Source: Candidatus Magasanikiibacteriota bacterium (GTDB lineage Bacteria > Patescibacteriota > Patescibacteriia > Magasanikbacterales > UBA922). From it: a DNA stretch of 64,000 bases. The stretch covers positions 767-64,766 of the forward strand of contig JBDROX010000044.1 of assembly GCA_043809645.1 (NCBI GenBank), in the 5' to 3' direction. Position numbers and translations under genes: made by a program. The notes below the pieces were generated by a model, which ran no database searches, was not told where the DNA came from, and was given only the letters and a program-made list of their open reading frames with translations. Positions 1 through 64,000 of this stretch are shown here, piece by piece (position 1 is the stretch's first letter; each line of letters starts with the position of its first letter).

Positions 1-590
1 TCTGGCTACACTGAAAAATGTTTTGAATTTAAGAAAGGAATCAATCGACAGTAAATCATCAGCCATTGAGTTTACATTGCCAACAGTAAACAAAGATATT
101 ATGCTTTGTGTAGAACAAAAAATGAAAGAAACGGAAAAACAACTTAAACAATTCAATCAACCCGTCCAAACTCTTCTCCAAACCATCCCCGGAGTTGGAC
201 CTCTTACGGCTGTCGCCTGTATTTCAGAGATAAAAGATATTACAAGATTTAAAAAAGCAAAACAACTCATCGCCTTCATCGGTATAGACCCAAAAGTACA
301 CTAATCCGGATCTTCCATAGATAAATACAGAAAGATATCCAAACGAGGCAGTAAAATACTCCGCACCCGACTTTACAACGCCTGTAGTGTTGCCACGCTC
401 CGTGACAATCAATTCAAACACCATTTCCAAAAGAAAAAAAGCCAAGGCAAGCCCCATAGAGTAGCTATAGTCGCCACCATGAATAAAATGGCCAAAGTTA
501 TCCATTCCGTATGGACAAACAACACTCCTTACCAAGAACCGAATCAAGAGAGATAATCATAAAAGAGAGGTTAAACCTCTCTTTTATACA
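1..590 (+). mobile_element. IS110-family insertion sequence, 3' part (5' end cut by window edge); terminator-like hairpin 556-580 after the transposase stop
   Basis: Translated frame carries typical IS110 transposase C-terminal motifs (IPGVGPLTAVACISEI...FIGIDPKVH-SGSS...GSKILRTRLYNA...GKPHRVAIVATMNKMAKVI); abuts a truncated copy of the local repeat family. Confidence 0.7.
2..550 (+). pseudogene. IS110-family transposase C-terminal region; single continuous frame with one in-frame TAA at 302-304
   Basis: Frame 2 is open from nt 2 to 550 except TAA at 302-304 (KVH*SGSS; family consensus has Q/H-SG here); N-terminus lies outside the window. Confidence 0.7.
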
Positions 591-594
591 CAGG

Positions 595-630
595 GTGGGC
601 TTGTGTGGGATATAGATAGTTGGGCGATGT
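595..630. repeat. Truncated copy (element Z, 3' arm only) of the attC-like repeat family: ...GGATATAGATAG-t-GTTGGGC-GATGT
   Basis: Matches the 3' arm consensus (stem1-3' / GTTRRRY / GATGT) of elements A-E; the 5' part is replaced by the IS110 sequence. Confidence 0.5.
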
Positions 631-670
631 AGCTACAAATACCTAATCCTTATTTGTGTTTAGTGTTATT

Positions 671-1159
671 TTACTTAGTGCTTTTGAAAGTTTTTCCAAT
701 GGCCTCAATCTCATTTAGCCTGTCAATTACATCTGGTTCTGGTTCCCAATTAATATAATACGAATAAACATTTTGGTTATCCTCTCCAATATATTTTTCC
801 ACCAAATGATTATACTGATCCCATTTTTCTTTTGGAACAATAACCAAAACAAATAGTGGCTTATCATCAAAGATAACATCAATGGCCATATTTGTTTCAA
901 ACCCATTTGTTTTATTATTCATTAAGTCTACGGTTCTATCAGAGGTTTTAAATCCGCGCCACGTGCTTGGAAATGTTAGCTCAAATTCGTATTTTTCATT
1001 CTTATATTTTTCAGAAGGGGTTAGTGATTGCTGGGTATTTTGTGGTGCAGGGATGATTGGCTGATTGGATTTACTGTTTATAAAAAAATATGTTGCTATT
1101 CCTGCCAGAATAACCATAACTCCTAAAATTGCAGTAACTATTTTTTTATTCATATTCAT
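671..1159 (-). CDS. Hypothetical signal-anchored/secreted protein (162 aa)
   Basis: N-terminal hydrophobic helix (IVTAILGVMVILAGIATYFF); no recognisable domain; flanked by 14/15-bp inverted repeats AGCTACAAATACC (636-650) / GGTATTTGTAGCT (1212-1224). Confidence 0.55.
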   Translation of the reverse strand: MNMNKKIVTAILGVMVILAGIATYFFINSKSNQPIIPAPQNTQQSLTPSEKYKNEKYEFELTFPSTWRGFKTSDRTVDLMNNKTNGFETNMAIDVIFDDKPLFVLVIVPKEKWDQYNHLVEKYIGEDNQNVYSYYINWEPEPDVIDRLNEIEAIGKTFKSTK

Positions 1160-1224
1160 TGTTATTAGTAGATTAATATTTTGTTATTGTGTCCAAAAAA
1201 TAAAATAAAGGGGTATTTGTAGCT

Positions 1225-1360
1225 ATTTCGTATAACGTTCGCGTGTATGCGATGTTTGCTGGCTGTATACTAACGCGAAGCGGTACAGCCAGCAAATATG
1301 GGTGCAGTGAGGAGGAGGTACGACGACGAACGGAACCGCATATTCTGTGTTGTACGATGT
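1225..1360. repeat. attC-like structured element A (136 bp): ATTTC-GTATAAC-GTT / stem1 / stem2 TTGCTGGCTGTA...TACAGCCAGCAA / ATATGGGTG / ...AACC-stem1' / GTTGTAC-GATGT
   Basis: Conserved ends and central motif shared with B-E; perfect 12-bp inner inverted repeat 1256-1267/1284-1295. Confidence 0.6.
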
Positions 1361-1394
1361 AATGAAAAATTTATCCATTAAAAATTATTTGGGG

Positions 1395-2213
1395 CTACTT
1401 TTTTGGGTAAGGAATTGGGAAAACTCCTTTTAACTTCATGACGGCGGGTGAAGCAGTTTTTGCATTCACTTTTGCCATAAAGTTGTACTTTTCAAGTGTT
1501 GTAAGCTCACTCGGATTCATTTCTGGGTGATATTTGTTGATTAAATTGGCCGTATCCATATCAACTAAATAACAGATTACATGGTTGGCCGCTTCAAGCA
1601 AACGATCAATAACGTCTGTTCGGTAAAGCTTGGCGAATTGGTCTAACAGGATACACGAAAAGCCTTTTTCTTTGATTTGTGCGATTTGCTGGAATACTTC
1701 TTCATCTAAAAAGTTATGAGCTTCGTCGATTGCGAGTGTGCGATTGTCACTGCCAACAACTTGCAAAAACTGTTTCACCAGGTAAGTGCCGAGCTTTTTT
1801 GTAACGTCTTCATCTAAAGTCTTGTAGTCCAGTCTGCATAGGAGAAACTTTTGGTCGTCTTTTTGCATTTCCATAAAGTCAATTTCTTTCTGGAACCTTG
1901 CCACATTTTCATCAAAGGTTCCTGTTTGCGCTTCAAATACTGTAACTTTGTCTGCCTTGCCTGCCGGAATATACGCTTGTATATCTCTAATGAGATCACC
2001 GTGAGGCTCAATGAGAATGCCTCCTCTTCCGTTGTAGATGTCCGAAATAATAATGTTTTCGATTGTTACAGATTTGCCTTGGCCTGAATGACCAAATAAA
2101 TACATGATTCCAGAACGTTCTTCTGAAGAAAGACTAAAAGTTTCTCCGTTTTCTAGTACACCAATTAGTGATAATCCTTCTTTGATGATGTTTTCCATAG
2201 TGTTTGTATGCAT
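1395..2213 (-). CDS. P-loop NTPase, HerA/FtsK/VirB4-like (Walker A GHSGQGKS, Walker B/DEAH-like AIDEAHNF), short form (272 aa)
   Basis: Motifs read directly from the translation; family assignment approximate. Confidence 0.55.
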   Translation of the reverse strand: MHTNTMENIIKEGLSLIGVLENGETFSLSSEERSGIMYLFGHSGQGKSVTIENIIISDIYNGRGGILIEPHGDLIRDIQAYIPAGKADKVTVFEAQTGTFDENVARFQKEIDFMEMQKDDQKFLLCRLDYKTLDEDVTKKLGTYLVKQFLQVVGSDNRTLAIDEAHNFLDEEVFQQIAQIKEKGFSCILLDQFAKLYRTDVIDRLLEAANHVICYLVDMDTANLINKYHPEMNPSELTTLEKYNFMAKVNAKTASPAVMKLKGVFPIPYPKK

Positions 2214-2218
2214 ATGAA

Positions 2219-2270
<52 letters not shown>

Positions 2271-2318
2271 TAAATTGTAAAAAAAGTAGCCCCAAATACA
2301 TTATAATAATTTTTCATT

Positions 2319-2406
2319 ATTTCGTACAACGTTTCTGGCTATGCGATGTTGCGTTAGCAATATGGGTGAAGCGAAGCGGAACCGCATAGCCAGTGTTAAG
2401 TGATGT
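2319..2406. repeat. attC-like structured element B (88 bp): ATTTC-GTACAAC-GTT / stem1 CTGGCTATGCG...CGCATAGCCAG / TTGC-gtta-GCAA / TATGGGTG / GTTAAGT-GATGT
   Basis: 11/11 complementary outer stem 2335-2345/2383-2393; conserved boxes as in A, C-E. Confidence 0.6.
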
Positions 2407-2407
2407 T

Positions 2408-3016
2408 TCAATGAGAGCCCACCACTTTTAGCACAGGCTTCACATACTCATAAAATGGCTCAAACTCTGTATAAAGGTAAGCGTCTATTCCTGCCAGTTT
2501 TGCTCCCTCAACATGTGAAGCCGTATCATCAGTATACAAGATTTTGTCTTTATTAACGCCGAGCTCTCGGAAAATAAATTCATAAAATTCTGCCTGAGGT
2601 TTTTTGCTGCCAATTTCAGCGGAAGAAAAAATGCCGTCGAACAATTTTTCAAAGCCCATTTCATTTCTCATGTACTGTGTTCGGTATTTTTCTTGGTTGG
2701 TTGCCAGATAACACGAGACGGCATTTTTTCGTAACTCTCGAATTAAATCTACTACTTTTTGATCTGTTTTGTGCTCATATTGGAACCATTGCAGCAAAAA
2801 ACCGTCTACATCTCCATCCCATTTCCACTTTTTGAGCCACGGAACAATAACTTCCTTCAAGTCAGCTCTGCCTGTGAGGCACTCTTGAAAAATGCCTTTG
2901 TAGAAAGGAAGCATGTCGTCTGGAGATAAGCCTTGTGTTTGTTGGTAGTGAGTGCCGAACATCTCGGAGCGAATGACTACGCCGTCAGCATCAAAAAGTA
3001 TTACTTGTTTGTTCAT
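2408..3016 (-). CDS. HAD-superfamily hydrolase
   Basis: N-terminal DxDG motif (ILFDADGVV), conserved HAD motifs III/IV (SKKPQ...YTDDT). Confidence 0.8.
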   Translation of the reverse strand: MNKQVILFDADGVVIRSEMFGTHYQQTQGLSPDDMLPFYKGIFQECLTGRADLKEVIVPWLKKWKWDGDVDGFLLQWFQYEHKTDQKVVDLIRELRKNAVSCYLATNQEKYRTQYMRNEMGFEKLFDGIFSSAEIGSKKPQAEFYEFIFRELGVNKDKILYTDDTASHVEGAKLAGIDAYLYTEFEPFYEYVKPVLKVVGSH

Positions 3017-3061
3017 AAGAATTTTATGAATTTATTTTACAGAGATGTGGCTCTCATTGAA

Positions 3062-3214
3062 ATTTCACTTAACGTTCGCGTGTATGAGAAGTTTCGCCGA
3101 CTTCCTTATTATTTTAACATAGAGGAGGCGAAATTTGGGTGAAATAAAAAGTGCAACCGCTTAAAATCATTACCGCACTTTTTCTTGAACCTCATACACG
3201 CTGTTAGGCGATGT
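3062..3214. repeat. attC-like structured element C (153 bp): ATTTC-ACTTAAC-GTT / stem1 CGCGTGTATGAG...CTCATACACGC / TTTCGCC...GGCGAAA / TTTGGGTG / GTTAGGC-GATGT
   Basis: Outer stem 3077-3088/3191-3201 complementary; both core boxes fit RYYYAAC / GTTRRRY. Confidence 0.6.
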
Positions 3215-3220
3215 AAAATC

Positions 3221-3697
3221 TTATAAATAAAATTCTCCCAGAAGTTGAAAAATTTCTTCACTGCCAGTTTGCATTTCTTCTTTTTTTATCGATTTCAAAT
3301 CTATCCAACGTGGTTTTTCCGATTCATCTTCTTGATCTACTTTATCGTCATCTAATAATTTAGTAGTTACTGCTTTACAGAGATAAAAAAAGGACAAATT
3401 CTGGTACGCCTCATCTAATGGCTCATAATAGAAAAATACTTCCTGAAATTTGAGAAATTTTTCAACTTCTATTTCAATGCCCGTTTCTTCGCGTACTTCA
3501 CGTTTAATTGCATCCTCAAGTTTTTCCCCCAAATCAACACCACCACCCGGAAACCAATATTTACCAGTACTCTTAGTGTTACACAGTAATACTTTTCCAT
3601 TATTAATAATGATTGCATATCCAGCAGGACGAAAAACCAGCTTATCTTTTGCAATCATCTTTTTATCACCATGTAAAGTTGTACATTCTACTAGCAT
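3221..3697 (-). CDS. NUDIX hydrolase
   Basis: Nudix box GGGVDLGEKLEDAIKREVREETGIE. Confidence 0.85.
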   Translation of the reverse strand: MLVECTTLHGDKKMIAKDKLVFRPAGYAIIINNGKVLLCNTKSTGKYWFPGGGVDLGEKLEDAIKREVREETGIEIEVEKFLKFQEVFFYYEPLDEAYQNLSFFYLCKAVTTKLLDDDKVDQEDESEKPRWIDLKSIKKEEMQTGSEEIFQLLGEFYL

Positions 3698-3730
3698 AGG
3701 GCATTGAAATTATTTTATTTATAAGATTTT

Positions 3731-3846
3731 ATTTCGTCTAACGTTTGCGTATATCTGATGTTGACCGGTGATAAGATACGCTGAAAGCGTATCGCCGGTC
3801 AATATGGGTGAGCGTAGCGAACCAGATATACGCTGTTAGCTGATGT
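3731..3846. repeat. attC-like structured element D (116 bp): ATTTC-GTCTAAC-GTT / stem1 GCGTATATCTG...CAGATATACGC / stem2 TTGACCGGTGATA...TATCGCCGGTCAA / TATGGGTG / GTTAGCT-GATGT
   Basis: Two nested perfect inverted repeats; stop codon (TAA) of the upstream minus-strand ORF lies inside the right-hand core box. Confidence 0.65.
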
Positions 3847-4402
3847 GCGCTTTTATTTTCTTTATAAAATCTGGCATTAACATTTCTAATTTCATGATAC
3901 TGTTCTGCAAAATTTCATCATAGATTTTTATTCTGGTTTCATAATTAGTCATTGCTCCATTATTAACTCTGTAACTTTCTCTACTTTGTATAGTTTCATT
4001 TATCTCGTTTGTAAGTTTTGTTATTTTTCTCATTTCTTCAAGTAAATCTGCTTGGTTTTTAAATAAGCTGGGACAATTCATTGTTAAAAAAGAAGAGAAG
4101 TCACCGTTTAGTTTAACTAGAGGCTTTACAATTATTTTTTTTTGTTCGAGAACATTTAGTTCTTGTAAGATTGTCTGCTTATTATCTTTAAGTTCTGAAA
4201 TATTTGTCTCTAATTCATGCGCGATTGTAGTTAAACTATTTTTTTCTTGTTTAATTGATTTATATTTGTCCCAAGCAATCGTTAGGGCAACTCCAATTAA
4301 TGCGACAATTACACCAGTAAAAAAAGAAAAATAATCAAAACTTACTGTGTTTTGCACAGGGGTATTATTTGGCTTCCATTCTGATATAGTTAAATTTTGC
4401 AT
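3836..4402 (-). CDS. Hypothetical membrane-anchored coiled-coil protein (188 aa)
   Basis: One TM helix (FFTGVIVALIGVALTIAW) followed by coiled-coil-rich sequence; no recognisable domain. Confidence 0.5.
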   Translation of the reverse strand: MQNLTISEWKPNNTPVQNTVSFDYFSFFTGVIVALIGVALTIAWDKYKSIKQEKNSLTTIAHELETNISELKDNKQTILQELNVLEQKKIIVKPLVKLNGDFSSFLTMNCPSLFKNQADLLEEMRKITKLTNEINETIQSRESYRVNNGAMTNYETRIKIYDEILQNSIMKLEMLMPDFIKKIKAHIS

Positions 4403-4426
4403 GTCTAATTGATTTTATAAAAGCGC

Positions 4427-4568
4427 ATTTCAGCTAAACGTATCCAAATATCTGAAGTTTGCTGGAGTGTAACGAAAGCAAATTTGGGTCGAAAAAGTTT
4501 TGCGTTCCTTAATTTAAAAATCTAATAAGGCAAAACTTTTGAGCCAGATATTTGGTGTTGTGTGATGT
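4427..4568. repeat. attC-like structured element E (142 bp): ATTTC-AGCTAAAC / stem1 CCAAATATCTG...CAGATATTTGG / TTTGCT...AGCAAA / TTTGGGTC / GTTGTGT-GATGT
   Basis: Outer stem 4444-4454/4545-4555 fully complementary; most divergent member. Confidence 0.55.
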
Positions 4569-4587
4569 TGCCAAAAAGCTTCGTTGT

Positions 4588-4962
4588 TTATTGATCAATA
4601 ACTTTGTCTGTTTTCAAAACCTCTCGTTTGTCTTCACCTGTCGGCACTTGCTTGATAACTAGAAACTTCACAATTTCGCTAGTATGATTGATGAAGGTGT
4701 GCGGGGTGCTTTCTGTCTCAATCAAATCACCAGCTTTGACGATCTGACTTTCGATTTTATCGCCGACCTTCCACTCAGCAGTAAGTTCGCCTTCGATAAT
4801 ATACAAACTTTCCAAAATCTTCTCGTGGTGATGCCAGGTTTGAGTTGACCCCGCCACCTGCTCGTTGTAGTGCAATTCATACTCTTGGCGAAGATAATAG
4901 CGAACGTTTGTCCCTTCGGGTTTTGAAACAGACAAAGATTCCTCACGTTTAATTATTTTCAT
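4588..4962 (-). CDS. Cupin-domain protein (124 aa)
   Basis: Cupin motifs (HHHEKILESLYIIEGEL ... GDLIETESTPHTF). Confidence 0.7.
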   Translation of the reverse strand: MKIIKREESLSVSKPEGTNVRYYLRQEYELHYNEQVAGSTQTWHHHEKILESLYIIEGELTAEWKVGDKIESQIVKAGDLIETESTPHTFINHTSEIVKFLVIKQVPTGEDKREVLKTDKVIDQ

Positions 4963-4998
4963 AGCACTAATCTTATTTTTTAGAAAAGCTTTTTGGCA

Positions 4999-5010
4999 AT
5001 TTCGTACAAC
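4999..5010. other. Isolated left-end box of the repeat family (ATTTC-GTACAAC = GTTGTAC-GAAAT on minus strand) with no partner arm: attI-like half-site at the head of the cassette array
   Basis: Only the 12-nt conserved end is present; the following sequence diverges from all elements. Confidence 0.4.
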
Positions 5011-5097
5011 TATGTATATACCAACTTCTAAATATTTTTGCTGAGTTATAGTATAATTTACTCAGATAATTCCATTCAGAAGGTGGTTATGAATGGA

Positions 5098-5125
5098 ATT
5101 ATATCATGTGTGATATTGTCGGCAA
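5098..5125 (-). promoter_or_regulatory. sigma70-like promoter on minus strand (TTGCCG-N16-TATAAT) pointing into the cassette array
   Basis: Perfect -10 hexamer and 4/6 -35 hexamer with 16-nt spacer, 136 nt upstream of the first cassette ORF. Confidence 0.45.
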
Positions 5126-5145
5126 ACTATCTTTATTATCAATTC

Positions 5146-5233
5146 TTATAAGCCTTCCCCCTAGCCTCTATATACTTCTTGGCTTCCAGTAGAGGGTTAT
5201 CTGCCTTGTAGATGCCTCGCCCAACAATAATAA
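5146..5233. repeat. Direct-repeat copy 1 of the 3' end of the pyrD-E-F fusion gene (encodes a variant C-terminus ...IIVGRGIYKADNPLLEAKKYIEARGKAYKN*)
   Basis: 62 bp identical plus about 30 bp similar to 6087-6174. Confidence 0.8.
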
Positions 5234-5280
5234 GGTATTGCAGTTATACAAGTCAGTTACTTAGTCATCAATTTAATTTT

Positions 5281-5984
5281 TTAATGAATACAATCTTTAT
5301 AAATTGAAGTGAGACCTGTAAATGAAAATAATTGATAATCAATTTCATTTAAAAATCTATGAATTTTTGTATTGCTATTTTGAAGAGATAGATCGTCGTC
5401 CTCAATGATAATTACTTTTGGTCTAAATTTTTCCCAATCATTACTCTTTAGGACATCAAAATTATTTCCTTCAACATCTATTGTTATGAAATCAATTTTT
5501 TGATTTCCTGGCATATGTTTACTTAAAATAATTTTCAACGGCAAGCATTTTATTGACCTTTCCTCAATAAAACGAATATATTTTTTTTAACATGATTTCT
5601 TTCTGTTCATGGTTAAAGGTGTTGCAACTTTTATGATTAAAGACATAATATTTTAAATTATTTTCATCCAAGGCAACACCATAATTTAAATTAATATCTC
5701 TTCTTCTGCTTCTATTAAAATATTTAATACTTTCAATATTGGGCTCAATATTTAGACCTTTCCAACCTTTCTTATAAAAAAAATTAGTATTAGAATAATG
5801 TTTGGGGTGGTATGCTCCAACATCAACATAAAAACCATCTTTTTTATTTCTAAAAAGATTTTCTATTAAAATGTCTTCACCAGATTGTGAATTTTTTTTG
5901 TAAATGTTCTAAAGAAAAAATTTTTGATATTTATAAGATTAAATAAATATTTATTTTCAATATTTATCAAAGACTCTTTTGCTC
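5281..5984 (-). pseudogene. FkbM-family methyltransferase disrupted by two 1-nt frameshifts, each in an A8/T8 homopolymer (about 5589 and about 5891)
   Basis: Three frame segments together give MKDRAKESLINIE...SQSGEDILIENLFRNKKDGFYVDVGAYHPKHYSNTNFF...KIDFITIDVEGNNFDVLK, characteristic of FkbM methyltransferases. Confidence 0.65.
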
Positions 5985-6067
5985 TATCTTTCATATTTTT
6001 TAATACTTCATTGAAAAAATAGAACGTGGCTAAATTATACTACTCTTGCTAGAGTAGTCAATACAAA

Positions 6068-8602
6068 TTATCTTCGAATTCTCTCCTTATATCCTCTCCA
6101 CCCAGCCTCTCTATACTTCTTGGCTTCCAGTAGAGGGTTATCTGCCTTGTAGATGCCTCGCCCAACAATAATAATGTCGCTGTCGTGCTCACCAATAATC
6201 TTCTCAGGAGTATTATATTGCTGACCGAGGTTATCTATGCCTGTATCCAGTTTAACACCTGGTGTCATGTTTAGAAAGCCTGGATCATCAAGCTGCTTCT
6301 TCATGGCGATGAAGCCAATTACAAAATCCTTATTCTTCCCAGCCATTTTCATTGTCTCCTCTGTATAACTTCCTGTCGCCAGGTTTCCACTTGAGCTCAT
6401 TTCAGATAGGAGGAGTAGGCCTCTGCCTTTTGGCATGCCGACTTCCCTGAGCCCGTCGATGATTCCTGGGCCTGGGACTGTGTGTGCGTTCACAATATCT
6501 GCCCAGTCAGAAATGTGGTACACACCTTTCTCATATTGCTGCTTCACAGTGTTTCCAATATCTGCAAATTTTCTGTCTTCGAAGATCATGAAGTTGTAGA
6601 TTTCTGCGAATCTCTTGAGTTCTGCTACGAGGTGTTCATCGAAGTCCTCGACAATGTCGATATGTGTTTTGAATAGACAGATTTCTGGGCCTAGCATATT
6701 GGCGAGGGTCAGGAGTTCGTACTTAGTCGTCACATCTGCTGCCACGCAGAGATTGGTTTTCTTGTCTTCCATGATGTTGAAGAGCCGTTTTGCACTCGGG
6801 TTTGTACAGAGCATTGCTCGGTCGCCGTAGGAAAGTCTTGTTTTATTAGGCTTACTTATTTTTTTAGGAGTTACCTGATTCTCTCGCAGAAAATTCTGAA
6901 CTCGGTCGTACATTTCTCTATCAATATTGTCTGCATTCAGGAGATTTGTAAGAAGTTCATCCATGGTGATTACAGCATGCGCCGTGTAACCTCGCTTTTC
7001 AATATTTTTTCTTCCACCATGTTGTCTGTCGAGGAGGACTACAATATCGTGGACACGGAGTCCTTCTGCCTCAAGTGGTTCCACTGTTTCAAAAACACTA
7101 GAGCCGCTAGTAATGAGGTCTTCGACCACAAGGCAAGTATTTCCTGTGTCAAAAGTACCCTCTATCGTTTGCTTCGTTCCATACACCTTCACTTCTTTCC
7201 TTCTCATGACCATTGGCTTGTTATGTGCCAGAGATAGTGCTGTGGCTATTGGGAGGGCTGTGTATGGGACACCACAGACACAGTCGAACTGGACATCATT
7301 TACCTTCTCCCACATCATGTCGGCGACCAGGGAAAGGATTTCTGGGTAGGAGACAATGACGCGTAGGTCAATATAGATAGGGGAGGTGATACCACTCTTC
7401 AGTGTGAACTCACCAAATTTGATAGCGTCGATCTCAAAGAGCTTTTGAATCAGAAATTCTTTTTTTGAGGCTATGAGTACTTGTTCAATAAGATCTGGCT
7501 TTAGTCCTACTTCGCTTGCCAGTCCTTCATGATATCTCATGGCAAGGTATGGATCCCACATCATACCAGTCGCGCTCATAGCTACGTCTGCACCGCGACC
7601 CAGCATTTCGTCGAAGTGTTCTGGCTTCGTGATTCCACCAACGCCAATGAGCGTGAGGTCGAGATGTTCTTCTTTGATAATCTTTCTTGCTTTTGAAATA
7701 AAGTCATAGGCGTGGTTTCTGATTGGTCCACCACAAACTCCGCTAGTCTCGCGACCTTCTCCAAGCGCCGGTTTTCCATTTTCATCAATCACTTTTCTTC
7801 CAATAGTATTGATACCACTAATTGCGCGTGCGCCACCTCTTGCTGCAGCCAAGAAGATGTCGCGCATGAATTCATTGTTTTCAAATACACCGACTTTGAT
7901 GATGAGTGGGATGTGTCCAATTTCTTTTGTAATCTTTGAGCAAATTTCTTCTACTGTATCTGGGTTTGTGTAGATACTTCCTTCTCCACTGCAGACATTT
8001 GGACAGGAGAAGTTCGCTTCTATGATTTTCGCTCCAGCATCTCTGGCAAGGGCTGCTGTCTTTACAAAGTCCTCTGTGAAGTCTTCTCCAGGAGTTGGTG
8101 TGCCGACGATAGAGACGACAAGTACTTGTCCGTCTCGAAGAGATGCGTTGGCTGCTTTGATATCTTTGATAAGAGTTTCGTTTCCAGAGCTTGGCATGCC
8201 AAAAGAATTCGTAATAGCAAAAGAATCCATTGAGTCAGTCTGGTGTGTTGTTTGTTGGAGTGGTGCATTATCGCTACCATCTAGATTTTCTGGAGCTATA
8301 TAGACAATATTCGGATGTGGGTGACCAGCATACTCTCGGTTTCGAATGGTTTTGTATGTGATGATATCGAACCCAAGGTGGGATGCGAGCGCGGTCCACT
8401 TTGACGTGAGGAGTGGGCCGGCTGGAACACCGATAGGAGATCGAACTTTGTAGCCCAGAAAATCAATGGCCGGTTTTTTTGATTTAGGTCTTTCTGGAAT
8501 GCTGCCTTCAAAAAAAGGACCATGCGCTGCGTTGTATTCGTAACTCTTGTGAATATCGTAGAGTGGGGGATTCTTTGGAAACCACTGCGGAATCTTGGTC
8601 AT
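6068..8602 (-). CDS. pyrDEF: Tri-functional fusion: class-1-type dihydroorotate dehydrogenase (PyrD) + orotate phosphoribosyltransferase (PyrE) + OMP decarboxylase (PyrF), 844 aa
   Basis: N-term DHOD motifs (GVPAGPL, NFSCPN with Cys base, GVGGI); middle OPRTase PRPP loop (LVVEDLITSGSS); C-term ODCase motifs (DRKFADIGNTV, IIIVGRGIY). Confidence 0.85.
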   Translation of the reverse strand: MTKIPQWFPKNPPLYDIHKSYEYNAAHGPFFEGSIPERPKSKKPAIDFLGYKVRSPIGVPAGPLLTSKWTALASHLGFDIITYKTIRNREYAGHPHPNIVYIAPENLDGSDNAPLQQTTHQTDSMDSFAITNSFGMPSSGNETLIKDIKAANASLRDGQVLVVSIVGTPTPGEDFTEDFVKTAALARDAGAKIIEANFSCPNVCSGEGSIYTNPDTVEEICSKITKEIGHIPLIIKVGVFENNEFMRDIFLAAARGGARAISGINTIGRKVIDENGKPALGEGRETSGVCGGPIRNHAYDFISKARKIIKEEHLDLTLIGVGGITKPEHFDEMLGRGADVAMSATGMMWDPYLAMRYHEGLASEVGLKPDLIEQVLIASKKEFLIQKLFEIDAIKFGEFTLKSGITSPIYIDLRVIVSYPEILSLVADMMWEKVNDVQFDCVCGVPYTALPIATALSLAHNKPMVMRRKEVKVYGTKQTIEGTFDTGNTCLVVEDLITSGSSVFETVEPLEAEGLRVHDIVVLLDRQHGGRKNIEKRGYTAHAVITMDELLTNLLNADNIDREMYDRVQNFLRENQVTPKKISKPNKTRLSYGDRAMLCTNPSAKRLFNIMEDKKTNLCVAADVTTKYELLTLANMLGPEICLFKTHIDIVEDFDEHLVAELKRFAEIYNFMIFEDRKFADIGNTVKQQYEKGVYHISDWADIVNAHTVPGPGIIDGLREVGMPKGRGLLLLSEMSSSGNLATGSYTEETMKMAGKNKDFVIGFIAMKKQLDDPGFLNMTPGVKLDTGIDNLGQQYNTPEKIIGEHDSDIIIVGRGIYKADNPLLEAKKYREAGWRGYKERIRR
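6087..6174. repeat. Direct-repeat copy 2 (native 3' end of the pyrD-E-F fusion gene)
   Basis: See 5146-5233. Confidence 0.8.
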
Positions 8603-8612
8603 ACCTATGGTG

Positions 8613-10865
8613 TTAGTACTGAATATTCTCCTCCAGGAGCCACATGATCATTGCTTTTTGTGCATGGAGTCTGTTTTCTGCTTGGTTCAGGATGACAGCC
8701 TTTGGGTGGTTGATAGTATCACGCGAAATTTCGTATCCCACGTGAAGTGGCATACAGTGCATGATGTGCGCGTCTGGTGCGTACTCACTCATCAATTCTG
8801 CGTTAATCTGATATGGAAGAAATTGTTCCTTCCTTCTCTCATACTCACTTTGGAATTCTGGCTTCACTTTTCCGCTTTCTCCTCCAGAGGCGGACTCGTC
8901 TGCTGCGAGGAAAAATTCCATGTTCATCCATGTGTCTGTATGGACGAAGTCAGTTTTGGCAAGCGCTTCTTCCAGGTTCTGTGTTCTGGTGACAAGTCCT
9001 GTTGCCGCTGCCATGATATTTAATTCTGGATCAACACTTTTCTCATCTACTTCTGCTGCGGCTATAGCTACTTCGATGCCAAGCTTCGCGCACATGAGCA
9101 TGAGTGTGTTCGAGACATTGTTCTCAATGCCGAGCCAGGTGATTTTTTTAATATTTTCAACGCCACCTTTTATTTCCGTCATTGTCAAAAGGTCACTCAA
9201 GGCTTGCGCAGGGTGGTATTTCTCACTACACGCATCGATGACTGGAATTCTATTGAATGACGCAGCAAGCTCAACATCACTTGCTTGCTTTGCACGGAAC
9301 ATGAGGACATGTCCGAATCGCATGACTGCCTGGATTTCATCTGCGAAGTCTGTGAGAGAGAATTGGGCGGTTCTACTATCGAGGAAGATAGAGTGGCCAC
9401 CGAGTTCTGTCATACTAGCCTCGAAAGAGAGACGTGTTCGCGTTGATGTTTTCTGAAACAACATGATGAGTGTCTTGTTCTGGAGATAGTTGGTCAATCT
9501 TCCAGAATTTCTCTTTGCTTTTATTCTCTGTGCAATGTCTAGAATTTCCAAGATGTTTTTTCTTGACTGTTCTTTGAGTGAAATGATGTGGCGCATAGAT
9601 TTTTTCTGAATAGTTGATTTGATTATTGTACTGATATTTTTTTGAGGTTCATTTTGGGTAATTTCAGAAGCTGAGGTACAGTCATAGATTTTGTTTTTTA
9701 AAACTGTATACACTGGCCAGCCAGTGAGATTCCATCCGTTGAAAGGGGACCATCTGCATTTTGTAAATAATTTGTTGTTTTCAACAGCCTTTTTTTCTCT
9801 CAGATCAACTAGGACATAGTCGTTAGTCTTTTCTAGTCCAAAGATGTTTTTTGGGTTAGTACTCGTGAGCTCCACAATTTTTTCTAGAGAGATTTTTCGA
9901 TTATGATGGGCGTCTAAGAGAAGAGGAAGGAGTGTTTCTATTCCTGGGACACCAGATGGTGCCTCTCCATAGGGAAGAGATTTTTCGTTCAACGTATGTG
10001 GGGCATGGTCTGTACCAATAGTGTCGATTGTTCCATCTTGGATCCCCTCCCATAGTGCGTCCATATCTTTTGTTGATCGGAGTGGTGGGTTCATCTGTGC
10101 TTTGCAGCCAAGGGTGTTGTAGTGTGCTTCATTCAGAAAGAGATGGTGTGGTGTGACTTCCGCATACACACTCAGCCCTTCTCTCTTTGCTTCTCGAATC
10201 ATATCCAGTTCTGTCTTTGTACTCACGTGGCAGACATAGAATCGTGTTCCAAATGTTCTGGCTGCGTTGATAACTCTCTCGAGCGCGATAGCGGTGGCCT
10301 TTGGATTCCTCTTTTTGGAATGTACGGCCGGGTCTATTTCTCCTTCATATGTTGCCGAGCATTCTTTCAGATATGCCTCATCCTCTGCGTGCACAGCCAC
10401 AAGCATGTTTTCTTTTGCCGCAATTTCAGCCACACGGTTGAAATCTTTTTCTTCATCTATCAAAAGATCTCCTGTGCTTGAGCCCATGAATACTTTGATG
10501 GCCACTGATACATCCTTTGTGCTTCCTAGGTCATCCAGCCGATCTTTATCAGCCCCAACATAGAGTAAGTATCTCAGTGCGATGCTAGCTTCTGCTAGTC
10601 GCTTTTCAATAACCTCTTTTTTTTGTATCAGCCGTTCTCTCGATGTACATGATGGGGTATTGTTTGGCATGTCGAGGACTGTGGTCACTCCACCAGCAAT
10701 TGCTGCTTTTGAGGCTGTCTTCCAATCTTCCTTGTGCTCTGCACCAGGTGTACGGAAGTGTACATGTGGATCAATCAGGGCTGGAAGTGCGGTGAGCGAC
10801 TCAGCATTTGTTTCGGGTGGAAGATCAATGTCTATGGATTGATTGTTACATGTCTTTATGATCAT
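8613..10865 (-). CDS. pyrC: Bifunctional fusion: dihydroorotase (PyrC) + ornithine/aspartate carbamoyltransferase-fold domain (750 aa), CAD-like order
   Basis: N-term DHOase motifs (DPHVHFR, HAED, GTDHAPH); C-term transcarbamylase motifs (STRTR, HPAQ, HCMPL); HCxP and TDTWMNM resemble OTCase more than ATCase. Confidence 0.8.
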   Translation of the reverse strand: MIIKTCNNQSIDIDLPPETNAESLTALPALIDPHVHFRTPGAEHKEDWKTASKAAIAGGVTTVLDMPNNTPSCTSRERLIQKKEVIEKRLAEASIALRYLLYVGADKDRLDDLGSTKDVSVAIKVFMGSSTGDLLIDEEKDFNRVAEIAAKENMLVAVHAEDEAYLKECSATYEGEIDPAVHSKKRNPKATAIALERVINAARTFGTRFYVCHVSTKTELDMIREAKREGLSVYAEVTPHHLFLNEAHYNTLGCKAQMNPPLRSTKDMDALWEGIQDGTIDTIGTDHAPHTLNEKSLPYGEAPSGVPGIETLLPLLLDAHHNRKISLEKIVELTSTNPKNIFGLEKTNDYVLVDLREKKAVENNKLFTKCRWSPFNGWNLTGWPVYTVLKNKIYDCTSASEITQNEPQKNISTIIKSTIQKKSMRHIISLKEQSRKNILEILDIAQRIKAKRNSGRLTNYLQNKTLIMLFQKTSTRTRLSFEASMTELGGHSIFLDSRTAQFSLTDFADEIQAVMRFGHVLMFRAKQASDVELAASFNRIPVIDACSEKYHPAQALSDLLTMTEIKGGVENIKKITWLGIENNVSNTLMLMCAKLGIEVAIAAAEVDEKSVDPELNIMAAATGLVTRTQNLEEALAKTDFVHTDTWMNMEFFLAADESASGGESGKVKPEFQSEYERRKEQFLPYQINAELMSEYAPDAHIMHCMPLHVGYEISRDTINHPKAVILNQAENRLHAQKAMIMWLLEENIQY

Positions 10866-11375
10866 CTAATTGCTCTTATATTCGTAAATATTTTTTTGGC
10901 TAAATATCTTTTCGCAATATGCACACTGGAGTGTGAGCCCTGATCCATTCTCATGAGAAATGTGGAATCTTGAGTTCATGCGTTCATTATTTGTAATACA
11001 GGTTGGATTTGGACAGACAATGAGCCTTTCGATAGTTTCTGGAATCGATATTTTGAACTTTTCTGCAACCTTGAAGTTTCGAATAATATTGATTGTTGCA
11101 TTTGGTGCAAAGATAGCGACCTTATTTGCTTCATCTTTTGTCAGTTCTCTGTGCTCCACTTTGATAAGATCCTTGTGTCCTTGCTCTTTGCTTTCTAGGT
11201 TAAGGCCAACAGTCACAATTGTTTTATCTTCTGCAAGGTTTAGGATTCGAATAATTTTTATCGCCTGACCGGCGTCGATATGGTCGATCACAGTGCCATC
11301 TTCAATCGTGAAGACTTTGAATGTTCTAAGATCTTTTGGAGGTTGGTTGTTTTGAACAGTTTCCATATGTTGCAA
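10866..11375 (-). CDS. pyrI: Aspartate carbamoyltransferase regulatory subunit PyrI
   Basis: IEDGTVIDHI motif and C-terminal Zn ribbon (CPNPTC...CAYC). Confidence 0.85.
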   Translation of the reverse strand: MQHMETVQNNQPPKDLRTFKVFTIEDGTVIDHIDAGQAIKIIRILNLAEDKTIVTVGLNLESKEQGHKDLIKVEHRELTKDEANKVAIFAPNATINIIRNFKVAEKFKISIPETIERLIVCPNPTCITNNERMNSRFHISHENGSGLTLQCAYCEKIFSQKNIYEYKSN

Positions 11376-11380
11376 AGTTA

Positions 11381-12394
11381 TTATTGAAGTTTTCCAAGGA
11401 CAAGACCAAGGAGTGCCTGTCGGACATAGAGTCCGTTCTCAGCTTGTTGGAAGTAATATGCATGCGGAGTTGCATCAATATCTACTTCAATCTCATTCAC
11501 ACGTGGAAGCGGGTGAAGTATTCTCATATTTGGTTTGGCACTGTTCATCATGTCTTTGGTAAGGACAAAGACATTCTTCACGCGTTCATATTCCATTTTG
11601 TCTGGGAATCGTTCACCCTGAATTCGTGTTATGTAGAGAATATCTACTTTTGGCATGACTTCTTCTATGCTCGAGTGTTCGGTAAAGCCAATATTTTTCT
11701 TCTGGAGGTATCTGCAGATATAGTTTGGCATTTTGAGTGAGTCTGGTGCAATGAAGTGGAGCTCTGCGCCGAAGTGAGTGAGTGCCTGGGTCAGGGAGTG
11801 AACTGTTCTTCCATATTTGAGATCTCCGACTAGTGCGATTGAAAGCCCTTCGAGAGATCTTTGTGATTCTTTGATGGTGAAGAGATCAAGTAGTGTTTGA
11901 GTTGGATGTTGATTCGACCCGTCTCCGCCGTTCAAGATTGGTTTATCAGTAGCTTCTGCCGCACGACGGACTGAACCTTCCATTGGGTGGCGCATGACAA
12001 TGACATCTGCATATTGGCCAATTATTTTCATTGAGTCGTATATTGTCTCTTTCTTTTTTACAGAGGTGACATTTGCATCTGCAAATCCCATGACCTCTCC
12101 ACCGAGTCTTTTCATAGCCGTTTCGAATGAAAGTCTTGTTCTGGTTGATGGTTCAAAGAAACAGCTTGCCATGACGTATGTTTGGAGAAGTGTTGGTTGT
12201 GGCTTTTGTTTTAGCTGCTTTGCATGCTCGAGTACTTTCTCAATGTCTTCTTTGGAAAGATCTGTGATGGACAGTATATCTCTCCCTTCGAACGTTTTTT
12301 GTCTGGTTGTGAATTGTCCAGAGAGTTTTTCCAATATTTCTGCCTTCGATAGTCCTTCGAGGGCTGCCAATTCGCTTTGAGAAAGTGGGGTCAT
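11381..12394 (-). CDS. pyrB: Aspartate carbamoyltransferase catalytic subunit PyrB
   Basis: STRTR, HPTQ, RIQGERF, HPLPR motifs. Confidence 0.9.
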
Positions 12395-12483
12395 ATGTGT
12401 ATGTATAGTGAGTTAAGCCCTGTATTTGACTTCGAAGCCTTAGCCAGTACAGGATTCGTCATTTTCAGCTATTGCTGAAAAAG

Positions 12484-12514
12484 TGAAAAAAAAGACCACT
12501 CGTATCAGAGTGGC
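12484..12514 (-). terminator. Rho-independent terminator (minus strand): GGCCACTC-tgatacg-AGTGGTC + T8; followed by a second 8-bp hairpin TTTTCAGC-aata-GCTGAAAA (12459-12480)
   Basis: Stem-loop plus T-run read from sequence. Confidence 0.7.
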
Positions 12515-12626
12515 CATTGGCTTTGATTTATTTCCTCCTCGTCGATTACGTGGACGAGATATATTTTCATACTGAGAGGAGTGTATCATCTTTTGTTCTT
12601 CAGTACAAATGGATTGGTGTGGAAAA

Positions 12627-13667
12627 CTAAACTTCCTTCCCTTGCTCAACTATTTTATCTCGTAATTCTCCAAATACCTTGTTTGCGAGCGCACTTTCTT
12701 CATGAAAGAATGCATAATTGTCAGCTTTGTTGAAATAGGTGGTAAGGAGGCTGTCATGTGTTGGGTCTGTTTCGTATCCTTCTGGAATATCTGGATCTGG
12801 AATATCTGCAAGTTTTTCTTTAAGGTCTCTAGACGATTGGGCGACATGTATACCATTGCTGATTTCAAAATTATAACCAGGTAGTGTATCAGAATCAATA
12901 CGGGTTGTGCTCAATTTATGTATCAGTTTTGCAAGGGTCTTTTTTGCTATAAATATGCTATCTACTGGTGTCTTGCCTGCCTTTGGATAAATTACAATAG
13001 ATGGTTTTCCCTGTGCAGCTTTGTCATCAGGAGAAAAACATTTAATTTTAAAGGCATTAATTTCCCAGTTAAAATCTGAGTCTTGTGCAATCAAATCTAT
13101 GATAAGTTTGGCAATTTCTGGAAGCTGATCAAGTTTTGGTTGGATATGAATTTTAAATTCTCGAGCCAAATCTTTCCTTCTGTGATCTATGGCTTCTTTG
13201 TAGTATGTCTTTGCTTTTCGTTCGTAGTCACAATTCGGTTTTATATTCCTCTTTTCTTGATCTAGCCATTCTTTGGGAATTTCAATGTCTTCCTGAAGTG
13301 GTATCTCATGGATCCATTTATAAATACGTCCAAGAGCATTTTCCTGAACCTGTTCCTTTGTAGTTCCAGAGTATTTGCGTTCATGAGGATCTTTTGCTGA
13401 AAACATGTTTCTGTAAATAATTTGGTTTTCTAGAAGATCATTCACATCAGTCGGAGCCTTGCAATCTGCCAATCTAAAATATTGATAAAAACCAGAACCA
13501 TTTTTTTTTGGATGAACAGTGAGATCATCAAAATAAACTTCAGGAGAGAGTGTGTCCATAGCCATTTTTTTGTAGACTTTTGCTTGTTCAAGAGGGTGGA
13601 GTTCTGAAAAGTTTTCACTTTTTTCCCTTGCTTCATGAAGATGCGCACTCCGAGATCGTTCATTCAT
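12627..13667 (-). CDS. Hypothetical protein (346 aa), no recognisable domain
   Basis: Long ORF with coding-like composition between gatB and pyrB. Confidence 0.5.
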   Translation of the reverse strand: MNERSRSAHLHEAREKSENFSELHPLEQAKVYKKMAMDTLSPEVYFDDLTVHPKKNGSGFYQYFRLADCKAPTDVNDLLENQIIYRNMFSAKDPHERKYSGTTKEQVQENALGRIYKWIHEIPLQEDIEIPKEWLDQEKRNIKPNCDYERKAKTYYKEAIDHRRKDLAREFKIHIQPKLDQLPEIAKLIIDLIAQDSDFNWEINAFKIKCFSPDDKAAQGKPSIVIYPKAGKTPVDSIFIAKKTLAKLIHKLSTTRIDSDTLPGYNFEISNGIHVAQSSRDLKEKLADIPDPDIPEGYETDPTHDSLLTTYFNKADNYAFFHEESALANKVFGELRDKIVEQGKEV

Positions 13668-13671
13668 AAAA

Positions 13672-15216
13672 TTATAATGTTTTTTTAAGGAGTTCTTCAG
13701 CGATCTGTGGGTCAGCGTTGCCTTCTGTTGTTTTCATAACCATACCAATGAGGAATTTGAGCACTGTCTCTTTTCCTGACTTATACTCCTCAACCTGTTT
13801 TGGATGGCTTCGTACGACTTCATCAACTATGCTCTGAAGTTTCCCTTCATTACTCATTTGGCCATATCCTTTTTCCTCCATGATATGTGTAGGATCTTTG
13901 TCAGTTCCAGCATCCAGCATCTCACCAAGAATTTTTTGAGCATTTGTTGAATTCACTTTCCCGGCATAGATGAGAGCGATGAGCTCTGCAAAGTTTTCTG
14001 GTGAAATCTTGAGAACTTTGATATCTATACTTCGCTCCTTCAGTAGCCCCATCAGCTTGCTAGTCATCCAGCCACCAGCCAGACGAGCAATTTTTTCTTT
14101 TTTTCCCTCTCGGATTTCATCAGTTTCTCCTTTTACTTCATGGAGTGTATAGAGCCAGTCAATGAGTTCACTCATTGTTCTCTCAGAAAATGCCGCCCAG
14201 TCATTACTATCCGTGAGAATCTTGGCGTCTGCATAGGAGAAACCATATTCTTCTCTGAAACGGAGTCGTTTTTTCTGTGGAAGTTCTGGAAGTAAAACTG
14301 CCCCAGCAATCTTTTCTGGATGAAATGGGGGAATGTCTGGCTCTGGGAAATAGCGATAGTCTTCTGCATCTTCTTTTATTCTTTGAAGGACGCTTTCTCC
14401 TTTGTCTTCATTCCAACCACGTGTCTGCTGTTCCCATGATTCTCCTTTTTCTAGGAGTGCTTCTTGGCGTTGCAGCTCAAAATCAATAGCACGTTCTATT
14501 GCCTTAAAAGAATTAATATTTTTGAGTTCCACCTTATTGTTCAGAACATATTTTCCAAGAGGTTTAACGACTCCGTCTACAATTTCAAATTTGCCAGTCT
14601 CCTGAAGTGAAATATTTGCTTCACATCTCATGTGTCCTTTCTCCATATCTGCATCACTAACTTTGAGTGTTCGAAAGATACTTCTAAGCTCTTGGCAGTA
14701 GGTCTTTGCCTCTATTGGTGTTTTGAAGTCAGGGTCTGTGACGATTTCAACTAGCGGGATTCCTGCTCTATTAAAATCAACAAGAGTATCTCCTTTTTTG
14801 TTATGAGTCAGCTTGGCAGTGTCTTCTTCGAGGTGAACTCTGGTGATACCAATCTTGGCTTCATCCCGAACATTGGTCTCGAGAGGGAAAGAGAGTGTTA
14901 TCTCCCCATGCTTGGCAACAGGCTCATCATATTGGGAGATTTGATAGCCCTTTGGAAGATCTGGATAGAAGTAGTGTTTTCTATCAAACTTAGAAATATC
15001 TCGAATAGAACACCCAAGAGCCTTTCCAATCAGAACAGTCCATTCTATGGCTTTTTGATTTGGGACTGGGAGTGTCCCTGGTTGTGCTGTGCAGATTTCA
15101 CAGATATTACTGTTTGGTTCTACAGCATCAGGGCTGTTTGTACAGGAGCAGAACATCTTGCTCTTTGTTTTGAGTTCGACATGTACTTCCATGCCAATGA
15201 TCGGGGTGTATTTCAT
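13672..15216 (-). CDS. gatB: Asp/Glu-tRNA amidotransferase subunit B
   Basis: N-term IGMEVHVELKTKSKMFCSC and overall GatB architecture. Confidence 0.9.
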   Translation of the reverse strand: MKYTPIIGMEVHVELKTKSKMFCSCTNSPDAVEPNSNICEICTAQPGTLPVPNQKAIEWTVLIGKALGCSIRDISKFDRKHYFYPDLPKGYQISQYDEPVAKHGEITLSFPLETNVRDEAKIGITRVHLEEDTAKLTHNKKGDTLVDFNRAGIPLVEIVTDPDFKTPIEAKTYCQELRSIFRTLKVSDADMEKGHMRCEANISLQETGKFEIVDGVVKPLGKYVLNNKVELKNINSFKAIERAIDFELQRQEALLEKGESWEQQTRGWNEDKGESVLQRIKEDAEDYRYFPEPDIPPFHPEKIAGAVLLPELPQKKRLRFREEYGFSYADAKILTDSNDWAAFSERTMSELIDWLYTLHEVKGETDEIREGKKEKIARLAGGWMTSKLMGLLKERSIDIKVLKISPENFAELIALIYAGKVNSTNAQKILGEMLDAGTDKDPTHIMEEKGYGQMSNEGKLQSIVDEVVRSHPKQVEEYKSGKETVLKFLIGMVMKTTEGNADPQIAEELLKKTL

Positions 15217-15307
15217 AGAAAGGCTTACGAGGCTTACAACTCCTAAAATGCTTGAAAGCCAGAATATATATGTATTTTGATTGTAGCAAGTTCAAGTGAA
15301 ATTGAAA

Positions 15308-15333
15308 AGCCCGCCAGATGGCAGGCTTTTTTT
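15308..15333. terminator. Hairpin AGCCCGCC-agat-GGCAGGCT with T7 on plus strand and T4 on minus; probable terminator of the upstream membrane-protein gene
   Basis: Stem-loop and T-runs read from sequence. Confidence 0.45.
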
Positions 15334-15349
15334 GAAGTATGGCTTTCAA

Positions 15350-16099
15350 TTATTTTACTGATTCTGGAGTTTCAGATTTTACTGGAGTTTTCTTCAAGTT
15401 GAAATACAGAATCGTTGGCGCCGCAGTCGTGAGTGGTAACACTAGGAAAGCGGCAGCACTTACGACGACTGTTGCAATGGCGAGCCCTGCTGTTCCAAGA
15501 GGGTTGGTGACAAAGAAAATAAGGCTTGCAGCCCATTGAACAACCATGGCAAGGATAGCAAAAACAAATCCTGGGGCAAAGAGTCTCCAAAGGACACTCC
15601 ACCATCTCCCTGAAACGATGGCTTTGCTTGCTTTGAGTGAGTCTACGCCTTTCTTTCCTTCGAAGATGACTGTATACATGGAAAATGAAAACCAAACGGC
15701 GAATATGATACCGGGGATAACCAGTAGGATAGTTCCGCCAGTGACGGCAAGTCCCGTGAGAATAGAGGCAAAGAGTACTGACCAGAAATATTTTTTTGCT
15801 TCTACAATTTCTTCTCTTAGGGTTTTTGGTTTTTCTCCTTTATATCTATTAGCAATTACTCTGACGAACGCTATCGAGATCCAGATATTGATAATGACTG
15901 CCACAAGGATCAGTACAATAGCCAAAAGGATCATTCCACCCATTTTATCTGAAATTAGGTTGGTTGGAGTAGCAACAACCTGCATCACAGCGGTCGGAAT
16001 GAACATAATTCCAACAAAGGTAAGGAAAAGCTTTACATTTTCTCTATAGAGCTTAATACTTTCGGAGATAATTTCTCCTGCTTTTATTAACATAGACAA
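15350..16099 (-). CDS. Polytopic membrane protein, unknown function (249 aa)
   Basis: Six or more hydrophobic helices. Confidence 0.6.
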   Translation of the reverse strand: MSMLIKAGEIISESIKLYRENVKLFLTFVGIMFIPTAVMQVVATPTNLISDKMGGMILLAIVLILVAVIINIWISIAFVRVIANRYKGEKPKTLREEIVEAKKYFWSVLFASILTGLAVTGGTILLVIPGIIFAVWFSFSMYTVIFEGKKGVDSLKASKAIVSGRWWSVLWRLFAPGFVFAILAMVVQWAASLIFFVTNPLGTAGLAIATVVVSAAAFLVLPLTTAAPTILYFNLKKTPVKSETPESVK

Positions 16100-16169
16100 A
16101 GACTTAATAATTATACCCCTTTTTTCGACACCTTAAGTATAGCAAAATAAGTGAAAAAAGACTAGTCCG

Positions 16170-16760
16170 TTAGACTAACTTTTCTTTTATTGTATCCCAG
16201 AGTTTTTCATGGATGTGTTCAATCGATTCATTGGCATCTATTCGTATCCAACCTTTTTTTGACCCCATTCTATCGTGTACAGCACGTACTTTTTCTATCA
16301 GAGTATCATTTGTTTCAAATGTGTGGTTCATTTCTGTTGCTTCTCGGAAGCGCTCACCCTCGAAGAGAAAGGATATGTCTTCTTTGAGGAGTCCTTCATT
16401 TATTTCGAGCATGTATTTTTCTGGAACGCCTGCTCCAATACCCCAGCAGAGGCCAGTCCCAGTATAGTCTTCTGCAACTATATTGATTCCACTATCAAGT
16501 TTTAGATGAAGTCTTGGTTCGAAGTTCCTTCGGTTCTGTGCGTATAGTTCCTGGACGTCTTTTGCACTTAGCTGTTCTGGATTTCCTTCTCTCAAATATG
16601 CATTTATTCTCGGACCTGTGGGTTCAAGGCTGTAGATTGGATACTTGAGGTACTCTGCTTCAAATCTTTTTCTTTGCAACTTCTCGACTAGAAGTTTGGC
16701 TTGTGTTGTTTTTCCAAGATTGTTAATGCCATAAAGTACTATGAATATGCCTTTCTTCAT
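16170..16760 (-). CDS. Thymidylate kinase-family protein (atypical)
   Basis: P-loop IVLYGINNLGKTTQ resembles Tmk IVxEGxDGxGKTTQ; DRY-like AEDY. Confidence 0.55.
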   Translation of the reverse strand: MKKGIFIVLYGINNLGKTTQAKLLVEKLQRKRFEAEYLKYPIYSLEPTGPRINAYLREGNPEQLSAKDVQELYAQNRRNFEPRLHLKLDSGINIVAEDYTGTGLCWGIGAGVPEKYMLEINEGLLKEDISFLFEGERFREATEMNHTFETNDTLIEKVRAVHDRMGSKKGWIRIDANESIEHIHEKLWDTIKEKLV

Positions 16761-17230
16761 ATTTTTCTATATTCTACAAATGAGAATTCCTCTCTGTTAT
16801 CTCTGCCAACCTCTTTCCAAACAGTAGGATCAATCTCTGGAAAAAATGCATCTCCATCCACATCTTGTTCAACGTGTGTTATATAAAGTCTATCAGCTAG
16901 ATCAATTGTTTGCTTGTACATCATGGCGCCGCCTATTACAAATATATCTTCACCCTCGTGTGCCTTCAGTGCATCATCAATGCTGTGGTATAGAAAAACG
17001 CCATCTGGAATTTGGTATTCAGTATTTCTTGTAATGACAATATTTTTTCTGTCTGGGAGTGGTCGAAATTTCTCTGGAAGTGATTCCCATGTATTTCGTC
17101 CCATGAGGACGACGCTTCCAGTGGTGAGTTCTTTGAAGTGCTTCAAATCCTCTGGCATGTGCCATGGAAGGGAATTGTTCTTTCCAATACAATTGTTGCT
17201 TGCAATAGCGGCAATGAGGGAGAGGGACAT
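16757..17230 (-). CDS. folA: Dihydrofolate reductase
   Basis: Classic DHFR sequence (LIAAIASNNCIGKNNSLPWH...VLMGRNTWESLP...VIGGAMMY). Confidence 0.9.
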   Translation of the reverse strand: MSLSLIAAIASNNCIGKNNSLPWHMPEDLKHFKELTTGSVVLMGRNTWESLPEKFRPLPDRKNIVITRNTEYQIPDGVFLYHSIDDALKAHEGEDIFVIGGAMMYKQTIDLADRLYITHVEQDVDGDAFFPEIDPTVWKEVGRDNREEFSFVEYRKI

Positions 17231-17251
17231 AGTTTTAATGAATGGGTTTCT

Positions 17252-18472
17252 TTAAGACCTATTTGGAATGACAAAGAACCTTTCTTGGTCAAAAGTATGG
17301 TTACTATCTAAGACTTCTTCAGTTGGATCGGAATCTGCCTTTCTCGATACGTTGTCAAGGTTAAAAAGATTAAAACCATCAGGATCATATTTTTTTCTTT
17401 GTCTATCTAGATCCATAATACTAGCAGGGCAGCCCCTCATTGTGGTTGTGTCGTGTCCGTGCACATAGTTTCTCACAACATTTGGTAGGGGGTAATCTTT
17501 TTCTTCTTTTAGTCTTTCTCTCGCCCATACTAATGTATTTATAAGATGTAGATTGTTCTCATCAGGAGTTTTATCTTCGTATATACTTTTTAAAGTATCA
17601 TGGTGCCATTCGTTTACTCTGTCAACAAAAGCCGCCATTGTTTTTGGGTTTGTAATATCCCCTTGAAAAGAAATTGCTTGTTTGAGCTCATCAATATGAC
17701 CCTGAGAAAGTGGGGCATGTGTAAAAAGGCTCTTTGTTTCTTCGTCGTAATGAAATAATTTTTGTCTTATATAGAAACCTTTCATTTGTATATTTGTAGT
17801 TTTATGTTCAGTAGCCAACGATCTACCGCTGGATACCTTTTGCCCGTCTCCAATTCCTTTGTATCTACTCAGTGGTTTTTTTTGATGCTTTGCAATAGTC
17901 AAAACTGGTTGCATATCATGGTTTCCTGCCAAAGTTACGATATTGCCACCGTCTGCCTTTATTTTTTTGAGGATTTTCATTGTAAGTAGATCTGAAAGAC
18001 CTCTGTCTGAAATAAGGTCGCCCAAGAAAACCATTTCTCTGTCGCCACCAATCCATTCTATTGAATCTAAAAGTTCGAGAGCTTCTTTTTGCTTCTCTTT
18101 GAATCCAATTAATCTTTCTTCAGTCTCAAAAGGTGTGGACTGTGTTTTGAAAGTTATTGGGTCTGCGAGTTGTGCCATTTCAGTGTATATTTTTTTAAAT
18201 TGTCTCGCTTTTTCTTCTGGCATTGTGATCATTTCACTTAATACAGCATTTTCTAACACTTTGAGCGCACTACCATGAGCATCTCCTATTGCAACCAATT
18301 TAGCATTTTTTAGAATTTCTTCAGGGCTCTGGTCATCTTCTGTTTTTTCAGAAAATTCTAAAAATGTGACTCTTCCGGGTTCACCAATATTTAACTTTTT
18401 TTTTGTCTTGAATACTTCTTTAGTTTTTTCTATTTCACTTTTTTCTCTACCCTCTTTTTTTTTTATTTGCAT
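17252..18472 (-). CDS. PPP-family metallophosphoesterase (Ser/Thr phosphatase / ApaH-like), 406 aa
   Basis: GDAHG, GDLISDRG, GNHD, VHGHD motifs in canonical order. Confidence 0.75.
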   Translation of the reverse strand: MQIKKKEGREKSEIEKTKEVFKTKKKLNIGEPGRVTFLEFSEKTEDDQSPEEILKNAKLVAIGDAHGSALKVLENAVLSEMITMPEEKARQFKKIYTEMAQLADPITFKTQSTPFETEERLIGFKEKQKEALELLDSIEWIGGDREMVFLGDLISDRGLSDLLTMKILKKIKADGGNIVTLAGNHDMQPVLTIAKHQKKPLSRYKGIGDGQKVSSGRSLATEHKTTNIQMKGFYIRQKLFHYDEETKSLFTHAPLSQGHIDELKQAISFQGDITNPKTMAAFVDRVNEWHHDTLKSIYEDKTPDENNLHLINTLVWARERLKEEKDYPLPNVVRNYVHGHDTTTMRGCPASIMDLDRQRKKYDPDGFNLFNLDNVSRKADSDPTEEVLDSNHTFDQERFFVIPNRS

Positions 18473-18737
18473 CTTCAGTATCTTCAGCTTGGGCTAATTT
18501 TCTTGTGGCCTCATTAGTCTTATCGACAATAAGCGCTTCAAGCTCCCTAACAAAATTTGGGTCACTGCCTTTTAGGGATAAGTAAGCACACAAAGCTTCT
18601 TTTAAGCTGTATCCAGCCCTTCTCACATCTCTTTGTCTGGCTGGTGTGAGTTTGCTTTCTAATTCTTCTGCATTTGGCAAAGGCTCGAGTTTTCCTGGCC
18701 TTAATTGTTGAAGAGCTTCTAAATATTTTTCGGGCAT
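18447..18737 (-). CDS. Small hypothetical protein (96 aa), overlaps phosphatase start by 26 nt
   Basis: ORF only; basic/acidic low-complexity C-terminus. Confidence 0.3.
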   Translation of the reverse strand: MPEKYLEALQQLRPGKLEPLPNAEELESKLTPARQRDVRRAGYSLKEALCAYLSLKGSDPNFVRELEALIVDKTNEATRKLAQAEDTEDANKKKRG

Positions 18738-18757
18738 ATTTGCATGTTAAAAATATT

Positions 18758-19630
18758 TTATACTGCAATATCAAACTTTATTCTTGGATGACTCTCATAC
18801 CCAACGACTTTTGTACTTTCAGCTTCCCAATCAAATATGTTTGTAAAATGTTCTGTCTCAAGTTTGCACAGAGGATAGAGATTTGGATCTCGACTCAATT
18901 GTTCTTTTGCACCATCCAAATGATTGGAATAAATATGTACGTCACCAAGAAAGCCTACGAGTTTTCCTTCACCCAGCCCTGCTTCTTTGGCAAGAAGATG
19001 AAGGAGGAGGGCATAGCTGGCGATATTGAATGGAAGGCCGAGCATAGTGTCGACAGACCGTTGACTCCAGAGGAGGTTTAGTTTTCCATCCAAGACAGTC
19101 ACCTGAAAATTGTAATGACACGGAGGGAGTGCCATCTCGTGCATCATGGATGGGTTCCATGCAGAGACGATCATGCGTCTGTCACTCGGGTCAGTTTTCA
19201 GTTTTTCTACAATATACTTCAGCTGGTCAACTCCTTTGCCAGTATAGTCAGTGTCATAGCTCTCGTATGGTGCATTGAAGTGTCTCCACTGGAAGCCATA
19301 GATCGGCCCAAGGTCTTGCTCTTCCATCATCTTTTTTTTTGTCTCCTCGTCATGACCATATGGAACTTTGTTTGGACTGCACCATTCATCCCAGATATGG
19401 CAACCTCTTTCTTTCAGCCACTCTTTGTCTGTAATTCCTTTGATAAAAAATTCTAGCTCTGTTGCAATCATTTTAAATGGCATTTTCTTGGTTGTCAAAA
19501 GAGGGAAGCCAGTCTCCATATTGTGTTCGAACATCGCTCCGGCAACAGCAATAGTACCGGTTCCTGTTCGGTCGGTTTTTTTAATTCCATTGTCGAGGAT
19601 ATGTTGTACGATGTCGAGATACTGTTTCAT
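18758..19630 (-). CDS. thyA: Thymidylate synthase (start taken at internal MKQYLD, 16 codons downstream of the track ORF start)
   Basis: DRTGTGT, PPCH, GLPFNIASYALL, GDVHIYSNH motifs; E. coli ThyA begins MKQYLE. Confidence 0.9.
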   Translation of the reverse strand: MKQYLDIVQHILDNGIKKTDRTGTGTIAVAGAMFEHNMETGFPLLTTKKMPFKMIATELEFFIKGITDKEWLKERGCHIWDEWCSPNKVPYGHDEETKKKMMEEQDLGPIYGFQWRHFNAPYESYDTDYTGKGVDQLKYIVEKLKTDPSDRRMIVSAWNPSMMHEMALPPCHYNFQVTVLDGKLNLLWSQRSVDTMLGLPFNIASYALLLHLLAKEAGLGEGKLVGFLGDVHIYSNHLDGAKEQLSRDPNLYPLCKLETEHFTNIFDWEAESTKVVGYESHPRIKFDIAV

Positions 19631-19847
19631 AGTGCTATGCTGCTTGAGATGTTTGAGATTCCTGGTGGGTGATCTCACCAGTTCTTCCTAGTTCCTGCTC
19701 TGCTTCTCGTCTTAGTTGCGCTGGGTCTATGGTATCAACTTTTTTCATGGTCTTGTCCATGCTTTTATTTTTTTTCATACGTTTTTCTTCTGGATGTATA
19801 TACCATCCTCCTTCAATTGAAATAGGTTTTGATTATAAACCAAGATT

Positions 19848-20270
19848 TTAAAATTTTCCCGTACTCCCGTAGTTTCCGTCTCCTCTCGAAGAGTCTGTGA
19901 GTTCATCGACTTCTTCGAGGTTGGGAATTACTACAGGGATAATGAGGAGTTGGGCAATTTTTTGTCCTTTTTTGATTTCAAATGATTCTGTGCCGAAGTT
20001 CACAAGTCCGACATTGTATTCACCGCGGTATCCCGCATCATAGACACCGCCAAAGGTGTGGACACCAGCACGTGAAACACTGCTCTTATCTTTCACTATT
20101 GCAGCAAACTCTGTTTCAAATTCCATTGCAAAACCAATAGGAAAGATTTTTCTTTCATTTGGCTGTAGAATATAATCTTCTAGGGAATACAAATCCATGC
20201 CAACGTCGCCTAGGTGAGCATAAGAAGGGAGTTTTGTGTTATTATGAAGTTTTTTGATTTTAATCTTCAT
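19848..20270 (-). CDS. dut: dUTP diphosphatase
   Basis: GDVGMDL, YDAGYRGE, RGDGNYGSTG motifs. Confidence 0.9.
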   Translation of the reverse strand: MKIKIKKLHNNTKLPSYAHLGDVGMDLYSLEDYILQPNERKIFPIGFAMEFETEFAAIVKDKSSVSRAGVHTFGGVYDAGYRGEYNVGLVNFGTESFEIKKGQKIAQLLIIPVVIPNLEEVDELTDSSRGDGNYGSTGKF

Positions 20271-20814
20271 ATTTTTTCACAAAAATATCTATTTGCGAAT
20301 AAAGATTTTTGAGTGAGCCATTGTTATCAAGTGTAACATCAGCCTCAGCAGCAATCTCCTTGATCTTCTGTTCAGCTTCTTGTGCACCATCTTCTTGAAA
20401 TTGTTCCCATGTTTTGTTTTTATCATCTGGATTTTCACTTCTTTTCGTGATTCTTTGGTATCTTGTCTCCGCATCAGTATTAATCGCGATCAGATGAAAG
20501 TTTGGGAGTTCGCGTAAATATGTGACATCCGTAGGTCTCCTCACGCCTTCGGTGATAATGAGTTCATGCTCAGCTTTTTTTACGTCTTCTGCAATTACCT
20601 TGGACATGATTTCTTCGCTGTATGTTTGTCTCAGGAACGTCGAAAGTGCTTGGAGATTTTCTCGAGATTTCTCTATATGCATTCGGTCGAGAACATCCCG
20701 GAGCATATCAGAAAAACGAAATGTCTCTGCATTATACTTCTCTTTGAAATAATCTGTGACAGTGGTTTTGCCAGCTGCTATTTCACCGACTATTCCGAGG
20801 ACAAGCTTTTTCAT
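20260..20814 (-). CDS. Deoxynucleoside monophosphate kinase, phage T4 gp1-like
   Basis: P-loop GEIAAGKTT and C-terminal ...VTLDNNGSLKNLYSQI parallel T4 gp1 (GVKRSGKDT ... ITNDGSLEELFSKI). Confidence 0.6.
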   Translation of the reverse strand: MKKLVLGIVGEIAAGKTTVTDYFKEKYNAETFRFSDMLRDVLDRMHIEKSRENLQALSTFLRQTYSEEIMSKVIAEDVKKAEHELIITEGVRRPTDVTYLRELPNFHLIAINTDAETRYQRITKRSENPDDKNKTWEQFQEDGAQEAEQKIKEIAAEADVTLDNNGSLKNLYSQIDIFVKKYED

Positions 20815-20815
20815 A

Positions 20816-21307
20816 CTATTGATCCTTATATTGTTCTATACGCTCGTCAAAGAACATGAGTGAAATACCCACACGTCGGAACATTTCTTCACTTTCTTCG
20901 CCTGCGTGATAACGCTTTTCGCAGATAACATGTCGGATACCAGAGTTAATGATAATCTTCGCACAGACTGCACATGGTGTCAACTTGCAGTAGAGTGTGG
21001 CTCCATTGATCTTTGCACCAACCTTGGCCGCTTGGAGGATGGCATTTTGCTCTGCATGTGCTGTGCGAACGCAGTGTTGCGTTTGCTTTCCGTCTTCATG
21101 AATCATTGTTTTCATCTGGTGTCCAACCTCGTCACAATGAGGGAGTCCAGCAGGAGAGCCAACATATCCGGTTACGAGGATTTGTTTATTTTTGACAATT
21201 ACGCAGCCAGAGCGCCCTCTATCACACGTTGCTCTTTTGCCAACCACTCGGACGATTTCCATGAAATACTCGTCCCAGGAAGGGCGTTTGTGTGGTATTG
21301 TTTCCAT
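20816..21307 (-). CDS. dCMP deaminase
   Basis: Zinc motifs HAEQNAI ... PCAVCAKII. Confidence 0.85.
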   Translation of the reverse strand: METIPHKRPSWDEYFMEIVRVVGKRATCDRGRSGCVIVKNKQILVTGYVGSPAGLPHCDEVGHQMKTMIHEDGKQTQHCVRTAHAEQNAILQAAKVGAKINGATLYCKLTPCAVCAKIIINSGIRHVICEKRYHAGEESEEMFRRVGISLMFFDERIEQYKDQ

Positions 21308-21417
21308 AACTTTTGGATTAGGTGAGTAGTACTTTTAGAAGTGTAGCAAATTCGGTGGAGGGCGGCAAGGTAAATAAAAAACTCTCCAGATGGAGAGTTT
21401 TTTTATTAGATATTTTG

Positions 21418-22095
21418 CTATTCAACCTCCAGCTTCACACTCGGCCCCATAGAAGAGGTAATGTGAAGTGATCTGATAAATATTCCTTTGGAAGTCTGTG
21501 GTTTTGATTTTTTCAGAATATCCAGAAAGCTTTCAATATTTTCGATCAGTCGTCTGTCATCAAAACTTACTTTTCCAACCGTGACATGGATATTTCCTCC
21601 ATCATCATTCTTGAAAGAAGATTTTCCTTTTTTCAGTTCTCCAATCATCTTGGCGACATCCGGGCCAACGGTGTCTGTCTTTGGGTTTGGCATAAGGCCT
21701 TTTGGCCCTAGGACCTTGGCTGCAACTGCAAGCTTTGGCATCATCTCTGGAGTTGCGACAGCGATCTCGAAGTCGACTTTTCCAGTATCTTTGATTTTCT
21801 TAATTTCCTGTTCACCGAGTACGAGATCTGCGCCAGCATCCTTTGCAGCTTTTTCATCGTTTGTTCCTACGAATGCTGCAATTATCTTTGTCTTGCCTGT
21901 GCCGTGTGGCATGGTGATGGTTGAACGAATCTGTTGGTCGCCCTTCTTTGGGTCGATTCCAAGTTTTGCGTGGATTTCGACAGAAGCGTCGAACCTCACA
22001 TTGCTGGTTTCGCGGATCAGCGGTACTGCCTCAGCGAGACTGTAGACCTTGTCTTTGCTGACCTTGGTTTGGAGGTTTTTCATTCTTTTTGACAT
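21418..22095 (-). CDS. rplA: 50S ribosomal protein L1 (start at MSKRMKNL; the 86-codon upstream extension of the track ORF is not L1-like)
   Basis: Full-length L1 similarity from MSKRM... to C-terminus. Confidence 0.9.
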   Translation of the reverse strand: MSKRMKNLQTKVSKDKVYSLAEAVPLIRETSNVRFDASVEIHAKLGIDPKKGDQQIRSTITMPHGTGKTKIIAAFVGTNDEKAAKDAGADLVLGEQEIKKIKDTGKVDFEIAVATPEMMPKLAVAAKVLGPKGLMPNPKTDTVGPDVAKMIGELKKGKSSFKNDDGGNIHVTVGKVSFDDRRLIENIESFLDILKKSKPQTSKGIFIRSLHITSSMGPSVKLEVE

Positions 22096-22689
22096 ATGTA
22101 GAATGTTAGTGGTATTAGCCTCTGAGTGATCAGAGTCCCACCTGAATAGTGCACTAGTTATACATGAATTCTTGTTTTTTGTCAAGAATAAAACAAAGTA
22201 GCTATTCTGGCTCAGCGAGCCGTAGCCACCACCGCCGAGATAGGTGACCATGATGAGCGTGTTCAGGAGTGCCTTGGCGAAACACTCCTGGCAAGTGTAA
22301 TTGTTGTTGAAGATTGGAAGGGCGATCGTGATGGTCGCTATAAGTCTTCTCACTAAAAAAGATCGTATCTTTGTCCAATGGTGCCGAATTGGCAGAAGGG
22401 GGTGGACGGGTTCCCAACTTCATGAAGCAACTCATAGGCATGGTGCTCGAGAAGGCGGAGGGTGTGTCTGGGTGAAATCGAAGAGTTCTTTTGTTCTCAA
22501 AGGGATCCTTCGACTTCGCCCAATATGACGTTTTTCAGGTCAAATGAACAGACAGATATAGCACAAAAAAAGGGGGTTTGCCAACCATTCTTCCTCTACG
22601 TCTACCTTGGTGAAATACAAAAAAATAGCTTAATTAAGCTATTTTTTGTGATTTATGAATTTGGCTTTGTTGAACGAAATTTGTGTGTG

Positions 22690-23541
22690 TTAATTCTTCC
22701 AGATCTGGGTACAGGCAGATCTGTAGTCCTTGTTAAAGTAATTTGGACAAGAATTGTCTAGGTTGTTATGTGGAAAGCAGATGACTGCCCCAGAATCATT
22801 GTAGAGGGTGCTAAAACAGTTCGGACAGCCTTCTTCTTGATAGTAATGTATTTTTTCTCCGAATGCACATTTCTCTATACTTGTATTCTCTGTCTGAGAG
22901 AGAAGGTTCGCAAGTGTATTCAGCCAGAGTGTGTTGGCAGTCGTTACTGTTCCTGCAGCAGATCCAGCTCCAGAACTTCTTGGTTCACCAGAACTGATAG
23001 TAGTAGGAAATCCTTCTTTCACGATTGGCGCCTGTGTTCCTACTGCTAGGAGTTGTTCTGTTTCTTCTGGAGAGCATGCTCCATCATGGATGATTTCAAT
23101 TTTTTGAATATTTGCGATACAGACATTGATGTATGTGTGTCCATCTGCACCGCAGACTGGGTGCTCGCTAGGGCCACATGTTCTGAGGTTCTCAAGTTCT
23201 TCTGTCCCAGTTGAGAAAGAGATGGTTGTTGAGACATTACATCTGCCAGTGTAGAAGTCGAGGATATGGCAACCACTGGTTTCAGAGAACGCACAGTATA
23301 TGTCATTAGACTTTTTTATTTCATCAAATCGAAAGACAATGGTATACCCTTGGGCTTCACAGAGGTCTAGTGCTTCGTCGACTGGGTCTGTGCTGGGAGG
23401 TTTTCTGATGATAACCTCCTGGGTTGTGGTTGTGACTGGTGGTACTGTTTCCACTGCAGACGGAGTTCTTCCACTACTACATCCTACACCAAGGAGGAGC
23501 AGGAGATTCATAATACCAATTGAGAGAATTATTTTCTTCAT
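22690..23541 (-). CDS. Lipoprotein with Kazal-like protease-inhibitor domain (start at MKKIILSIGIMNLLLLLGVGC; ATGA overlap with ldh stop)
   Basis: Signal peptide with lipobox-like LGVGC; Kazal signature CGPSEHPVCGADGHTYINVC. Confidence 0.6.
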   Translation of the reverse strand: MKKIILSIGIMNLLLLLGVGCSSGRTPSAVETVPPVTTTTQEVIIRKPPSTDPVDEALDLCEAQGYTIVFRFDEIKKSNDIYCAFSETSGCHILDFYTGRCNVSTTISFSTGTEELENLRTCGPSEHPVCGADGHTYINVCIANIQKIEIIHDGACSPEETEQLLAVGTQAPIVKEGFPTTISSGEPRSSGAGSAAGTVTTANTLWLNTLANLLSQTENTSIEKCAFGEKIHYYQEEGCPNCFSTLYNDSGAVICFPHNNLDNSCPNYFNKDYRSACTQIWKN

Positions 23542-24473
23542 AGCTGTTTCAGATATGACTTGATGGTCAGGGCGGATTTCATGAGACTTTTCTTTTCTGC
23601 ACTCGAGAGTGTGAGTGGCCAGACTCTCTCCACTCCGTTTCTTCCTACTACACAAGGAGCTCCGAGACAAACACCAGAAACACCGTTCCATCTGGCAAGT
23701 CTCGATGTGACGGGAATAATTTTCTTTTGATTCAGAAGAACGGCCTCAATGATGTCAGAGAGTGTTGCTGCTATACCAAAGAAAGTCGCTCCTTTTTTAT
23801 TTATTATTTCGTAGGCTTCTTTTTTTACATTGGTTTCGATTCTTTTTCTGCTCGCTGCTGACAATCCTTTTATTTTCTTTGCAGGAACACCACCAACCAT
23901 CATGCAATCCCATGAGACAAACTCACTGTCGCCGTGCTCTCCAAGCACAAATCCATGTACACTTTGCGGACTAATATCAAGATGACCAGCGACCTGAACT
24001 TGAAGCCTGGCTGAGTCGAGAGATGTGCCACTTCCAAAGACTTGGGAGTGGGGGAGTCCAGTAATTTCTTGTATTAGGTATGTGAGCACATCAACGGGAT
24101 TTGAAATAACAATAATAATTGCGTCTTTTCTGAGTTTTCCTATTGATTTGAAAATTGAGGAGAGAATTTTTTTATTGATTGCTAGAAGATCAAGCCTAGA
24201 CTGTCCTTTCTTTTGCTTTGTGCCGGCGGTGATAACAATGATGTCTGCGTCACGGGCATCCTTGAAATTTTTGCCTTTCACACATCCGGTCTCAACAAAA
24301 CAAAGACTGTCTGAGATATCCATGACCTCACCAGCTTCTTTGTCTTCATCGATATCGATGAGAAGAATTTCTGCTGCTAGGCCTTTGAGTGTAGCGGTGT
24401 AGGCTGCTGCCGCCCCGACATTGCCTGCGCCAATAATAGCGATTTTTGAAGAGTTATTTTTTCTCATATTCAT
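23538..24473 (-). CDS. ldh: L-lactate dehydrogenase (LDH/MDH superfamily; Gln at the substrate-specificity position)
   Basis: IGAGNVG, TAGTKQKKGQSRLDLL, ISNPVD, GEHGDS. Confidence 0.85.
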   Translation of the reverse strand: MNMRKNNSSKIAIIGAGNVGAAAAYTATLKGLAAEILLIDIDEDKEAGEVMDISDSLCFVETGCVKGKNFKDARDADIIVITAGTKQKKGQSRLDLLAINKKILSSIFKSIGKLRKDAIIIVISNPVDVLTYLIQEITGLPHSQVFGSGTSLDSARLQVQVAGHLDISPQSVHGFVLGEHGDSEFVSWDCMMVGGVPAKKIKGLSAASRKRIETNVKKEAYEIINKKGATFFGIAATLSDIIEAVLLNQKKIIPVTSRLARWNGVSGVCLGAPCVVGRNGVERVWPLTLSSAEKKSLMKSALTIKSYLKQL

Positions 24474-24945
24474 TCGAAAAAAGAATTATGAATTACGAAT
24501 CATTGATTTTGATTTTTTGATGAAACCATTCAAGAGTTTGCTTACTGTTATGGTTTGTTTTGCAATATCTCGAAATATCTTATTATTGATATATCCCGTG
24601 TTTCTTGCAATGATAAGTTGGTTTTGTATTTATATTAGCGAACCGAGTGATATTGAATAGAACTTAGTTTTATCTCTGTATGTGTGTCTACTAAATACTG
24701 CCGCAATGTTTGAAGTAATTGAAATTGTTGCTCTTCTCATATGACTTGTGAGACCAGATAATTCATCGCTTGGGAATGTTTTTACCTGTCTGTATATTGT
24801 AAGGACGAGCTTGTGTCACTCTTTCCAAGCATTCAAATCAACAAATGACTTGATAGTTCCTCCTTGATTCATATTTCATAACTCGTATCTCATAGGTCAA
24901 GTATAACAAAACCCGCTTTGGAAAGCGAGTTTGTCTTGTTTATCT

Positions 24946-25371
24946 TTAACCCTCAATTGTGATACCCATCTGTCTAGCTGTCCCTTCAATAGTTTTCATG
25001 GCGGCATCAATATCATTTGCATTCAGGTCTGGCATTTTTTTTTCTGCGATTTCCCTGACCTGTCCCTTTGTGATTTTCCCAGCTTTTTCTTTGAGTGGGT
25101 TTCCAGATCCTTTCTTCAGGCCTGCTGCCTTCAGGATCATAGAGCTTGCTGGAGCTACCTTTGTAATGAAGTCGAATGTTCGGTCTTCATACACATTGAT
25201 AACTACTGGGACGATCTCCCCTTTTTTGTCAGACGTAGCATTGTTGAATTGAGTGCAGAAGTCCTGGATATTCAGGCCATGCTGACCAAGTGCTGGGCCG
25301 ACTGGTGGGGCTGGGTTTGCAACGCCCCCTGGAATCTGGAGTTTGATTTGGGTCAATAATTTTTTTGGCAT
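24946..25371 (-). CDS. rplK: 50S ribosomal protein L11
   Basis: [22 protein letters not shown] motif. Confidence 0.9.
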
Positions 25372-25458
25372 AAGGTTGGTCAATGGTCAATGGACAATTG
25401 TCATCTGAAATAAATAGTGTCTATAGAGTGAGAAGCTGCTTTCGCACACCCTATTTCA

Positions 25459-25815
25459 TTATTTATTTAAGTATTTTATTAATGAATATATTTTTTTTGC
25501 AATTATTTCACTTTTGTTATATATGAAATTAAATCTATCTTTACTTATATATCCTTGATCAAGTGCGACATAACATGCAGCAATGACTTCATGCAATGAT
25601 GTTAACGACATTCTTAAGAACCTCGTAAAGTCTTTATCAGAATTTCTGTCACAACCTTCAGAAATGTTTAGGAGAATGGAGAGCGCTGCTCGGCGCAGTT
25701 GACTGGTAAGACTGAATTTTTCATCCGCAGGAAATTCTTTTGTAATTGTATATACTACATTCACAAAATTTCTTGCCAATTTCCATACTTCAAGGTTTTC
25801 AAATCTATAGACCAT
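25459..25815 (-). CDS. Four-helix-bundle protein (23S rRNA intervening-sequence protein family)
   Basis: EVWKLARNFVNVVY...SQLRRAALSILLNISEG pattern typical of TIGR02436-like proteins. Confidence 0.6.
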   Translation of the reverse strand: MVYRFENLEVWKLARNFVNVVYTITKEFPADEKFSLTSQLRRAALSILLNISEGCDRNSDKDFTRFLRMSLTSLHEVIAACYVALDQGYISKDRFNFIYNKSEIIAKKIYSLIKYLNK

Positions 25816-25836
25816 AGTCTATTGCCCATTGTCTCA

Positions 25837-26382
25837 CTAGATCTTCTTCACTTGGAGTGCATCGAGCTCGACAGGGGTTTCTCTACCAAACATAGATACA
25901 AGTACTTTTACTTTTCCACGTGTTTCGTCAACATCAGAAACTTTTCCTTCGAAATTCTTGAACGGTCCATCAATAATTCGAACTGGGTCATCGATTTGTG
26001 TATCAATCTTATGCGTTGGATCTTCGACCCCCATTCTCTTCTGGAGAGAATCAACTTCTTTCTGATCAATTGGCGTTGGGGTGGTTCCTGACCCTACGAA
26101 GCCAGTCACATTCGGTGTGTTTCTGACAACATACCATGAGTCATCTGTTACAATCATCTCGACGAGGACGTATCCTGGAAAGATTTTTTCTTCAACCACG
26201 GTTCGTTTCCCGCCTTTGATTTTAATTTTCTTTTCTTTTGGGACAAGGACTTGGACAATCTTGTCCTGCATATCAAAAGAGTCGATACGCTGTTCGAGAT
26301 TTCTTTTTACATTTTCCTCGTATCCACTGTATGTATGGAGGACATACCAGCGTTTTCCGAGTTGGAGGGTTTGTTTTGCCAT
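25837..26382 (-). CDS. nusG: Transcription antiterminator NusG
   Basis: NGN and KOW domains (WYVLHTYSGYE ... FEGKV). Confidence 0.9.
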   Translation of the reverse strand: MAKQTLQLGKRWYVLHTYSGYEENVKRNLEQRIDSFDMQDKIVQVLVPKEKKIKIKGGKRTVVEEKIFPGYVLVEMIVTDDSWYVVRNTPNVTGFVGSGTTPTPIDQKEVDSLQKRMGVEDPTHKIDTQIDDPVRIIDGPFKNFEGKVSDVDETRGKVKVLVSMFGRETPVELDALQVKKI

Positions 26383-26391
26383 ATGGTTGGC

Positions 26392-26613
26392 CTACTTAAT
26401 GATGGCTTCGAGACCAAGATTGAAGATATAGTCGAGGACCCCGAAGAAGAGTGCAACACCGAGGGTGAGTGCAATTACGACAATAGAAAATGTCGTTGTT
26501 TGTTTCTTTGTAGGCCATACGACTTTTCGCATTTCTGCGTAGGCCTCCTTGATATATGTAATAAGTGCCTTAATTGGATTCTTTTTCATATTATCTCGTG
26601 TTCTTGTTTTCAA
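26392..26613 (-). CDS. secE: Preprotein translocase SecE
   Basis: Short protein with EMRKVVWPTKKQ and one C-terminal TM helix. Confidence 0.8.
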   Translation of the reverse strand: MKTRTRDNMKKNPIKALITYIKEAYAEMRKVVWPTKKQTTTFSIVVIALTLGVALFFGVLDYIFNLGLEAIIK

Positions 26614-26693
26614 GTATTTAAAAACGGCCCTGAGCCGAATGTGTCTATACTATAGATGAATTTATTTTTTTTGTCAAGTGGTGAGTGTGTGAT

Positions 26694-26723
26694 CCAAGTG
26701 CAGGCGGAAGAACCTGCACTTGG
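26694..26723. other. Perfect 11-bp-stem hairpin CCAAGTGCAGG-cggaagaa-CCTGCACTTGG at the left edge of the high-GC island
   Basis: Read from sequence; no adjacent T-run in either orientation. Confidence 0.6.
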
Positions 26724-26745
26724 ATGCGTTGTGACCTTGGTCTGC

Positions 26746-27534
26746 CTAGTCCATCCCAAGCTGGGACGGATCGGCGAGGATCTCGGCCATGGTCGTGGTG
26801 GTTGTGCTGAACGGGAGAACACTCAGGACTTCGGGGGAGACCGTATGAACGGCATCTACCAGCAATCCAAGTACTCCAATGACGTGCACGAGGGCGCTGC
26901 TCTCGACGTGCCAGACCATCTCATTCCCATCGAGCTTCACCAGCATGCCATCGTGCGGTACTGCCTCGGTGATGTCAGGAGCCTGGTTCACGTAGTTCGG
27001 CCAGAAGAAGTCGTAGACATCTTTGACCTCGTATTTCCAGTTCTCTCCGTAGAGCTGTGCGGCGACGTCTTCATTCGTGATCTTCGCCAGTGTGTTACCT
27101 GGGAGAACTGCGAAAACATTTGTCATTCCAACAACCTTCACTAGATAAGCCCCGGGTCGGAAGTTGATGCCAAAGGGTGCTTCATCCGGACTTGGATAGT
27201 TGTCGAAACAAGTCCAGTGGATTTTGATGATCCCACTGAAGTCCTGGTACCATGACAAGTGCACGTTCTGGTGAGGGAAGTACATTCGTTCACCAAACTT
27301 GTTGATGGTGAAGACCGACGTCTGAGTCGGAAATTTGTACAGGTCACCTGGCTCGAGCACAGGGCATGACTCTTGTGCCACGTCGAGCTCGGTCGAGTCC
27401 GTGGTGTCGACCTCAGTCACGTCCGGAGACGGGCAGTTGATGTTGTTCGTGACCTCATAGCAACCGCTAGAGGCCTTGTCAAGAATTTTGCATGTGGTTG
27501 ATTCTTGACAAGGCTCCTGTTTTTTGCTATACAT
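26746..27534 (-). CDS. Hypothetical protein in high-GC island (start taken at internal MYSKKQ; track ORF extends to 27705)
   Basis: Long ORF; about 55-60% GC versus about 40% in flanks; no recognisable domain. Confidence 0.45.
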   Translation of the reverse strand: MYSKKQEPCQESTTCKILDKASSGCYEVTNNINCPSPDVTEVDTTDSTELDVAQESCPVLEPGDLYKFPTQTSVFTINKFGERMYFPHQNVHLSWYQDFSGIIKIHWTCFDNYPSPDEAPFGINFRPGAYLVKVVGMTNVFAVLPGNTLAKITNEDVAAQLYGENWKYEVKDVYDFFWPNYVNQAPDITEAVPHDGMLVKLDGNEMVWHVESSALVHVIGVLGLLVDAVHTVSPEVLSVLPFSTTTTTMAEILADPSQLGMD

Positions 27535-27577
27535 AACACAAATAAAAGTCACACCAGGGTGTGTACAGGAGGAATAT

Positions 27578-27865
27578 ATGAAGGCATTCACCGGCGAGTC
27601 TGTTCGGCTGCTCGCCGAAGGCAGGATCGTGAGTGTACGGTTTGCTCTGCCGGATGGTAGGAGGGCTGCCAACGGGACCATACTTCCCGGTAGGTATGAG
27701 TTCACTGCCGAGAAGGAGGGGGAGATCCGTGTGACTCGTGGAGTGCTCTACATTAACGATGATCGCGTCGATCCCACGACGTCTCCATTCCGTGCCCATG
27801 CCGGGCAGACGCTCGTTATCCAGTGCCTGCTCGAAGTCGCCACCTGTCTCTGCTACTTCGGGTAG
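27578..27865 (+). CDS. Hypothetical small protein (95 aa) in high-GC island; consensus AGGAGG Shine-Dalgarno 8 nt upstream of ATG
   Basis: GTACAGGAGGAATATATG at 27562-27580; divergent to the minus-strand island gene. Confidence 0.5.
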   Translation: MKAFTGESVRLLAEGRIVSVRFALPDGRRAANGTILPGRYEFTAEKEGEIRVTRGVLYINDDRVDPTTSPFRAHAGQTLVIQCLLEVATCLCYFG

Positions 27866-27954
27866 GTGGTAGAGGCTAGCACAACACCCATCGTACCACC
27901 CCGATATGGTTCGGGTGATTGTCAAAAAAATAAACAGGGAGGAATCGGGGACAA

Positions 27955-27996
27955 TCAAAAACACTCGTTATACGACGAGTGTTTTTTGTTTTGATC
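27955..27996. terminator. Bidirectional rho-independent terminator AAAACACTCGT-tatac-GACGAGTGTTTT flanked by T/A runs
   Basis: 11-bp stem; T-runs on both strands. Confidence 0.75.
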
Positions 27997-27999
27997 TCT

Positions 28000-28545
28000 C
28001 TATTTTTTTCTCAGTGTAATTTTTTCCGGAATGTAATGATCTATGGTCGAATCATCAATGAGTGTCCAGACAAGAGATTTCCTGTCTTCACTCAATGTTA
28101 TAAAAGCAACGACTTCTGCATCATGATAGCAGCTCTTCATATTCAGCCTAGCTGTTTTCACTTTCTCACCTTCTGGTCCCTCATCTGTGATGAATCCATC
28201 AATTGATGGGCCGTTGAGGTCACCCTCGAGGCAGCAGTCGATCCTATTGGCATTTTCTGTGAGTCCACAATGGTATCCTGTGAGAACACCGTCTCCCTCA
28301 TAGAGCTCGGCAGTGAAGCTAATGCCACCTGCTTCACCAGACCACATCCCTTCGAATGGTCTGTAGGGGAGGATCTCAACCAGTGTTTTGATAGTGTCAG
28401 ATTCTGTAATTGTTATATTTATCTCTTCTGCCTGATGTACTGGTTCAGGCGCTATAGTATTACTGTCTTTCTTTTTACCAAATATACAGCCAGACAGTGT
28501 GAGGAGAGAGAAAACGAGGAGGAGCGATGTGATGGTAGTTCTCAT
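28000..28545 (-). CDS. Hypothetical lipoprotein (181 aa)
   Basis: Signal peptide ending LTLSGC lipobox. Confidence 0.65.
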   Translation of the reverse strand: MRTTITSLLLVFSLLTLSGCIFGKKKDSNTIAPEPVHQAEEINITITESDTIKTLVEILPYRPFEGMWSGEAGGISFTAELYEGDGVLTGYHCGLTENANRIDCCLEGDLNGPSIDGFITDEGPEGEKVKTARLNMKSCYHDAEVVAFITLSEDRKSLVWTLIDDSTIDHYIPEKITLRKK

Positions 28546-28548
28546 ACG

Positions 28549-29982
<1,434 letters not shown>

Positions 29983-30630
29983 CTACTGGCGCAGGTGATC
30001 AATGATTGTCTTCCATTCGTAGTCGAGTGTGTCAAAAATTTCTGCATCTGGCTTGAATGAAATTGTAGTTCCAGTAAACTTTGTTTTTCCAACTGCTCTT
30101 ACATTCTTTACGGCTTTTCCACGTTTGTATTCCTGAATCCAAATCTTTCCGTCTCTGTGAACTTCTGCTTTTACATCTACAGAAAGTGCATTTACAACAG
30201 AAACACCCACGCCGTGGAGACCGCCAGATACTTTGTACACAGTGTCACCGAATTTTCCACCGGCATGCAGCTTTGTCATGACCAGCTGGAGCGCACTGAC
30301 TTTCATTTTAGGATGAATACCAACCGGGATGCCACGACCGTTGTCAGTGACTGAAACCCAGTTTCCTGGAAGAAGCTTGATGGTGATATCTGTACAGTAC
30401 CCTGCCATGGCTTCATCGAATGCATTGTCTACCACTTCCCAAATCATGTGGTGGAGTCCGCGTTCGCCAGTCGAACCGATGTACATTCCAGGGCGCTTCC
30501 TTACTGCCTCGAGTCCTTCGAGTACGGTAATGGATTCTGCATCATATTTGGCATCCTTTTTCTTTGCAGGTGTTTTTTCTACCACTCCTTTACTGCTCTT
30601 TATTTCCTTTTTTTCAATCTTTTTTGGCAT
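29983..30630 (-). CDS. gyrB: DNA gyrase subunit B, N-terminal ATPase part, ending at in-frame TAG 29983-29985
   Basis: GHKL ATPase motifs (VVDNAFDEAMAG, DNGRGIPV, GLHGVGVSVVNALS). Confidence 0.85.
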   Translation of the reverse strand: MPKKIEKKEIKSSKGVVEKTPAKKKDAKYDAESITVLEGLEAVRKRPGMYIGSTGERGLHHMIWEVVDNAFDEAMAGYCTDITIKLLPGNWVSVTDNGRGIPVGIHPKMKVSALQLVMTKLHAGGKFGDTVYKVSGGLHGVGVSVVNALSVDVKAEVHRDGKIWIQEYKRGKAVKNVRAVGKTKFTGTTISFKPDAEIFDTLDYEWKTIIDHLRQ

Positions 30631-30778
30631 ACGTTCTATATGTATTCAAATAGTTTTTTTGAAAATTCGTCTCAATTATATCATGGTGGCCTGCACAAAA
30701 CAAGGGGTTTTTCTTGGTCAGAAATTAAAAAATTTGGTATACTCTTCTTACTTATTCTTTCTACGTAAAACTGAAAGT

Positions 30779-31690
30779 ATGCAAAAGGATGGTACCGAAA
30801 AAAAATTGAATGGATTCAAAAAGTATAAGGATCCGACAGGTGAGTTTACCAATGCCCAGCTCAGTACGAGTACGTGGTTTGTAAAGAATCGTGAACTACT
30901 CAAACGCATTGGTCTTGGAATTATCATTGCGTGGTGCACAGTGACTGTTGTGTACAGTATGATTCTGTGGGGAAAGTATTTTATTTTTGACTACCAGAAA
31001 GATCAGGCACTCTACAGGAGCCAGGTTCTTGGGTTTACCAACTATGAATCTATCCATGCGCTCTATGAGGCAGTGCCAATAGAGACACTGAGGCCACAGG
31101 TTTTTGAAGCAGCGCCTGGAAAGTACGACTTCGTAACCGATGTCATAAATAGTAATGAACGGTGGGTGGCCAAGATCACGTACAAGCATGTTCACTCTAG
31201 AGGAGAAACTCAACCAGAGGAAACTATTCTTCTTCCTCTCACACGGAGGCCGGTAGTGAGCTTCGGAGCTTCTGTTGATGGGACTCCATCTGGGGCACAG
31301 CTCCTCATCCTTGATACTACATGGTTCAAGATAAATGCACATGTAGTCCCTGCTGTTGGTCCATATATGGCAGAGAGACTCGACTTCTTTACTGAGTTCA
31401 TTGGATTCTTTCCAGCACGAGCAAGTGAGGGGTCGAGCTCTCATGGTATTGATCTTGACCTCATAAATGAAACTGCGTATAGTTACTGGCAGCCACAGTT
31501 TTATATTGAACTTTTCAATAATCAGCGTCGTGTTGGCGTCCTTCCTCTCATTATAGAGCAGTTCCGTGCAGGTGATGAGTTGGGGTTAGGGCTCCGATCT
31601 TTGGCGCCTGATCTGTCAGTAAGTGAGATCGCAGTGCACCCTATCATCAATGTGTTCGATAGTAGTGAATTCATGGATCCTGGATCCTAA
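30779..31690 (+). CDS. Hypothetical single-pass membrane protein (303 aa), start at MQKDGTEKK; the track ORF's upstream part overlaps gyrB antisense
   Basis: One TM helix (IGLGIIIAWCTVTVVYSMILW); stop 4 nt before the SEDS gene. Confidence 0.55.
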   Translation: MQKDGTEKKLNGFKKYKDPTGEFTNAQLSTSTWFVKNRELLKRIGLGIIIAWCTVTVVYSMILWGKYFIFDYQKDQALYRSQVLGFTNYESIHALYEAVPIETLRPQVFEAAPGKYDFVTDVINSNERWVAKITYKHVHSRGETQPEETILLPLTRRPVVSFGASVDGTPSGAQLLILDTTWFKINAHVVPAVGPYMAERLDFFTEFIGFFPARASEGSSSHGIDLDLINETAYSYWQPQFYIELFNNQRRVGVLPLIIEQFRAGDELGLGLRSLAPDLSVSEIAVHPIINVFDSSEFMDPGS

Positions 31691-31694
31691 GTCT

Positions 31695-32822
31695 ATGCTT
31701 GCTTTTTCTAGAAAATTTGAATTTCTAAGAAACTTCGATTGGCTTCCACCGATCGTTGTTTTTGTATTGAGCAGTATCGGGCTTGCTGCGATTTATAGTG
31801 TGGATTTGTCTCGCTCTGATCAGCTCACATTCTTTCCAACACAGTTCGTAGCACTCATCCTTGGGATCATCGTCATGACTGTAGCATCTTTTCTTCATGT
31901 ATCTTTTTATAGAATCTACGCACGTTTTTTTTACATCGGGGCTGTTCTACTCCTCATCGGAGTTTTGTTCTTTGGTGTTACAGTTCGTGGAACGACAGGG
32001 TGGTTTCGCTTTTCAACATTTTTTTCCTTTCAGCCGGCAGAGTTTGCAAAGATCGGTCTGATTCTTATTCTTGCATGGCTCATTTCTCGCTTTGGAAGGC
32101 GTTTTGATAAATGGCAGTTCATTGTTTCTACTGGTTTGGCAACATTTATTCCAGTAGGGTTCATCATGCTTCAGCCAGATTTCGGATCAGCTCTCATCCT
32201 AGTGGCTATCTGGCTAGGAATGCTTTTTCTGACGAAGACCAAGAAAAGATATGTTGCTGCGATTCTTGCCATGGGTGTTGGAGCATTTCTTATTGGTTGG
32301 TTTTTTCTTTTTGCTCCATATCAGAAAGATCGTATTCTGACATTCATGGATCCTGCTCGAGATCCGCTGGGGAGTGGATACAATGTTACGCAGTCTGTTA
32401 TTGCTATTGGAGCAGGGAACCTCTTTGGTCGTGGTCTTGGATTTGGTTCTCAGAGTCAGCTCCATTTTCTTCCAGAAACACAAACAGATTTCATCTTTGC
32501 TGTCATTGCAGAGGAGCTTGGCTTCGTTGCTGTGTGTGTCGTTTTGTCACTTTACCTACTTCTCTTCTGGAGACTTCTCTCCCTTGCCAAGAAAGCGCCG
32601 GATGATTTTAGTGCGTACTGTCTTGTTGGTGCAGTGCTGCTTTTCTTTTCTCAGATGGTGCTGAACATCGGTGCTGCTGCAGGTGTTCTGCCAGTTACAG
32701 GTATTACACTTCCATTTTTGAGTTACGGGGGGTCATCGCTCATTATCAATTTTTTTGTTATTGGTCTAGTACAAAGTGTGGCTAGGAGTACGCGAGAGAA
32801 AACATCATTTATGGTATCTTGA
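31695..32822 (+). CDS. SEDS-family peptidoglycan glycosyltransferase (FtsW/RodA)
   Basis: RGTTGWFRFSTFFSFQPAEFAKIGLIL and 10-TM topology. Confidence 0.85.
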   Translation: MLAFSRKFEFLRNFDWLPPIVVFVLSSIGLAAIYSVDLSRSDQLTFFPTQFVALILGIIVMTVASFLHVSFYRIYARFFYIGAVLLLIGVLFFGVTVRGTTGWFRFSTFFSFQPAEFAKIGLILILAWLISRFGRRFDKWQFIVSTGLATFIPVGFIMLQPDFGSALILVAIWLGMLFLTKTKKRYVAAILAMGVGAFLIGWFFLFAPYQKDRILTFMDPARDPLGSGYNVTQSVIAIGAGNLFGRGLGFGSQSQLHFLPETQTDFIFAVIAEELGFVAVCVVLSLYLLLFWRLLSLAKKAPDDFSAYCLVGAVLLFFSQMVLNIGAAAGVLPVTGITLPFLSYGGSSLIINFFVIGLVQSVARSTREKTSFMVS

Positions 32823-32864
32823 CACTGTGATATACTTGTGGTACACTCTTCACGCCTTAGTTTT

Positions 32865-33230
32865 ATGGAATTTTCGCAAAAAAAACATTCTAGGCAGGAA
32901 ATTCCTGATGATCTTTTTCTTATCAGGCAGTGTCCGGGCTGCAAGCAGGATTTTGAGAAAAAGTATGTTAGAGTGTTGAGCCAACGCAGTGATGCGCATC
33001 TGATCCATATTACATGTCAGCATTGCCAGCAGGCTGTCATTGCACTGGTTATGCTCTCTCCTGTTGGGCTGGGCTCTGTGGGGATAGCCACAGACCTGAA
33101 GGCAGGTGAGGCACTTCGGTTTCATGATCGATCTCATTTTGTTCAGGATGATGTGCTCAGTTTTCACTCGTTCCTACAAAAAGATGATCTCGTAGAACGT
33201 CATTTCTCACATAGATATATCAGTGCGTAG
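32865..33230 (+). CDS. Hypothetical zinc-ribbon protein
   Basis: CPGC ... CQHC pairs. Confidence 0.4.
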   Translation: MEFSQKKHSRQEIPDDLFLIRQCPGCKQDFEKKYVRVLSQRSDAHLIHITCQHCQQAVIALVMLSPVGLGSVGIATDLKAGEALRFHDRSHFVQDDVLSFHSFLQKDDLVERHFSHRYISA

Positions 33231-33271
33231 CAGTTATGTTACTCAGTGATTTATCTATAGAGTCAAATACT

Positions 33272-33967
33272 ATGACATTTATATTGCAAACAACCAAAAG
33301 AACAAACGAGGATGTGACTGATATGCGAGCAGAAGGTAAGCTCCCTGCTGTGGTCTATGGACCAGAGATGGAAGCTGTCTCTCTCAGCGTGAACACAATT
33401 CCTTTTGAAAAACTGTACTCAGAAGCTGGAGAGTCGAGTCTTGTCGACCTCGTCGTGGATGGTGGAGAACCTGTCAAAGTTCTCATCCAGGAGGTTCAGT
33501 ACGATCCAGTCAAACGAAATTCAATTCATGTTGATTTCAGACAGATCAGGATGGGTGTTGAAATGACAGCAACTGTTGAACTCAAATTCGTTGGAGAGAG
33601 TGCTGCAGTCAAGGCGCTCGGTGGAACACTCAACACATCAACGCACAGTGTGACTGTTCGGTGTCTGCCAAAGGATCTCGTTGGATCCATTATTGTTGAT
33701 CTTTCTGTACTCAAGACATTTGATGATGCTATCGCTATCTCTGACCTCAAACTTCCAGAGGGTGTCACAGTAGATGATAATGAAACAAATTTGGTCGTCA
33801 AGGTTACAGCTCCACTTACCGAAGATCAGCTCAAGGCTATGGACGAGGCTGAGGCTCCAAGTATTGAGGACGTTGTGGTTGAGGGTGAAAAGAAAGAGGG
33901 GGATGAGGGTGAAAAGAAAGAGGGGGATGAGGGGGATGAGGGTGAAAAGAAAGAGGGTATCAAATAA
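33272..33967 (+). CDS. rplY: 50S ribosomal protein L25 / general stress protein Ctc with acidic repeat tail (EGEKKEGD)n
   Basis: L25 N-domain (GKLPAVVYGP ...); C-terminal tail encoded by tandem 24-30-nt repeats 33885-33960. Confidence 0.85.
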   Translation: MTFILQTTKRTNEDVTDMRAEGKLPAVVYGPEMEAVSLSVNTIPFEKLYSEAGESSLVDLVVDGGEPVKVLIQEVQYDPVKRNSIHVDFRQIRMGVEMTATVELKFVGESAAVKALGGTLNTSTHSVTVRCLPKDLVGSIIVDLSVLKTFDDAIAISDLKLPEGVTVDDNETNLVVKVTAPLTEDQLKAMDEAEAPSIEDVVVEGEKKEGDEGEKKEGDEGDEGEKKEGIK

Positions 33968-34052
33968 ACATAAACTCAAAAAAACCGATGCTTTTCCTAG
34001 TGTCGGTTTTTTGATAGAATGAAGAAGTAATTGTAGTTGATAACATTATGTT

Positions 34053-35186
34053 ATGAAAAAAGAACACAAAAAGAAGATTCGAGAGCTACTTGAAAAACAG
34101 CTCAATGACACAAGACTTATTTATCTGCTTGCAATCATCGTGTGTGGTGTGGCTATTGGTCTACTCATTTGGTTCGGTGTACGAGCGATGTCATCGAGTG
34201 TAGTCCGATTTGAGCAAGATTTCACTGAGGAGGGTGGAGAGGTAGAAGAGGAAGAAAAGTCCAGGTGTGAATTCGAGCGTCATATTGATGGAGTGTGTGT
34301 GGATGGGGAAGAAGAGGTAAGTCCTCGAATTGTTGGTATCATGATCGAGAATCATGTTGACTCCAGACCTCAGGCAGGCCTCGCAGACGCAAGGGTGGTG
34401 TACGAAGCGCCTGTAGAAGCCAACTACTCACGATTCTTCGCACTCTATACTTCTGATCAAGAAGTAGAAAAAATTGGACCAGTTAGAAGTTCTAGGCATT
34501 ATTATCTTGACTGGCTGAGAGAGTACCGTGATGTTCTCTACATGCATGTTGGTGGATCACCACTTGCCCTCCATAGAATTCGAACATCACAGATTTTGAG
34601 CATCAATGAAATGGGGAAGGGTTGGTATTTCTGGAGAAGTAAGGATCGGTACGCACCACACAATACATATACTTCGAGTAAGCTCTGGGGAGAAGCATAC
34701 GATGATTATTGGAAAGAGAACTTTCATAATTCATTCGACCCTTGGAAATTTTCTGACAATGCTGGATGTGAGGAAAGCTGCGTGGAACAGGTTAGAATTT
34801 CCTTCCTTCCGCCAAGTTATGAGGCTGTCTGGAAATATAATGCAGAGGAACGATATTTTGAGCGATATCAGGATGGAAGAAAACACAAGGATCAGGAGGA
34901 CGGGGATGAGATTATTGCAAACACGCTTATTATTCAAAAAGTGAAGACAATAGTGCTCGATGAGATTGGAAGACTAGATATGGAAACTATTGGATCTGGA
35001 AAGGCAGTTTTTTTCATCAATGGAAATGAGACAGAAGGGATATGGGAGAAGAAAGATCAGTGGGGAAGGACAAAATGGTTTGATGAGGTCGGGGATGAGA
35101 TGGAATTGAATGCTGGGAAAATTTGGATAGAGGTCTTGAATGATAGGGCTTCGTATGAAGTAACGAAAGAAAAGATTGAAGAATAA
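34053..35186 (+). CDS. DUF3048-family (YerB-like) membrane-anchored protein
   Basis: N-term TM; IENHVDSRPQAGLADARVVYEAPVE motif of DUF3048. Confidence 0.7.
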   Translation: MKKEHKKKIRELLEKQLNDTRLIYLLAIIVCGVAIGLLIWFGVRAMSSSVVRFEQDFTEEGGEVEEEEKSRCEFERHIDGVCVDGEEEVSPRIVGIMIENHVDSRPQAGLADARVVYEAPVEANYSRFFALYTSDQEVEKIGPVRSSRHYYLDWLREYRDVLYMHVGGSPLALHRIRTSQILSINEMGKGWYFWRSKDRYAPHNTYTSSKLWGEAYDDYWKENFHNSFDPWKFSDNAGCEESCVEQVRISFLPPSYEAVWKYNAEERYFERYQDGRKHKDQEDGDEIIANTLIIQKVKTIVLDEIGRLDMETIGSGKAVFFINGNETEGIWEKKDQWGRTKWFDEVGDEMELNAGKIWIEVLNDRASYEVTKEKIEE

Positions 35187-35195
35187 ATATTAGAA

Positions 35196-35230
35196 TAAAA
35201 AAATACCAGCATATGCTGGTATTTTTTATT
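35196..35230. terminator. Bidirectional terminator A5-TACCAGCATATGCTGGTA-T6
   Basis: Perfect 9-bp palindrome with flanking A/T runs. Confidence 0.8.
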
Positions 35231-35257
35231 CGATACTCAGAGGGTGGGGTGGTGTTG

Positions 35258-35599
35258 TTACGCAAGTCTTTCCATCTTTTCAATGGTTCGAATCGCGATT
35301 GTCCTTTTTTCACCACTCAGGTACCTCCTGAATAGTGTTATGATGGCATACTTTGACATGCCAAGGTATACATTGGCAAACCCAATGGCAAATGGCTCAA
35401 TTGTAGAGGCAACGGTGATGAAGGTTTCTGCAATCTGTACGGTTTTTCCACGCCGTATGTATGCCTCCTGGCACATCTTTGCAAGCTCGAGGGGGATAAT
35501 ACATGCTCGACGTGCTTGCAGGAGAGTACCAATGTCCTCTGGAGAATATTTTCGCATTCGGACGAGATCTATGCAGATCTCAAGTTCAAGTGTGTTCAC
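35258..35599 (-). CDS. Hypothetical protein (113 aa)
   Basis: ORF only. Confidence 0.4.
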   Translation of the reverse strand: MNTLELEICIDLVRMRKYSPEDIGTLLQARRACIIPLELAKMCQEAYIRRGKTVQIAETFITVASTIEPFAIGFANVYLGMSKYAIITLFRRYLSGEKRTIAIRTIEKMERLA

Positions 35600-35668
35600 A
35601 GTGTCCCTCCTGATACACCACCCTCTGAATATCCAACCGATTGGTTATATCACAGAATATTTTCTAAG

Positions 35669-36541
35669 TCAAGATGCAACGCCAATCACACGATCAAGAC
35701 CGGCAAGATCTTTTTGAATAAATGTTCTGGTGTTCGGTAGGTGGGATTTGATGATTGAGAGGAGATTATCAATCTGCTCGGGGTCACATTCTAGGAATAT
35801 TCTAAGGTGTCCAGTGTGGACTGTTTTGATTGCTTCGAGTTGGGCAAAGAATCTTCTGTAGAGTGCAAGACCATCTGAACCGCCTCCATAGAGCGCAAGG
35901 TTGGGTTCGCGCTCGATACTTTTGTCTTTCTTTTCTTCCTTTTTTAAATAGGGAAGGTTTGCAGTAATAATGAGGCACGTATGTTTACCAATAATTGGCA
36001 TAAATATGCCTGTATCAAAAAGGTCTGCGCGTAGCCATTCGATTCTAGACTCATGTTTAGTTTTATTTTTCTTTGCCACACGAAGTGCTCTCCATGAAAT
36101 ATCGCTTCCACATACATAGACATGTTTTTTTGTGTTAGTGTCCAGGCTTTTCATCACAGAGATTGGAATACAGCCTGACCCAGTAGCAATATCAATATAA
36201 AGGATATCCTCACAGCCTGTTAGCGCGTGGTCAGTGATTGTCTCTTTTGCTGCCTCGACCAAAAGCTCTGAAGCAGGGCGTGGTATGAGGACTAATGGAC
36301 TTACATTGAACGTGTTCCCATAAAAATCTTGTGTACCAGTGATGTAGGGAAAAGGGATACCGTTTTTTCTTTTTTTTACATACCAAAAAAATTGGATCAA
36401 ACGAATTAGTCCAACTCTTTTGTTTGGGTGGCTAATGGTAAACTCTCGAGTTTGCCTGAGCGCATGCGCGAGTAGGAGCTGTGCGTCGAGGGCATCAATA
36501 TCTCGAATTGCTTTTTTGAGAAGTGTGTTGATTCGAAACAT
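35669..36541 (-). CDS. prmC: Release-factor glutamine N5-methyltransferase PrmC/HemK (NPPY variant NLPY)
   Basis: DIATGSGCIPIS SAM motif, ANLPY, position downstream of prfA. Confidence 0.85.
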   Translation of the reverse strand: MFRINTLLKKAIRDIDALDAQLLLAHALRQTREFTISHPNKRVGLIRLIQFFWYVKKRKNGIPFPYITGTQDFYGNTFNVSPLVLIPRPASELLVEAAKETITDHALTGCEDILYIDIATGSGCIPISVMKSLDTNTKKHVYVCGSDISWRALRVAKKNKTKHESRIEWLRADLFDTGIFMPIIGKHTCLIITANLPYLKKEEKKDKSIEREPNLALYGGGSDGLALYRRFFAQLEAIKTVHTGHLRIFLECDPEQIDNLLSIIKSHLPNTRTFIQKDLAGLDRVIGVAS

Positions 36542-36550
36542 CTGAGGCTA

Positions 36551-37648
36551 TTATACTGGGTCTTCTACGGATGTCTCTTGCAGTTTTTCCTGAGAATCCT
36601 TGATATCATAATCTGCTTGTCTGAGTTTGGAGATGATGTCATCGATGTCTCCGTCAAGAATTGTACCTATACTGTTCCAACTTTCTTTGATTCGATGATC
36701 CGTAATTCTGTCTTGCGAATAATTGTATGTACGGATTTTTTCACTCCTGTCACCAGACCCGATTTGACTTCTTCTTTTCTCAGAAAGTTCTGCCATCTTT
36801 TTTTCCTGCTCTGCCTCGTAGAGTCGTGCGCGTAATACATTTAATGCTTTAATTTTGTTTTGCAACTGAGACTTTTCATCCTGACACTGAGCCATGACGC
36901 CAGTCGGAATATGTGTAACACGAACAGCACTATACGTCGTGTTTACACTCTGGCCACCGTTTCCGCCTGCACAGAACGTGTCAATACGAAGGTCTTCATT
37001 CTTGAGTTCAAATTCAGCTTCTTCAATTTCAGGAAGGACGGCGACACTTGCAGTAGATGTATGGATTCTTCCGGACTTTTCTGTTTCTGGAATACGTTGG
37101 ACCCGGTGTACGCCCATCTCATACTTCATATCTTTGTACACTTCTTTTCCTTCAATAACAAAGATAACTTCCTTGTATCCACCAATACCAATTTGACTTT
37201 CGCTCATAAGGACTGTTTTCCATCCTCGTCCTTCTGCGTATTTCATATACATACGCATGAGTACTCCAGCAAAGAGGGCAGCCTCGTCTCCGCCTGCACC
37301 AGCTCGAATTTCGACAATGGCATTTTTCTTGTCCATTGGATCGGTTGGTCTGGTGAGGAGTGCGATTTCTTCTTCTAGTGTCTGCTTTTTTTCTTTGAGT
37401 TCGAGCAGTTCTGCTTCTGCCATTGATTTCATATCTGCATCTGTCTCACTACTGACAATTGCATCTGTTTCGCCAATACTTTTCTCTGTGCCGAGAAGTA
37501 TTTCAATTTTCTCTACCACTGGTTTGAGATCATTATATTCCTGTGACACACTCTTCATTTTTTTCTGGTCACCAATAACTGCAGGGTCTGAGAGGTCTTG
37601 CTCGAGTTTCTTATACGTTGTGATGTAGGAATTAAATTTGCTATTCAT
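36551..37648 (-). CDS. prfA: Peptide chain release factor 1 (start taken at MNSKFNSY)
   Basis: GGQ motif ([22 protein letters not shown]), RF1-type domain organisation. Confidence 0.9.
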
Positions 37649-37723
37649 AGAAAAATAATTATGTGGATAGTATAGCAGTAAACAAAAACAGACCAAAGAA
37701 TGGTCTGTTTTTAATACGCAGTG

Positions 37724-38029
37724 CTATTTTGATGTTTCCTTTTTTCCCTTTTTTGTTTCGTCCTTGTCGCTCTTTACTTTTGCTGCTTTTTTGGCTTTTT
37801 TGCCCTTTCTTGACTGAGCCGCAGCTTTGACCCTTTCCATCTTTTCTTGGAATTTTTCAACACGTCTAGCAGTATCTACGAACTTTTGTTTTCCAGTATA
37901 AAATGGGTGGCATTCACTACAAAGCTCAACACGAATCTCTGGCTTTGTAGAGCCAACCTTAAACTCATTACCACATGCGCAGGCAATAATGGCTTCTTCA
38001 TTATATGTTGGGTGAATATCTTTCTTCAT
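37724..38029 (-). CDS. rpmE: 50S ribosomal protein L31 with Lys-rich C-terminal extension
   Basis: MKKDIHPTY..., CxxC...[10 protein letters not shown]. Confidence 0.85.
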
Positions 38030-38194
38030 ATCAAATATCTAAATTGTTTGAAATCGAGTGGAGTATATCAGCTCTTTGCCAAGATGTCAAGAGTATTGAC
38101 GTAAAAGTGCCTATGTGGTACACTCTCTATGCTAAAAATATAGGGAAATTGCGGTTTTCGCGAACCTATTCTATACTACCTCTATCTATTTGAT

Positions 38195-38410
38195 ATGACA
38201 TACGTACTAACAATCATTGAAATGATTCTGGGCATGTTGCTCATTATTTCTATTCTTCTACAGCAAAAGGGTGCTGGGCTCGGAGCTACCTTCGGTGGAG
38301 GAGGTGGAGTGGCAAGTACACGACGTGGGTCTGATCTCTTTCTTTTCCGTGCATCTATTGTACTTTCTATCCTCTTCTTTGGCGTAGGATTCGTTCTTCT
38401 TCTCGTCTAA
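38195..38410 (+). CDS. secG: Preprotein translocase SecG
   Basis: Two TM helices with Gly-rich loop LLQQKGAGLGATFGGGGG. Confidence 0.8.
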   Translation: MTYVLTIIEMILGMLLIISILLQQKGAGLGATFGGGGGVASTRRGSDLFLFRASIVLSILFFGVGFVLLLV

Positions 38411-38450
38411 TTCATTTCTGACGAAGTATATTGTGTGATACCGACTTCTT

Positions 38451-40508
38451 TTGGGTATTGCCACCATCTTTGTGAAACCATCTCTTCAATACATAAAAAA
38501 ATTGTTTCAAAAGCGAAAAAAAGGTCCGCTCGCTTCTTTGCATCATGATGTATCTCTGGTGAAGCGGGTGCATGGGAGAAGACTTCCAAAGATAAAGCAG
38601 TTTCGACAACTCAAGAGAATTTTGTCAAAAAAGGAACGGCTTATCTTTCGAGTAAGTTTTCTCATTCTCCTCAGTGGTCTTGTCTGGGGAGGACTCACAT
38701 TGCTGGGAAATTTTCGAACACCTGTTCCGGCAGTAGGTGGAAGATACGTAGAGGCTGTTGTAGGTTCACCACAGTTTATCAATCCAATTTTTTCTTCTGT
38801 CAATGATGTTGACACAGATATTGTGAGGCTCGTGTACTCTGGGCTCATGCGATTTGATGAACATCAGGATCTCATTCCAGACCTCGCAGAGTCATATGAA
38901 ATTAGTGAGGATAAAAAAACATACACCTTCAAGCTCCGCTCAGACGCTACGTGGCACGATGGAGAACCATTTACCTCTAGAGATGTTGTATTCACCATGG
39001 ATACGATTCAGAATACCCAGGTGGGGAGTCCATTATTTGTCAGCTTTCAGGGAGTGCGTGTAGAAGCACAAGACGAACAAACTGTGGTGTTCACACTCGA
39101 AGAACCGTTTGCACCATTTTTGTCATCACTCACTGTTGGAATGCTGCCAGAGCACATTTGGTTCGATGTGCTTCCAGATCGTTTACGACTTGCGCAGAAG
39201 AATCTTCAGCCGATAGGAACAGGGCCATTTAAATACAGTAAGTTCAAGAAAGACGATACTGGATATATTCTCAGCTACGAATTGGAGAGATTTGAGAATT
39301 ATTATCGTGCACCTGCTTTTATAGAAGAGTTTGTTTTCAAATTTTTTACAGATTATGACGATATTGGTGGGGCTATCCAGGCACTCCGAGAAGGTGCAGT
39401 AGATGGTATTCATTTCGTTCCGTCTGATCTCAGAGAAAAGGTAGAGCGAAAGCATGTCATGTTGCATACTCTTCAAGTTCCTGAATACAGTGCACTTTTT
39501 TATAACCAAGAAAAAGATGAGGTGCTCAAAGAGGGCGGTCTTCGAACAGCACTTGGGTATGCACTCGATAAGGATCGCATTCTTCGAGAGAGTCTTGGTG
39601 GAGAAGGTGAGGTTATCTATAGTCCAATCCTTCCAGGATTTCCTGGATATACTCCAGAGATAGAGAAGACATCATACAGCACAGTCCAGGCAAATGAATT
39701 GCTTGATAAGTCGTGGGAGCGTATTGACGCAGAGGAAGTGAAGAAGAAACTTCGAGATAGACTTATTCAAGAATGGAAAGAAAATAATCCTACTCCGGCT
39801 CCTGTAGAAGGTGCTGAGGAGGGAAGTGTAGATGAAACAGTAGCAGAAGGTGAAGCGTCTACTGAAACAGTAGAAGAGGCTGTCACAGAAGAGGTAGAAC
39901 TCTCAGAGGAAACAAACAAAGATATTGAAGCCCAGGTCGCGGCTATGTATCATGAGGCACAAGTTTTCTATAGAAAGAACGGAGAGGATGGTATTCTCGA
40001 GTTAGACTTGGTCACCAGTGATACGCCTGAATACAAGCATGCAGCAGAACTCATCGCAGGATTCTGGCAGGAGGTAGGGGTCAAGACAAATGTTCGTTTC
40101 GTTCCTAGAAGAGACTTCTCTCGAGAGGTTCTCAAGGAGCGTTCTTATGATGTTCTTCTCTACGGAATGATAATTGGAAGTTCTCCAGATCAGTATCCAT
40201 TCTGGCACTCTTCGCAGATTGATTTTCCAGGTTTGAACCTTGCGCGATATGTGAATAGGAACGTTGATGCACTCCTAGAAAAAGCTCGGGAAAAAGCTGG
40301 AGATGATGAAGAGATAGAGCTCTACAAGAAATTTCAAGATATTGTTCTCGAGGAGAAACCAGCGACGTTCCTCTATACTCCGACATATTCATATGTAACG
40401 ACTGACAAGGTGAGTGGTATTGATATCGGTCGTATCTTTCACCCATCGGACAGATATGCGCAGGTGACAGATTGGTATATTGAGACAAAGGGGGAGTGGA
40501 AAAAGTAA
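38451..40508 (+). CDS. ABC transporter substrate-binding protein, family 5 (peptide/nickel type), membrane-anchored; TTG start
   Basis: N-terminal TM anchor then SBP_bac_5-like sequence. Confidence 0.75.
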   Translation: MGIATIFVKPSLQYIKKLFQKRKKGPLASLHHDVSLVKRVHGRRLPKIKQFRQLKRILSKKERLIFRVSFLILLSGLVWGGLTLLGNFRTPVPAVGGRYVEAVVGSPQFINPIFSSVNDVDTDIVRLVYSGLMRFDEHQDLIPDLAESYEISEDKKTYTFKLRSDATWHDGEPFTSRDVVFTMDTIQNTQVGSPLFVSFQGVRVEAQDEQTVVFTLEEPFAPFLSSLTVGMLPEHIWFDVLPDRLRLAQKNLQPIGTGPFKYSKFKKDDTGYILSYELERFENYYRAPAFIEEFVFKFFTDYDDIGGAIQALREGAVDGIHFVPSDLREKVERKHVMLHTLQVPEYSALFYNQEKDEVLKEGGLRTALGYALDKDRILRESLGGEGEVIYSPILPGFPGYTPEIEKTSYSTVQANELLDKSWERIDAEEVKKKLRDRLIQEWKENNPTPAPVEGAEEGSVDETVAEGEASTETVEEAVTEEVELSEETNKDIEAQVAAMYHEAQVFYRKNGEDGILELDLVTSDTPEYKHAAELIAGFWQEVGVKTNVRFVPRRDFSREVLKERSYDVLLYGMIIGSSPDQYPFWHSSQIDFPGLNLARYVNRNVDALLEKAREKAGDDEEIELYKKFQDIVLEEKPATFLYTPTYSYVTTDKVSGIDIGRIFHPSDRYAQVTDWYIETKGEWKK

Positions 40509-40610
40509 ATAGTGTGTTTTGTGTCTGTCTCAATCTGGAGTGGTGAAATTGGTAGACCCGCCTTCATTGCGTTTCGGCGGGTAGGCACGCATTACAAATA
40601 TCTAAAACAA

Positions 40611-40693
40611 GCCGAAGTGGTGGAACGGTAGACACGCATGCTTCAGGGGCATGTGAGCGCAAGCTCGTGGAGGTTCAAATCCTCTCTTCGGCA
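40611..40693 (+). tRNA. tRNA-Leu (anticodon CAG), type II with long variable arm
   Basis: Manual fold: acceptor GCCGAAG/CTTCGGC, anticodon stem CATGC/GCATG with loop ttCAGgg, T-arm GGAGG-TTCAAAT-CCTCT. Confidence 0.85.
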
Positions 40694-40773
40694 CATTTTT
40701 CTCACAAGAAAAAAGGAGGTTTTTATTCAAGCCTGATGATCATCTACACACATCAGGTATTCTCTAATTATTT

Positions 40774-42612
40774 ATGATAGAAAGAACAAAAGGACCGAGA
40801 GTGCGCCGGAATACTGGGGCGCGATCTCGGAGACAGAAGAAAGAAGACAATAGAACAAGACAACCAGGGCAGAATAAGTCTGGAGGACAGCCAAAGAAGA
40901 GAGCAAGGGGGTCCTACAAAAAAGCAGAACAAATTCCTAGTGCAACTAGGGATGTCCTTCGAATTATTCCAATTGGTGGTTGTGAAGAGGTTGGGAGAAA
41001 CATGACCGTATTTGAATACAATAATGATATTGTTATTCTCGATATGGGTCTGCAGTTTCCAGAAGAGGACATGCCAGGTATTGACTATATCATCCCAAAT
41101 GTCAGATATCTGAAAGGAAAAGAAAAGAATATACGTGGTGTTATCCTGTCCCATGGTCATCTCGATCATATTGGAGCAGCACCAATTCTTCTCGAACAGC
41201 TAGGGAATCCACCAATTATTGCAATGCCATTGACCGTTGCGCTCGTGAAGCATAAGCAAGAGGATTACAAAAAAGGATCGTCTAAGAAATTGAAAGTAGT
41301 GACTATCAAAGGCGTCAAAGATAGAATTGCCCTTGGGAGTTTCACTGCAAATTTTTTCCAGGTGGAACACTCTATTATGGACAGTGTGGGTGTCATTCTC
41401 GAAACACCAGCAGGGTCTGTTTTTCATCCAGGTGACTGGACGATGGAGCGTGATGTGGATGGGAAAACACATCTGAATTATCACGAGCTTGCAAAAGTGA
41501 AGAAGCCTAGTGTCCTCATGCTCGAAAGTCTCGGTGCGATTCATGACAAGAGACACGGTACGTATGAGGAGATGTACAATAATTTGCACGGCATTATCCA
41601 GGCTGCGCCTGGTCGTGTGATCATTGCAACATTTTCATCTCAGGTGGAGCGTGTGAAATGGATTCTTGAAGCATGCAAGAAGCTGAACAAGAAAGTAGCA
41701 TTCGAAGGGTATAGTATGAAGATGAACATGGAGATCGCCAAAAAATTGGGATATGTGAAGATTCCAAAAGAAACAGTGATCGACATACATAAGATTGATA
41801 AGTATCCAGAGGGTAAGGTAGTCATCATCTGTACTGGTGCGCAGGGCGAGGAAAATGCTGTGCTGAGTCGAATCACAAGCAAAACACACAGAACAGTGGA
41901 GCTCCGAAAAAAAGATACTGTGATATTTTCTTCTTCTGTCATTCCAGGAAATGAACGAACTATTCAGAGATTGAAAGATAATATTTATCGCCAGTGTGAC
42001 AATGTGATCCATGGAGATATCATGGATGTCCATGTGAGTGGTCACTCTACAAGACAGGACATTGTCGACATGATCAAACAGACAAAGCCAGATTATTATA
42101 TTCCAGTGTATGCAAATCATTTCTTCTTGAAAGAGGCCCAGAAGCTTGCAATTAAAAATGGATATCCAGAGAAGAATATTTTCGTTCCAGACAATGGATC
42201 CATAATTGAGCTCTCCAAGAGTGGCATCAAAATGCTAAAGGAGAAGGCGCCGAGTGACTACGTCTTTGTTGACGGGCTTGGGGTGAGTGATTCGCAACAG
42301 ATCGTCCTTCGCGACAGACAGGTCCTGACAGAGGACGGTATGCTCGTAGTTATTGCGACTATTCATACTAAAACAGGAATGCTTACACAGAATCCAGATA
42401 TCATTTCTCGTGGATTTGTCTTCCTCAAGGATAATAAGAAATTGATCGAAGATATACGCCACAAGGTCAAGAATATGGTGATTCAATCTGACCCACGAAG
42501 TTGGGCAGACACGAATCAGATCAGAAATGATATTCGAGATAAGATTGGACAGTTTGTATTCACAAAGACAGAGAAGCGTCCAATGATTCTTCCTGTTGTT
42601 ATTGAAGTCTAA
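40774..42612 (+). CDS. rnj: Ribonuclease J (metallo-beta-lactamase/beta-CASP) with about 60-aa Arg/Lys-rich N-terminal extension
   Basis: HGHLDHIGAAP and beta-CASP motifs. Confidence 0.9.
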   Translation: MIERTKGPRVRRNTGARSRRQKKEDNRTRQPGQNKSGGQPKKRARGSYKKAEQIPSATRDVLRIIPIGGCEEVGRNMTVFEYNNDIVILDMGLQFPEEDMPGIDYIIPNVRYLKGKEKNIRGVILSHGHLDHIGAAPILLEQLGNPPIIAMPLTVALVKHKQEDYKKGSSKKLKVVTIKGVKDRIALGSFTANFFQVEHSIMDSVGVILETPAGSVFHPGDWTMERDVDGKTHLNYHELAKVKKPSVLMLESLGAIHDKRHGTYEEMYNNLHGIIQAAPGRVIIATFSSQVERVKWILEACKKLNKKVAFEGYSMKMNMEIAKKLGYVKIPKETVIDIHKIDKYPEGKVVIICTGAQGEENAVLSRITSKTHRTVELRKKDTVIFSSSVIPGNERTIQRLKDNIYRQCDNVIHGDIMDVHVSGHSTRQDIVDMIKQTKPDYYIPVYANHFFLKEAQKLAIKNGYPEKNIFVPDNGSIIELSKSGIKMLKEKAPSDYVFVDGLGVSDSQQIVLRDRQVLTEDGMLVVIATIHTKTGMLTQNPDIISRGFVFLKDNKKLIEDIRHKVKNMVIQSDPRSWADTNQIRNDIRDKIGQFVFTKTEKRPMILPVVIEV

Positions 42613-42800
42613 TATAGAAGAGAGAAAAGCATCTGGAGCATATCAAGATGGAGTTTATGCTCCGTCTTTAGAGCCACCCATGCCAACGCCTCGTGAGAAA
42701 AAGACACCAGGAACAGATCCACGGGTTATTATTCATGATCCAGGAAAGGACGAAGAAGGCGGGGAGGATGATAGAGTAAGTATAGGAAGGATATAAAAAA

Positions 42801-42832
42801 TAAAAAAACCACCATATGGTGGTTTTTTTATT
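42801..42832 (+). terminator. Terminator A7-ACCACCATATGGTGGT-T7
   Basis: Perfect 8-bp palindrome plus T-run after rnj. Confidence 0.8.
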
Positions 42833-42885
42833 TACACTCCCAGCTATTTACGGTACACTACCCTCATTACTTTTATGATCAATAT

Positions 42886-43869
42886 ATGAAAAAACAAGTT
42901 ATTTTTTCTGGTATTCAGCCAACAGGGAATCTTCATATTGGGAATTATTTGGGAGCTATCAAGAATTGGATCGAACTCCAAGAGAGTGGCAAGTATGATT
43001 GTTATTTTTGTATTGTCGATTATCATGCACTCACTGGAAATCTTGGGGCGAAAGAAAGAAGGGCCCAAATATTAAAAACTGCTGCAGAGCTCCTAGCTCT
43101 TGGTGTTGACCCAGACAAGTCAACATTCTTCATTCAGTCATACGTGCCAGAACATACAGAGCTTGCATGGATTCTGAACACTGTCTCTCCGTTCTCAGAA
43201 TTAGAACGCATGACGCAGTTCAAGGATAAGTCAAAGCAACAAAAGAAGAATGTCAACGTTGGTCTTTTTACCTATCCGGTCCTTCAAGCCGCAGATATTC
43301 TCATGTATCATGGTGATTTTGTGCCTGTTGGAGAGGATCAGGTTCAACATGTCGAGCTTACTCGAGATGTTGCAAAATGGTTTAATAAAAGATATGGGGA
43401 TTATTTTCCAGAAACCAAGGTAAAGCTTACTAAGATTCCACGCGTGAAGAGTCTTCTCGACCCAGAAAAAAAGATGAGTAAGAGTCTGGGGCCAAATCAT
43501 GTTGTTGAGCTTGCAGACGAGCCGGCTGTGTTAGAGAAGAAGTTCAAGAAAGCAGTCACTGCTACAAAGCCAGGTGATATGACTCCTGGGGTGCAGAATC
43601 TCATGAATATTGTCTATGCATTCGAAGATAGGACAATATCAAAAGCATTTGAATTCGCCATGGAAGAAAAGACAATCCAATACGGAAAACTCAAAGAGTC
43701 TGCAGCCAGGGGAGTGAGTGCTTTCTTTGAAGAATTTAGAGAGAAAAGAAAAGAGCTTCTGGTTAACCCTGCGAAAGTTGCAGATATGCTCGATGATGGA
43801 GCTCTCAGAGCCAGAGAGGTGGCGCAGAAAACACTCGAAGATGTTCGGACTCTCGTTGGTCTCAGATAA
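42886..43869 (+). CDS. trpS: Tryptophan--tRNA ligase
   Basis: GIQPTGNLHIGNYLG (HIGH) and KMSKS motifs. Confidence 0.9.
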   Translation: MKKQVIFSGIQPTGNLHIGNYLGAIKNWIELQESGKYDCYFCIVDYHALTGNLGAKERRAQILKTAAELLALGVDPDKSTFFIQSYVPEHTELAWILNTVSPFSELERMTQFKDKSKQQKKNVNVGLFTYPVLQAADILMYHGDFVPVGEDQVQHVELTRDVAKWFNKRYGDYFPETKVKLTKIPRVKSLLDPEKKMSKSLGPNHVVELADEPAVLEKKFKKAVTATKPGDMTPGVQNLMNIVYAFEDRTISKAFEFAMEEKTIQYGKLKESAARGVSAFFEEFREKRKELLVNPAKVADMLDDGALRAREVAQKTLEDVRTLVGLR

Positions 43870-44040
43870 TTTTTTTCTATGCCAAATATACAAACACTTT
43901 CGTGCGAGGAGTATGGAGTAGTATTTCTTGACAATATGGAAGTGTGTGATATTGTGGCTATATATGAAACTGCGAAATAATAATTGGAATAATCAAAATG
44001 CCCAAAGCAGGACGTAGTTTTGTGCAAAAACAAAAAACTA

Positions 44041-44066
44041 ATCCCGCTTTCAGAGCGGGTTTTTTC
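44041..44066 (+). terminator. Terminator CCCGCT-ttcaga-AGCGGG-T6 immediately upstream of tRNA-Asn
   Basis: Stem-loop plus T-run. Confidence 0.6.
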
Positions 44067-44068
44067 AT

Positions 44069-44140
44069 TCCGAGGTAGTTCAGTGGTAGAACGCAGCGCT
44101 GTTAACGCTGATGTCACAGGTTCGAATCCTGTCCTCGGAG
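44069..44140 (+). tRNA. tRNA-Asn (anticodon GTT); CCA not encoded
   Basis: Manual fold: acceptor TCCGAGG/CCTCGGA, D-arm GTTC..GAAC, anticodon loop ctGTTaa, T-arm ACAGG-TTCGAAT-CCTGT. Confidence 0.9.
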
Positions 44141-44310
44141 CAACGAAAAATGGCTTCGCCATCTCGTGGCAGGCCATATGAATATCGCAGAAACCACTTA
44201 CGTGAATTTCGTAAAACGTTTTGAAATATAAATGGCGAAGTTCATTTTTTGGGATAGTCGCCTGGGATTCTTTGTGTTACTATTTAGATATGTCTTATAA
44301 TGCATAACAT

Positions 44311-46668
<2,358 letters not shown>

Positions 46669-46669
46669 T

Positions 46670-48079
46670 ATGCAAGAAAAAATATATCACATCACAGGTA
46701 TGCATTGTGCGTCTTGTGAGTTACTCATTGAAAAAAGAGTCTTAAAAGAGGAAGGGGTAAAGGTGGTTGATGCATCACTTGGAAACGGGACACTCCGTAT
46801 AGAATCAGACGGAAGAGTTCCAAAGGTGAAGGATTTGAATGCGTGGTTCAAGAATGATCAGTATTCATTTTCTGAAACAAAAGAAGCAGAAGTGCGAGAG
46901 CCACTACTATATGTTCAGGAAGGAAAGGGTGTTCAAGTGAATAAAAAGATTTTGAAGAGAAAGCTCAGTGTTCTTGTAAAAATTGCAGTAGTCTTCTTCG
47001 CTCTCTTTTTGATAGAGCGAAGTGGTGCTGTAGGGTATGTGAGCGTGGGCGTCAATTCTTCTCTTGGCCTGTTCTTTTTATTTGGCATTGTTGCTGGCTT
47101 ATCGAGTTGTGCTGCTCTTGTCGGAGGAATTCTTCTTTCTCTTACCAAGGGTTGGAATGATCAATATGGGTTTGATGCACCAATGAAAACGAAAATGATC
47201 CCCCATGTTTATTTTCATGTTGGAAGATTATTCGCGTATGGATTTCTCGGAGGATTGCTCGGTGCCCTAGGGAAAGCAGTCGCGTTTGAGAATGTGACGA
47301 TATATGCTGCCATCACAATTGGTGTGTCGCTGGTGATGCTCATCATTGGGTTACAGATGGCTGGAGTGAAATGGGCAGAACGATTTCAGATTCGTATGCC
47401 GAAGTTTGTCACTCGTCGTGTTGCAGGGAATAGTACAAAACAGGGGAAGAGGCTCCCATTTGCGATTGGTGCTGGGACGATCGTACTTCCATGTGGATTT
47501 ACACTTATTGTCCAGGGGATCGCATTGACTTCAGGAAGCGCTGTGAGTGGGGCCCTCATGCTCATGGTGTTCGTCCTCGGTACGGTGATTCCGCTTCTGT
47601 TTATTGGTGTAGCAAGCATAAAAGGGTCAGAAAATCCAAAGCGTGGGAGAGTCTTTTCATTCTATGCAGGCGTCGTCCTTGTGATCTTCGCACTCTACAA
47701 TGTGAACGGGCAGATGAATGTACTTGGATTGAAGAGTGTAAGCGATCTCTTTGCCGGTGATCTTCCCACTGAGAAGACTGAAGTAAATCAAGTGTTAGAC
47801 AGTAATGGTGAGCAGGTTGTTAGTCTCGTGGCAAAAGGATTTAGCTACAAGCTCACAAGCCCTGCAACCATTCAAGCAGGAGTTCCTACGAAACTCATTG
47901 TTGATGATCAGGGAATGCAGGGGTGCGGAGTATTTTTGGCTGCCAGAGGATTGATTGATGGATTTGTTGATTTGAAACTGGGTGAGAATGTTATAGATTT
48001 AGGAAAGCCTAAAAAAGGAACATACAAAATTACCTGTTCGATGGGAATGGTTCCGCCTGTTACCATTCGAGTGCAATAA
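46670..48079 (+). CDS. Fusion protein: HMA metal-binding domain + DsbD_2/CcdA-like polytopic membrane domain (two TM Cys) + C-terminal cupredoxin-like domain
   Basis: MHCASC at N-term; GLSSCAAL and VLPCGF in TM helices; C-term GTYKITCSMGMVPPVTIRV resembles cupredoxin_1. Confidence 0.55.
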   Translation: MQEKIYHITGMHCASCELLIEKRVLKEEGVKVVDASLGNGTLRIESDGRVPKVKDLNAWFKNDQYSFSETKEAEVREPLLYVQEGKGVQVNKKILKRKLSVLVKIAVVFFALFLIERSGAVGYVSVGVNSSLGLFFLFGIVAGLSSCAALVGGILLSLTKGWNDQYGFDAPMKTKMIPHVYFHVGRLFAYGFLGGLLGALGKAVAFENVTIYAAITIGVSLVMLIIGLQMAGVKWAERFQIRMPKFVTRRVAGNSTKQGKRLPFAIGAGTIVLPCGFTLIVQGIALTSGSAVSGALMLMVFVLGTVIPLLFIGVASIKGSENPKRGRVFSFYAGVVLVIFALYNVNGQMNVLGLKSVSDLFAGDLPTEKTEVNQVLDSNGEQVVSLVAKGFSYKLTSPATIQAGVPTKLIVDDQGMQGCGVFLAARGLIDGFVDLKLGENVIDLGKPKKGTYKITCSMGMVPPVTIRVQ

Positions 48080-48096
48080 TCAATAATATTACGCAT

Positions 48097-48315
48097 ATGA
48101 AGACACTTACAGTACGGGGTATGCACTGCGAAGCATGCAAAAAGCTCATTATCATGGAGTTCGAAGAATCGGGGCTAGGCGCATTGGTGAAAGATGTCGA
48201 GGTAACAGAAGAGGGTAAAAAAGGTATTTTTCATCTTGAGGAGGGGGCTACTGACAAAGAGATCGAGAAAATGAAATCAATTGTTAATGCAATGGAAGGC
48301 TACTCCGTAGAGTAG
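48097..48315 (+). CDS. copZ: CopZ-like heavy-metal-associated chaperone
   Basis: GMHCEAC metal-binding motif. Confidence 0.8.
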   Translation: MKTLTVRGMHCEACKKLIIMEFEESGLGALVKDVEVTEEGKKGIFHLEEGATDKEIEKMKSIVNAMEGYSVE

Positions 48316-48397
48316 CCTTTGGCTATGAATACCTTTGACAATTTTTTCATACTCACGTACATTTAGAGTCGTTAGAAATTGTTCTAGGTACTTTATT

Positions 48398-49591
48398 ATG
48401 AAAAAAAGAGGTTTTTTTAGAAAAATGCTGTTTTTGGTAATACTGTTATTGATAGGATGGGGGACATATTTATATGTTTCTGGTAGGGATTTTAGAAGAG
48501 AAAAGAAACAACATACAGAGGAGGTGAAAGAAGTCCTCGAAGCACGTCTTCAGGTTCCAGATAGCAATGAAGACGTTGATCCTTTTGGTGAGGATAATAT
48601 TGTGAGAATTCTTTTTGTAGGACTGGATAGTCGTGCTGGAGACGAGTCTGCGCACTGTGATGCTATCCAGCTCATAGAGATTGATAAAGAACATGATCGC
48701 ATTACGATTACTGCAGTTCCACGTGGCACATACTCGCCACTCCCGTCGGGAAAGGGAACAACTTCAACTGATTACTATGTTTCGAATTCATGTGGACTTG
48801 GCGGACTTGAGTATGGCGTGAAGCAAATTGAACGAATTCTTGGGAAAAAGGCAGACTACCTTGTATTCGCTGGTTTTTCAGAAGTGCTTGGTATGCTCCG
48901 AGCACTGAAGCTCCCGACTACAGAGACGCTCCAGTGGCTACGCAACCGTCAGGGATATGCTATTGGTGAACCACAGCGAGCGCGGAACCATTCTAATTTT
49001 CTGAAAAAACTTTTCGTTGATAAAGTTCCAGACGAGCGAAAAAAGGTAGATACAGCCCTTCAATATCTGCTCTATACCACCGTCGATACAAATCTGACCT
49101 TTGCAGAAATGGGAAATATTCTCGATGAGCTGATAGATATGAATTTAAAAGAAAAACCAGAGAATATTTTTCTTGCCATGCGTCCGGTTCATCCTGTGCA
49201 AGATATTGAATATGCCCCAGATAACATTGAGGGACATCTGGAGGCAACACTTGGGAAGATATCCGGTTGGCTTCCGAGAGTGGATTACTCAAATGCAAGC
49301 AAAGAGGAGGTTCAAGAGCAGCTTCTGGAGACAATTAAGAAAAATGAAGAAAATCCGGAGTTTGTCTCTTGGTCATTTGATAACCATGTGTGGTTGCAGG
49401 TAGAAGATGCTGTACTTCGTGAAGATATCCATTTTGACATCCTCGTCAGATATGTAGAAAATTTGGGGGATTTTTCAAAGCAAAAGAAATATATCGAAGA
49501 CTATATTTTAGAAATGGACTATTGGGGTAATGGGTATTGGAGAGACATAGGATGGGTATTCCTCGAACGGCTCCAAGAAGCGCAAGAATAA
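48398..49591 (+). CDS. LytR-CpsA-Psr (LCP) family protein, membrane-anchored
   Basis: ILFVGLDSRAGDESAHCDAIQLIEID...ITAVPRGTY pattern. Confidence 0.7.
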   Translation: MKKRGFFRKMLFLVILLLIGWGTYLYVSGRDFRREKKQHTEEVKEVLEARLQVPDSNEDVDPFGEDNIVRILFVGLDSRAGDESAHCDAIQLIEIDKEHDRITITAVPRGTYSPLPSGKGTTSTDYYVSNSCGLGGLEYGVKQIERILGKKADYLVFAGFSEVLGMLRALKLPTTETLQWLRNRQGYAIGEPQRARNHSNFLKKLFVDKVPDERKKVDTALQYLLYTTVDTNLTFAEMGNILDELIDMNLKEKPENIFLAMRPVHPVQDIEYAPDNIEGHLEATLGKISGWLPRVDYSNASKEEVQEQLLETIKKNEENPEFVSWSFDNHVWLQVEDAVLREDIHFDILVRYVENLGDFSKQKKYIEDYILEMDYWGNGYWRDIGWVFLERLQEAQE

Positions 49592-49620
49592 AAAACTGCC
49601 ATTGGACAGTTTTTTATTCT
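49592..49620 (+). terminator. Weak terminator ACTGCC-attg-GACAGT-T6
   Basis: Short stem plus T-run. Confidence 0.45.
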
Positions 49621-49718
49621 TGGCATTTATAAAATTATGAATATATTCCGAATACACATCTTTTTAATATATTGAAAGAAAATGGCTTCATTGACGTACT
49701 ACCAGGTAGGCGTGTAGT

Positions 49719-50312
49719 GTGAATGTATACATGAAAGAACATGAAGTATGCGACAATCTAACTGATGAACAACTAGTAGAGAAGGTTCGCGGCAATGCCG
49801 AGGCATTTGTATATATTATCAATCGGTACACAGACCGATTATTTCGGTATATTCGGAGGATGACGAATGTCGAAAAGGAGGAAGCAGAGGATATACTGCA
49901 GGAAACTTTTATAAAGACATACATACATATTAATGATTTTGATAATTCACTCAAATTTTCTTCTTGGATATATAGGATAGCCCGTAACCAAGTGATTAGC
50001 GACTGGAGAAAAAGAAAAATTCGGCCACAGTCAGACTCTACAGAGCATGATGATAAGCTACTCAATATTGGATCAGAATTGAACCTAGAAGAGGAAGTTG
50101 ACAGAGATATCTTTGAACAGCATATTCGTGAAGTTCTGAATCATTTGGATAAGAAATATAAAGATGTTCTCATCCTTAGATTTTTAGAAGAAAAGAATTA
50201 TAAAGAAATTTCTGACATTCTCAAAAAACCAGAAGGAACAGTTGCTACGCTTTTGAATAGAGCGAAGAAACAATGCAAACGCATCATTGAAAAAAAATCA
50301 ATCCAATTTTGA
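49719..50312 (+). CDS. ECF-type RNA polymerase sigma factor
   Basis: Sigma-70 region 2 (FSSWIYRIARNQVISDWR) and region 4 HTH. Confidence 0.85.
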   Translation: MNVYMKEHEVCDNLTDEQLVEKVRGNAEAFVYIINRYTDRLFRYIRRMTNVEKEEAEDILQETFIKTYIHINDFDNSLKFSSWIYRIARNQVISDWRKRKIRPQSDSTEHDDKLLNIGSELNLEEEVDRDIFEQHIREVLNHLDKKYKDVLILRFLEEKNYKEISDILKKPEGTVATLLNRAKKQCKRIIEKKSIQF

Positions 50313-50316
50313 TCAT

Positions 50317-51078
50317 ATGGAAAATAATGACATTTCAAAAGATATCCTGAGTAGAATAAAGGAAGAGAACATCACTCCAAAGCCACGGTGGGCCTTTTTG
50401 TTGCGTGACTGCGCACTCTGGATTGTCGGGGGTATTTGCGTATTCATTGGCGGACTGGCATTTGCTGTTATTCTCTACATGTTCCGAACCAGTCACTGGA
50501 GTCTGCTGTCTGAAGCTGGGGGCTCAACGGCAACAATTGTATTTGCCTCTCTTCCATATGTCTGGTTTCTTTGTCTTTTTCTCTTCCTTGGGGCAGCCTA
50601 TTACAATGTAAAGCATACAAAGCGCGGGTATAAGTGGAATCTTTTTACTATGATGGGTGGTTTGATACTTCTTAGTATCGTTTTTGGTATTTTGTTATAT
50701 GTGCTTGGTGTAGCGCGCGCAACAGATGAGGTGCTCATACGAAGGGCTCCAATATATGCGCGCGTGATGCATCCAAACCAGAGAGTGTGGATGCATCCTG
50801 AAAAGGGTCTCCTCACAGGCGTGATTATTGAGATTCATAGTAGCTCGACAATGGATATTCAGGATATACAGCGTAAACTGTGGAATGTGGTTCCGCATGA
50901 GATGTTTCCAGAATCGTTTTCCAAATTGACGCCTGGGCTCCGGATCATGATGGTCGGAGAGCGCAAAGGCGACGCATGTTTTGAAGTAAAACAGATGGCG
51001 CTTCCTGGTCCAAAAAAGCGAGTTATTCAGGCAATAATTCAGCGACAGGCGCAGACCCAAACTTCTGAATCTAGATAG
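50317..51078 (+). CDS. Polytopic membrane protein downstream of the ECF sigma; putative anti-sigma factor
   Basis: Position and four TM helices; no conserved domain recognised. Confidence 0.45.
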   Translation: MENNDISKDILSRIKEENITPKPRWAFLLRDCALWIVGGICVFIGGLAFAVILYMFRTSHWSLLSEAGGSTATIVFASLPYVWFLCLFLFLGAAYYNVKHTKRGYKWNLFTMMGGLILLSIVFGILLYVLGVARATDEVLIRRAPIYARVMHPNQRVWMHPEKGLLTGVIIEIHSSSTMDIQDIQRKLWNVVPHEMFPESFSKLTPGLRIMMVGERKGDACFEVKQMALPGPKKRVIQAIIQRQAQTQTSESR

Positions 51079-51184
51079 TGAAAGATTTTTTTTCGAGCTG
51101 CGTAATACTAGACAGAACGGATATCCATGTGTTCTAGAGCACAACATAGTACAACTCACTTTATTTAGAACGTAATATATACAT

Positions 51185-51778
51185 ATGAATACAAAAACAG
51201 CAGCCGGCATTTCGGCAATTGTTATAGCACTCACAGCAGGGATATTCTCTGTGGCAGCTCTTGGGGATGATCAGGCACCAGAGCAGAGTCAGTCTGGAAA
51301 GGCTTTTCAACAAATGGGGAAAAAGGGGCAGGGGCGTATGATATATAAGGGGCAGAATTCGGAAAATCTTGAAGCAGTCCAGGCTGCGCTAGCTTCTGGT
51401 GACTACACTGCCTGGAAAGATGCTGTGGGAGATAAAGGAATGTCAGAATATGTTACAGAAGAGAATTTTGATCAGTTTGTACAGATACATAATCTCATGA
51501 AATCAGGTGACAAAGATGGGGCAAAGGCTATTGCAGAAGAACTTGGTCTTCCAGAAATAGGTCAAATGAAGGGTGAACATAGAGAAGCTGTGCAGGCTGC
51601 TGTCGAAGCTGGTGACTATGCTGCTTTTCAGGAAGCGGTCGGGGATGGAAAAATGGCAGAAGTTATTATAGAAGAGAACTTTGGTCGGTTCATCGAAATG
51701 CATAACCACATGGACGCAGCCAAAACAATTGCAGAGGAACTCGGTCTTCCACAGCATAGGATGCGTGGACGAAGATAA
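51185..51778 (+). CDS. Secreted protein with two tandem about-60-aa repeats (LEAVQAALASGDYTAWKDAVGD... / REAVQAAVEAGDYAAFQEAVGD...)
   Basis: Signal peptide; internal duplication visible in the translation. Confidence 0.6.
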   Translation: MNTKTAAGISAIVIALTAGIFSVAALGDDQAPEQSQSGKAFQQMGKKGQGRMIYKGQNSENLEAVQAALASGDYTAWKDAVGDKGMSEYVTEENFDQFVQIHNLMKSGDKDGAKAIAEELGLPEIGQMKGEHREAVQAAVEAGDYAAFQEAVGDGKMAEVIIEENFGRFIEMHNHMDAAKTIAEELGLPQHRMRGRR

Positions 51779-51918
51779 CTATATATACCCACAGACAAGC
51801 GCAAAAGCACTGCTCTAAACAAGCGGTGTTTTTGTTTATCCACATATCATTTCTTTGGGTATCAGGATATACTGAATATAATCTATAAAATAGCTTTTTA
51901 TTTACATAAAAAAATATT

Positions 51919-52110
51919 ATGAAAAAATACTTTTTTGTATTTGTAGTCATTCTTTTTATGGGTGCAGGCTGCTCGAGTGCTCCAGAGACCGAAACACATA
52001 CTGATACACTGGGTTCTGATATGGACTCAGAATTAGGCGGGGTGATGGTTGTGGATGAACTATCGAGTGTGGAGGTTAAGGTGAACGTGGTTGGTGAGGA
52101 AGATATGTAA
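51919..52110 (+). CDS. Small putative lipoprotein (63 aa)
   Basis: Signal peptide with lipobox FMGAGC. Confidence 0.45.
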   Translation: MKKYFFVFVVILFMGAGCSSAPETETHTDTLGSDMDSELGGVMVVDELSSVEVKVNVVGEEDM

Positions 52111-52167
52111 GTATTCGAGGTCAGCGGCGCCAGCTTTGCATGGTTGGAAACCTTATCGTAAAATAGT

Positions 52168-52515
52168 ATGAAACATCAACGCCTCGCGACATATCTGATC
52201 CGGCTTGGAATTGCCATTGCTTTTCTTTATGCTGCCGTTGCATCATTCCTTGATCCAGGTTGGATTAATTTCCTTCCTGGATGGTTCATTGACACTGGGT
52301 TTGCTCGGGCATTTCTTATTCTTTTTTCTTTGGCAGAGATTGCACTGTCACTATGGCTGCTTTCTGGAAAGAGAATATATGAGGCTGGCCTTGTCACTGC
52401 AGGAGTTACATTCATTATAGTACTCATCAATTACTCTGCGCTCGATCTCGTCTTCCGTGATATTCCAATCATCTTTGCAGCACTCGCGCTCAGCATTCTT
52501 GAAAAGAAAGAATAA
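52168..52515 (+). CDS. DoxX-family membrane protein
   Basis: Four TM helices; LIRLGIAIAFLYAAVASFLDPGW pattern. Confidence 0.6.
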   Translation: MKHQRLATYLIRLGIAIAFLYAAVASFLDPGWINFLPGWFIDTGFARAFLILFSLAEIALSLWLLSGKRIYEAGLVTAGVTFIIVLINYSALDLVFRDIPIIFAALALSILEKKE

Positions 52516-52520
52516 AGCGT

Positions 52521-52937
52521 ATGTATCTTGTTACTAGTTTTCTTGTTTTGTGTTTTCTTGGGATTATTGATTCTGGGTATTTGTTGTACAAGAGAAAGAA
52601 GAAACATCCACTCGTTTGTCCACTGAACACAGACTGTACCGCAGTCCTCGGGAGTAAGTACAATACATTTCTCGGTGTGCATAATGAAATTTGGGGAGGG
52701 CTTTTTTATCTTACCCTTTTGGCGATGATGATGTCTATCATTCTGGGGTTGTTCAGAGATTACTTCATGGCAATGCTCCTCCCAATGATATCACTTGGGT
52801 TTTTGTATAGTCTATATCTCACAGGTGTGCAGATATTCAAGATAAAAGAGTATTGTTTGTATTGTCTTTTTTCTGCGTTTATTGCGTTTCTGATTCTCTT
52901 GGTTTCTCTGGGCTTGGCAGAGGCTGTGTATAGTTAA
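52521..52937 (+). CDS. Vitamin K epoxide reductase (VKOR)-family protein
   Basis: Loop Cys pair (VCPLNTDC) and TM CxxC (CLYC). Confidence 0.7.
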   Translation: MYLVTSFLVLCFLGIIDSGYLLYKRKKKHPLVCPLNTDCTAVLGSKYNTFLGVHNEIWGGLFYLTLLAMMMSIILGLFRDYFMAMLLPMISLGFLYSLYLTGVQIFKIKEYCLYCLFSAFIAFLILLVSLGLAEAVYS

Positions 52938-53146
52938 TTTTTTGCTGCGTGTAGCGGTAATTATAATAGGCTTTGTTGGTTTTTGTTGGTTTTGATGAAT
53001 ATATGCCTTGACAAATATTTGAAAGCATGCTATTCTATGCCCATCAAAAACAGTGTTGTAAAACAAACAGAGTCGAGTTTGGGTAGATGCTGGATTTGAT
53101 ACATTTCGCCCTAGGCGGAAACATTATTTAGTTGTTTTACAACATT

Positions 53147-53347
53147 ATGCCACAAGGTACTATTGCCAGACTAACCGATAAGGGGTTTGGTTTTATCTCT
53201 CGTGAAGGCGAAGAAAAAGATCTCTTTTTCCACGCTAACGAGCTTGTAGACGTAGAGTACAACGATCTTCGTGAAGGAGATACAGTTGAATTCGAAGTTG
53301 AAGAAGGTCCAAAAGGTCTGAACGCTGTTCAGGTCAAGAAAGCCTAA
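53147..53347 (+). CDS. Cold-shock protein (CspA family)
   Basis: GFGFI and FFHANEL RNA-binding motifs. Confidence 0.9.
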   Translation: MPQGTIARLTDKGFGFISREGEEKDLFFHANELVDVEYNDLREGDTVEFEVEEGPKGLNAVQVKKA

Positions 53348-53360
53348 CTTTTTTTACAAG

Positions 53361-53396
53361 AAAAACACCCGCCATCAGGCGGGTGTTTTATTTTTC
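53361..53396 (+). terminator. Terminator A5-CACCCGCC-atcag-GCGGGTG-T10
   Basis: 8-bp GC-rich stem plus T-run. Confidence 0.8.
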
Positions 53397-53524
53397 TAAA
53401 AATTGCCGGCGAAGCCGGTGTGTGTACGTTCGGAGGCAAGGCTGTACACTAAAACCGCCCTGCCAGCATCGCTGGCAAATACAAAATCATTGGCTATTTG
53501 CTGTCAGTCGTTTTTTGTTACTTA

Positions 53525-53553
53525 TTGACAATATGGTATATATATGGTATACT
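53525..53553 (+). promoter_or_regulatory. Near-consensus sigma70 promoter TTGACA-N17-TATACT
   Basis: Perfect -35, 17-nt spacer, 5/6 -10; 24 nt upstream of the kinase-like ORF start. Confidence 0.55.
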
Positions 53554-53576
53554 TTTTTGTTTTTAATAAACTTCAT

Positions 53577-54791
53577 ATGAGAAGCAGTATTGAAATGTGG
53601 AACTCTGAGGATATCCAAGGGCAAGATCTAGAAAAAAGTGTCTTGAACAAAGATGCTGTTTCTCGTGAGGAAATTCGTAATTATGCAAAGATGATTGCTG
53701 AGGAATTCAAATCAGAAGCTCTTGGAAAAGAAGAGAAAAGGTTGCTCGCACTGGATATGCTTGGCAAAGACAGAATGCTCCGCAGGTTGGATACATCGCA
53801 AGTAGATCTCAGCGGTCTTTCTGAAGAAGAAATGGAATCAGCACTAAAGCCGATTCGTGAAGCGTTGCTCGAAGAGCTTTCAAATCATTTGGAATCGGAT
53901 GAGTTTGCTTTGATAAAAAGAGATATTGCCAATAGTAAATTGGAAACAGGTGAACAACATCTCGAACAAACAAGGAAGCTTGACGATAAAAAGGGTCCAA
54001 TGAATGCAAATAGAATTGCAGAGCTTTTGCGGCCGAAATCGAAAAGAAATAGAGAGCAGGTGTATCGTACTGGTGTGCTATATGAAGATGCAAAGATCGA
54101 AACCAAGCAAGCCATCACTCATGCACATGAGATACTTGCCCATGCTCAAGAACAGGAAAAAGAAAACAATGGCCATTATTTTTCTGGTGTTATACAGGAA
54201 GAGAGATTTGATCCTATTTCTGGAGAGAGTGTGGTCCGAAAGATCGAGATGAGTGATATGAGTGATTTGATTATGAATGAAGCAGAAAATGGACCGGGTC
54301 CGCAAGAGGCCTCTCATATTTTGAAGTTATTTTCTGATGCAATAGAAGCTTGTGCTTGGCTCGAGGAAAAAGGGCTTATGCTAGAAGATATTAAGCCAGC
54401 AAATATTGGGTTGACTGAAGATGCACGAGGAAATAAGCGAGTTATCTTTCATGATTTGGATGGTCTCCATCCAATTGGAACAAAAGATCGTCTTGCTACA
54501 TATTCTGGTGGTGGTTTTGAGCCCCCAGAATTTGAAAACAGAGAGATGCCTATAACAAGCGCCAAAAAAATGGTTTTTCAACTTGGTGTGTCTATGTTGT
54601 ATACGTTTAGGCTGAAAAAGCAGAGCTTTTCTGAACATGTGCCAAGGGATACTTACATTAAAATTTTAGATTTGGTTCAAGAAATGGTGGAACGACGTCG
54701 TCACCAGCGTCCAGATTTGAAACAATGTAAATCACAAATTGATGCGTTGATTGAAGAGATAGGGATAGAAGGGTTACAGCTTGCTGCTTAA
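53577..54791 (+). CDS. Atypical protein-kinase-fold protein (start taken at MRSSIEMW, downstream of the promoter)
   Basis: C-terminal half has catalytic-loop-like LEDIKPANIGL and DFG-like IFHDLDG; long coiled N-terminal region. Confidence 0.45.
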   Translation: MRSSIEMWNSEDIQGQDLEKSVLNKDAVSREEIRNYAKMIAEEFKSEALGKEEKRLLALDMLGKDRMLRRLDTSQVDLSGLSEEEMESALKPIREALLEELSNHLESDEFALIKRDIANSKLETGEQHLEQTRKLDDKKGPMNANRIAELLRPKSKRNREQVYRTGVLYEDAKIETKQAITHAHEILAHAQEQEKENNGHYFSGVIQEERFDPISGESVVRKIEMSDMSDLIMNEAENGPGPQEASHILKLFSDAIEACAWLEEKGLMLEDIKPANIGLTEDARGNKRVIFHDLDGLHPIGTKDRLATYSGGGFEPPEFENREMPITSAKKMVFQLGVSMLYTFRLKKQSFSEHVPRDTYIKILDLVQEMVERRRHQRPDLKQCKSQIDALIEEIGIEGLQLAA

Positions 54792-54805
54792 TGTTATTTT
54801 TTTAA

Positions 54806-54832
54806 ACTCGCCATATCGGCGGGTTTTTTTAT
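54806..54832 (+). terminator. Terminator CTCGCC-atat-cGGCGGG-T7
   Basis: Stem-loop plus T-run. Confidence 0.75.
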
Positions 54833-54920
54833 ATTCAAAAAGTGTGGGAGAGCAGATATCCACAGATATTTTGATAAGGTACCTTGTAATGCATAGGACT
54901 GTGTGATATAGTCGGGATAT

Positions 54921-55277
54921 ATGAAAGAACAAACATACAATGTAGAGAATACGAGAGCACAGATGCGGAAGGGTACTTTGGATATTTCTATACTACTCAT
55001 CATCTCGGAGGGACGTGTCTACGCTGGGGAGATCATCACAAAATTGATAGATGCCAATATCATGGTGGTAGAAGGAACTCTCTATCCGCTCCTCAGTAGA
55101 CTGAAGAGAATAGGGCTGGTGAGCTACGAGTGGAAGGAGTCCAAAGTAGGGCCACCAAGAAAATATTATTTTTTGACTGCAGAGGGAAAAAATGTTCTCA
55201 AGAGACTTTGCAAAACTTGGACAGAATTCAATAAGTCTATAAATACGTTAATAAAGAAATATGAAAAAAGTAATTAG
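54921..55277 (+). CDS. PadR-family transcriptional regulator
   Basis: GTLYPLLSRLKRIGLV ... RKYYFLTAEG. Confidence 0.85.
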   Translation: MKEQTYNVENTRAQMRKGTLDISILLIISEGRVYAGEIITKLIDANIMVVEGTLYPLLSRLKRIGLVSYEWKESKVGPPRKYYFLTAEGKNVLKRLCKTWTEFNKSINTLIKKYEKSN

Positions 55278-57414
55278 TATAACGCTTGGCAGCGTGGTGT
55301 ATAGCATGGAGGAGGATGCGTATAAAAAATTGAATACATATCTGGAAGATATCCGGAACAATCTCGCAGGCTCTGATGACAAAGACGAGATTATAGATGA
55401 CATAGAGAGTAGTATTTCAGAAAAGTTTTTTTCAAAAGATAGAGACGAGAAGACTGCCGTGACTATCGAGGATGTGGATGAGGTGATGACAGAGCTCGGT
55501 TCTGTAGACGATATTACTTCCGACGAGCCTGAAGAGGAAAAGAAAAAGACAAATAAAACTACAGACAAAGATACAGCGCATCGTAGAATGTATAGAAATC
55601 CAGACGACAAGATTCTCGGCGGAGTCGCATCTGGCATTGCAGCCTATCTCGGGATGGACGTCCTGCTCATGAGGGTGATCTTCATTGTGCTCGCGCTCCT
55701 TCCAGGTCCTGCTATTATTATATATATTATTCTATGGATTCTCATCCCAGAGGCAGAGACAGGGTCACAGAAATTGGAAATGAAGGGTGAGCCAGTGAAC
55801 CTGAATACACTCCGGGATAATATTGAAGATGGCATAGAAAAATTAAAAAAAAAAGACAAAAGCACGTTGCGTAAAATAGCATCTGTGCCAGTAGAGATCG
55901 TTCGCATAGTTAGTAAATTTGTAATCAAAATTTTTGCAATGATTATTCCGTTCATTCGGATCATCGTAGGATTGTCTCTAATAGTCGCAGGTGGCATAGC
56001 TGTAGCAGCTGTGGTTCTAGGGGCACTTGCCCTCCTATTTGGTACTGGCCTCGATGCATTTGGTTTGGTGGGACAAGCAAATTTGTCACAGATATTTAGC
56101 TCGCGGCTAGAATGGTTCATCTTCGTAATATCGGTCGCCATGGTTGCCGTCATTCCACTCTTCCTCCTCCTCATTTCTGGAGCGGGATTGGTTGGAAAGA
56201 AGAACCCCTATACTATTGGTGGAACCATTGGGATGTTCTTTGTGTGGATAGCAGCTATCATCATTACAGCATTCATCGGCATGCAGTACGCACCGAGAAT
56301 CGTGGACGAAATTTCAAACAGACGGGAAGCTACAGAGGATCTGTCACTCGCAGAAGAGAGGAGTTATTTGGCTCTCGATCCGTTTGATAAGGTAGAATTT
56401 TCAGATGGTAATATCAAGGTCATGATAAAGAATGGGGAAAAGCATGAGGTCTACCTTCGCTCGAACCAGGATATTGATAAAAATATTTCTGTGATCTCGA
56501 AGAACAATAGACTAAAAATCAAACAAGTAAGGAATTTTGACATCTGTATTTTTTGGAGTTGTTTTTCTAGGCAGCCGATCCAGGTCGTCGTAGTTACTCC
56601 TGACCTCCATGAATTTTCTTCGAGTGGTGAGGTAGAGGGGGTAATAGAAAAATTTGATACAGACGAATTGAAAATTGATTCTAGCGGCTCGCTACGGTTG
56701 GTCGCAGATATTTATACAAATTTTCTGGAGATAGATAGCTCTGGTAGTAGTGATATTGTTCTGCTGGGCACTGCAGGAGATCTAGAATTCAACCTCAGTG
56801 GTTCTTCGAAAATACATGGATATGGTCTAGTGACTCAGAGTGCAAAGGTACAATCCTCTGGATCTTCAAAGGTGAAGCTGAATGTTGATGCGAATTTAGA
56901 GGTAGATATTAGTGGGTATGGAGATGTCGAATATCTAGGACAGCCATTGGTGGATGAGAATATTTCTGGAGCTGGCAAGGTCTCGCAGGTGTCACAGAGC
57001 AGCGCTGTGTCAGACACGTCTCTTGATTATATCTATGAGTTGTTTACAGATTTTGATTATTTGTCTGGTAGTGCTGATATGGTGGGGGTAGAAGTTGAGA
57101 TTGAGGAGGCCACTACCAGTACGGCAGATTTGATCGGACAATCTTGTGAGAATTCTACAGACTGCCGTCTGCCAATGGAGTATGCTGTTCAGTCGAATTG
57201 TCCTTATCGTGCGGCATGTATGGATGGAACCTGCATGGTGGTGTGTCCGCTGTGGGAGCATTCTCCGGATCCAGAGGAAAGCGTGAGCTATCCTACGCTC
57301 TGCACTGAATCGTCGGATTGTGATTGTTCTGGTTGGGATCAGGAAAGTCGATATTCATGTGAATGTGTAGATGGTGGGTGTGCTTCGGTAGTTAGTTCAG
57401 AGGATACTTTTTAG
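55261..57414 (+). CDS. PspC-domain membrane protein with extracellular toastrack/DUF4097-like repeats and Cys-rich C-terminal tail
   Basis: PspC motif (MYRNPDDKILGGVASGIAAYLGMDVLLMRVIFIVLAL); repeated DxSGSS beta-strand motifs; eleven Cys in the last 90 aa. Confidence 0.7.
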   Translation: MKKVISITLGSVVYSMEEDAYKKLNTYLEDIRNNLAGSDDKDEIIDDIESSISEKFFSKDRDEKTAVTIEDVDEVMTELGSVDDITSDEPEEEKKKTNKTTDKDTAHRRMYRNPDDKILGGVASGIAAYLGMDVLLMRVIFIVLALLPGPAIIIYIILWILIPEAETGSQKLEMKGEPVNLNTLRDNIEDGIEKLKKKDKSTLRKIASVPVEIVRIVSKFVIKIFAMIIPFIRIIVGLSLIVAGGIAVAAVVLGALALLFGTGLDAFGLVGQANLSQIFSSRLEWFIFVISVAMVAVIPLFLLLISGAGLVGKKNPYTIGGTIGMFFVWIAAIIITAFIGMQYAPRIVDEISNRREATEDLSLAEERSYLALDPFDKVEFSDGNIKVMIKNGEKHEVYLRSNQDIDKNISVISKNNRLKIKQVRNFDICIFWSCFSRQPIQVVVVTPDLHEFSSSGEVEGVIEKFDTDELKIDSSGSLRLVADIYTNFLEIDSSGSSDIVLLGTAGDLEFNLSGSSKIHGYGLVTQSAKVQSSGSSKVKLNVDANLEVDISGYGDVEYLGQPLVDENISGAGKVSQVSQSSAVSDTSLDYIYELFTDFDYLSGSADMVGVEVEIEEATTSTADLIGQSCENSTDCRLPMEYAVQSNCPYRAACMDGTCMVVCPLWEHSPDPEESVSYPTLCTESSDCDCSGWDQESRYSCECVDGGCASVVSSEDTF

Positions 57415-57454
57415 ACTTTTTATTCATAGAGTTGGGAACATGTGATATCTTGTT

Positions 57455-57488
57455 AAAAAATTCGCCATATTGGCGGTTTTTTTTATTT
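57455..57488 (+). terminator. Terminator A6-TTCGCCA-tat-TGGCGG-T9
   Basis: Stem-loop plus T-run. Confidence 0.75.
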
Positions 57489-57536
57489 TGTAGGCATCCT
57501 CTTTTGGTGATATAGTATCTTTATAAAAAATGTAGT

Positions 57537-59156
57537 ATGTCACAGATATTTACCATTTGGTTTTTTCCACTAGTGTTTGTGTTTGGATCAGTTTTTTTTG
57601 TCTTTGTTATCTGGTGGCTTATTCGCCACGGGAGGGCTATTGCAAAAGTTTTTTTGTCCATTGGAAAATCAATTGTAGTTGCAGTCAAAAAAAATCCTGA
57701 GGTAAAAAAAATAAATAATAGGTATCCCAGAATCATTCATTTTTTTCAAAATTGTTTCAACAAAAAGCATTTTTTTGGTTGGCCAATGACATGGCTGATT
57801 ATTGTGCTATTTTTTTTACTCCTGCACCTCTTTGGGGTTACACAGTCAGTGCTTGATTCTGGACTCGTGGTTGGGGCAGATATTCGTATCGCACAATTGA
57901 TGGCCGTGTTCCGTTCGGCACAATTTACCAATATCTTTTTGTGGGTAACACTCCTTGGGAGTTGGCAGCTCATCGTTGCTGGCGGGTTGGTAGTTGGGCT
58001 CGTGTTGTGGGCAAGAGGAAGAAAGATATATATTGGAGCTCTGTACCTGGGACTTCTGGCCTGCTCGGTAACCGTATATCTGGGAAAGATCATGATCCAT
58101 CGAGATCGTTCACTATTATCTTTTTATGATGAATCATCGTTTTCTTTTCCCAGTGGGCATGCCGCCATGTCGATGATGCTCTATGGTTTTGTTGCGTATG
58201 CTCTTTTGAAATATCTTCGTTCAAAAAAAATGCAAAGTCTTGCTCTGTTGGCAGGGATATGTGTGGTTGGATTGGTTGGTTTTAGTCGTATCTATCTTTG
58301 TGTCCATTATATCAGTGATGTGTGGGCTGGATATATATTGGGACTATTTTGGCTCATCAGTTCTATTGGGCTTGTTTCATATCTGAAATCCAAAAATCTT
58401 CCGCAATGGCTGGAGCATAAAAAAATGCATCCAAAGAGTAAACAGACCGCGCGCATTCTTCTGGCGATTTATCTTGTTGCATATATTGGGATTGGTTTGC
58501 AGTACGATCCACACCTCACTGTTGCGGAACATGTGCTTGCTCGTATGGTGGCTGCAGAGAATATCCCTTCTCTTTTTCCAGAATCACTTCCTCAATTTTC
58601 AGAAACGTTGACTGGCATGGCACAGGAGCCATTGAGTTTTGTAGTGATTACAAAGGACATGAATGGACTTCTCAGTGCAATGAAATCAGCGGGCTGGTAC
58701 ACCGCAGATACGGTCACGCCTGCTACAACCTGGCAAGCACTCAAAAGCGCAATAAAGAATGAGTCATATGTGAGTGCGCCGATGACCCCATCATTTTGGA
58801 ATGCGCAGGTTCATAGTGTTGGTTTTGAGCAACCAACAGAGACACAGACATTTCGTCAGCGTCATCACACCAGATTTTGGGATACTGGGTACGAAACAGC
58901 ATTTGGAGAGAAGATTTTTGTGGCCACAGCAAGCCTGGATCAGGGCATCAAGTGGGGGATTACACATGCAATTAATCCTGATATCGACACGGAACGAGAA
59001 TTTTTGTTTTCTTCTCTTCAATCTGCAGGGCGCATCATATCGAGTGAAAAAATTCAATTTATCGCGCCACGACTCGGCACCAATTTTGCTGGGGATCCTT
59101 TTTTTACCGATGGCAAGGTGTATGTGCTGCACCTTGTGGCAGAGTCGTCTTCTTAA
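57537..59156 (+). CDS. PAP2-family phosphatase fused to LssY-C-like domain
   Basis: PAP2 motifs (PSGH, SRIYLCVHYISD); C-terminal FRQRHHTRFW...VATASLDQGIKWGITHAINPDIDTERE typical of LssY_C. Confidence 0.7.
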   Translation: MSQIFTIWFFPLVFVFGSVFFVFVIWWLIRHGRAIAKVFLSIGKSIVVAVKKNPEVKKINNRYPRIIHFFQNCFNKKHFFGWPMTWLIIVLFFLLLHLFGVTQSVLDSGLVVGADIRIAQLMAVFRSAQFTNIFLWVTLLGSWQLIVAGGLVVGLVLWARGRKIYIGALYLGLLACSVTVYLGKIMIHRDRSLLSFYDESSFSFPSGHAAMSMMLYGFVAYALLKYLRSKKMQSLALLAGICVVGLVGFSRIYLCVHYISDVWAGYILGLFWLISSIGLVSYLKSKNLPQWLEHKKMHPKSKQTARILLAIYLVAYIGIGLQYDPHLTVAEHVLARMVAAENIPSLFPESLPQFSETLTGMAQEPLSFVVITKDMNGLLSAMKSAGWYTADTVTPATTWQALKSAIKNESYVSAPMTPSFWNAQVHSVGFEQPTETQTFRQRHHTRFWDTGYETAFGEKIFVATASLDQGIKWGITHAINPDIDTEREFLFSSLQSAGRIISSEKIQFIAPRLGTNFAGDPFFTDGKVYVLHLVAESSS

Positions 59157-61303
59157 TCATACCGCACAATACCTCTTTCATTGTTGACCCGATAGTGTGC
59201 GATCGCGAGCTTTAGCTTGTGATAATCGAACTTTCCATCAAAACGCTCGTGGAGCGTTTTTAGTTTTTTTGGAACCCCTTTTTCTTTCAGGGACTCGATG
59301 ATTTTTTTCAGATCATGTCGATCAATAAATTTTGAAATATCTATATCATGACCTTTTTCATACATGTCTGCTAGGTGGCCGTAGATAGTCTGCTCTGAGA
59401 GGTTTCTTTCTCTGGCAATCTGTGGGACGGGCATGTTTTGTCTGAAGTATGCATAGGTGACTTCCTGCGTTGTGCCTTGGATTTTCTTTCCACCCTTATC
59501 CCGCTCCTTCATATATGCTGTGATGGCATCAATGAATTGATTTCCGTATGATGCATACTTCTTGTCGCCAACGCCAGAGATCTGTTTCATAGATTCCTCT
59601 GTGATCGGCATGTCTGCAGCCATAGCATCGAGCGTGGAATCATTGAAGACCAGGTATGGTGGAATATTGAGCTTATGAGCAATAGACTTTCTCAGCTCTC
59701 GGAGTCTGTCAAAGAGTTCTTCTTCTGCTTCTTTTCTCTTTGAGACCACACGGCCTTTTCTGGTGTGCTCCAGTGCTCGGTCTTCGATCGATGCAATCGT
59801 AACGAATTGGACATTTCTATTTCCTAACAGCACTTCCTTTCCAATATCTGTTAATGTGAGTGCATTTCCTCTGTCATAGGCTATTCCAACCAGGCCCATA
59901 TTGAGCATTTGGAGAATATATTGTTGCCAGTGAGGTGAAGACATATCTTTTCCTTTTCCGTATGTTTTGATCGTATTAAATCCATGACTCATCACATCAT
60001 ACTTTTCCGAACCACGGAGGATGTCGATCAGCATGCCAGCAGCCACAGACTCCTTTGTTCGTGCAATAGCTGACAAGGCTATTTGCGCGATTCTGGAGCC
60101 ATCAAAGAGTTCTGGGGGATTCTCACACACATCGCAGTTATTGCAGTTTTCTTCTTGCCCTTCGTCAAAATAGGAGAGCAATATTTTTCTTCTGCAGATC
60201 AGCGCGTCGGCATACTGTTGCATGCGTTCGAGCTTTGCAATTTGGAGATCTGGCTGTCCGCTTTCAATAGCAAATTTTTTCAGGAGTACTACATCTGCCA
60301 GTGTGTAGAAGAGGAGTGTGTCGCTCGGAAGTCCGTCGCGTCCGGCTCTCCCGATTTCTTGATAGTACCCTTCAATATTTTTTGGCAAATTATGATGAAT
60401 GACAAAGCGAACATTCGACTTATCTATTCCCATACCAAAGGCAATGGTGGCCACAATGATATCTGTGCGTCCATGGATGAAGTCCTCTTGAACAGATGTT
60501 CTCTCGTGGGATTGCATGCCAGCGTGGTAGTAGGCTGCACTTATGTTTTCAGCCACCAGAGCATCGGCTACGCGTTCTGTCTGCTTTCTACTGAGGCAGT
60601 AGATGATACCAGACTCTCCTGGTCTTCTTTTGACAAAATGAATAATTTTTTCCTTTCGCTTTCTGGCTGGGAGGACAGTCAGTTTGAGATTTGGTCTGTC
60701 AAAGGAGGAGATGAAGATCTCTGGATGTTGCAGCGAGAGCTGGTAGACAATATCTTTTCGGGTGAGCTTGTCAGCTGTGGCAGTGAGGGCAATCACAGGC
60801 ACCTTTGGGAACGATGCCTTTATCTTCCTCAGCTGGGTATATTCTCTTCGAAAATCATGACCCCACGACGAGATACAATGGGCTTCATCTATAGCAAAGA
60901 GGCTAATATCTAGTTCATGAAGGAAATATTGAAAATCCTCAGACACCAGCTTTTCTGGTGACACATAGAGGAGCTTCACCTCACCACTTTTTGCACCATC
61001 CATGATGTCTCGCACCTCTGCTGGGTGGACACTGCTGTTGATATACGCGGCACGCACACCATTTTCGACCAGCCCCTCTACCTGGTCTTTCATCAGGGCA
61101 ATGAGCGGAGACACCACAATAGTCACGCCTGGCATGAGGATGCCTGGCAGCTGGTAACATAGTGACTTTCCTCCACCTGTTGGCATCAGAACCACAGTGT
61201 CTTTCCCATCCAGCACAGCCTGAATAATGTCCTCCTGCATAGGACGGAAGGAGTTGAAGCCAAAATATTTCTTTAATGTTTGTTTTGCGTCTTGAATCGT
61301 CAT
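59153..61303 (-). CDS. recQ: ATP-dependent DNA helicase RecQ (716 aa, C-terminal HRDC/wHTH extension)
   Basis: MPTGGGKSLCYQLP, DEAHCISSWGHDFR, RecQ Zn-finger Cys. Confidence 0.9.
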   Translation of the reverse strand: MTIQDAKQTLKKYFGFNSFRPMQEDIIQAVLDGKDTVVLMPTGGGKSLCYQLPGILMPGVTIVVSPLIALMKDQVEGLVENGVRAAYINSSVHPAEVRDIMDGAKSGEVKLLYVSPEKLVSEDFQYFLHELDISLFAIDEAHCISSWGHDFRREYTQLRKIKASFPKVPVIALTATADKLTRKDIVYQLSLQHPEIFISSFDRPNLKLTVLPARKRKEKIIHFVKRRPGESGIIYCLSRKQTERVADALVAENISAAYYHAGMQSHERTSVQEDFIHGRTDIIVATIAFGMGIDKSNVRFVIHHNLPKNIEGYYQEIGRAGRDGLPSDTLLFYTLADVVLLKKFAIESGQPDLQIAKLERMQQYADALICRRKILLSYFDEGQEENCNNCDVCENPPELFDGSRIAQIALSAIARTKESVAAGMLIDILRGSEKYDVMSHGFNTIKTYGKGKDMSSPHWQQYILQMLNMGLVGIAYDRGNALTLTDIGKEVLLGNRNVQFVTIASIEDRALEHTRKGRVVSKRKEAEEELFDRLRELRKSIAHKLNIPPYLVFNDSTLDAMAADMPITEESMKQISGVGDKKYASYGNQFIDAITAYMKERDKGGKKIQGTTQEVTYAYFRQNMPVPQIARERNLSEQTIYGHLADMYEKGHDIDISKFIDRHDLKKIIESLKEKGVPKKLKTLHERFDGKFDYHKLKLAIAHYRVNNERGIVRYD

Positions 61304-61536
61304 GAGAAGAGGTTTTCTTTTTCTTTCTTTGAAAGTTGTTTTATTTCATACTCTCGTTTCGTCGCAGTACTTCTGTCTTTGCACTGCTCTGTATACACGA
61401 GTTCAAAAGGGAGACGCGCGCGGACGTATTTTGATCCTGTTCCAGCTCTGTGCATTTCCAATCTTTTCTCTAGATCCCGGGCAATGCCGGTGTAGAGGGA
61501 GGAGTCTGCGCATTTTATGATGTAGAGGGTGTACAT
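61300..61536 (-). CDS. Small GIY-YIG nuclease-family protein (UPF0213-like); stop overlaps recQ start (ATGA)
   Basis: MYTLYIIKCADSSLYTGIARDLEKRLEMH ... GIY-YIG pattern. Confidence 0.8.
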   Translation of the reverse strand: MYTLYIIKCADSSLYTGIARDLEKRLEMHRAGTGSKYVRARLPFELVYTEQCKDRSTATKREYEIKQLSKKEKENLFS

Positions 61537-61634
61537 AGTTGGGGTATTGTAGCAGAGGGAGGGATTTTTGCATATTTTGATGAGTATGCGTCCTTGTTTT
61601 GGTCGGTATTGTTTCATGGTACAATATAGGGACT

Positions 61635-61892
61635 ATGAAAAAAATAGAAAACAAAAATTTTCCAAAAGGTGAGATTGTGATATATAAGGCAAAAGACGGC
61701 GATATTGAATTGAAAGTAAAGCTCGAAAAAGAAACAATTTGGCTGGATGCTCATCAAATAGCGTTAATTTTTGATGTCAATCGTCCAGCCATTGTTAAGC
61801 ATGTCAATAATATTTACAAGACAAGTGAGTTGGATAAAGAAGCAACCTGTTCCATTTTGGAACAGGTTGCAACCGATGGAAAAGTATATTAA
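61635..61892 (+). pseudogene. RhuM-family (virulence protein RhuM / Fic-associated) N-terminal fragment, about 85 of about 330 aa
   Basis: IVIYKAKDGDIELKVKLEKETIWLDAHQIALIFDVNRPAIVKHVNNIY...DGKVY matches the RhuM N-terminus; the frame then closes and downstream sequence carries only frame-shifted remnants. Confidence 0.6.
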
Positions 61893-62050
61893 ACCAGGTG
61901 TCCGGAAATTCCGGATAGCTCAGGCGGAAGGGTGAAAATCAATGACAATGCACTCGTCGCATTAGCTCTTTTGGTTGCCGAGAGTCGGGCAAAGGATAAG
62001 GATGTGATGATCGCGCTTATTACGAATTTGTTGGGCTAATTCTCTCACTA

Positions 62051-62109
62051 AAAATCCGTTCGAAAGAGCGGATTTTTTTGATTGACCCTAGGGTGGGGGG
62101 TGGTATAAT
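62051..62109 (+). promoter_or_regulatory. Repeat module R1: terminator hairpin ATCCGTTC-gaaa-GAGCGGAT-T7 followed by promoter TTGACC-N15-TGgTATAAT; ATG of the Bro-N gene 10 nt later
   Basis: Same module recurs at 62757-62800 (R2, promoter part diverged) and 63433-63489 (R3). Confidence 0.5.
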
Positions 62110-62119
62110 TTTTATACAT

Positions 62120-62473
62120 ATGCCAAATCAACATACAAATAAAGCAATAGTTCTTTTTGAAGAAACTCCTGTCCGTAGAAAATGGGTTGAAAAAGAAGAA
62201 AAATGGTATTTTTCTATTGTTGATGTTATTACTGTTTTGACAGAGAGTAAGGATCCTTCTGGGTATATTAAAGATATGAAACGTCGAGATGAAGGAATTT
62301 CCGAAGGGTGGGGGCAAATTGCCACCCCCCTTGTATTAGAGACAAAAGGAGGTCCACAAAAAGTAAATTGTGCTCATGTAGAGGATATTTTTCGAATTAT
62401 TCAGTCAATTCCGTCAAAAAAAGCCGAGCCTTTTAAGTTGTGGCTGGCTAAGGTTGGCTATGAAAGGATTTGA
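62120..62473 (+). CDS. Bro-N/DinD-like protein, N-terminal part (start taken at MPNQHT)
   Basis: KWYFSIVDVITVL ... Bro-N-like motif; continues in +1 frame as next ORF. Confidence 0.55.
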   Translation: MPNQHTNKAIVLFEETPVRRKWVEKEEKWYFSIVDVITVLTESKDPSGYIKDMKRRDEGISEGWGQIATPLVLETKGGPQKVNCAHVEDIFRIIQSIPSKKAEPFKLWLAKVGYERI

Positions 62474-62730
62474 AAAATCTTGATAATGAAAATTTGCGCG
62501 ATGCCATGACTGAAGCGGAATTGCTTTTTACAGCACTCGCAGAATTATCAACTACGCAGATTGCTAAAAAAGACGAGGCAAAAGGCTATGATGAGAATGC
62601 CAAGTCGGCTAAAAAGGGCGGCGGGATCGCCAAAAATGCCAGACAGCAGCTGGAAGAGGCGACTGGAGAGAGTGTTGTGAATGATGAGAATTATTTGGCG
62701 TCTGGTGGAGATACGATGAAGTTGGAATAA
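62470..62730 (+). CDS. DinD-like C-terminal part (TTG start in track; probably frameshifted continuation of 62120-62473)
   Basis: MTEAELLFTALAELSTTQIAK...GGGIAKNARQQLE resembles the DinD C-terminus. Confidence 0.45.
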   Translation: MKNLDNENLRDAMTEAELLFTALAELSTTQIAKKDEAKGYDENAKSAKKGGGIAKNARQQLEEATGESVVNDENYLASGGDTMKLE

Positions 62731-62756
62731 TAGTTTAAGAGATTTTCTGTAACAGA

Positions 62757-62800
62757 AATCCGTTCGAAAGAGCGGATTTTTTGATGTATACTATACGCTC
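62757..62800 (+). promoter_or_regulatory. Repeat module R2 (terminator hairpin copy AATCCGTTCGAAAGAGCGGATTTTTTG) upstream of mntP
   Basis: Near-identical to R1 hairpin. Confidence 0.45.
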
Positions 62801-62821
62801 TACACTGTACAAATATATATT

Positions 62822-63388
62822 ATGGATATTATCTCTCTCCTCCTCATCGCACTATCTCTGGCGCTCGATGCCTCTGCAGTGTCACTGGCAACTGGAGCCG
62901 GCCATATGCGCATTACATACGGGCGATCATTGTTTATCGCGTGCATGTTCGGTCTGTTTCAGTTTGGTATGCCGCTCCTAGGGTATCTCTTTGGCTTCCA
63001 GTTCGCCGGCATTGTGGAGACGTACGCCCACTGGATTGCATTTGGACTGCTTTCCTCTATAGGCGTCCGGATGGTCTATCTGGCGTTTTCTAGAGATGCG
63101 ACAGAGCAGACTGCGCACAAGAAAAATATCTTTCACCTCTCTGTACTCCTACTCTTGGCTCTGGCGACCAGTATTGATGCGTTTGTGGTCGGTATTACAT
63201 TTGCTTTTTTGGACGTTGCTATTTTTTCTGCCTCTGCGATTATCGGTGTGGTGACGTTTGCTCTCAGTTTTGTGAGTGTATATATTGGGAAGAAGTTTGG
63301 TGAGTTGTTTGGTGACAGGGTAGAGGTGGTTGGTGGCGCAGTGCTGATTGTACTTGGGTTGAAGATTTTGGTGGAGGGGTTGTTTTAG
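62822..63388 (+). CDS. mntP: Manganese efflux pump MntP
   Basis: Duplicated DUF204 halves with LALDASAVSLA / ATSIDAFVVGI motifs. Confidence 0.85.
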   Translation: MDIISLLLIALSLALDASAVSLATGAGHMRITYGRSLFIACMFGLFQFGMPLLGYLFGFQFAGIVETYAHWIAFGLLSSIGVRMVYLAFSRDATEQTAHKKNIFHLSVLLLLALATSIDAFVVGITFAFLDVAIFSASAIIGVVTFALSFVSVYIGKKFGELFGDRVEVVGGAVLIVLGLKILVEGLF

Positions 63389-63432
63389 GGGGTTTTTATT
63401 TGGGGAATGGGGGAGTGGAGACGTGAGAGAAT

Positions 63433-63489
63433 TTGCTTGAAAGAGCGAGTTTTTTTTGAATTGACCCTACTTTGTTGCGGTGGTATGAT
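63433..63489 (+). promoter_or_regulatory. Repeat module R3: degenerate hairpin + promoter TTGACC-N17-TGgTATGAT upstream of hsdM
   Basis: Shares GAAAGAGCG..TTTTTTTGAATTGACCCTA with R1. Confidence 0.5.
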
Positions 63490-63552
63490 AGGTTACAACT
63501 AGTCATATACTACTCTAAAAATTTTTATGACAGAAGAACAAAAAAATACATT

Positions 63553-64000
63553 ATGACAAATTTAAACACAACTAAAGAACAGGAACGCGCTGAGCTACAT
63601 CGCGCCATTTGGCAGATTGCTAACGATCTACGCGGAAGCGTCGACGGATGGGACTTCAAACAATACGTTTTAGGGATGCTCTTTTATCGCTTCATCAGCG
63701 AAAACCTCACCAGCTACATCAATGAAGATGAGCGACGCGATGGAAACAAGGAATTTGATTACGCAAAACTGTCGGACAAAGAAGCTGAATTCGGACGAGC
63801 CGACACCGTGAAAGAAAAAGGCTTTTATATTTTACCTAGCGGACTTTTTGTAAACGTTCGCAAGAATGCCAGAAACGACGCAAATCTCAATGAAACCCTT
63901 GCTGCAGTTTTTCGTAATATTGAAAAATCTGCCAAAGGAACAGAAAGCGAACCCGACCTTAAAGGATTATTTGACGATCTTGATGTGAACTCCAATAAGC
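63553..64000 (+). CDS. hsdM: Type I restriction-modification methyltransferase subunit HsdM, N-terminal part (runs off window end)
   Basis: HsdM_N motifs (LHRAIWQIANDLRGSVDGWDFKQYVLGMLFYRFISE). Confidence 0.8.
   Translation, partial: MTNLNTTKEQERAELHRAIWQIANDLRGSVDGWDFKQYVLGMLFYRFISENLTSYINEDERRDGNKEFDYAKLSDKEAEFGRADTVKEKGFYILPSGLFVNVRKNARNDANLNETLAAVFRNIEKSAKGTESEPDLKGLFDDLDVNSNK

Follow-up and report, generated by a model that had tools for sequence, protein, structure and literature searches.

A single minus-strand gene in the 64-kb stretch of Magasanikbacteria DNA that we analysed (the window) encodes an 844-residue protein in which dihydroorotate dehydrogenase (DHODH), orotate phosphoribosyltransferase (OPRT) and OMP decarboxylase (OMPDC) follow one another in pathway order. 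We read this protein, with a probability of roughly 70%, as a true trifunctional enzyme that carries out steps 4, 5 and 6 of de novo UMP synthesis and arose in a Magasanikbacteria lineage from three adjacent operon genes. That it is a real trifunctional enzyme, with catalytic activities predicted from its sequence, is in itself highly probable. It is otherwise an ordinary, if very rare, fusion of operon genes for known enzymes; the domain architecture itself is new.

The ORF opens with ATG, closes with TAA and has no internal stop codon in the ORF listing of the window (Table 1). The initial annotation had proposed one polypeptide carrying the three enzymes in this order, which the domain searches bear out; it had also allowed that one of the regions might be an incomplete catalytic domain, and all three proved to be full length, with their catalytic motifs. 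With Pfam, DHO_dh matches residues 48–362 (profile positions 6–288 of 291, 72 bits), Pribosyltran residues 420–532 and OMPdecase residues 616–830 (profile 1–221 of 221, 207 bits). Among NCBIfam models, the OPRT model PRK13809 scores 229.5 bits against a cut-off of 208 (profile 10–207 of 210) and the pyrF model TIGR01740 scores 203 bits against 92 (profile 1–216 of 216). With three strong, full-length domain matches lying collinearly in the order of the pathway, this ORF cannot be a chance one. The protein is identical to MFH1287005.1 at NCBI (our P0001), from a Candidatus Magasanikbacteria bacterium MAG, whose record is titled "MAG: orotate phosphoribosyltransferase" and was deposited on a 64,990-bp contig.

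Table 1. Features of the pyr operon and of the fusion gene, in window coordinates
Feature	Position	Strand	Basis and remarks
Terminator-like hairpin followed by T run	12494..12515	minus	Consensus scan only; closes the preceding gene; upstream boundary of the pyr operon
pyrB, ATCase catalytic chain	11381..12394	minus	TIGR00670 381.8 bits, above cut-off; first gene of the operon
pyrI, ATCase regulatory chain	10866..11375	minus	TIGR00240 178.6 bits, above cut-off
Dihydroorotase (aa 18-398) :: OTCase-like carbamoyltransferase (aa 421-748)	8613..10865	minus	Pfam, NCBIfam; upstream gene
pyrD::pyrE::pyrF fusion gene	6068..8602	minus	844 codons plus TAA stop (6068..6070); ORF listing, domain searches
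Family-specific N-terminal extension, aa 1-42	8477..8602	minus	W7, Y15-D16, Y21, N24, G28-P29-F30-F31 and R38 conserved
DHODH domain, aa 1-364	7511..8602	minus	FMN TIM barrel; chlamydial/amoebozoan pyrD family
Linker 1 (DHODH/OPRT), aa 365-378	7469..7510	minus	pLDDT <50 at 365-373; start-codon scan
OPRT domain, aa 379-576	6875..7468	minus	PRK13809 229.5 bits, above cut-off; motif positions
Linker 2 (UMPS-type, OPRT/OMPDC), aa 577-590	6833..6874	minus	pLDDT <50 at 580-586; start-codon scan
OMPDC domain, aa 591-844	6071..6832	minus	OMPdecase 207 bits; TIGR01740 203 bits
Promoter-like site	6034..6061	minus	Consensus scan only, 11/12 matches; just past the stop codon of the fusion gene

As for the C-terminal 466 residues, they have the OPRT-OMPDC order of human-type UMP synthase (UMPS) within one ORF, with every catalytic motif aligned. 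The OPRT domain contains Lys402, a flexible catalytic loop with its Lys (about residues 466–477, RRKEVKVYGTK) and a PRPP-binding motif (492–502, VVEDLITSGSS), and it matches human OPRT (2wns) with 207 bits over residues 6–198 of 205. The OMPDC domain has Asp623 and, aligned to human UMPS, Lys645, Asp676-x-Lys678-x-x-Asp681, and Gln794/795 and Arg815 of the phosphate grip; it scores 310 and 306 bits against solved OMPDC domains of UMPS, the latter being the human one. With 53–57% identity to plant and green-algal UMPS, this half of the protein is indeed eukaryote-like, as had been suggested for its decarboxylase. In contrast to human-type UMPS, however, it has a complete DHODH in front of it, a bacterial host, and an operon shared with pyrB, pyrI and pyrC.

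The fusion looks real, because its junctions are devoid of start codons and because the same junctions recur independently in other metagenomic proteins. No ATG, GTG or TTG occurs in codons 356–392 across the DHODH/OPRT junction or in codons 577–596 across the OPRT/OMPDC junction, and the OPRT and OMPDC domains therefore could not be translated separately. The exact fusion is known from one MAG and one contig, and an alternative is that pyrD, pyrE and pyrF are in fact neighbouring genes whose separating stop codons were erased by one or two base errors in this MAG. A single sequence on a single contig would fit this, as would the arrangement in relatives, where the genes are adjacent with gaps of 7–16 bp or overlaps, and the in-frame TAG in gyrB on the same contig. 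Nevertheless, such an artefact is very improbable given that neither OPRT nor OMPDC retains a start codon of its own, that linker 2 aligns with the linker of the fused CPR UMPS proteins P0007 and P0010, that the DHODH-OPRT linker (about 14–20 residues, 42–60 nt) exceeds the 15-nt spacer of the Magasanikbacteria locus L005, and that independent fusions at the same junctions are known. We also considered the DHODH/OPRT linker (20 residues) as a remnant of LDcluster4, whose gene lies between pyrD and UMPS in locus L001, and rejected this candidate, its local alignment score being no better than that of shuffled sequences (225 and 435 of 500 shuffles matched it).

The placement of PyrD before PyrE-PyrF had been called rare, and the searches agree: only one other tri-fusion of the same order, P0241, is found among 1.84 billion cluster representatives, and a literature search turned up no report of a DHODH-OPRT-OMPDC fusion. 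P0241 (799 aa) is 48% identical to the window protein (45, 50 and 51% for the successive domains), is devoid of the N-terminal extension and is encoded outside any pyr operon in an unrelated gene context; it is of independent origin. The DHODH family of the window protein also occurs in shorter or rearranged combinations with pyrimidine enzymes, namely DHODH-OPRT (P0012 and P0017, about 552 aa), DHODH-OPRT-PyrC (P0013, 901 aa), DHODH-OMPDC (P0242, 617 aa), PyrC-DHODH (P0304, 708 aa), OMPDC-DHODH in Flabellula (613 aa) and, with all three domains in permuted order, OPRT-OMPDC-DHODH in the amoebozoan Clydonella (1037 aa). The DHODH-OPRT junction itself recurs in the independent proteins P0012, P0013, P0015, P0017, P0020, P0243 and P0251. 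Other CPR genomes encode PyrK-OPRT-OMPDC fusions (P0003, P0004 and P0005), which resemble the window protein in that a component of step 4 has been added to the N terminus of UMPS.

The fusion gene is the last of an operon that reads pyrB, pyrI, pyrC::OTC-like, pyrD::pyrE::pyrF, the OTC-like gene being separate in the related loci L004, L005, L012, L007 and L062. A promoter-like site lies immediately downstream, which suggests that a new transcription unit may begin there. Between positions 4000 and 14000, no pyr leader or riboswitch was matched in Rfam at E values up to 0.1. In the ORF listing of the 64-kb window no carA or carB homologue was noticed, no ORF coming near CarB in size, and tblastn found no ArgG-MGS, PRK06886 amidohydrolase or LDcluster4 in it. 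The flanks of the window, with ThyA, DHFR, Tmk and GatB, are syntenic with L001 and L004. An in-frame TAG lies inside gyrB, which shows that this contig is not free of point errors or pseudogenes.

In 80 related genomes, most of them from Chlamydiota and some from Magasanikbacteria, the pyr genes keep this order but are separate; the loci were gathered by means of alignment A1 of the DHODH family. The full series PyrB>PyrI>PyrC>DHODH>OPRT>OMPDC is present in 34 of the 80 loci, most others being partial; OPRT lies within 6 kb of DHODH in 74, almost always directly after it, and OMPDC in 70. A pyrimidine operon with an amoeba-like pyrD and eukaryote-like pyrE and pyrF has been described in Rhabdochlamydia helvetica, Waddlia chondrophila and Criblamydia sequanensis (PMC6490308). 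The gene families and the order pyrB-pyrI-pyrC-pyrD-pyrE-pyrF are those of the window, and the DHODH domain is 52–58% identical to the chlamydial genes, but the genes are separate there, whereas here pyrD, pyrE and pyrF form one gene, pyrC is fused to an OTC-like domain and the host belongs to the CPR. The nearest relatives of the three domains are the separate pyrD, pyrE and pyrF genes of a Magasanikbacteria MAG (L005; 62, 63 and 69% identity, respectively). In a neighbour-joining tree of the OMPDC domain, the window protein is nested in a clade of fused CPR UMPS genes with 74% bootstrap support. We propose that the ancestral state was a row of separate, often overlapping genes, pyrB-pyrI-pyrC-pyrD-pyrE-pyrF, which most relatives would have kept. 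In the CPR, pyrE and pyrF would already have been fused into a UMPS-type gene before DHODH joined, and other proteins would repeatedly have been added to its N terminus: PyrK or a SLOG/LDcluster4 protein elsewhere, DHODH in the window.

The DHODH domain had been described as class 1-type, which is right for its catalytic Cys only. Its TIM-barrel fold and its FMN- and pyrimidine-binding Lys and Asn residues place it in the DHODH/DPD FMN-barrel superfamily, the key residues being Lys84, Asn132, Asn197, Cys200 (codon 8003..8005), Asn202, Lys236 and Asn265. Cys200, within the NFSCPN motif (residues 197–202), occupies the position of the catalytic base and is invariant in A1. However, the domain falls below the cut-off of every curated NCBIfam model of classes 1A, 1B and 2, with 37.8 bits against 301 for class 1A (PRK02506), 79.5 against 269 and 62.8 against 270 for class 1B (PRK07259 and TIGR01037), and 37.5 against 200 for class 2 (TIGR01036). 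It thus has the Cys base of class 1A and lies outside that class by sequence; it has neither the adjacent PyrK of class 1B nor a passing score on its models; and it has a Cys where class 2 has a Ser. Nor is it a PreA/DPD protein, as judged by its score (69.8 bits against 335 for NF006183), by the lack of any Fe-S domain in Pfam searches of the 844-aa ORF and by its context of de novo synthesis. Among solved structures, class 1B gives the best sequence match (51–58 bits); the family profile reaches 58 bits against class 1B, 49 against DPD and 27 against class 1A (DHODA structures 1jub, 27 bits, and 1dor, 26.3 bits). In structure, the domain is equally distant from classes 1A, 1B and 2 and from DPD.

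Within the superfamily, the domain falls instead on a branch of its own, the chlamydial/amoebozoan pyrD family, whose characteristics it shares: a length of about 365 residues, an N-terminal motif, more than 50% identity (52–62% to 61 members) and a position between pyrC and pyrE. The motif, W-F-P..P-I-Y-D..Y..N..G-P-F-F, lies at residues 7–31 within a 42-residue extension, whose conserved residues correspond to invariant or near-invariant columns of A1. This extension is missing from canonical class 1 enzymes in PDB alignments and has no detectable similarity to the N-terminal domain of class 2. The family is common to Chlamydiota, some CPR bacteria and Amoebozoa, of which dictyostelid members were seen, and is carried by at least 580 species-level genomes, its members often being annotated as tRNA-dihydrouridine synthase, PreA or hypothetical protein. 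The dictyostelid homologues, named dihydroorotate oxidase, begin directly at the N-terminal motif with no presequence, and amoebozoan members are found fused to OMPDC or UMPS. The pyr4 gene of Dictyostelium discoideum, reportedly isolated through its rescue of a yeast ura1 mutant (Jacquet et al. 1985, Biochimie), may itself belong to the family, among whose members its dictyostelid orthologues were found. A literature search found no biochemical work on the family.

In the reaction sequence that we propose, the N-terminal FMN barrel would use Cys200 as its base to oxidise dihydroorotate to orotate, the OPRT domain would join orotate to PRPP to give OMP, and the OMPDC domain would decarboxylate OMP to UMP. 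A different chemistry for the first domain has a precedent in fungal "class 1A-like" proteins, DHODH-like proteins that were shown to be dihydrouracil oxidases and serve as a cautionary case (PMC10395836). That the present domain is likewise a dihydrouracil or dihydropyrimidine oxidase is hardly credible, since in the majority of the 80 genomes its gene is flanked by pyrC and pyrE, numerous independent architectures join it to OPRT, OMPDC or PyrC, and OPRT needs orotate, not uracil.

The initial annotation had asked which electron acceptor the DHODH domain uses. Soluble class 1A enzymes, such as Lactococcus lactis PyrDa, those of trypanosomatids and yeast URA1, are linked to fumarate or O2, whereas class 1B DHODH (PyrD-PyrK, NAD-linked) and DPD exchange electrons with Fe-S partners. 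We think that the DHODH domain would work in the class 1A manner. It shares with class 1A the FMN TIM barrel, the Cys base in an N-x-S-C-P-N loop, the four substrate Asn residues, the two Lys residues and the lack of PyrK; it differs in its N-terminal extension and in the 27 bits that its family profile scores against DHODA. With class 1B it shares the Cys base, and solved class 1B structures give its best sequence match, but it has no PyrK in the window or near the family in 80 genomes. The absence of a PyrK partner from the window, already pointed out in the initial annotation, was upheld when the PyrK portion of P0003, used as a tblastn query, found no homologue in the 64 kb, and none of the 80 loci has pyrK within 6 kb of a DHODH of this family. 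Most likely, DHODH would follow a ping-pong mechanism in which a small soluble acceptor reoxidises it, with no PyrK-type electron-transfer subunit. Independence from PyrK is probable; that the acceptor in a fermentative, quinone-free CPR bacterium would be fumarate, or O2 when present, is a choice towards which we lean slightly, and fumarate specifically would be a tentative one. In tblastn searches of the 64-kb window, the fumarate-producing enzymes ArgH and adenylosuccinate lyase were not found. The conserved N-terminal extension could bind a different acceptor.

Two other readings concern the electron acceptor. The DHODH domain might need a redox partner encoded elsewhere (a PyrK-like flavoprotein, ferredoxin or flavodoxin), the fusion holding the catalytic part only. 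The family profile does score best against class 1B PyrD and DPD, both Fe-S-partnered, other CPR genomes do fuse PyrK to UMPS, and our view is limited to 64 kb of the genome. This nevertheless seems unlikely in the light of the pyrK-free surroundings of the family in 80 genomes. Moreover, a Parcubacteria genome (L003) has, at the syntenic position, a canonical PyrD of 302 aa together with a PyrK-UMPS fusion instead of the family DHODH, PyrK there accompanying the canonical enzyme. The members from Amoebozoa are joined to OMPDC or UMPS of the cytosolic type and have no obvious partner. Alternatively, the domain could be quinone-linked as in class 2, its extension taking the role of the quinone-binding helices, which is very unlikely: the base is Cys rather than Ser, the class 2 model is far from its cut-off, P0241 does without the extension altogether and, to our knowledge, CPR bacteria have neither quinone synthesis nor respiratory chains. 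PyrK-independent reoxidation by a soluble acceptor is our preferred reading.

As for the fused protein as a whole, the full-length AlphaFold (AF2) model has a mean pLDDT of 89.5 and each domain is confidently predicted, but the pTM is 0.53 and confidence is low in the linkers (residues 365–373 and 580–586) and in loops beside the catalytic motifs (202–208, 472–475 and 790–794). The three domains appear, in this model, to be independently folded units on flexible linkers, and nothing in the analysis supports the channelling of orotate to UMP that the fusion had been taken to imply. The gain from fusion would more likely be a fixed 1:1:1 stoichiometry and co-assembly than a sealed channel. OPRT, OMPDC and class 1A DHODH act as homodimers, and if the family DHODH also dimerises, the fusion raises the question of how three dimer-forming enzymes in one chain assemble. 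A natural single polypeptide leading from dihydroorotate to UMP would be a compact test case for channelling versus fixed stoichiometry only.

The fusion also sharpens the question of what reoxidises DHODH in a fermentative CPR bacterium that has no quinones and, here, no visible PyrK, and assays that address it could conveniently use the soluble fused protein. The DHODH domain could represent a fourth class of the enzyme, common to Chlamydiota, some CPR bacteria and Amoebozoa, with a Cys base, an N-terminal module of its own and an acceptor or mode of reoxidation unlike those of classes 1A, 1B and 2. We regard this as a doubtful possibility; if it were true, the many independent fusions with OPRT, OMPDC and PyrC would imply that the family works inside a soluble multi-enzyme pyrimidine assembly. 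These independent fusions are Rosetta-stone evidence that a large and poorly annotated family is the DHODH of the pathway.

The initial annotation had proposed that DHODH, OPRT and OMPDC are joined in one polypeptide, and our analysis upholds this main interpretation. The domains are encoded by one ORF with the coordinates originally assigned, the sole correction being that it lies on the minus strand. A Pfam search of the translation finds the three domains in order, and NCBIfam recognizes both OPRT and OMPDC as complete, with 229.5 bits for PRK13809 (cut-off 208, positions 10-207 of 210) and 203 bits for TIGR01740 (cut-off 92). Against solved structures, the OMPDC domain matches those of UMPS (OPRT-OMPDC fusions) with 306-310 bits and the OPRT domain matches human OPRT with 207 bits, both over their entire length. 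The catalytic motifs are complete, with K84, N132, N197, C200 (in NFSCPN), N202, K236 and N265 in DHODH; K402, loop 466-477 and the PRPP motif (492-502) in OPRT; and D623, K645, D676-K678-D681, Q794/795 and R815 in OMPDC. An identical protein, NCBI MFH1287005.1, is encoded on a 64,990-bp contig of a Candidatus Magasanikbacteria MAG.

Features of the pyr operon and of other genes in the window (nucleotide positions in the window, or residues of the fusion protein)
Feature	Position	Strand	Details
pyrD::pyrE::pyrF ORF	6068..8602	minus	844 codons, ATG start, TAA stop
DHO_dh domain	aa 48-362		Pfam, 72 bits, profile positions 6-288 of 291
Pribosyltran domain	aa 420-532		Pfam
OMPdecase domain	aa 616-830		Pfam, 207 bits, entire profile
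Dihydroorotase with second, OTCase-like carbamoyltransferase domain	8613..10865	minus	750 aa (dihydroorotase aa 18-398, second domain aa 421-748); Pfam and NCBIfam
pyrI	10866..11375	minus	NCBIfam
pyrB	11381..12394	minus	TIGR00670, 382 bits
Terminator-like hairpin	12494..12515		ahead of pyrB
ORF, 346 aa	12627..13667	minus	
ORF, 249 aa	15350..16099	minus	
WipA-like phosphatase domain protein	17252..18472	minus	406 aa; PF21663, 70.7 bits
gyrB, two ORFs	29983..30630 and 28549..29796	minus	
gyrB in-frame TAG	29983..29985	minus	CTGCGCCAG TAG GCTTACCTT

A sequencing artefact might have joined separate pyr genes, since the exact fusion is known from a single contig and the same contig has an in-frame TAG that splits gyrB. 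This codon must be a point error in the MAG, a pseudogene mutation or a readthrough site, and it is a caveat on the base accuracy of the contig. Three observations argue against an artefact. First, neither junction retains a start codon (ATG, GTG and TTG are all absent from codons 356-392 and 577-596), and separate translation of the OPRT and OMPDC domains is therefore impossible. Second, the OPRT-OMPDC linker aligns with those of the fused CPR UMPS P0007 and P0010, while the DHODH-OPRT linker, with ~14-20 residues (42-60 nt), is far longer than the 15-nt spacer between the separate genes of L005, a related Magasanikbacteria locus. Third, equivalent junctions recur independently, in DHODH-OPRT proteins (P0012, P0015, P0017, P0020, P0243 and P0251), in P0013 and in a second DHODH-OPRT-OMPDC protein (P0241). 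In P0013, from another Magasanikbacteria genome (901 aa, L004 8001..10706), DHODH-OPRT is followed by PyrC, a homodimeric-type dihydroorotase (C-terminal TIGR00856 at 332 bits), which brings together steps 4, 5 and 3; OMPDC is not visible in the L004 locus. The pyr locus fuses repeatedly in this lineage.

That a PyrD in front of UMPS is rare, as first suggested, was borne out by an exhaustive phmmer search over 1.84 billion cluster representatives, in which P0241 (799 aa, 48% identical) was the sole other protein to match across DHODH, OPRT and OMPDC in that order. P0241 represents an independent fusion because its per-domain identity is low (45, 50 and 51%), it is placed elsewhere in the tree and it lacks the N-terminal extension; its neighbors, an H+-PPase and a tRNA-synthetase-like gene, are unrelated to those in the window. 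Literature searches found no description of a DHODH-OPRT-OMPDC fusion.

The DHODH domain carries a class-1 Cys loop yet scores below the cut-off of every curated NCBIfam DHODH model, the best being class 1B (PRK07259, 79.5 bits vs. 269), with lower scores for PreA (69.8 vs. 335), class 1A (PRK02506, 37.8 vs. 301) and class 2 (TIGR01036, 37.5 vs. 200). In an alignment of 62 sequences that are 52-60% identical to it, the residues that typically contact FMN and orotate show no variation, and a 42-residue N-terminal extension is conserved (W7, Y15, D16, Y21, N24, G28-P29-F30-F31 and R38). The profile of this family scores 58 bits with class 1B, 49 with DPD, 27 with class 1A and 22 with class 2. 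The AlphaFold model of the domain is confident (pLDDT 91.4, pTM 0.91), with pLDDT below 50 only at the C-terminal linker (366-375) and in the loop after Cys200 (202-207). Together, these findings place the domain on a separate branch of the DHODH/DPD superfamily: by sequence it belongs to none of the three textbook classes, and its structure is equally distant from all of them. The family, which is poorly annotated, is widespread in Chlamydiota and also occurs in some CPR bacteria and in Amoebozoa, including dictyostelid proteins (Cavenderia, Heterostelium) named dihydroorotate oxidase. It also includes the DHODH of two proteins from amoebozoan transcriptomes, P0009 of Clydonella sp. ATCC 50884 (OPRT-OMPDC-DHODH in permuted order, 1037 aa) and P0014 of Flabellula baltica (OMPDC-DHODH, 613 aa). 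These fusions and the dictyostelid members suggest that genes have passed between amoebae and the chlamydiae or other bacteria associated with them. As judged from sequence and gene context, DHODH function is the only sensible reading of the family because its position is fixed between pyrC and pyrE and it is repeatedly fused to PyrC, OPRT and OMPDC. For the same reasons, the N-terminal domain is very unlikely to be a dihydrouracil oxidase, the activity of certain fungal DHODH-like proteins (PMC10395836).

Which electron acceptor would this DHODH use? In line with the initial annotation, a search of the 64-kb window for PyrK, the electron-transfer subunit of class 1B DHODH, came back empty, and pyrK was found within 6 kb of the family in none of the best 80 of at least 580 genomes. 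At a syntenic parcubacterial locus (L003), a canonical 302-aa PyrD and a PyrK-UMPS fusion stand where Magasanikbacteria have this DHODH family, so the two look like alternatives. In amoebozoan members the DHODH is joined to OMPDC or UMPS, and the dictyostelid proteins start right at the family motif, without a presequence. CPR bacteria are not known to have quinones or respiratory chains. Taken together, these points make a class-1A-like soluble mechanism most likely, in which fumarate or O2 would reoxidize the reduced FMN at the same site. In L001, another CPR locus, the pyrD start is overlapped by the gene for argininosuccinate lyase, an enzyme that releases fumarate; this link weighs little because no such gene was found in the window and the PyrK-type locus L003 likewise has arginine-pathway neighbors. 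A protein partner encoded elsewhere is a real alternative, since class 1B and DPD, the nearest sequence relatives of the family, use Fe-S partners.

We scanned one genome per species with the family alignment, which matched at least 580 genomes, and compared ORFs called at the best 80 loci with the domains of the window protein. These 80 are mostly Chlamydiota, the others being MAGs labeled Verrucomicrobiae, Gammaproteobacteria or Pseudobdellovibrionaceae, a few unclassified bacterial MAGs and Magasanikbacteria/Patescibacteria. The whole series PyrB>PyrI>PyrC>DHODH>OPRT>OMPDC is present, in this order, in 34 of these 80, and part of it in most of the remainder; OPRT lies within 6 kb of DHODH in 74, nearly always immediately after it, OMPDC is present in 70, and DHODH is fused to another domain in none. 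Such an operon is known in Rhabdochlamydia, Waddlia and Criblamydia, where pyrE and pyrF are nearest to eukaryotes and pyrD to amoebae (PMC6490308). For all three domains of the window protein, the highest identity is to separate genes of L005 (pyrD 62%, pyrE 63% and pyrF 69%). In a neighbor-joining tree of OMPDC domains, the window protein falls within a clade of already-fused CPR OPRT-OMPDC genes (74% bootstrap), whose N-terminal partners are none (P0007, P0010), PyrK (P0003), SLOG/LDcluster4 (P0006) or, in the window, DHODH. The most economical history is that a CPR UMPS-type gene came first and that the upstream pyrD then joined its front. The PyrK and SLOG/LDcluster4 versions (P0003, at L003 6300..8555, P0004, P0005 and P0006; 751-761 aa and 663 aa) were seen in other CPR bacteria, PyrK-UMPS being an unusual architecture in its own right. 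In the Magasanikbacteria locus L012 (~7100..7720), an unrelated phosphoribosyltransferase type (VVEDLTSTGGS motif) lies between pyrD and pyrF in place of the eukaryote-like OPRT, in what appears to be non-orthologous displacement. Upstream of pyrD in L001 (5727..8004) and L003 (2635..5253), pyrB and pyrC are replaced by an amidohydrolase of 323 aa (369 bits to NCBIfam PRK06886, "hypothetical protein"). It occurs together with argininosuccinate lyase in L001 and, in L003, with a protein that combines argininosuccinate synthase with an MGS domain; these loci may represent an unconventional route to dihydroorotate.

In the window, the fusion is the final gene of a tight minus-strand operon, 10 nt from the preceding dihydroorotase gene, with a promoter-like site just past its stop codon and, by an Rfam scan of 4000..14000, no known RNA element. 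The second carbamoyltransferase domain of the dihydroorotase gene, present in addition to the true pyrB, is OTCase-like yet under all cut-offs (PRK00779, 264.6 bits vs. 306), with HCMP corresponding to the OTC-type HCLP, but with DTWMNME in place of the DxxxSMG of OTCases; an equivalent gene is found unfused, between pyrC and pyrD, in L004, L005, L012, L007 and L062. Since we noticed no carA/carB homolog in the window, where no ORF is near CarB size, this domain may provide carbamoyl phosphate from citrulline or a related ureido compound. Farther upstream are the genes for GatB, thymidylate kinase, DHFR, ThyA and a dCMP deaminase. Between DHFR and ThyA of this CPR genome is the protein with a WipA-like domain, a family named after a Legionella effector. 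The 346-aa and 249-aa ORFs hold a conserved position in this nucleotide-metabolism cluster and have no match in Pfam or NCBIfam, the 249-aa ORF standing where L001 and L004 have a UPF0259 membrane protein. The remaining genes (L1, NusG, GyrB, RF1, RNase J, tRNA synthetase, Ldh/Mdh and copper ATPase) are a typical small-genome housekeeping set.

The full-length AlphaFold model shows three confident domains (mean pLDDT 89.5) yet a low overall pTM (0.53), with low confidence at linkers 365-373 and 580-586 and otherwise only in three short loops beside catalytic motifs (202-208, 472-475 and 790-794). The model is consistent with three domains that fold independently and are flexibly tethered, rather than with a fixed tunnel, and it speaks neither for nor against the channeling that had been proposed. 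Co-expression at fixed stoichiometry and co-assembly are the safer inference. OPRT, OMPDC and class 1A DHODHs act as homodimers; if this DHODH also dimerizes, up to three dimer interfaces have to be accommodated in one chain, and higher-order assemblies may follow. The gene is thus a new domain architecture of known enzymes, which arose by fusion of adjacent operon genes. The tri-fusion is rare and mechanistically unsurprising; the part that deserves follow-up is the DHODH family itself.

What the first reader, a model, noticed from the sequence alone, without database searches (positions are those of the whole stretch)
8613..12394. CAD-like dihydroorotase-transcarbamylase fusion next to a canonical pyrB-pyrI pair: two carbamoyltransferases in one operon
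The 750-aa ORF fuses a complete dihydroorotase (DPHVHFR, HAED, GTDHAPH) to a transcarbamylase-fold domain (STRTR, HPAQ, HCMPL). Its motifs (HCxP, TDTWMNM) look more like ornithine than aspartate carbamoyltransferase, yet it lacks the SMG ornithine-binding signature. Immediately upstream are a bona fide PyrB and PyrI. The fused domain could be an unusual second ATCase, a transcarbamylase with another substrate, or a non-catalytic scaffold (as in the Pseudomonas PyrB/PyrC' complexes, with roles reversed).
Basis: partly seen in the sequence, partly recalled or inferred. Interest (0 to 1): 0.65.

Follow-up and report, generated by a model that had tools for sequence, protein, structure and literature searches.

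The report
Dihydroorotase fused to ornithine-type transcarbamylase
A Candidatus Magasanikbacteria genome encodes, inside its pyrimidine operon and next to a normal aspartate carbamoyltransferase, a dihydroorotase fused to a divergent ornithine-type carbamoyltransferase from an uncharacterised, highly conserved clade that probably links citrulline/ornithine to the carbamoyl-phosphate pool used for pyrimidine synthesis.

Summary
ORF 10865..8613 (minus strand, 750 aa) is a complete dihydroorotase, a disordered linker of about 23 aa, and a complete transcarbamylase (TC). It sits in a tightly packed operon: pyrB, pyrI, pyrC::TC, pyrD::pyrE::pyrF.

The TC is not a second ATCase and not a dead scaffold. 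All carbamoyl-phosphate (CP) residues are intact, and it is as conserved as PyrB. It belongs to the ornithine-transcarbamylase branch but fails the DxxxSMG signature (it has DTWMNME plus a longer loop) and every curated OTCase cut-off.

It represents a tight clade of 62-77% identity found in 171 species of Patescibacteria (CPR) and DPANN archaea. Together with a sister group, this forms a "(D/N)ME" clade with no solved structure.

In 80 species loci the gene lies:
- in a pyr operon in 34;
- beside carbamate kinase in 16;
- sometimes beside carAB, argG/argH, or a decarboxylase-spermidine cluster.

Fusion to DHOase arose at least three times and is rare.

I read it as a reversible ornithine/citrulline transcarbamylase at the CP node. 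I slightly favour CP supply from citrulline to ATCase over anabolic citrulline synthesis, but the direction is unresolved. The fusion is annotated only as "dihydroorotase". It is a new variant of a known kind, of moderate interest.

The parts
11381..12394 (-). pyrB, the canonical aspartate carbamoyltransferase catalytic chain (337 aa).
   Evidence: TIGR00670 scores 381.8 against a cut-off of 236.95. Motifs are STRTR 83-87, HPTQ 163-166, RIQGER 257-262 and HPLPR 294-298.
10866..11375 (-). pyrI, the ATCase regulatory chain (169 aa, TTG start).
   Evidence: Pfam PyrI plus PyrI_C. TIGR00240 scores 178.6 against 148.55. Its stop codon directly abuts the ATG of the fusion.
8613..10865 (-). The 750-aa fusion ORF: dihydroorotase, linker, OTCase-branch transcarbamylase.
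9666..10865 (-). Dihydroorotase domain (residues 1 to about 400). All metal and catalytic motifs are present: HVH 34-36, the Lys of AIKVFMG at residue 124, VHAED, VCHVST and TDHAPH.
   Evidence: TIGR00857 scores 326.6 against 279. Best PDB sequence hits are B. anthracis DHOase 3mpg (E 5e-62), M. jannaschii 7uof and the human CAD DHOase domain. Foldseek gives 7uof E 3.5e-36 and CAD DHOase TM 0.86-0.89. pLDDT is 89-99.
9597..9665 (-). Inter-domain linker (residues about 401-423), A/T-rich and low in complexity. It ends at Met424, the ancestral start codon of the transcarbamylase gene.
   Evidence: pLDDT is below 50 for residues 406-421. MRHIISLKEQ aligns with the N-terminus MRHLISLKEQ of the stand-alone homologues. 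No Shine-Dalgarno-like sequence lies upstream of the internal ATG. Linkers differ in length in the other fusions.
8613..9596 (-). Transcarbamylase domain (residues 424-750) of the CPR/DPANN '(D/N)ME' clade. Motifs are FQKTSTRTR 470-478, YHPAQ 550-554, GIENNV 579-584, DTWMNME 644-650, HCMPL 703-707 and QAENRLH 728-734.
   Evidence: Pfam OTCace_N and OTCace. OTCase models score best but below their cut-offs. The best PDB hit is P. furiosus OTC 1a1s, E 2.9e-54. Stand-alone homologues are 70-77% identical.
8814..8936 (-). The remodelled 240s ('SMG') loop. DTWMNME replaces DxWxSMG, and the loop from Asp to the YQ motif is 41 residues. It includes a lineage-specific extra LAADESASGG at residues 653-662.
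   Evidence: Loop length is 41 here, 31 in the family, 27 in the sister group and 21 in SMG-type OTCases. Residues 657-662 are disordered in the model. The extra 10 aa are shared only with P0130 and P0163.
6068..8602 (-). The 844-aa PyrD-PyrE-PyrF triple fusion (dihydroorotate dehydrogenase, orotate phosphoribosyltransferase, OMP decarboxylase). It is the last gene of the operon and starts 10 nt after the fusion ORF.
   Evidence: Pfam DHO_dh 48-362, Pribosyltran 420-532 and OMPdecase 616-830. NF010382 scores 229.5 against 208, and TIGR01740 scores 203.4 against 92.3.
12395..12626 (-). The 232-nt intergenic region upstream of pyrB. It carries a hairpin followed by a run of T that looks like the terminator of the preceding gatB and orphan-ORF unit, so the pyr operon presumably starts here.
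   Evidence: The sequence was read (CCACTC...GAGTGG followed by T8). No promoter test was run.

Best explanation
The ORF encodes a genuine bifunctional protein.

How the fusion arose: the stop codon was lost between two adjacent, translationally coupled genes of the pyrimidine operon, pyrC and a transcarbamylase (TC) gene.

The two domains:
- The N-terminal domain is an active dihydroorotase.
- The C-terminal domain is an active, trimer-forming transcarbamylase of the ornithine branch. It most likely interconverts citrulline + phosphate and ornithine + carbamoyl phosphate (CP).
- It belongs to an uncharacterised clade specific to CPR bacteria and DPANN archaea. In this clade the OTCase SMG loop is replaced by a longer (D/N)ME loop.

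Proposed role: in this operon the TC shares the CP pool with the co-encoded PyrB/PyrI ATCase. My preferred reading is that it runs phosphorolytically. It would make CP from citrulline, itself derived from arginine or taken up, and hand it to ATCase. This would substitute for the carbamoyl-phosphate synthetase that is absent from this operon and from 30 of the 34 related pyr-context loci.

What is shown: the fusion, the intact catalytic motifs of both domains, the clade, its conservation and its gene neighbourhoods.

What is inferred: the ornithine/citrulline substrate pair, the direction of flux, and a CAD/Aquifex-like assembly of TC trimers bridged by DHOase dimers.
For: The domain looks like an active enzyme:
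- STRTR, the Arg of MFRAK, HPxQ, HCxP and the ENR Arg are invariant in 26 family members and present here.
- Among 25 species the TC is as conserved as PyrB. Median identity is 72% for both, against 58.7% for PyrC and 56.8% for PyrI.

It belongs to the ornithine branch:
- The best NCBIfam models are all OTCases.
- The best PDB hit is P. furiosus OTC, E 2.9e-54.
- It keeps the Lys two residues before STRT, which pairs with the ornithine carboxylate, and the Asn and Asp ornithine ligands (roles from PMC4581275 and PMC3282769).

Neighbouring genes in relatives link it to ornithine/citrulline and CP:
- Carbamate kinase (TIGR00746, 388.5 against 358) lies next to it in 16 of 80 species.
- L006 reads CK, TC, Orn/DAP-type decarboxylase, SpeE, SpeD.
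- L064 and L079 read DDAH/arginine-dihydrolase-like gene, pyrB, pyrI, CK, pyrC, TC, pyrD.

It is linked to the pyrimidine pathway:
- 34 of 80 species have it in a pyr context, in two different gene orders.
- DHOase-TC fusions fall in three separate lineages and were monophyletic in 0 of 100 bootstraps. There are also TC-DHODH fusions.

No other CP source is visible nearby:
- The 64-kb window has no CarA/B, CK or ArgG/H.
- 28 of 34 pyr-context loci show no CarAB or CK within 10 kb.
- Where CarB exists, it sits in the operon (4 of 4).

Catabolic transcarbamylases are an established CP source (PMC6022934).
Against: - The DxxxSMG signature that defines OTCases is absent, and every curated OTCase cut-off is missed. 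Ornithine is therefore inferred, not shown.
- Four operons carry carAB together with the TC (L015, L039, L066, L070). Three loci place argG next to it or in the same operon, and three place argH (L010, L039, L040, L082). That fits an ordinary anabolic OTCase consuming CP.
- The OTCase equilibrium favours citrulline synthesis (PMC6022934).
- Adjacency to carbamate kinase is also compatible with Pyrococcus-type anabolic CK feeding OTCase and ATCase (PMC6022934).
- No arginine deiminase was found in the window, and the deiminase-like gene of L064/L079 is a weak match (24.6 bits).
- Whole genomes could not be inspected, so the absence of CPSase or CK in this organism is unproven.
- Some relatives keep the TC but have lost the pyr genes (L007, L056, L080), and DPANN copies stand alone. 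The enzyme therefore does not depend on the pyrimidine pathway.
- Fusion may be nearly neutral: the gap between pyrC and the TC gene is 3 nt, in frame, in 5 of 23 unfused operons.
Confidence: 0.4

Rival explanations
1. The enzyme and substrate pair are the same, but the flux runs the other way. The domain is the lineage's anabolic OTCase (ArgF). It consumes CP and ornithine to make citrulline for ArgG/ArgH. It sits in the pyr operon only because both pathways draw on one CP source, either CPSase or an anabolic carbamate kinase encoded elsewhere. The fusion to DHOase is a neutral by-product of tight gene packing.
For: - L082 reads argB, argD, argG, argH, TC.
- L040 reads gatB, argG, argH, pyrB, pyrI, pyrC, TC.
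- L010 has argG directly upstream of the TC.
- L039 reads argH, carA, carB, pyrB ... TC.
- CarAB is in the same operon in 4 species.
- A sister-group member, P0248, just reaches NCBI's OTCase equivalog PRK14804 (373.9 against 373).
- The nearest solved structure is the anabolic P. furiosus OTC, which takes CP from a carbamate kinase (PMC6022934).
- The in-frame 3-nt gaps make accidental fusion easy.
Against: - argG and argH are each seen in only 3 of 80 loci (4 loci in all), and not in the window.
- A 1:1 covalent coupling of a competing CP consumer to the pyrimidine pathway, arising in at least 3 lineages, is odd.
- The CK-TC-decarboxylase-spermidine cluster and the deiminase-like gene in L064/L079 read more naturally with the TC producing ornithine.
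- No glutamate-to-ornithine genes were seen in the window or in any locus except L082 (argB, argD), so where ornithine would come from is unclear. Whole genomes were not inspected.
Confidence: 0.33
2. The domain is a transcarbamylase with a second substrate other than ornithine/citrulline, for example another basic amino acid or an unknown ureido compound. The remodelled, longer (D/N)ME loop and the extra acidic residues (GIENNV, ME) would define a new specificity.
For: - DxxxSMG is replaced in every one of 120 family members examined.
- The loop is 10-20 residues longer than in OTCases.
- The 80s loop, the ACSEKYHPAQ stretch and the GiENNV stretch all differ from the OTCase consensus.
- All OTCase equivalog cut-offs are missed.
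- The (D/N)ME clade separates from SMG-type OTCases (bootstrap 76).
- Changes in this loop are known to switch specificity between ornithine and putrescine (PMC3282769).
- No member of the clade has a solved structure.
Against: - The Lys before STRT and the Asn, Asp and Met ornithine ligands are retained.
- The PTCase, DPTCase and DBTCase signatures are absent (sequence).
- The argG/argH, ornithine-type decarboxylase and carbamate kinase neighbourhoods fit ornithine/citrulline.
Confidence: 0.2
3. The domain is a catalytically inactive scaffold that only organises or activates DHOase or ATCase. This would be the mirror image of the Pseudomonas PyrB/PyrC' system.
For: Transcarbamylase and DHOase do form structural complexes in Aquifex and in CAD (PMC4581275, PMC6022934). 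The domain is fused to DHOase.
Against: - All CP-binding and catalytic motifs are invariant.
- Conservation equals that of PyrB.
- The same protein occurs alone, beside carbamate kinase or beside arg genes, with no pyr genes nearby.
Confidence: 0.03
4. The domain is a second, unusual aspartate carbamoyltransferase.
For: It lies in a pyrimidine operon and has the CAD-like domain order of DHOase followed by TCase.
Against: - There is no RxQxER motif.
- It has Lys rather than Glu in FxKxSTRT, and HCMP rather than HPLP.
- Most PDB ATCase hits cover only the CP-binding domain, at E about 1e-16 to 1e-21, against 3e-54 for OTCase.
- A canonical PyrB/PyrI pair is already present.
Confidence: 0.02
5. 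The fusion is an artefact of sequencing or assembly, such as a lost stop codon in a metagenome-assembled genome. In the cell the two proteins would be separate.
For: The source is a MAG. Another gene in the window, gyrB, appears frameshifted. The ancestral start Met of the TC is retained at residue 424.
Against: - The linker is a 23-codon open stretch, not a single read-through codon.
- Five independent records from NCBI, JGI and Logan carry DHOase-TC fusions, with different linkers.
- The neighbouring pyrD-E-F is also fused, and fusions with DHODH occur in P0003 and P0006.
Confidence: 0.02

Closest known systems
Ornithine carbamoyltransferase (ArgF/ArgI anabolic, ArcB catabolic; EC 2.1.3.3)
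   Same: It has the same two-domain fold and the same CP motifs (STRTR, HPxQ, HCxP, ENR). It keeps the Lys before STRT and the Asn, Asp and Met ornithine ligands. OTCases give the best HMM and PDB matches. Databases name the stand-alone homologues OTCase.
   Different: DxxxSMG is replaced by DTWM(D/N)ME and the loop is 10-20 aa longer. The 80s loop is different, GDGNN becomes G(I/V)ENN, and HCLPAxR becomes HCMP(C/L)H. It scores below every curated OTCase cut-off. It forms a separate clade at no more than 48% identity to anything outside the clade. It is embedded in pyr operons and here is fused to DHOase.
CAD and the Aquifex aeolicus DHOase-ATCase complex
   Same: A DHOase is physically coupled to a trimeric transcarbamylase, in the same N-to-C order as the DHOase and ATCase domains of CAD. 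The DHOase domain superposes on human CAD DHOase at TM 0.86-0.89.
   Different: The coupled transcarbamylase is of the OTCase type, not an ATCase. There are no GATase or CPSase domains. ATCase is a separate PyrB/PyrI enzyme. The linker is about 23 aa. The oligomeric architecture is untested.
Arginine deiminase pathway (ArcA, ArcB, ArcC) and other catabolic transcarbamylase plus carbamate kinase pairs
   Same: In 16 of 80 relatives the TC gene is adjacent to a bona fide carbamate kinase. Reviews treat this arrangement as the hallmark of catabolic transcarbamylases (PMC6022934).
   Different: No carbamate kinase or deiminase lies in this window. The CP sink proposed here is ATCase rather than carbamate kinase. 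The only deiminase-like neighbour (L064/L079) is a weak DDAH/arginine-dihydrolase-family match.
Putrescine carbamoyltransferase (PTCase)
   Same: It is also an OTCase-branch enzyme in which the SMG loop has been replaced, changing the loop that sets specificity (PMC3282769).
   Different: All three PTCase signatures are absent: the Gln before STRT, the (Y/W)(G/W)(V/L/I) loop, and the C-terminal helix of about 20 aa. TIGR04384 scores 202.6 against a cut-off of 500.
Pseudomonas class A ATCase (PyrB with the inactive DHOase-like PyrC')
   Same: It pairs a DHOase-fold protein with a transcarbamylase-fold protein.
   Different: Here both partners keep all catalytic residues, so neither is a pseudoenzyme.

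Membership tests
Transcarbamylase superfamily (ATCase/OTCase fold) | The CP-binding motifs SxRT, HPxQ and HxLP, plus the two Pfam domains. | tested here: met
   STRTR 474-478, YHPAQ 550-554 and HCMPL 703-707. OTCace_N E 2.5e-36 and OTCace E 4e-34.
Ornithine carbamoyltransferase | The DxxxSMG motif of the 240s/SMG loop. | tested here: not met
   The sequence is DTWMNME here and DTW[MLIT][DN]ME in all 120 family members checked. The motif definition comes from PMC4581275.
Ornithine carbamoyltransferase | The Lys in FxKxSxRT, and the Asn167 and Asp231 equivalents that bind ornithine. | tested here: met
   In FQKTSTRT, ENNV and HTDTW the Lys, both Asn residues and the Asp are invariant in the family.
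Ornithine carbamoyltransferase | A score above a curated equivalog cut-off in NCBIfam. | tested here: not met
   TIGR00658 scores 247.2 against 280.85. PRK00779 scores 264.6 against 306. PRK14804 scores 250.1 against 373.
Ornithine carbamoyltransferase | Genomic association with arginine biosynthesis or arginine deiminase genes. | tested here: inconclusive
   None is present in the window. In relatives, argG is seen in 3 of 80 loci, argH in 3 of 80, carbamate kinase in 16 of 80, and a full arg operon in L082.
Ornithine carbamoyltransferase | Catalysis of ornithine + CP to citrulline + phosphate, in either direction. | not testable with these tools
   This needs an enzyme assay.
Aspartate carbamoyltransferase | The RxQxER motif, a Glu in FxExSxRT, and HPLP. 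| tested here: not met
   The fused domain has DTWMNME, FQKTSTRT and HCMP. The neighbouring PyrB has [14 protein letters not shown] and HPLPR.
Putrescine carbamoyltransferase | A Gln two residues before STRT, the 230-loop (Y/W)(G/W)(V/L/I)x, and a C-terminal helix extension of about 20 aa. | tested here: not met
   It has Lys, the loop reads MNME, and there is no extension because the protein ends 8 residues after helix 12. TIGR04384 scores 202.6 against 500.
Diaminopropionate and diaminobutyrate transcarbamylases (DPTCase, DBTCase) | (T/S)RWQ(T/S)(T/M)G in place of DxxxSMG, and HDLP. | tested here: not met
   The Asp is retained (DTW...) and the motif is HCMP.
Dihydroorotase (bacterial type I / CAD type) | HxH, a carboxylated Lys, two further His residues and the catalytic Asp, plus a score above the family cut-off. 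| tested here: met
   HVH 34-36, the Lys of AIKVFMG, VHAED, VCHVST and TDHAPH are present. TIGR00857 scores 326.6 against 279. The domain aligns to 3mpg and 7uof over its full length.
CAD-type multifunctional pyrimidine enzyme | GATase and CPSase domains plus DHOase plus ATCase in one chain. | tested here: not met
   Only the order DHOase then TCase is shared. There is no CPSase or GATase domain, and the TCase is of the OTCase type.
Pseudoenzyme scaffold (PyrC'-like logic) | Loss of catalytic or ligand residues in one partner. | tested here: not met
   Both domains keep all their catalytic motifs. TC conservation equals that of PyrB.
CPR/DPANN (D/N)ME transcarbamylase clade (defined here) | The motifs ENNVSNTL, HTDTWM(D/N)MEFF and IMHCMP(C/L)H, at least 60% identity to other members, and monophyly. 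| tested here: met
   The window domain is 69-77% identical to 25 members. Clade A has a bootstrap of 97 out of 100. The family collapses into one full-length cluster at 50% identity.

The most novel reading that the evidence does not exclude
These CPR bacteria would run de novo pyrimidine synthesis without any carbamoyl-phosphate synthetase. A dedicated (D/N)ME-type transcarbamylase, encoded inside the pyr operon where Firmicute pyr operons carry the CPSase genes, would phosphorolyse citrulline obtained from host arginine or by uptake. It would pass the labile carbamoyl phosphate directly to ATCase. In the fused forms this would happen on a CAD-like particle of transcarbamylase trimers bridged by DHOase dimers. 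The net reaction would be a citrulline:aspartate carbamoyl transfer that costs no ATP.
Probability: 0.35. Interest if true: 0.75.

Novelty: new variant of a known kind. Interest (0 to 1): 0.5.

Why it matters
Transcarbamylases are routinely mis-annotated, and their specificity rests on one loop. This is a large and very conserved clade: 171 species in a set of species representatives, 62-77% identical across bacteria and archaea. In it that loop has been rebuilt, and no member has been assayed or solved.

Its repeated linkage to pyrimidine genes, by operon membership in 34 of 80 species and by covalent fusion in at least three lineages, bears on a practical question for the biology of ultra-small symbionts. 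Where do CPR bacteria that still make pyrimidines get carbamoyl phosphate?

If the enzyme supplies CP from citrulline, this would be a documented case of a catabolic transcarbamylase recruited into a biosynthetic pathway, and an ATP-free first step for pyrimidine synthesis. If it is simply the local OTCase, the DxxxSMG rule used to annotate OTCases needs amending. Either outcome can be tested with a simple recombinant assay.

Tried and rejected
- Second ATCase: rejected on motifs and model scores.
- PTCase, DPTCase, DBTCase: rejected on their published signatures.
- Pseudoenzyme scaffold: rejected on conservation.
- CP-related genes in the window: I searched for CK, CarA/B, ArgG/H, PyrK, a class III aminotransferase, an AspA-like lyase and a YgeW-type transcarbamylase by tblastn and found none. 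Pfam on 20 further window ORFs gave only nucleotide-metabolism and housekeeping genes.
- Arginine or agmatine deiminase: a G-G-x-x-H-C-x-T regular expression over all loci and the window found only the 307-aa gene of L064/L079.
- Literature: searches for a CPR transcarbamylase, for a DHOase-OTCase fusion, or for CPSase-independent pyrimidine synthesis found nothing specific.
- CarB homologue search, meant to gauge how common CPSase is in CPR: uninformative. CPR CarB is 65-68% identical to Chlamydiales CarB and few hits carry names.
- Contexts of the sister group (P0248, P0274): uninformative.
- Exact look-up of the window protein in the assembly index: no record, so the other contigs of this MAG could not be reached.
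- Foldseek on the full model: returned only DHOase-fold matches among the 50 listed and added nothing on the TC domain.
- The 346-aa ORF between gatB and pyrB: no family match and not conserved in relatives.

Full report
**Observation**

The minus strand between 12394 and 6068 carries four tightly packed ORFs:
- a 337-aa protein (12394..11381);
- a 169-aa protein (11375..10866);
- the 750-aa ORF of the finding (10865..8613);
- an 844-aa ORF (8602..6068).

The gaps between them are 5, 0 and 10 nt.

- The first two ORFs are a canonical ATCase catalytic chain and its regulatory chain. TIGR00670 scores 381.8 against a cut-off of 236.95, and TIGR00240 scores 178.6 against 148.55. PyrB carries STRTR, HPTQ, RIQGER and HPLPR.
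- The 750-aa ORF has an Amidohydro_1/dihydroorotase domain at residues 26-346 (TIGR00857 326.6 against 279). It has both transcarbamylase Pfam domains at residues 425-742.
- The last ORF is a PyrD-PyrE-PyrF triple fusion.

The window is from a Candidatus Magasanikbacteria MAG. An identical protein, P0001, is named 'MAG: dihydroorotase' by NCBI.

**Is the fusion real?**

AlphaFold2 on an alignment of 61 sequences gives mean pLDDT 92.4. It shows two confident domains, a disordered linker at residues 406-421, and a disordered tip of the 240s loop at residues 657-662.

The transcarbamylase part begins at Met424 with MRHIISLKEQ, which is the N-terminus of the stand-alone homologues (MRHLISLKEQ). 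The fusion therefore arose by read-through from pyrC into the next gene. No Shine-Dalgarno-like sequence precedes the internal ATG.

Other fusions are on record:
- Four further DHOase-TC fusions (P0002-P0005). One of them, P0003, extends into DHODH.
- One TC-DHODH fusion (P0006).

The linkers are about 29, 13 and 5 residues long. In a neighbour-joining tree of the TC domains, the DHOase fusions fall in three separate places. All fusions together were monophyletic in 0 of 100 bootstrap replicates, while the P0002+P0003 pair and the P0004+P0005 pair each scored 100.

In unfused operons the gap between pyrC and the TC gene is exactly 3 nt in 5 of 23 cases, so a single stop-codon change creates a fusion. 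None of the 80 species-representative loci carries the fusion. It is therefore recurrent but rare.

**What the dihydroorotase domain is**

It aligns over its full length with B. anthracis DHOase (3mpg, E 5e-62), M. jannaschii DHOase (7uof) and the DHOase domain of human CAD. The HxH pair, the Lys of AIKVFMG, the two further His residues and the Asp of TDHAPH are all present. Foldseek agrees: 7uof at E 3.5e-36, and CAD DHOase at TM 0.86-0.89. It looks like an active enzyme.

**What the transcarbamylase domain is**

*Scores.*
- The best NCBIfam models are all OTCases, but each falls below its curated cut-off: PRK00779 264.6 against 306, PRK14804 250.1 against 373, TIGR00658 247.2 against 280.85.
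- PTCase scores 202.6 against 500.
- The best solved relative is the P. furiosus OTCase (1a1s, E 2.9e-54). Most ATCase hits cover only the CP-binding domain.

*Active-site positions.*
- The CP site is complete: STRTR, the Arg of MFRAK, HPAQ, HCMP and the ENR Arg.
- Of the positions the transcarbamylase literature assigns to ornithine binding (PMC4581275; PMC3282769), four are kept. These are the Lys two residues before STRT, and the Asn167, Asp231 and Met236 equivalents.
- Ser235 is replaced by Asn or Asp, and Gly237 by Glu. DxWxSMG thus becomes DTWM(D/N)ME, and the loop that follows is longer.
- The loop from the Asp to the YQ motif is 31 residues in the family and 41 here, against 21 in SMG-type OTCases.
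- The 80s loop, the stretch before HPxQ (ACSEKY) and the GDGNN motif (here G-I-E-N-N) also differ from the OTCase consensus.

*Signatures that are absent.*
- ATCase: RxQxER, Glu before STRT, HPLP.
- PTCase: Gln before STRT, the YGLY-type loop, the C-terminal helix.
- Diaminopropionate and diaminobutyrate enzymes: (T/S)RWQ, HDLP.

The domain therefore sits on the OTCase branch and works on something that carries a carboxylate, like ornithine. It fails the motif that defines OTCases.

**A family, not a one-off**

- The domain has hundreds of stand-alone homologues of 313-329 aa at 67-77% identity. Where named, they come from Magasanikbacteria, Falkowbacteria, other Patescibacteria, Woesearchaeota and Nanoarchaeota.
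- All 120 listed carry DTW[MLIT][DN]ME.
- In a library clustered at 50% identity the family collapses into a single full-length representative (472 bits). The next protein is 48% identical (269 bits). A sister group at about 41-43% identity follows, with DTWVDME and HDMPIH motifs, and canonical SMG-type OTCases come after that at 32-40%.
- With the motif columns removed, the family is monophyletic in 97 of 100 bootstraps. The family plus the sister group is monophyletic in 76 of 100.
- One sister-group protein just reaches NCBI's PRK14804 OTCase equivalog cut-off (373.9 against 373).
- No member of either group has a solved structure, and I found no paper on them.
- A scan of one genome per species found the family in 171 species, and 80 loci were fetched.

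**Gene neighbourhoods in the 80 species loci**

This analysis used my own ORF calling, BLAST against the window's genes, clustering, and Pfam/NCBIfam checks of cluster representatives.

- 34 loci have pyr genes nearby.
  - The usual order is gatB, pyrB, pyrI, pyrC, TC, pyrD (1B type), pyrK, pyrE, pyrF.
  - A second order has the TC after pyrF (L061, L069, L083).
- 16 loci have a bona fide carbamate kinase next to the TC (TIGR00746 388.5 against 358.25). Two of these are inside the pyr operon (L064, L079).
- 4 loci have carB directly upstream of pyrB in the same operon as the TC, three of them with carA as well (L015, L039, L066, L070).
- argG is found in L010, L040 and L082, and argH in L039, L040 and L082 (TIGR00838 299.6 against 279.5). 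L082 is a full argB, argD, argG, argH, TC operon.
- L006 reads CK, TC, Orn/DAP-type decarboxylase, spermidine synthase, SAM decarboxylase::spermidine synthase.
- L051 and L067 read YgeW, CK, TC.
- In L007, L056 and L080 the TC remains after gatB although the pyr genes are gone. The DPANN copies stand alone.
- L064 and L079 start the operon with a 307-aa protein that weakly matches DDAH and arginine dihydrolase (PF19420 24.6 bits; NF052232 E 1e-5). It ends in GGSYHCLT, the catalytic-Cys motif of guanidino-modifying enzymes as I recall it. That gives a deiminase-like, TC and CK trio interleaved with pyr genes.
- 28 of the 34 pyr-context loci show no CarAB or CK within 10 kb.
- The 64-kb window has none of CK, CarA/B, ArgG/H or PyrK. 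Its surroundings are a nucleotide-metabolism supercluster: dCMP deaminase, a kinase, dUTPase, ThyA, DHFR, Tmk and GatB.

**Is it an active enzyme?**

Among 25 species that have TC, PyrB, PyrI and PyrC together, median pairwise identity is 72% for the TC. That equals PyrB (72%) and PyrF (72.6%), and exceeds PyrC (58.7%), PyrI (56.8%) and GatB (64.7%). Together with the invariant catalytic residues, this excludes a decaying or purely structural domain.

**How it most likely works**

*Shown:*
- the protein is a fusion of an intact DHOase and an intact transcarbamylase of a distinct OTCase-branch clade;
- the clade is associated with genes that make or use carbamoyl phosphate (ATCase, carbamate kinase, CPSase);
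- it is also associated with genes that use citrulline or ornithine (ArgG/ArgH, a decarboxylase-polyamine cluster).

*Inferred:*
- The second substrate pair is ornithine/citrulline. I put this at about 0.7.
- Transcarbamylases are obligate trimers and DHOases are dimers. By analogy with the Aquifex DHOase-ATCase dodecamer and the CAD core (PMC6022934, PMC4581275), a DHOase-TC chain should form two TC trimers bridged by three DHOase dimers.

*Direction of flux.* The direction in this organism cannot be read from sequence.

I slightly favour CP supply, meaning citrulline plus phosphate giving ornithine plus CP, with ATCase as the pulling reaction. My reasons:
- The TC is covalently or operonically tied to the pyrimidine pathway in many lineages.
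- No CP source lies in most of these operons, and when CarAB exists in these lineages it is in the operon.
- The decarboxylase-spermidine cluster and the deiminase-like/CK/TC trio read as ornithine-producing.
- From my own knowledge of Bacillus-type pyr operons, the gene occupies the slot between pyrC and pyrD where the CPSase genes sit in those operons.

Against this:
- The operons that carry carAB, argG or argH together with the TC show that in some lineages it is simply the anabolic OTCase.
- The OTCase equilibrium favours citrulline.
- Adjacency to carbamate kinase also fits Pyrococcus-type anabolic CK (PMC6022934).

I therefore give 0.40 to CP supply, 0.33 to anabolic OTCase, 0.20 to a different second substrate, and a few per cent in total to ATCase, scaffold or artefact.

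**Comparison with known systems and novelty**

The thing works like an OTCase and is laid out like the DHOase-ATCase half of CAD, but it is a member of neither. It fails DxxxSMG and the OTCase cut-offs. It lacks CPSase, and its transcarbamylase is not an ATCase. It is not a PTCase, and it is not a PyrC'-type pseudoenzyme arrangement.

Databases call the stand-alone genes 'ornithine carbamoyltransferase' and call this fusion 'dihydroorotase'. I found no description of the clade, of its place in pyr operons, or of the fusions. I classify it as a new variant of a known kind.

Interest is moderate (0.5). It would be higher if the CP-supply reading proves true, because that would be a CPSase-independent entry into pyrimidine synthesis in CPR bacteria.

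**Limits**

- The context statistics rest on my own ORF calls and on windows of at most 10 kb either side.
- Whole genomes could not be inspected.
- The trees are neighbour-joining.
- The deiminase-like assignment is weak.
- No coordinates of the model were available to examine the substrate pocket.

Noticed in passing
window 6068..8602 (-): An 844-aa single-chain PyrD-PyrE-PyrF (DHODH, OPRTase, OMP decarboxylase). With the DHOase-TC fusion, steps three to six of UMP synthesis plus the extra transcarbamylase sit on only two polypeptides. The DHODH part is divergent (PF01180, 72 bits), and no PyrK is present in the window.
   Followed up: partly
window 28549..30630 (-): gyrB is split. The N-terminal 215 aa lie at 30630..29983 and the C-terminal 415 aa at 29796..28549. 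A 186-nt gap separates them, and the missing segment seems to lie in another frame (ORF 30092..29931). This is a frameshift or an assembly indel.
   Followed up: partly
L064:4264-5187 and L079:3061-3984: A 307-aa protein heads a pyr operon that also contains carbamate kinase and the TC. It weakly matches DDAH and arginine dihydrolase families and ends in GGSYHCLT. It may be an arginine-to-citrulline enzyme. It was found only in these two closely related species.
   Followed up: partly
L032, L035, L052, L062, L075 (e.g. L035:5860-7182): A 440-aa P-loop protein, distantly related to cyclic 2,3-diphosphoglycerate synthetase (PDB 9sxb, E 1e-7), lies directly next to carbamate kinase in five species. 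The TC gene is close by in the three loci where my ORF caller found it (L035, L062, L075). Its function is unknown.
   Followed up: partly
L010:8368-9990: An argininosuccinate synthase (540 aa) carries a C-terminal MGS-like domain that matches the allosteric tail of CarB. It lies directly upstream of the TC, in a locus that has pyrD/K/E but no pyrB/I/C.
   Followed up: no
L006:9048-14291: A cluster reading carbamate kinase, TC, Orn/DAP-type decarboxylase, spermidine synthase, SAM decarboxylase::spermidine synthase. It links the TC family to polyamine synthesis.
   Followed up: partly
L051:7819-10942 and L067:1021-4177: A knotted YgeW-type transcarbamylase (NF005538, about 600 bits), carbamate kinase and the (D/N)ME transcarbamylase lie in a row. 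That makes two different transcarbamylases flanking one carbamate kinase.
   Followed up: no
window 12627..13667 (-): A 346-aa Lys/Glu-rich ORF lies between gatB and pyrB. It has no Pfam or NCBIfam match and no counterpart in related loci. It is followed by a terminator-like hairpin and a run of eight T (12395..12626).
   Followed up: partly
window 17252..18472 (-): A 406-aa WipA-like/calcineurin-type phosphoesterase is inserted between thyA and folA in the dTMP gene cluster.
   Followed up: no
(P0010, P0018, P0406, P0415 and others): The closest non-CPR relatives of both the DHOase domain and the CPR CarB are from environmental Chlamydiales (50-57% and 65-67% identity). This hints at gene exchange of pyrimidine genes between these symbiont lineages.
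   Followed up: no

Follow-up and report, generated by a model that had tools for sequence, protein, structure and literature searches.

An old, probably foreign two-gene islet in the variable gyrB-secE gap of a Candidatus Magasanikbacteria genome

A GC-rich block of about 1.27 kb, situated between gyrB and secE in a metagenome-assembled genome of Candidatus Magasanikbacteria, is probably an old foreign acquisition. The window, i.e. the whole 64-kb stretch of DNA that was analysed, is native in composition on both sides of the block. We take positions ~26,690-27,955 to be a genuine two-gene unit of foreign origin in a gap of variable content, neither recent nor a chimera, with a probability of roughly 0.6.

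The islet would have come from a higher-GC organism that uses Shine-Dalgarno (SD) starts, would have arrived before the split from the organism that carries a related contig (L003), and would have been under purifying selection since. Its two genes, ORF A and ppnP, are predicted to diverge from a palindrome with TTGACA on both strands. A hairpin past ORF A would insulate that gene from the secE promoter, and a bidirectional terminator would close both ppnP and the adjacent lipoprotein gene. The corresponding gap of many related species contains unrelated high-GC3 ORFs with SD sites.

Position and gene content

The islet is flanked by secE and an unrelated lipoprotein-like gene, as had been stated in an earlier reading of this DNA from its sequence alone (the sequence-only reading). 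The features are, in order along the window:

24946-25383, minus strand: rplK, part of a conserved block with secE and nusG
25459-25815, minus strand: 23S-rRNA-IVP-like gene
25837-26382, minus strand: nusG
26392-26589, minus strand: secE, first gene of secE-nusG-rplK (Pfam SecE, 67 bits); context, native composition
26649-26677, minus strand: secE promoter, TTGACA-17 nt-TATAGT; left edge of native sequence
26692-26704 / 26713-26725, no strand: left stem-loop, 13-bp perfect stem with an 8-nt loop
26746-27534, minus strand: ORF A, 262 aa, annotated ATG version
27473-27514, no strand: palindrome GCCTTGTCAAGAAT-N14-ATTCTTGACAAGGC, 14-bp perfect arms and a 14-nt spacer; putative divergent control region
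27505-27533, plus strand: putative ppnP promoter, TTGACA-17 nt-TATACA, read by eye
27567-27572, plus strand: SD sequence AGGAGG of ppnP, 5 nt before the ATG; foreign-like in this host
27578-27865, plus strand: ORF B (ppnP), 95 aa, divergent PpnP / DUF1255
27957-27986, no strand: bidirectional intrinsic terminator, 12-13 bp stem with an A-run before it and a T-run after it
28000-28545, minus strand: lipoprotein-like gene with leader MRTTITSLLLVFSLLTLSGC; context, native composition
28549-30630, minus strand: gyrB, beyond the lipoprotein-like gene

A NusG scan of species-representative genomes gave 80 related loci, and the order gyrB, gap, secE, nusG, rplK is kept in about 60 of these. No homologue of the lipoprotein-like gene was found by tblastn of the 80 loci. 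A consensus scan gave the secE promoter as the sole 11/12 match in the region. An in-frame TAG at 29983-29985 in gyrB, 2 kb from the islet, may be an error of the consensus. The gene strand changes at ~30.7 kb; a replication origin adjoining the islet was considered and rejected, as a DnaA-box cluster is absent despite this switch.

Composition and start signals

The GC content of positions 26690-27996 is 53.0%, compared with 41.6% for the whole window. Among 1.2-kb windows of the 64 kb (mean 41.6%, SD 3.3%), the highest, at 26701-27900, has 54.2% GC (z ~3.75) and the runner-up 47.7%. Local 300-bp peaks reach up to 57%, and ppnP itself has 59%. The abrupt rise reported in the sequence-only reading is real, but its figure of roughly 55-60% was slightly too high.

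The two genes also stand apart in codon usage. Raw GC3 is 0.667 in ORF A and 0.677 in ORF B, and 0.383 +/- 0.064 in 60 other ORFs of the window. Is this a by-product of amino-acid composition? The GC3 to be expected was computed for every gene from its amino-acid content and from synonymous codon usage in the host. ORF A has 0.652 observed against 0.366 expected (z = 9.6), and ORF B 0.670 against 0.360 (z = 6.4); native genes have a z SD of 2.2 and a maximum of 4.8, with secE at 1.0 and the lipoprotein-like gene at 1.1. The codon-usage check proposed earlier thus shows both genes to be unlike the host after the correction.

A second signal is found at the start codons. Of 45 genes in the window, just two show any SD core; one of them is ppnP, whose AGGAGG is the only strong site. 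This AGGAGG start had been noted before, with a spacer of 8 nt, which is in fact 5 nt. The idea that ORF A goes untranslated for want of a ribosome-binding site was dropped, since native genes also lack SD sites. Corrected GC3 and a strong SD site in an SD-poor genome are independent of each other and agree, and this argues for a foreign origin; the higher-GC donor suggested in the sequence-only reading is borne out to that extent.

The PpnP-like protein

ORF B matches Pfam PF06865 (Ppnp) over residues 14-62 (27.7 bits, cut-off 25, E = 3.5e-6), a match that the sequence-only reading had overlooked. The NCBIfam PRK10579 equivalog is not reached (12.2 bits, cut-off 143). An exhaustive phmmer search of 1.84 billion representatives gave three true relatives only, at 31-41% identity, the nearest with 41% over 66 residues; each matches Pfam Ppnp with 49-55 bits, and one belongs to a cluster that takes its name from a Patescibacteria genome. 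Long multi-stretch phmmer hits were discarded as spurious, being WD40 or MBG repeat proteins. Against the PDB, PpnP chains appear at E = 0.2-1 and the DUF1255 entry 3EO6 at E = 0.025.

The Pfam pass, the equivalog failure and the three Ppnp relatives together class ORF B as a divergent PpnP member. Similar to PpnP (YaiE, DUF1255), it is a single domain of ~95 aa that passes the Pfam cut-off and is all-beta by prediction, and it has G-x-V-x-S, PG-x-Y-x-F and C-terminal Y-x-C motifs in common with its three relatives. It differs from PpnP in its strong divergence and in an alignment that lies mostly in the N-terminal half. AF2, run on the single sequence, gave an all-beta model that is too poor to use (pLDDT 61), and its Foldseek matches are meaningless. 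To judge by family membership, the protein is a putative PpnP-family cupin and probably a nucleoside phosphorylase for nucleoside salvage.

ORF A and its family

The frame of ORF A is open over 26746-27705, or 319 codons from a GTG, and the ATG version has 262 aa, in agreement with the minus-strand ORF of 263-319 aa described before. The protein has no match in Pfam or NCBIfam, which bears out the absence of a known domain that had been noted. A profile search found ~20 relatives among 5.8 billion protein clusters. ORF A belongs to a rare family, whose members are secreted proteins of candidate-phyla-radiation bacteria. The relatives have a module of ~200 residues after a signal peptide, often in fusion with FN3, Big_1/invasin, trypsin, M6-like or subtilase domains.

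How does ORF A differ from its relatives? The homologues P0002, P0003 and P0004 and those at loci L037 and L055 begin with hydrophobic leaders. ORF A begins with MYSKKQEPCQESTTCKILDK, which is hydrophilic and contains no signal peptide, and it is alone in this among the homologues. In the alignment with P0002 the hydrophobic leader is replaced, and the segment is occupied by the palindrome at 27473-27514, which overlaps ORF A codons ~7-21, where homologues encode the signal peptide. The palindromic promoter region has probably replaced the signal-peptide segment in this genome.

The AF2 model of ORF A (pLDDT 72) has disordered residues 1-51 and, over residues ~58-255, predicts three consecutive beta-beta-beta-alpha-beta-alpha units; the repeat is only weakly visible at the sequence level. 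The best PDB fold match, to the periplasmic domains of EccB, is weak (Foldseek E = 3e-3, probability 0.6, TM 0.18), and a BFVD fold search gave only weak matches to uncharacterised phage proteins. EccB repeats consist of four strands and two helices and are PlyCB-like (PMC4769845). In common with EccB/PlyCB, ORF A is a putative extracytoplasmic protein whose tandem units of ~55-65 residues are predicted to have four strands and two helices each (PMC4769845). In contrast to EccB, it has no EccB core domain, no membrane anchor and no ESX genes nearby, and its family is fused to FN3, Big_1, trypsin, M6 and subtilase domains. The model suggests that ORF A could be a cell-envelope or extracellular binding module with three EccB-like repeats; a role in envelope binding is plausible.

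Hairpins, palindrome and terminator

The left stem-loop (26692-26725) starts 20 nt past the ORF A stop codon. A perfect hairpin of 11 bp at 26694-26723 had been reported; the structure is real, but it extends to 13 bp. The RNA fold has -27.2 kcal/mol (z = -5.0). The stem has no U-tract and so fails the textbook definition of an intrinsic terminator; it is probably a 3' end, a stabiliser or an insulator between ORF A and the secE promoter.

The palindrome at 27473-27514, not remarked upon in the sequence-only reading, has a fold z of -3.8 to -4.4 and TTGACA on both strands. The start codon of ORF A overlaps the -10 box (TATACA) of the putative ppnP promoter, which the consensus scan did not report because this box ends in A.

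At the other end, the stem at 27957-27986 forms the right edge of the islet and agrees with the bidirectional terminator previously placed at 27955-27996. It is similar to Rho-independent terminators in its GC-containing stem and its A and T runs, and it is bidirectional by consensus rules. It scores on both strands, the reported stem being that of the plus strand and the A-run giving a mirror-image site on the minus strand, and it serves ppnP (plus) and the lipoprotein gene (minus).

A related contig and the age of ORF A

Among the 5.8 billion protein clusters, ORF A has one close relative only, P0002, with 52% identity. It is encoded on L003, a 1,200-bp metagenome contig that was independently assembled from a different sequencing run, SRR26275510. 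The ORF A cores have 66% protein identity, a dS of ~1.6 and a dN/dS of 0.15. L003 also shares the secE promoter and leader (89% identity over 82 nt), and in the alignment its hairpin falls in the same place as that of the islet, with five pairs altered on both sides and pairing retained. On the evidence of sequence comparison, these compensatory changes show that the structure matters; they do not tell its role.

L003 thus indicates that the left junction is real, that the hairpin has been selected and that the ORF A half is old and under purifying selection. Its ORF A ortholog has a GC3 of 0.79 and an SD site, AAGGAG. The L003 locus also looks like an islet, although the known flank is too short for certainty: it amounts to only 255 nt (47% GC), which leaves the background GC of that genome uncertain.

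Relatives of the two genes elsewhere are few. Absence from sister genomes had been proposed as a check, and in the 80 related loci there is no ppnP homologue; the ORF A family gives four weak matches there, at 26-28% identity, and the close relative occurs only on L003.

Foreign genes, or a local rise in GC?

Could the genes be vertically inherited, with ORF A the ancestral occupant of the gap and the GC content raised by mRNA selection or by a local process, e.g. GC-biased gene conversion at a recombination hotspot? This is unlikely, but it accounts for several observations. Members of the ORF A family lie in the same gyrB-secE gap in L037, L055, L084-L087 and one JGI contig; in Uhrbacteria-like and other genomes, a subfamily of ~275 aa immediately follows gyrB and precedes secE. 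High GC is a recurrent feature of this gap in different species, and both orthologs retain high GC3 despite a dS of ~1.6. Against local bias is the fact that GC3 is normal or low (0.40-0.50, with a locus GC of 0.44-0.48) in the family members that occupy the gap of other genomes, and that the syntenic subfamily has native GC and no SD site. The high-GC3 ORFs bear SD sites that are foreign to the clade, which mutational bias would not make. In addition, ORF A is nearer to multidomain members located elsewhere (36-40% identity) than to the syntenic subfamily (22-28%).

A counterpoint to foreign origin is that, despite a saturated dS, GC3 has remained at 0.65 in this genome and at 0.79 in L003. 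Simple drift to host GC would have lowered it, so the persistent GC3 fits a simple decay of a foreign signal poorly. The ORF A family members that occupy this gap in Uhrbacteria-like genomes, moreover, have native GC and lack SD sites, so that the position could be ancestral. Two histories would fit: a foreign copy was added to, or took the place of, a native one in the gap, or the ancestral position was kept and the composition shifted locally.

The sequence-only reading proposed a recent horizontal acquisition: the block would have arrived lately from a higher-GC donor, with too little time to change. The strong GC3 excess and sharp borders, the intact strong SD site of ppnP, and the lack of ppnP homologues in related loci or of any relative closer than 41% identity are what one would expect from this. 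A recent arrival is nevertheless improbable, because ORF A, the hairpin with its compensatory changes and the secE junction are common to L003, and sharing at a saturated dS of ~1.6 means that at least the ORF A half is old. The equal GC3 of ppnP and ORF A fits a shared history of the two.

An old foreign origin therefore remains the reading we prefer. The islet is similar to other small acquired islets in its atypical GC content and codon use, accompanied by an unusual translation signal, in its patchy presence and in its location in a variable gap between operons. It departs from typical ones in that it is only 1.27 kb, is old and has no integrase, tRNA target or direct repeats, and in that the family of one of its genes natively occupies the gap in other lineages.

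From which lineage did it come? The islet DNA and proteins have no match in phages or plasmids. Alignments of ORF A and of PpnP brought up no relatives in IMG/VR, and neither a 25-mer from the secE leader nor the alignment of ORF A with P0002 had a match in JGI metagenomes. For the donor lineage, then, there is no DNA or close protein match in the phage, plasmid, IMG/VR and JGI collections. Exact-sequence look-ups of the SecE, NusG and ORF A proteins of the window gave none on record.

Borders of the islet

Might the islet be a mobile cassette, bounded by hairpin recombination sites of an integron-like or new kind and moved by a site-specific enzyme? Strong hairpins at both ends, the different cargo that the gap holds in different species, and an A/T-rich inverted match of 11-12 nt that brackets the block (26661-26677 and 27919-27934) are suggestive of this, but we consider it very unlikely. 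There is no integrase or recombinase nearby, and the hairpins of relatives have no common sequence and resemble ordinary A-stem-T terminators. The left inverted match is the -35 region of the secE promoter and is not conserved in L003, and the arm sequences are not repeated elsewhere in the window.

Known types of element were also considered. An integron gene cassette was rejected because the perfect stems share no core among loci and the neighbourhood contains no integrase. Terminal inverted repeats of a mobile element were rejected as well, for the reason just given for the left inverted match. No tRNA-targeted island or Rfam element is present; there is no tRNA within 12 kb of the islet and there are no direct repeats at its borders, and the neighbours are housekeeping genes. 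A DGR target was dismissed for lack of a template/variable repeat pair, the islet being unrepeated elsewhere in the window. A nearby bAvd-like gene also counts against a DGR, as it is better described as 23S_rRNA_IVP (118 bits vs 25) and is found at the same place in relatives.

An assembly artefact, in which a fragment from a higher-GC organism was misjoined into the contig, had been offered as a chimeric join; the source is a metagenome-assembled genome, the stop in gyrB may be a consensus error and the right border is without independent confirmation, but this is hardly credible, since both flanks are native and follow the gene order of ~60 related genomes, so that only a clean insertion-type error of 1.27 kb, and not a join, could produce the layout, the left junction (ORF A, hairpin and secE promoter) recurs in L003 from a separate sequencing run, and the borders are a promoter and a terminator, not a repeat.

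The gyrB-secE gap in related species

The size of the gyrB-secE gap among relatives varies from 72 bp to 5.2 kb. Of the 39 loci whose gap measures 500 bp or more, 10 have their locus-wide GC maximum inside the gap, where ~4 are expected by length (p = 0.003). The density of GC islands (z of 3 or more) is 0.32 per kb within the gap and 0.032 per kb outside it.

A uniform ORF survey was carried out on 60 related loci and the window. High-GC3 ORFs make up 12 of 63 in the gap vs 15 of 967 elsewhere (odds ratio 15, p = 8e-9), the comparison regions being conserved housekeeping neighbourhoods, not whole genomes. An SD motif precedes 15 of the 27 high-GC3 ORFs vs 72 of 1003 others (odds ratio 16, p = 2e-10), with starts called crudely. 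The background of the motif inside high-GC3 ORFs is 7.5%, so the enrichment is not an artefact of GC content. The gap cargo is unrelated between species and mostly without a Pfam match. Even high-GC relatives within the clade rarely use the SD motif, and the donors are thus probably from outside the clade.

Is the gap a preferred capture site, where SD-poor Patescibacteria accumulate and keep genes of higher-GC, SD-using organisms, possibly their hosts? This is a speculative proposal, and we rate it as unlikely. Active targeting, e.g. tied to the hairpins or to replication-origin proximity, might exist.

Significance

The gene pair itself is of a familiar kind; among the by-products of this analysis, the hotspot and the double signature are of most use. 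In an SD-poor clade of uncultured bacteria with reduced genomes, high GC3 and a strong SD site are two independent marks by which foreign genes can be told apart, and together they offer a simple means of cataloguing gene flow and perhaps of guessing at donors or hosts. The putative cargo of the islet, a nucleoside-salvage-type enzyme and an envelope-binding module, suits a lifestyle of scavenging and surface contact. If the gap is indeed a capture site, the composition and start signals of its cargo could reveal whom uncultured episymbionts live on.

Right edge of the islet and its bracketing repeats

Two short motifs stand at the borders of the islet, the GC-rich two-gene block next to secE.

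26661-26677 and 27919-27934: A/T-rich inverted match of 11-12 nt, bracketing the islet almost exactly
27936-27941: orphan GGGAGG, directly before the bidirectional terminator

Does the inverted match mark the ends of an inserted unit? It is probably a chance likeness, because the left copy is made up of the -35 box of secE plus the sequence upstream of it, and this copy is not preserved in L003, a 1.2-kb metagenome contig with an ORF A ortholog and the same secE promoter. The GGGAGG has neither a start codon nor an open reading frame behind it, and may be a leftover from the start of a lost cargo gene. Across the whole window and the related loci L004-L087, Shine-Dalgarno sites are nearly absent from the clade (in the window, 2 of 45 genes have one; in relatives, 7% of some 1000 open reading frames do); among the rare open reading frames with high third-position GC (GC3), 56% have one.

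The gap and the ORF A module in relatives

In relatives, the gap between gyrB and the secE-nusG-rplK block also holds open reading frames of extreme composition.

L009, 7799-8458: about 70% GC vs 44% for the genome
L087, 7751-8230: GC3 of 0.89 (z = 16)
L022, 4989-5426: lipoprotein-like, GC3 of 0.83

Where these were tested against Pfam, no match was found. The ORF A module, a unit of a rare secreted-protein family, also forms part of a giant open reading frame of about 1,250 aa, whose GC3 is raised to 0.57 against a locus GC of 0.435.

L060, 2513-6283, minus strand: giant open reading frame including the ORF A module

gyrB and other features of the window

29983-29985, minus strand: in-frame TAG in gyrB

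This single stop is the only interruption in an otherwise intact gyrB of 693 codons. The majority of relatives carry Gln here, with His, Tyr or Thr in a few others, so TAG probably stands in place of an original CAG. Its source could be an error in the consensus, a variant within the population or a genuine nonsense mutation.

Near 30.7 kb the genes change from the minus to the plus strand, and from about 32 kb onward the GC skew is positive. Together these changes (about 30.6-32 kb) hint at a replication origin some 3 kb from the islet; a DnaA-box cluster was looked for and not found.

Apart from the islet, the strongest tetranucleotide outlier is an AT-rich stretch with only short open reading frames, one of them an 87-aa fragment. 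Two further features are a microsatellite and an 844-aa open reading frame. Read by eye, the latter looks like a putative fusion that combines dihydroorotate dehydrogenase-like, phosphoribosyltransferase and OMP-decarboxylase-like parts.

4900-6100: tetranucleotide outlier
2219-2269: perfect (TTAG) x 12.8 microsatellite, intergenic
6068-8602, minus strand: open reading frame of 844 aa

The secE-nusG-rplK side

25459-25815, minus strand: 23S-rRNA-intervening-sequence/bAvd-like four-helix-bundle gene, between nusG and rplK
26590-26645, minus strand: secE leader

The wedged bAvd-like gene is low in GC (31%), and L005, L024, L056 and L079 carry homologues at the same position; neither a reverse transcriptase nor a repeat pair was seen with it. 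The secE leader opens with a short stem-loop (CGGCTCAGGGCCG); T5 and then AAATACTTGAA come next. Its core had no match in Rfam and is kept in L003, L007, L011, L076 and L018; it may serve secE-nusG as a leader or attenuator element.
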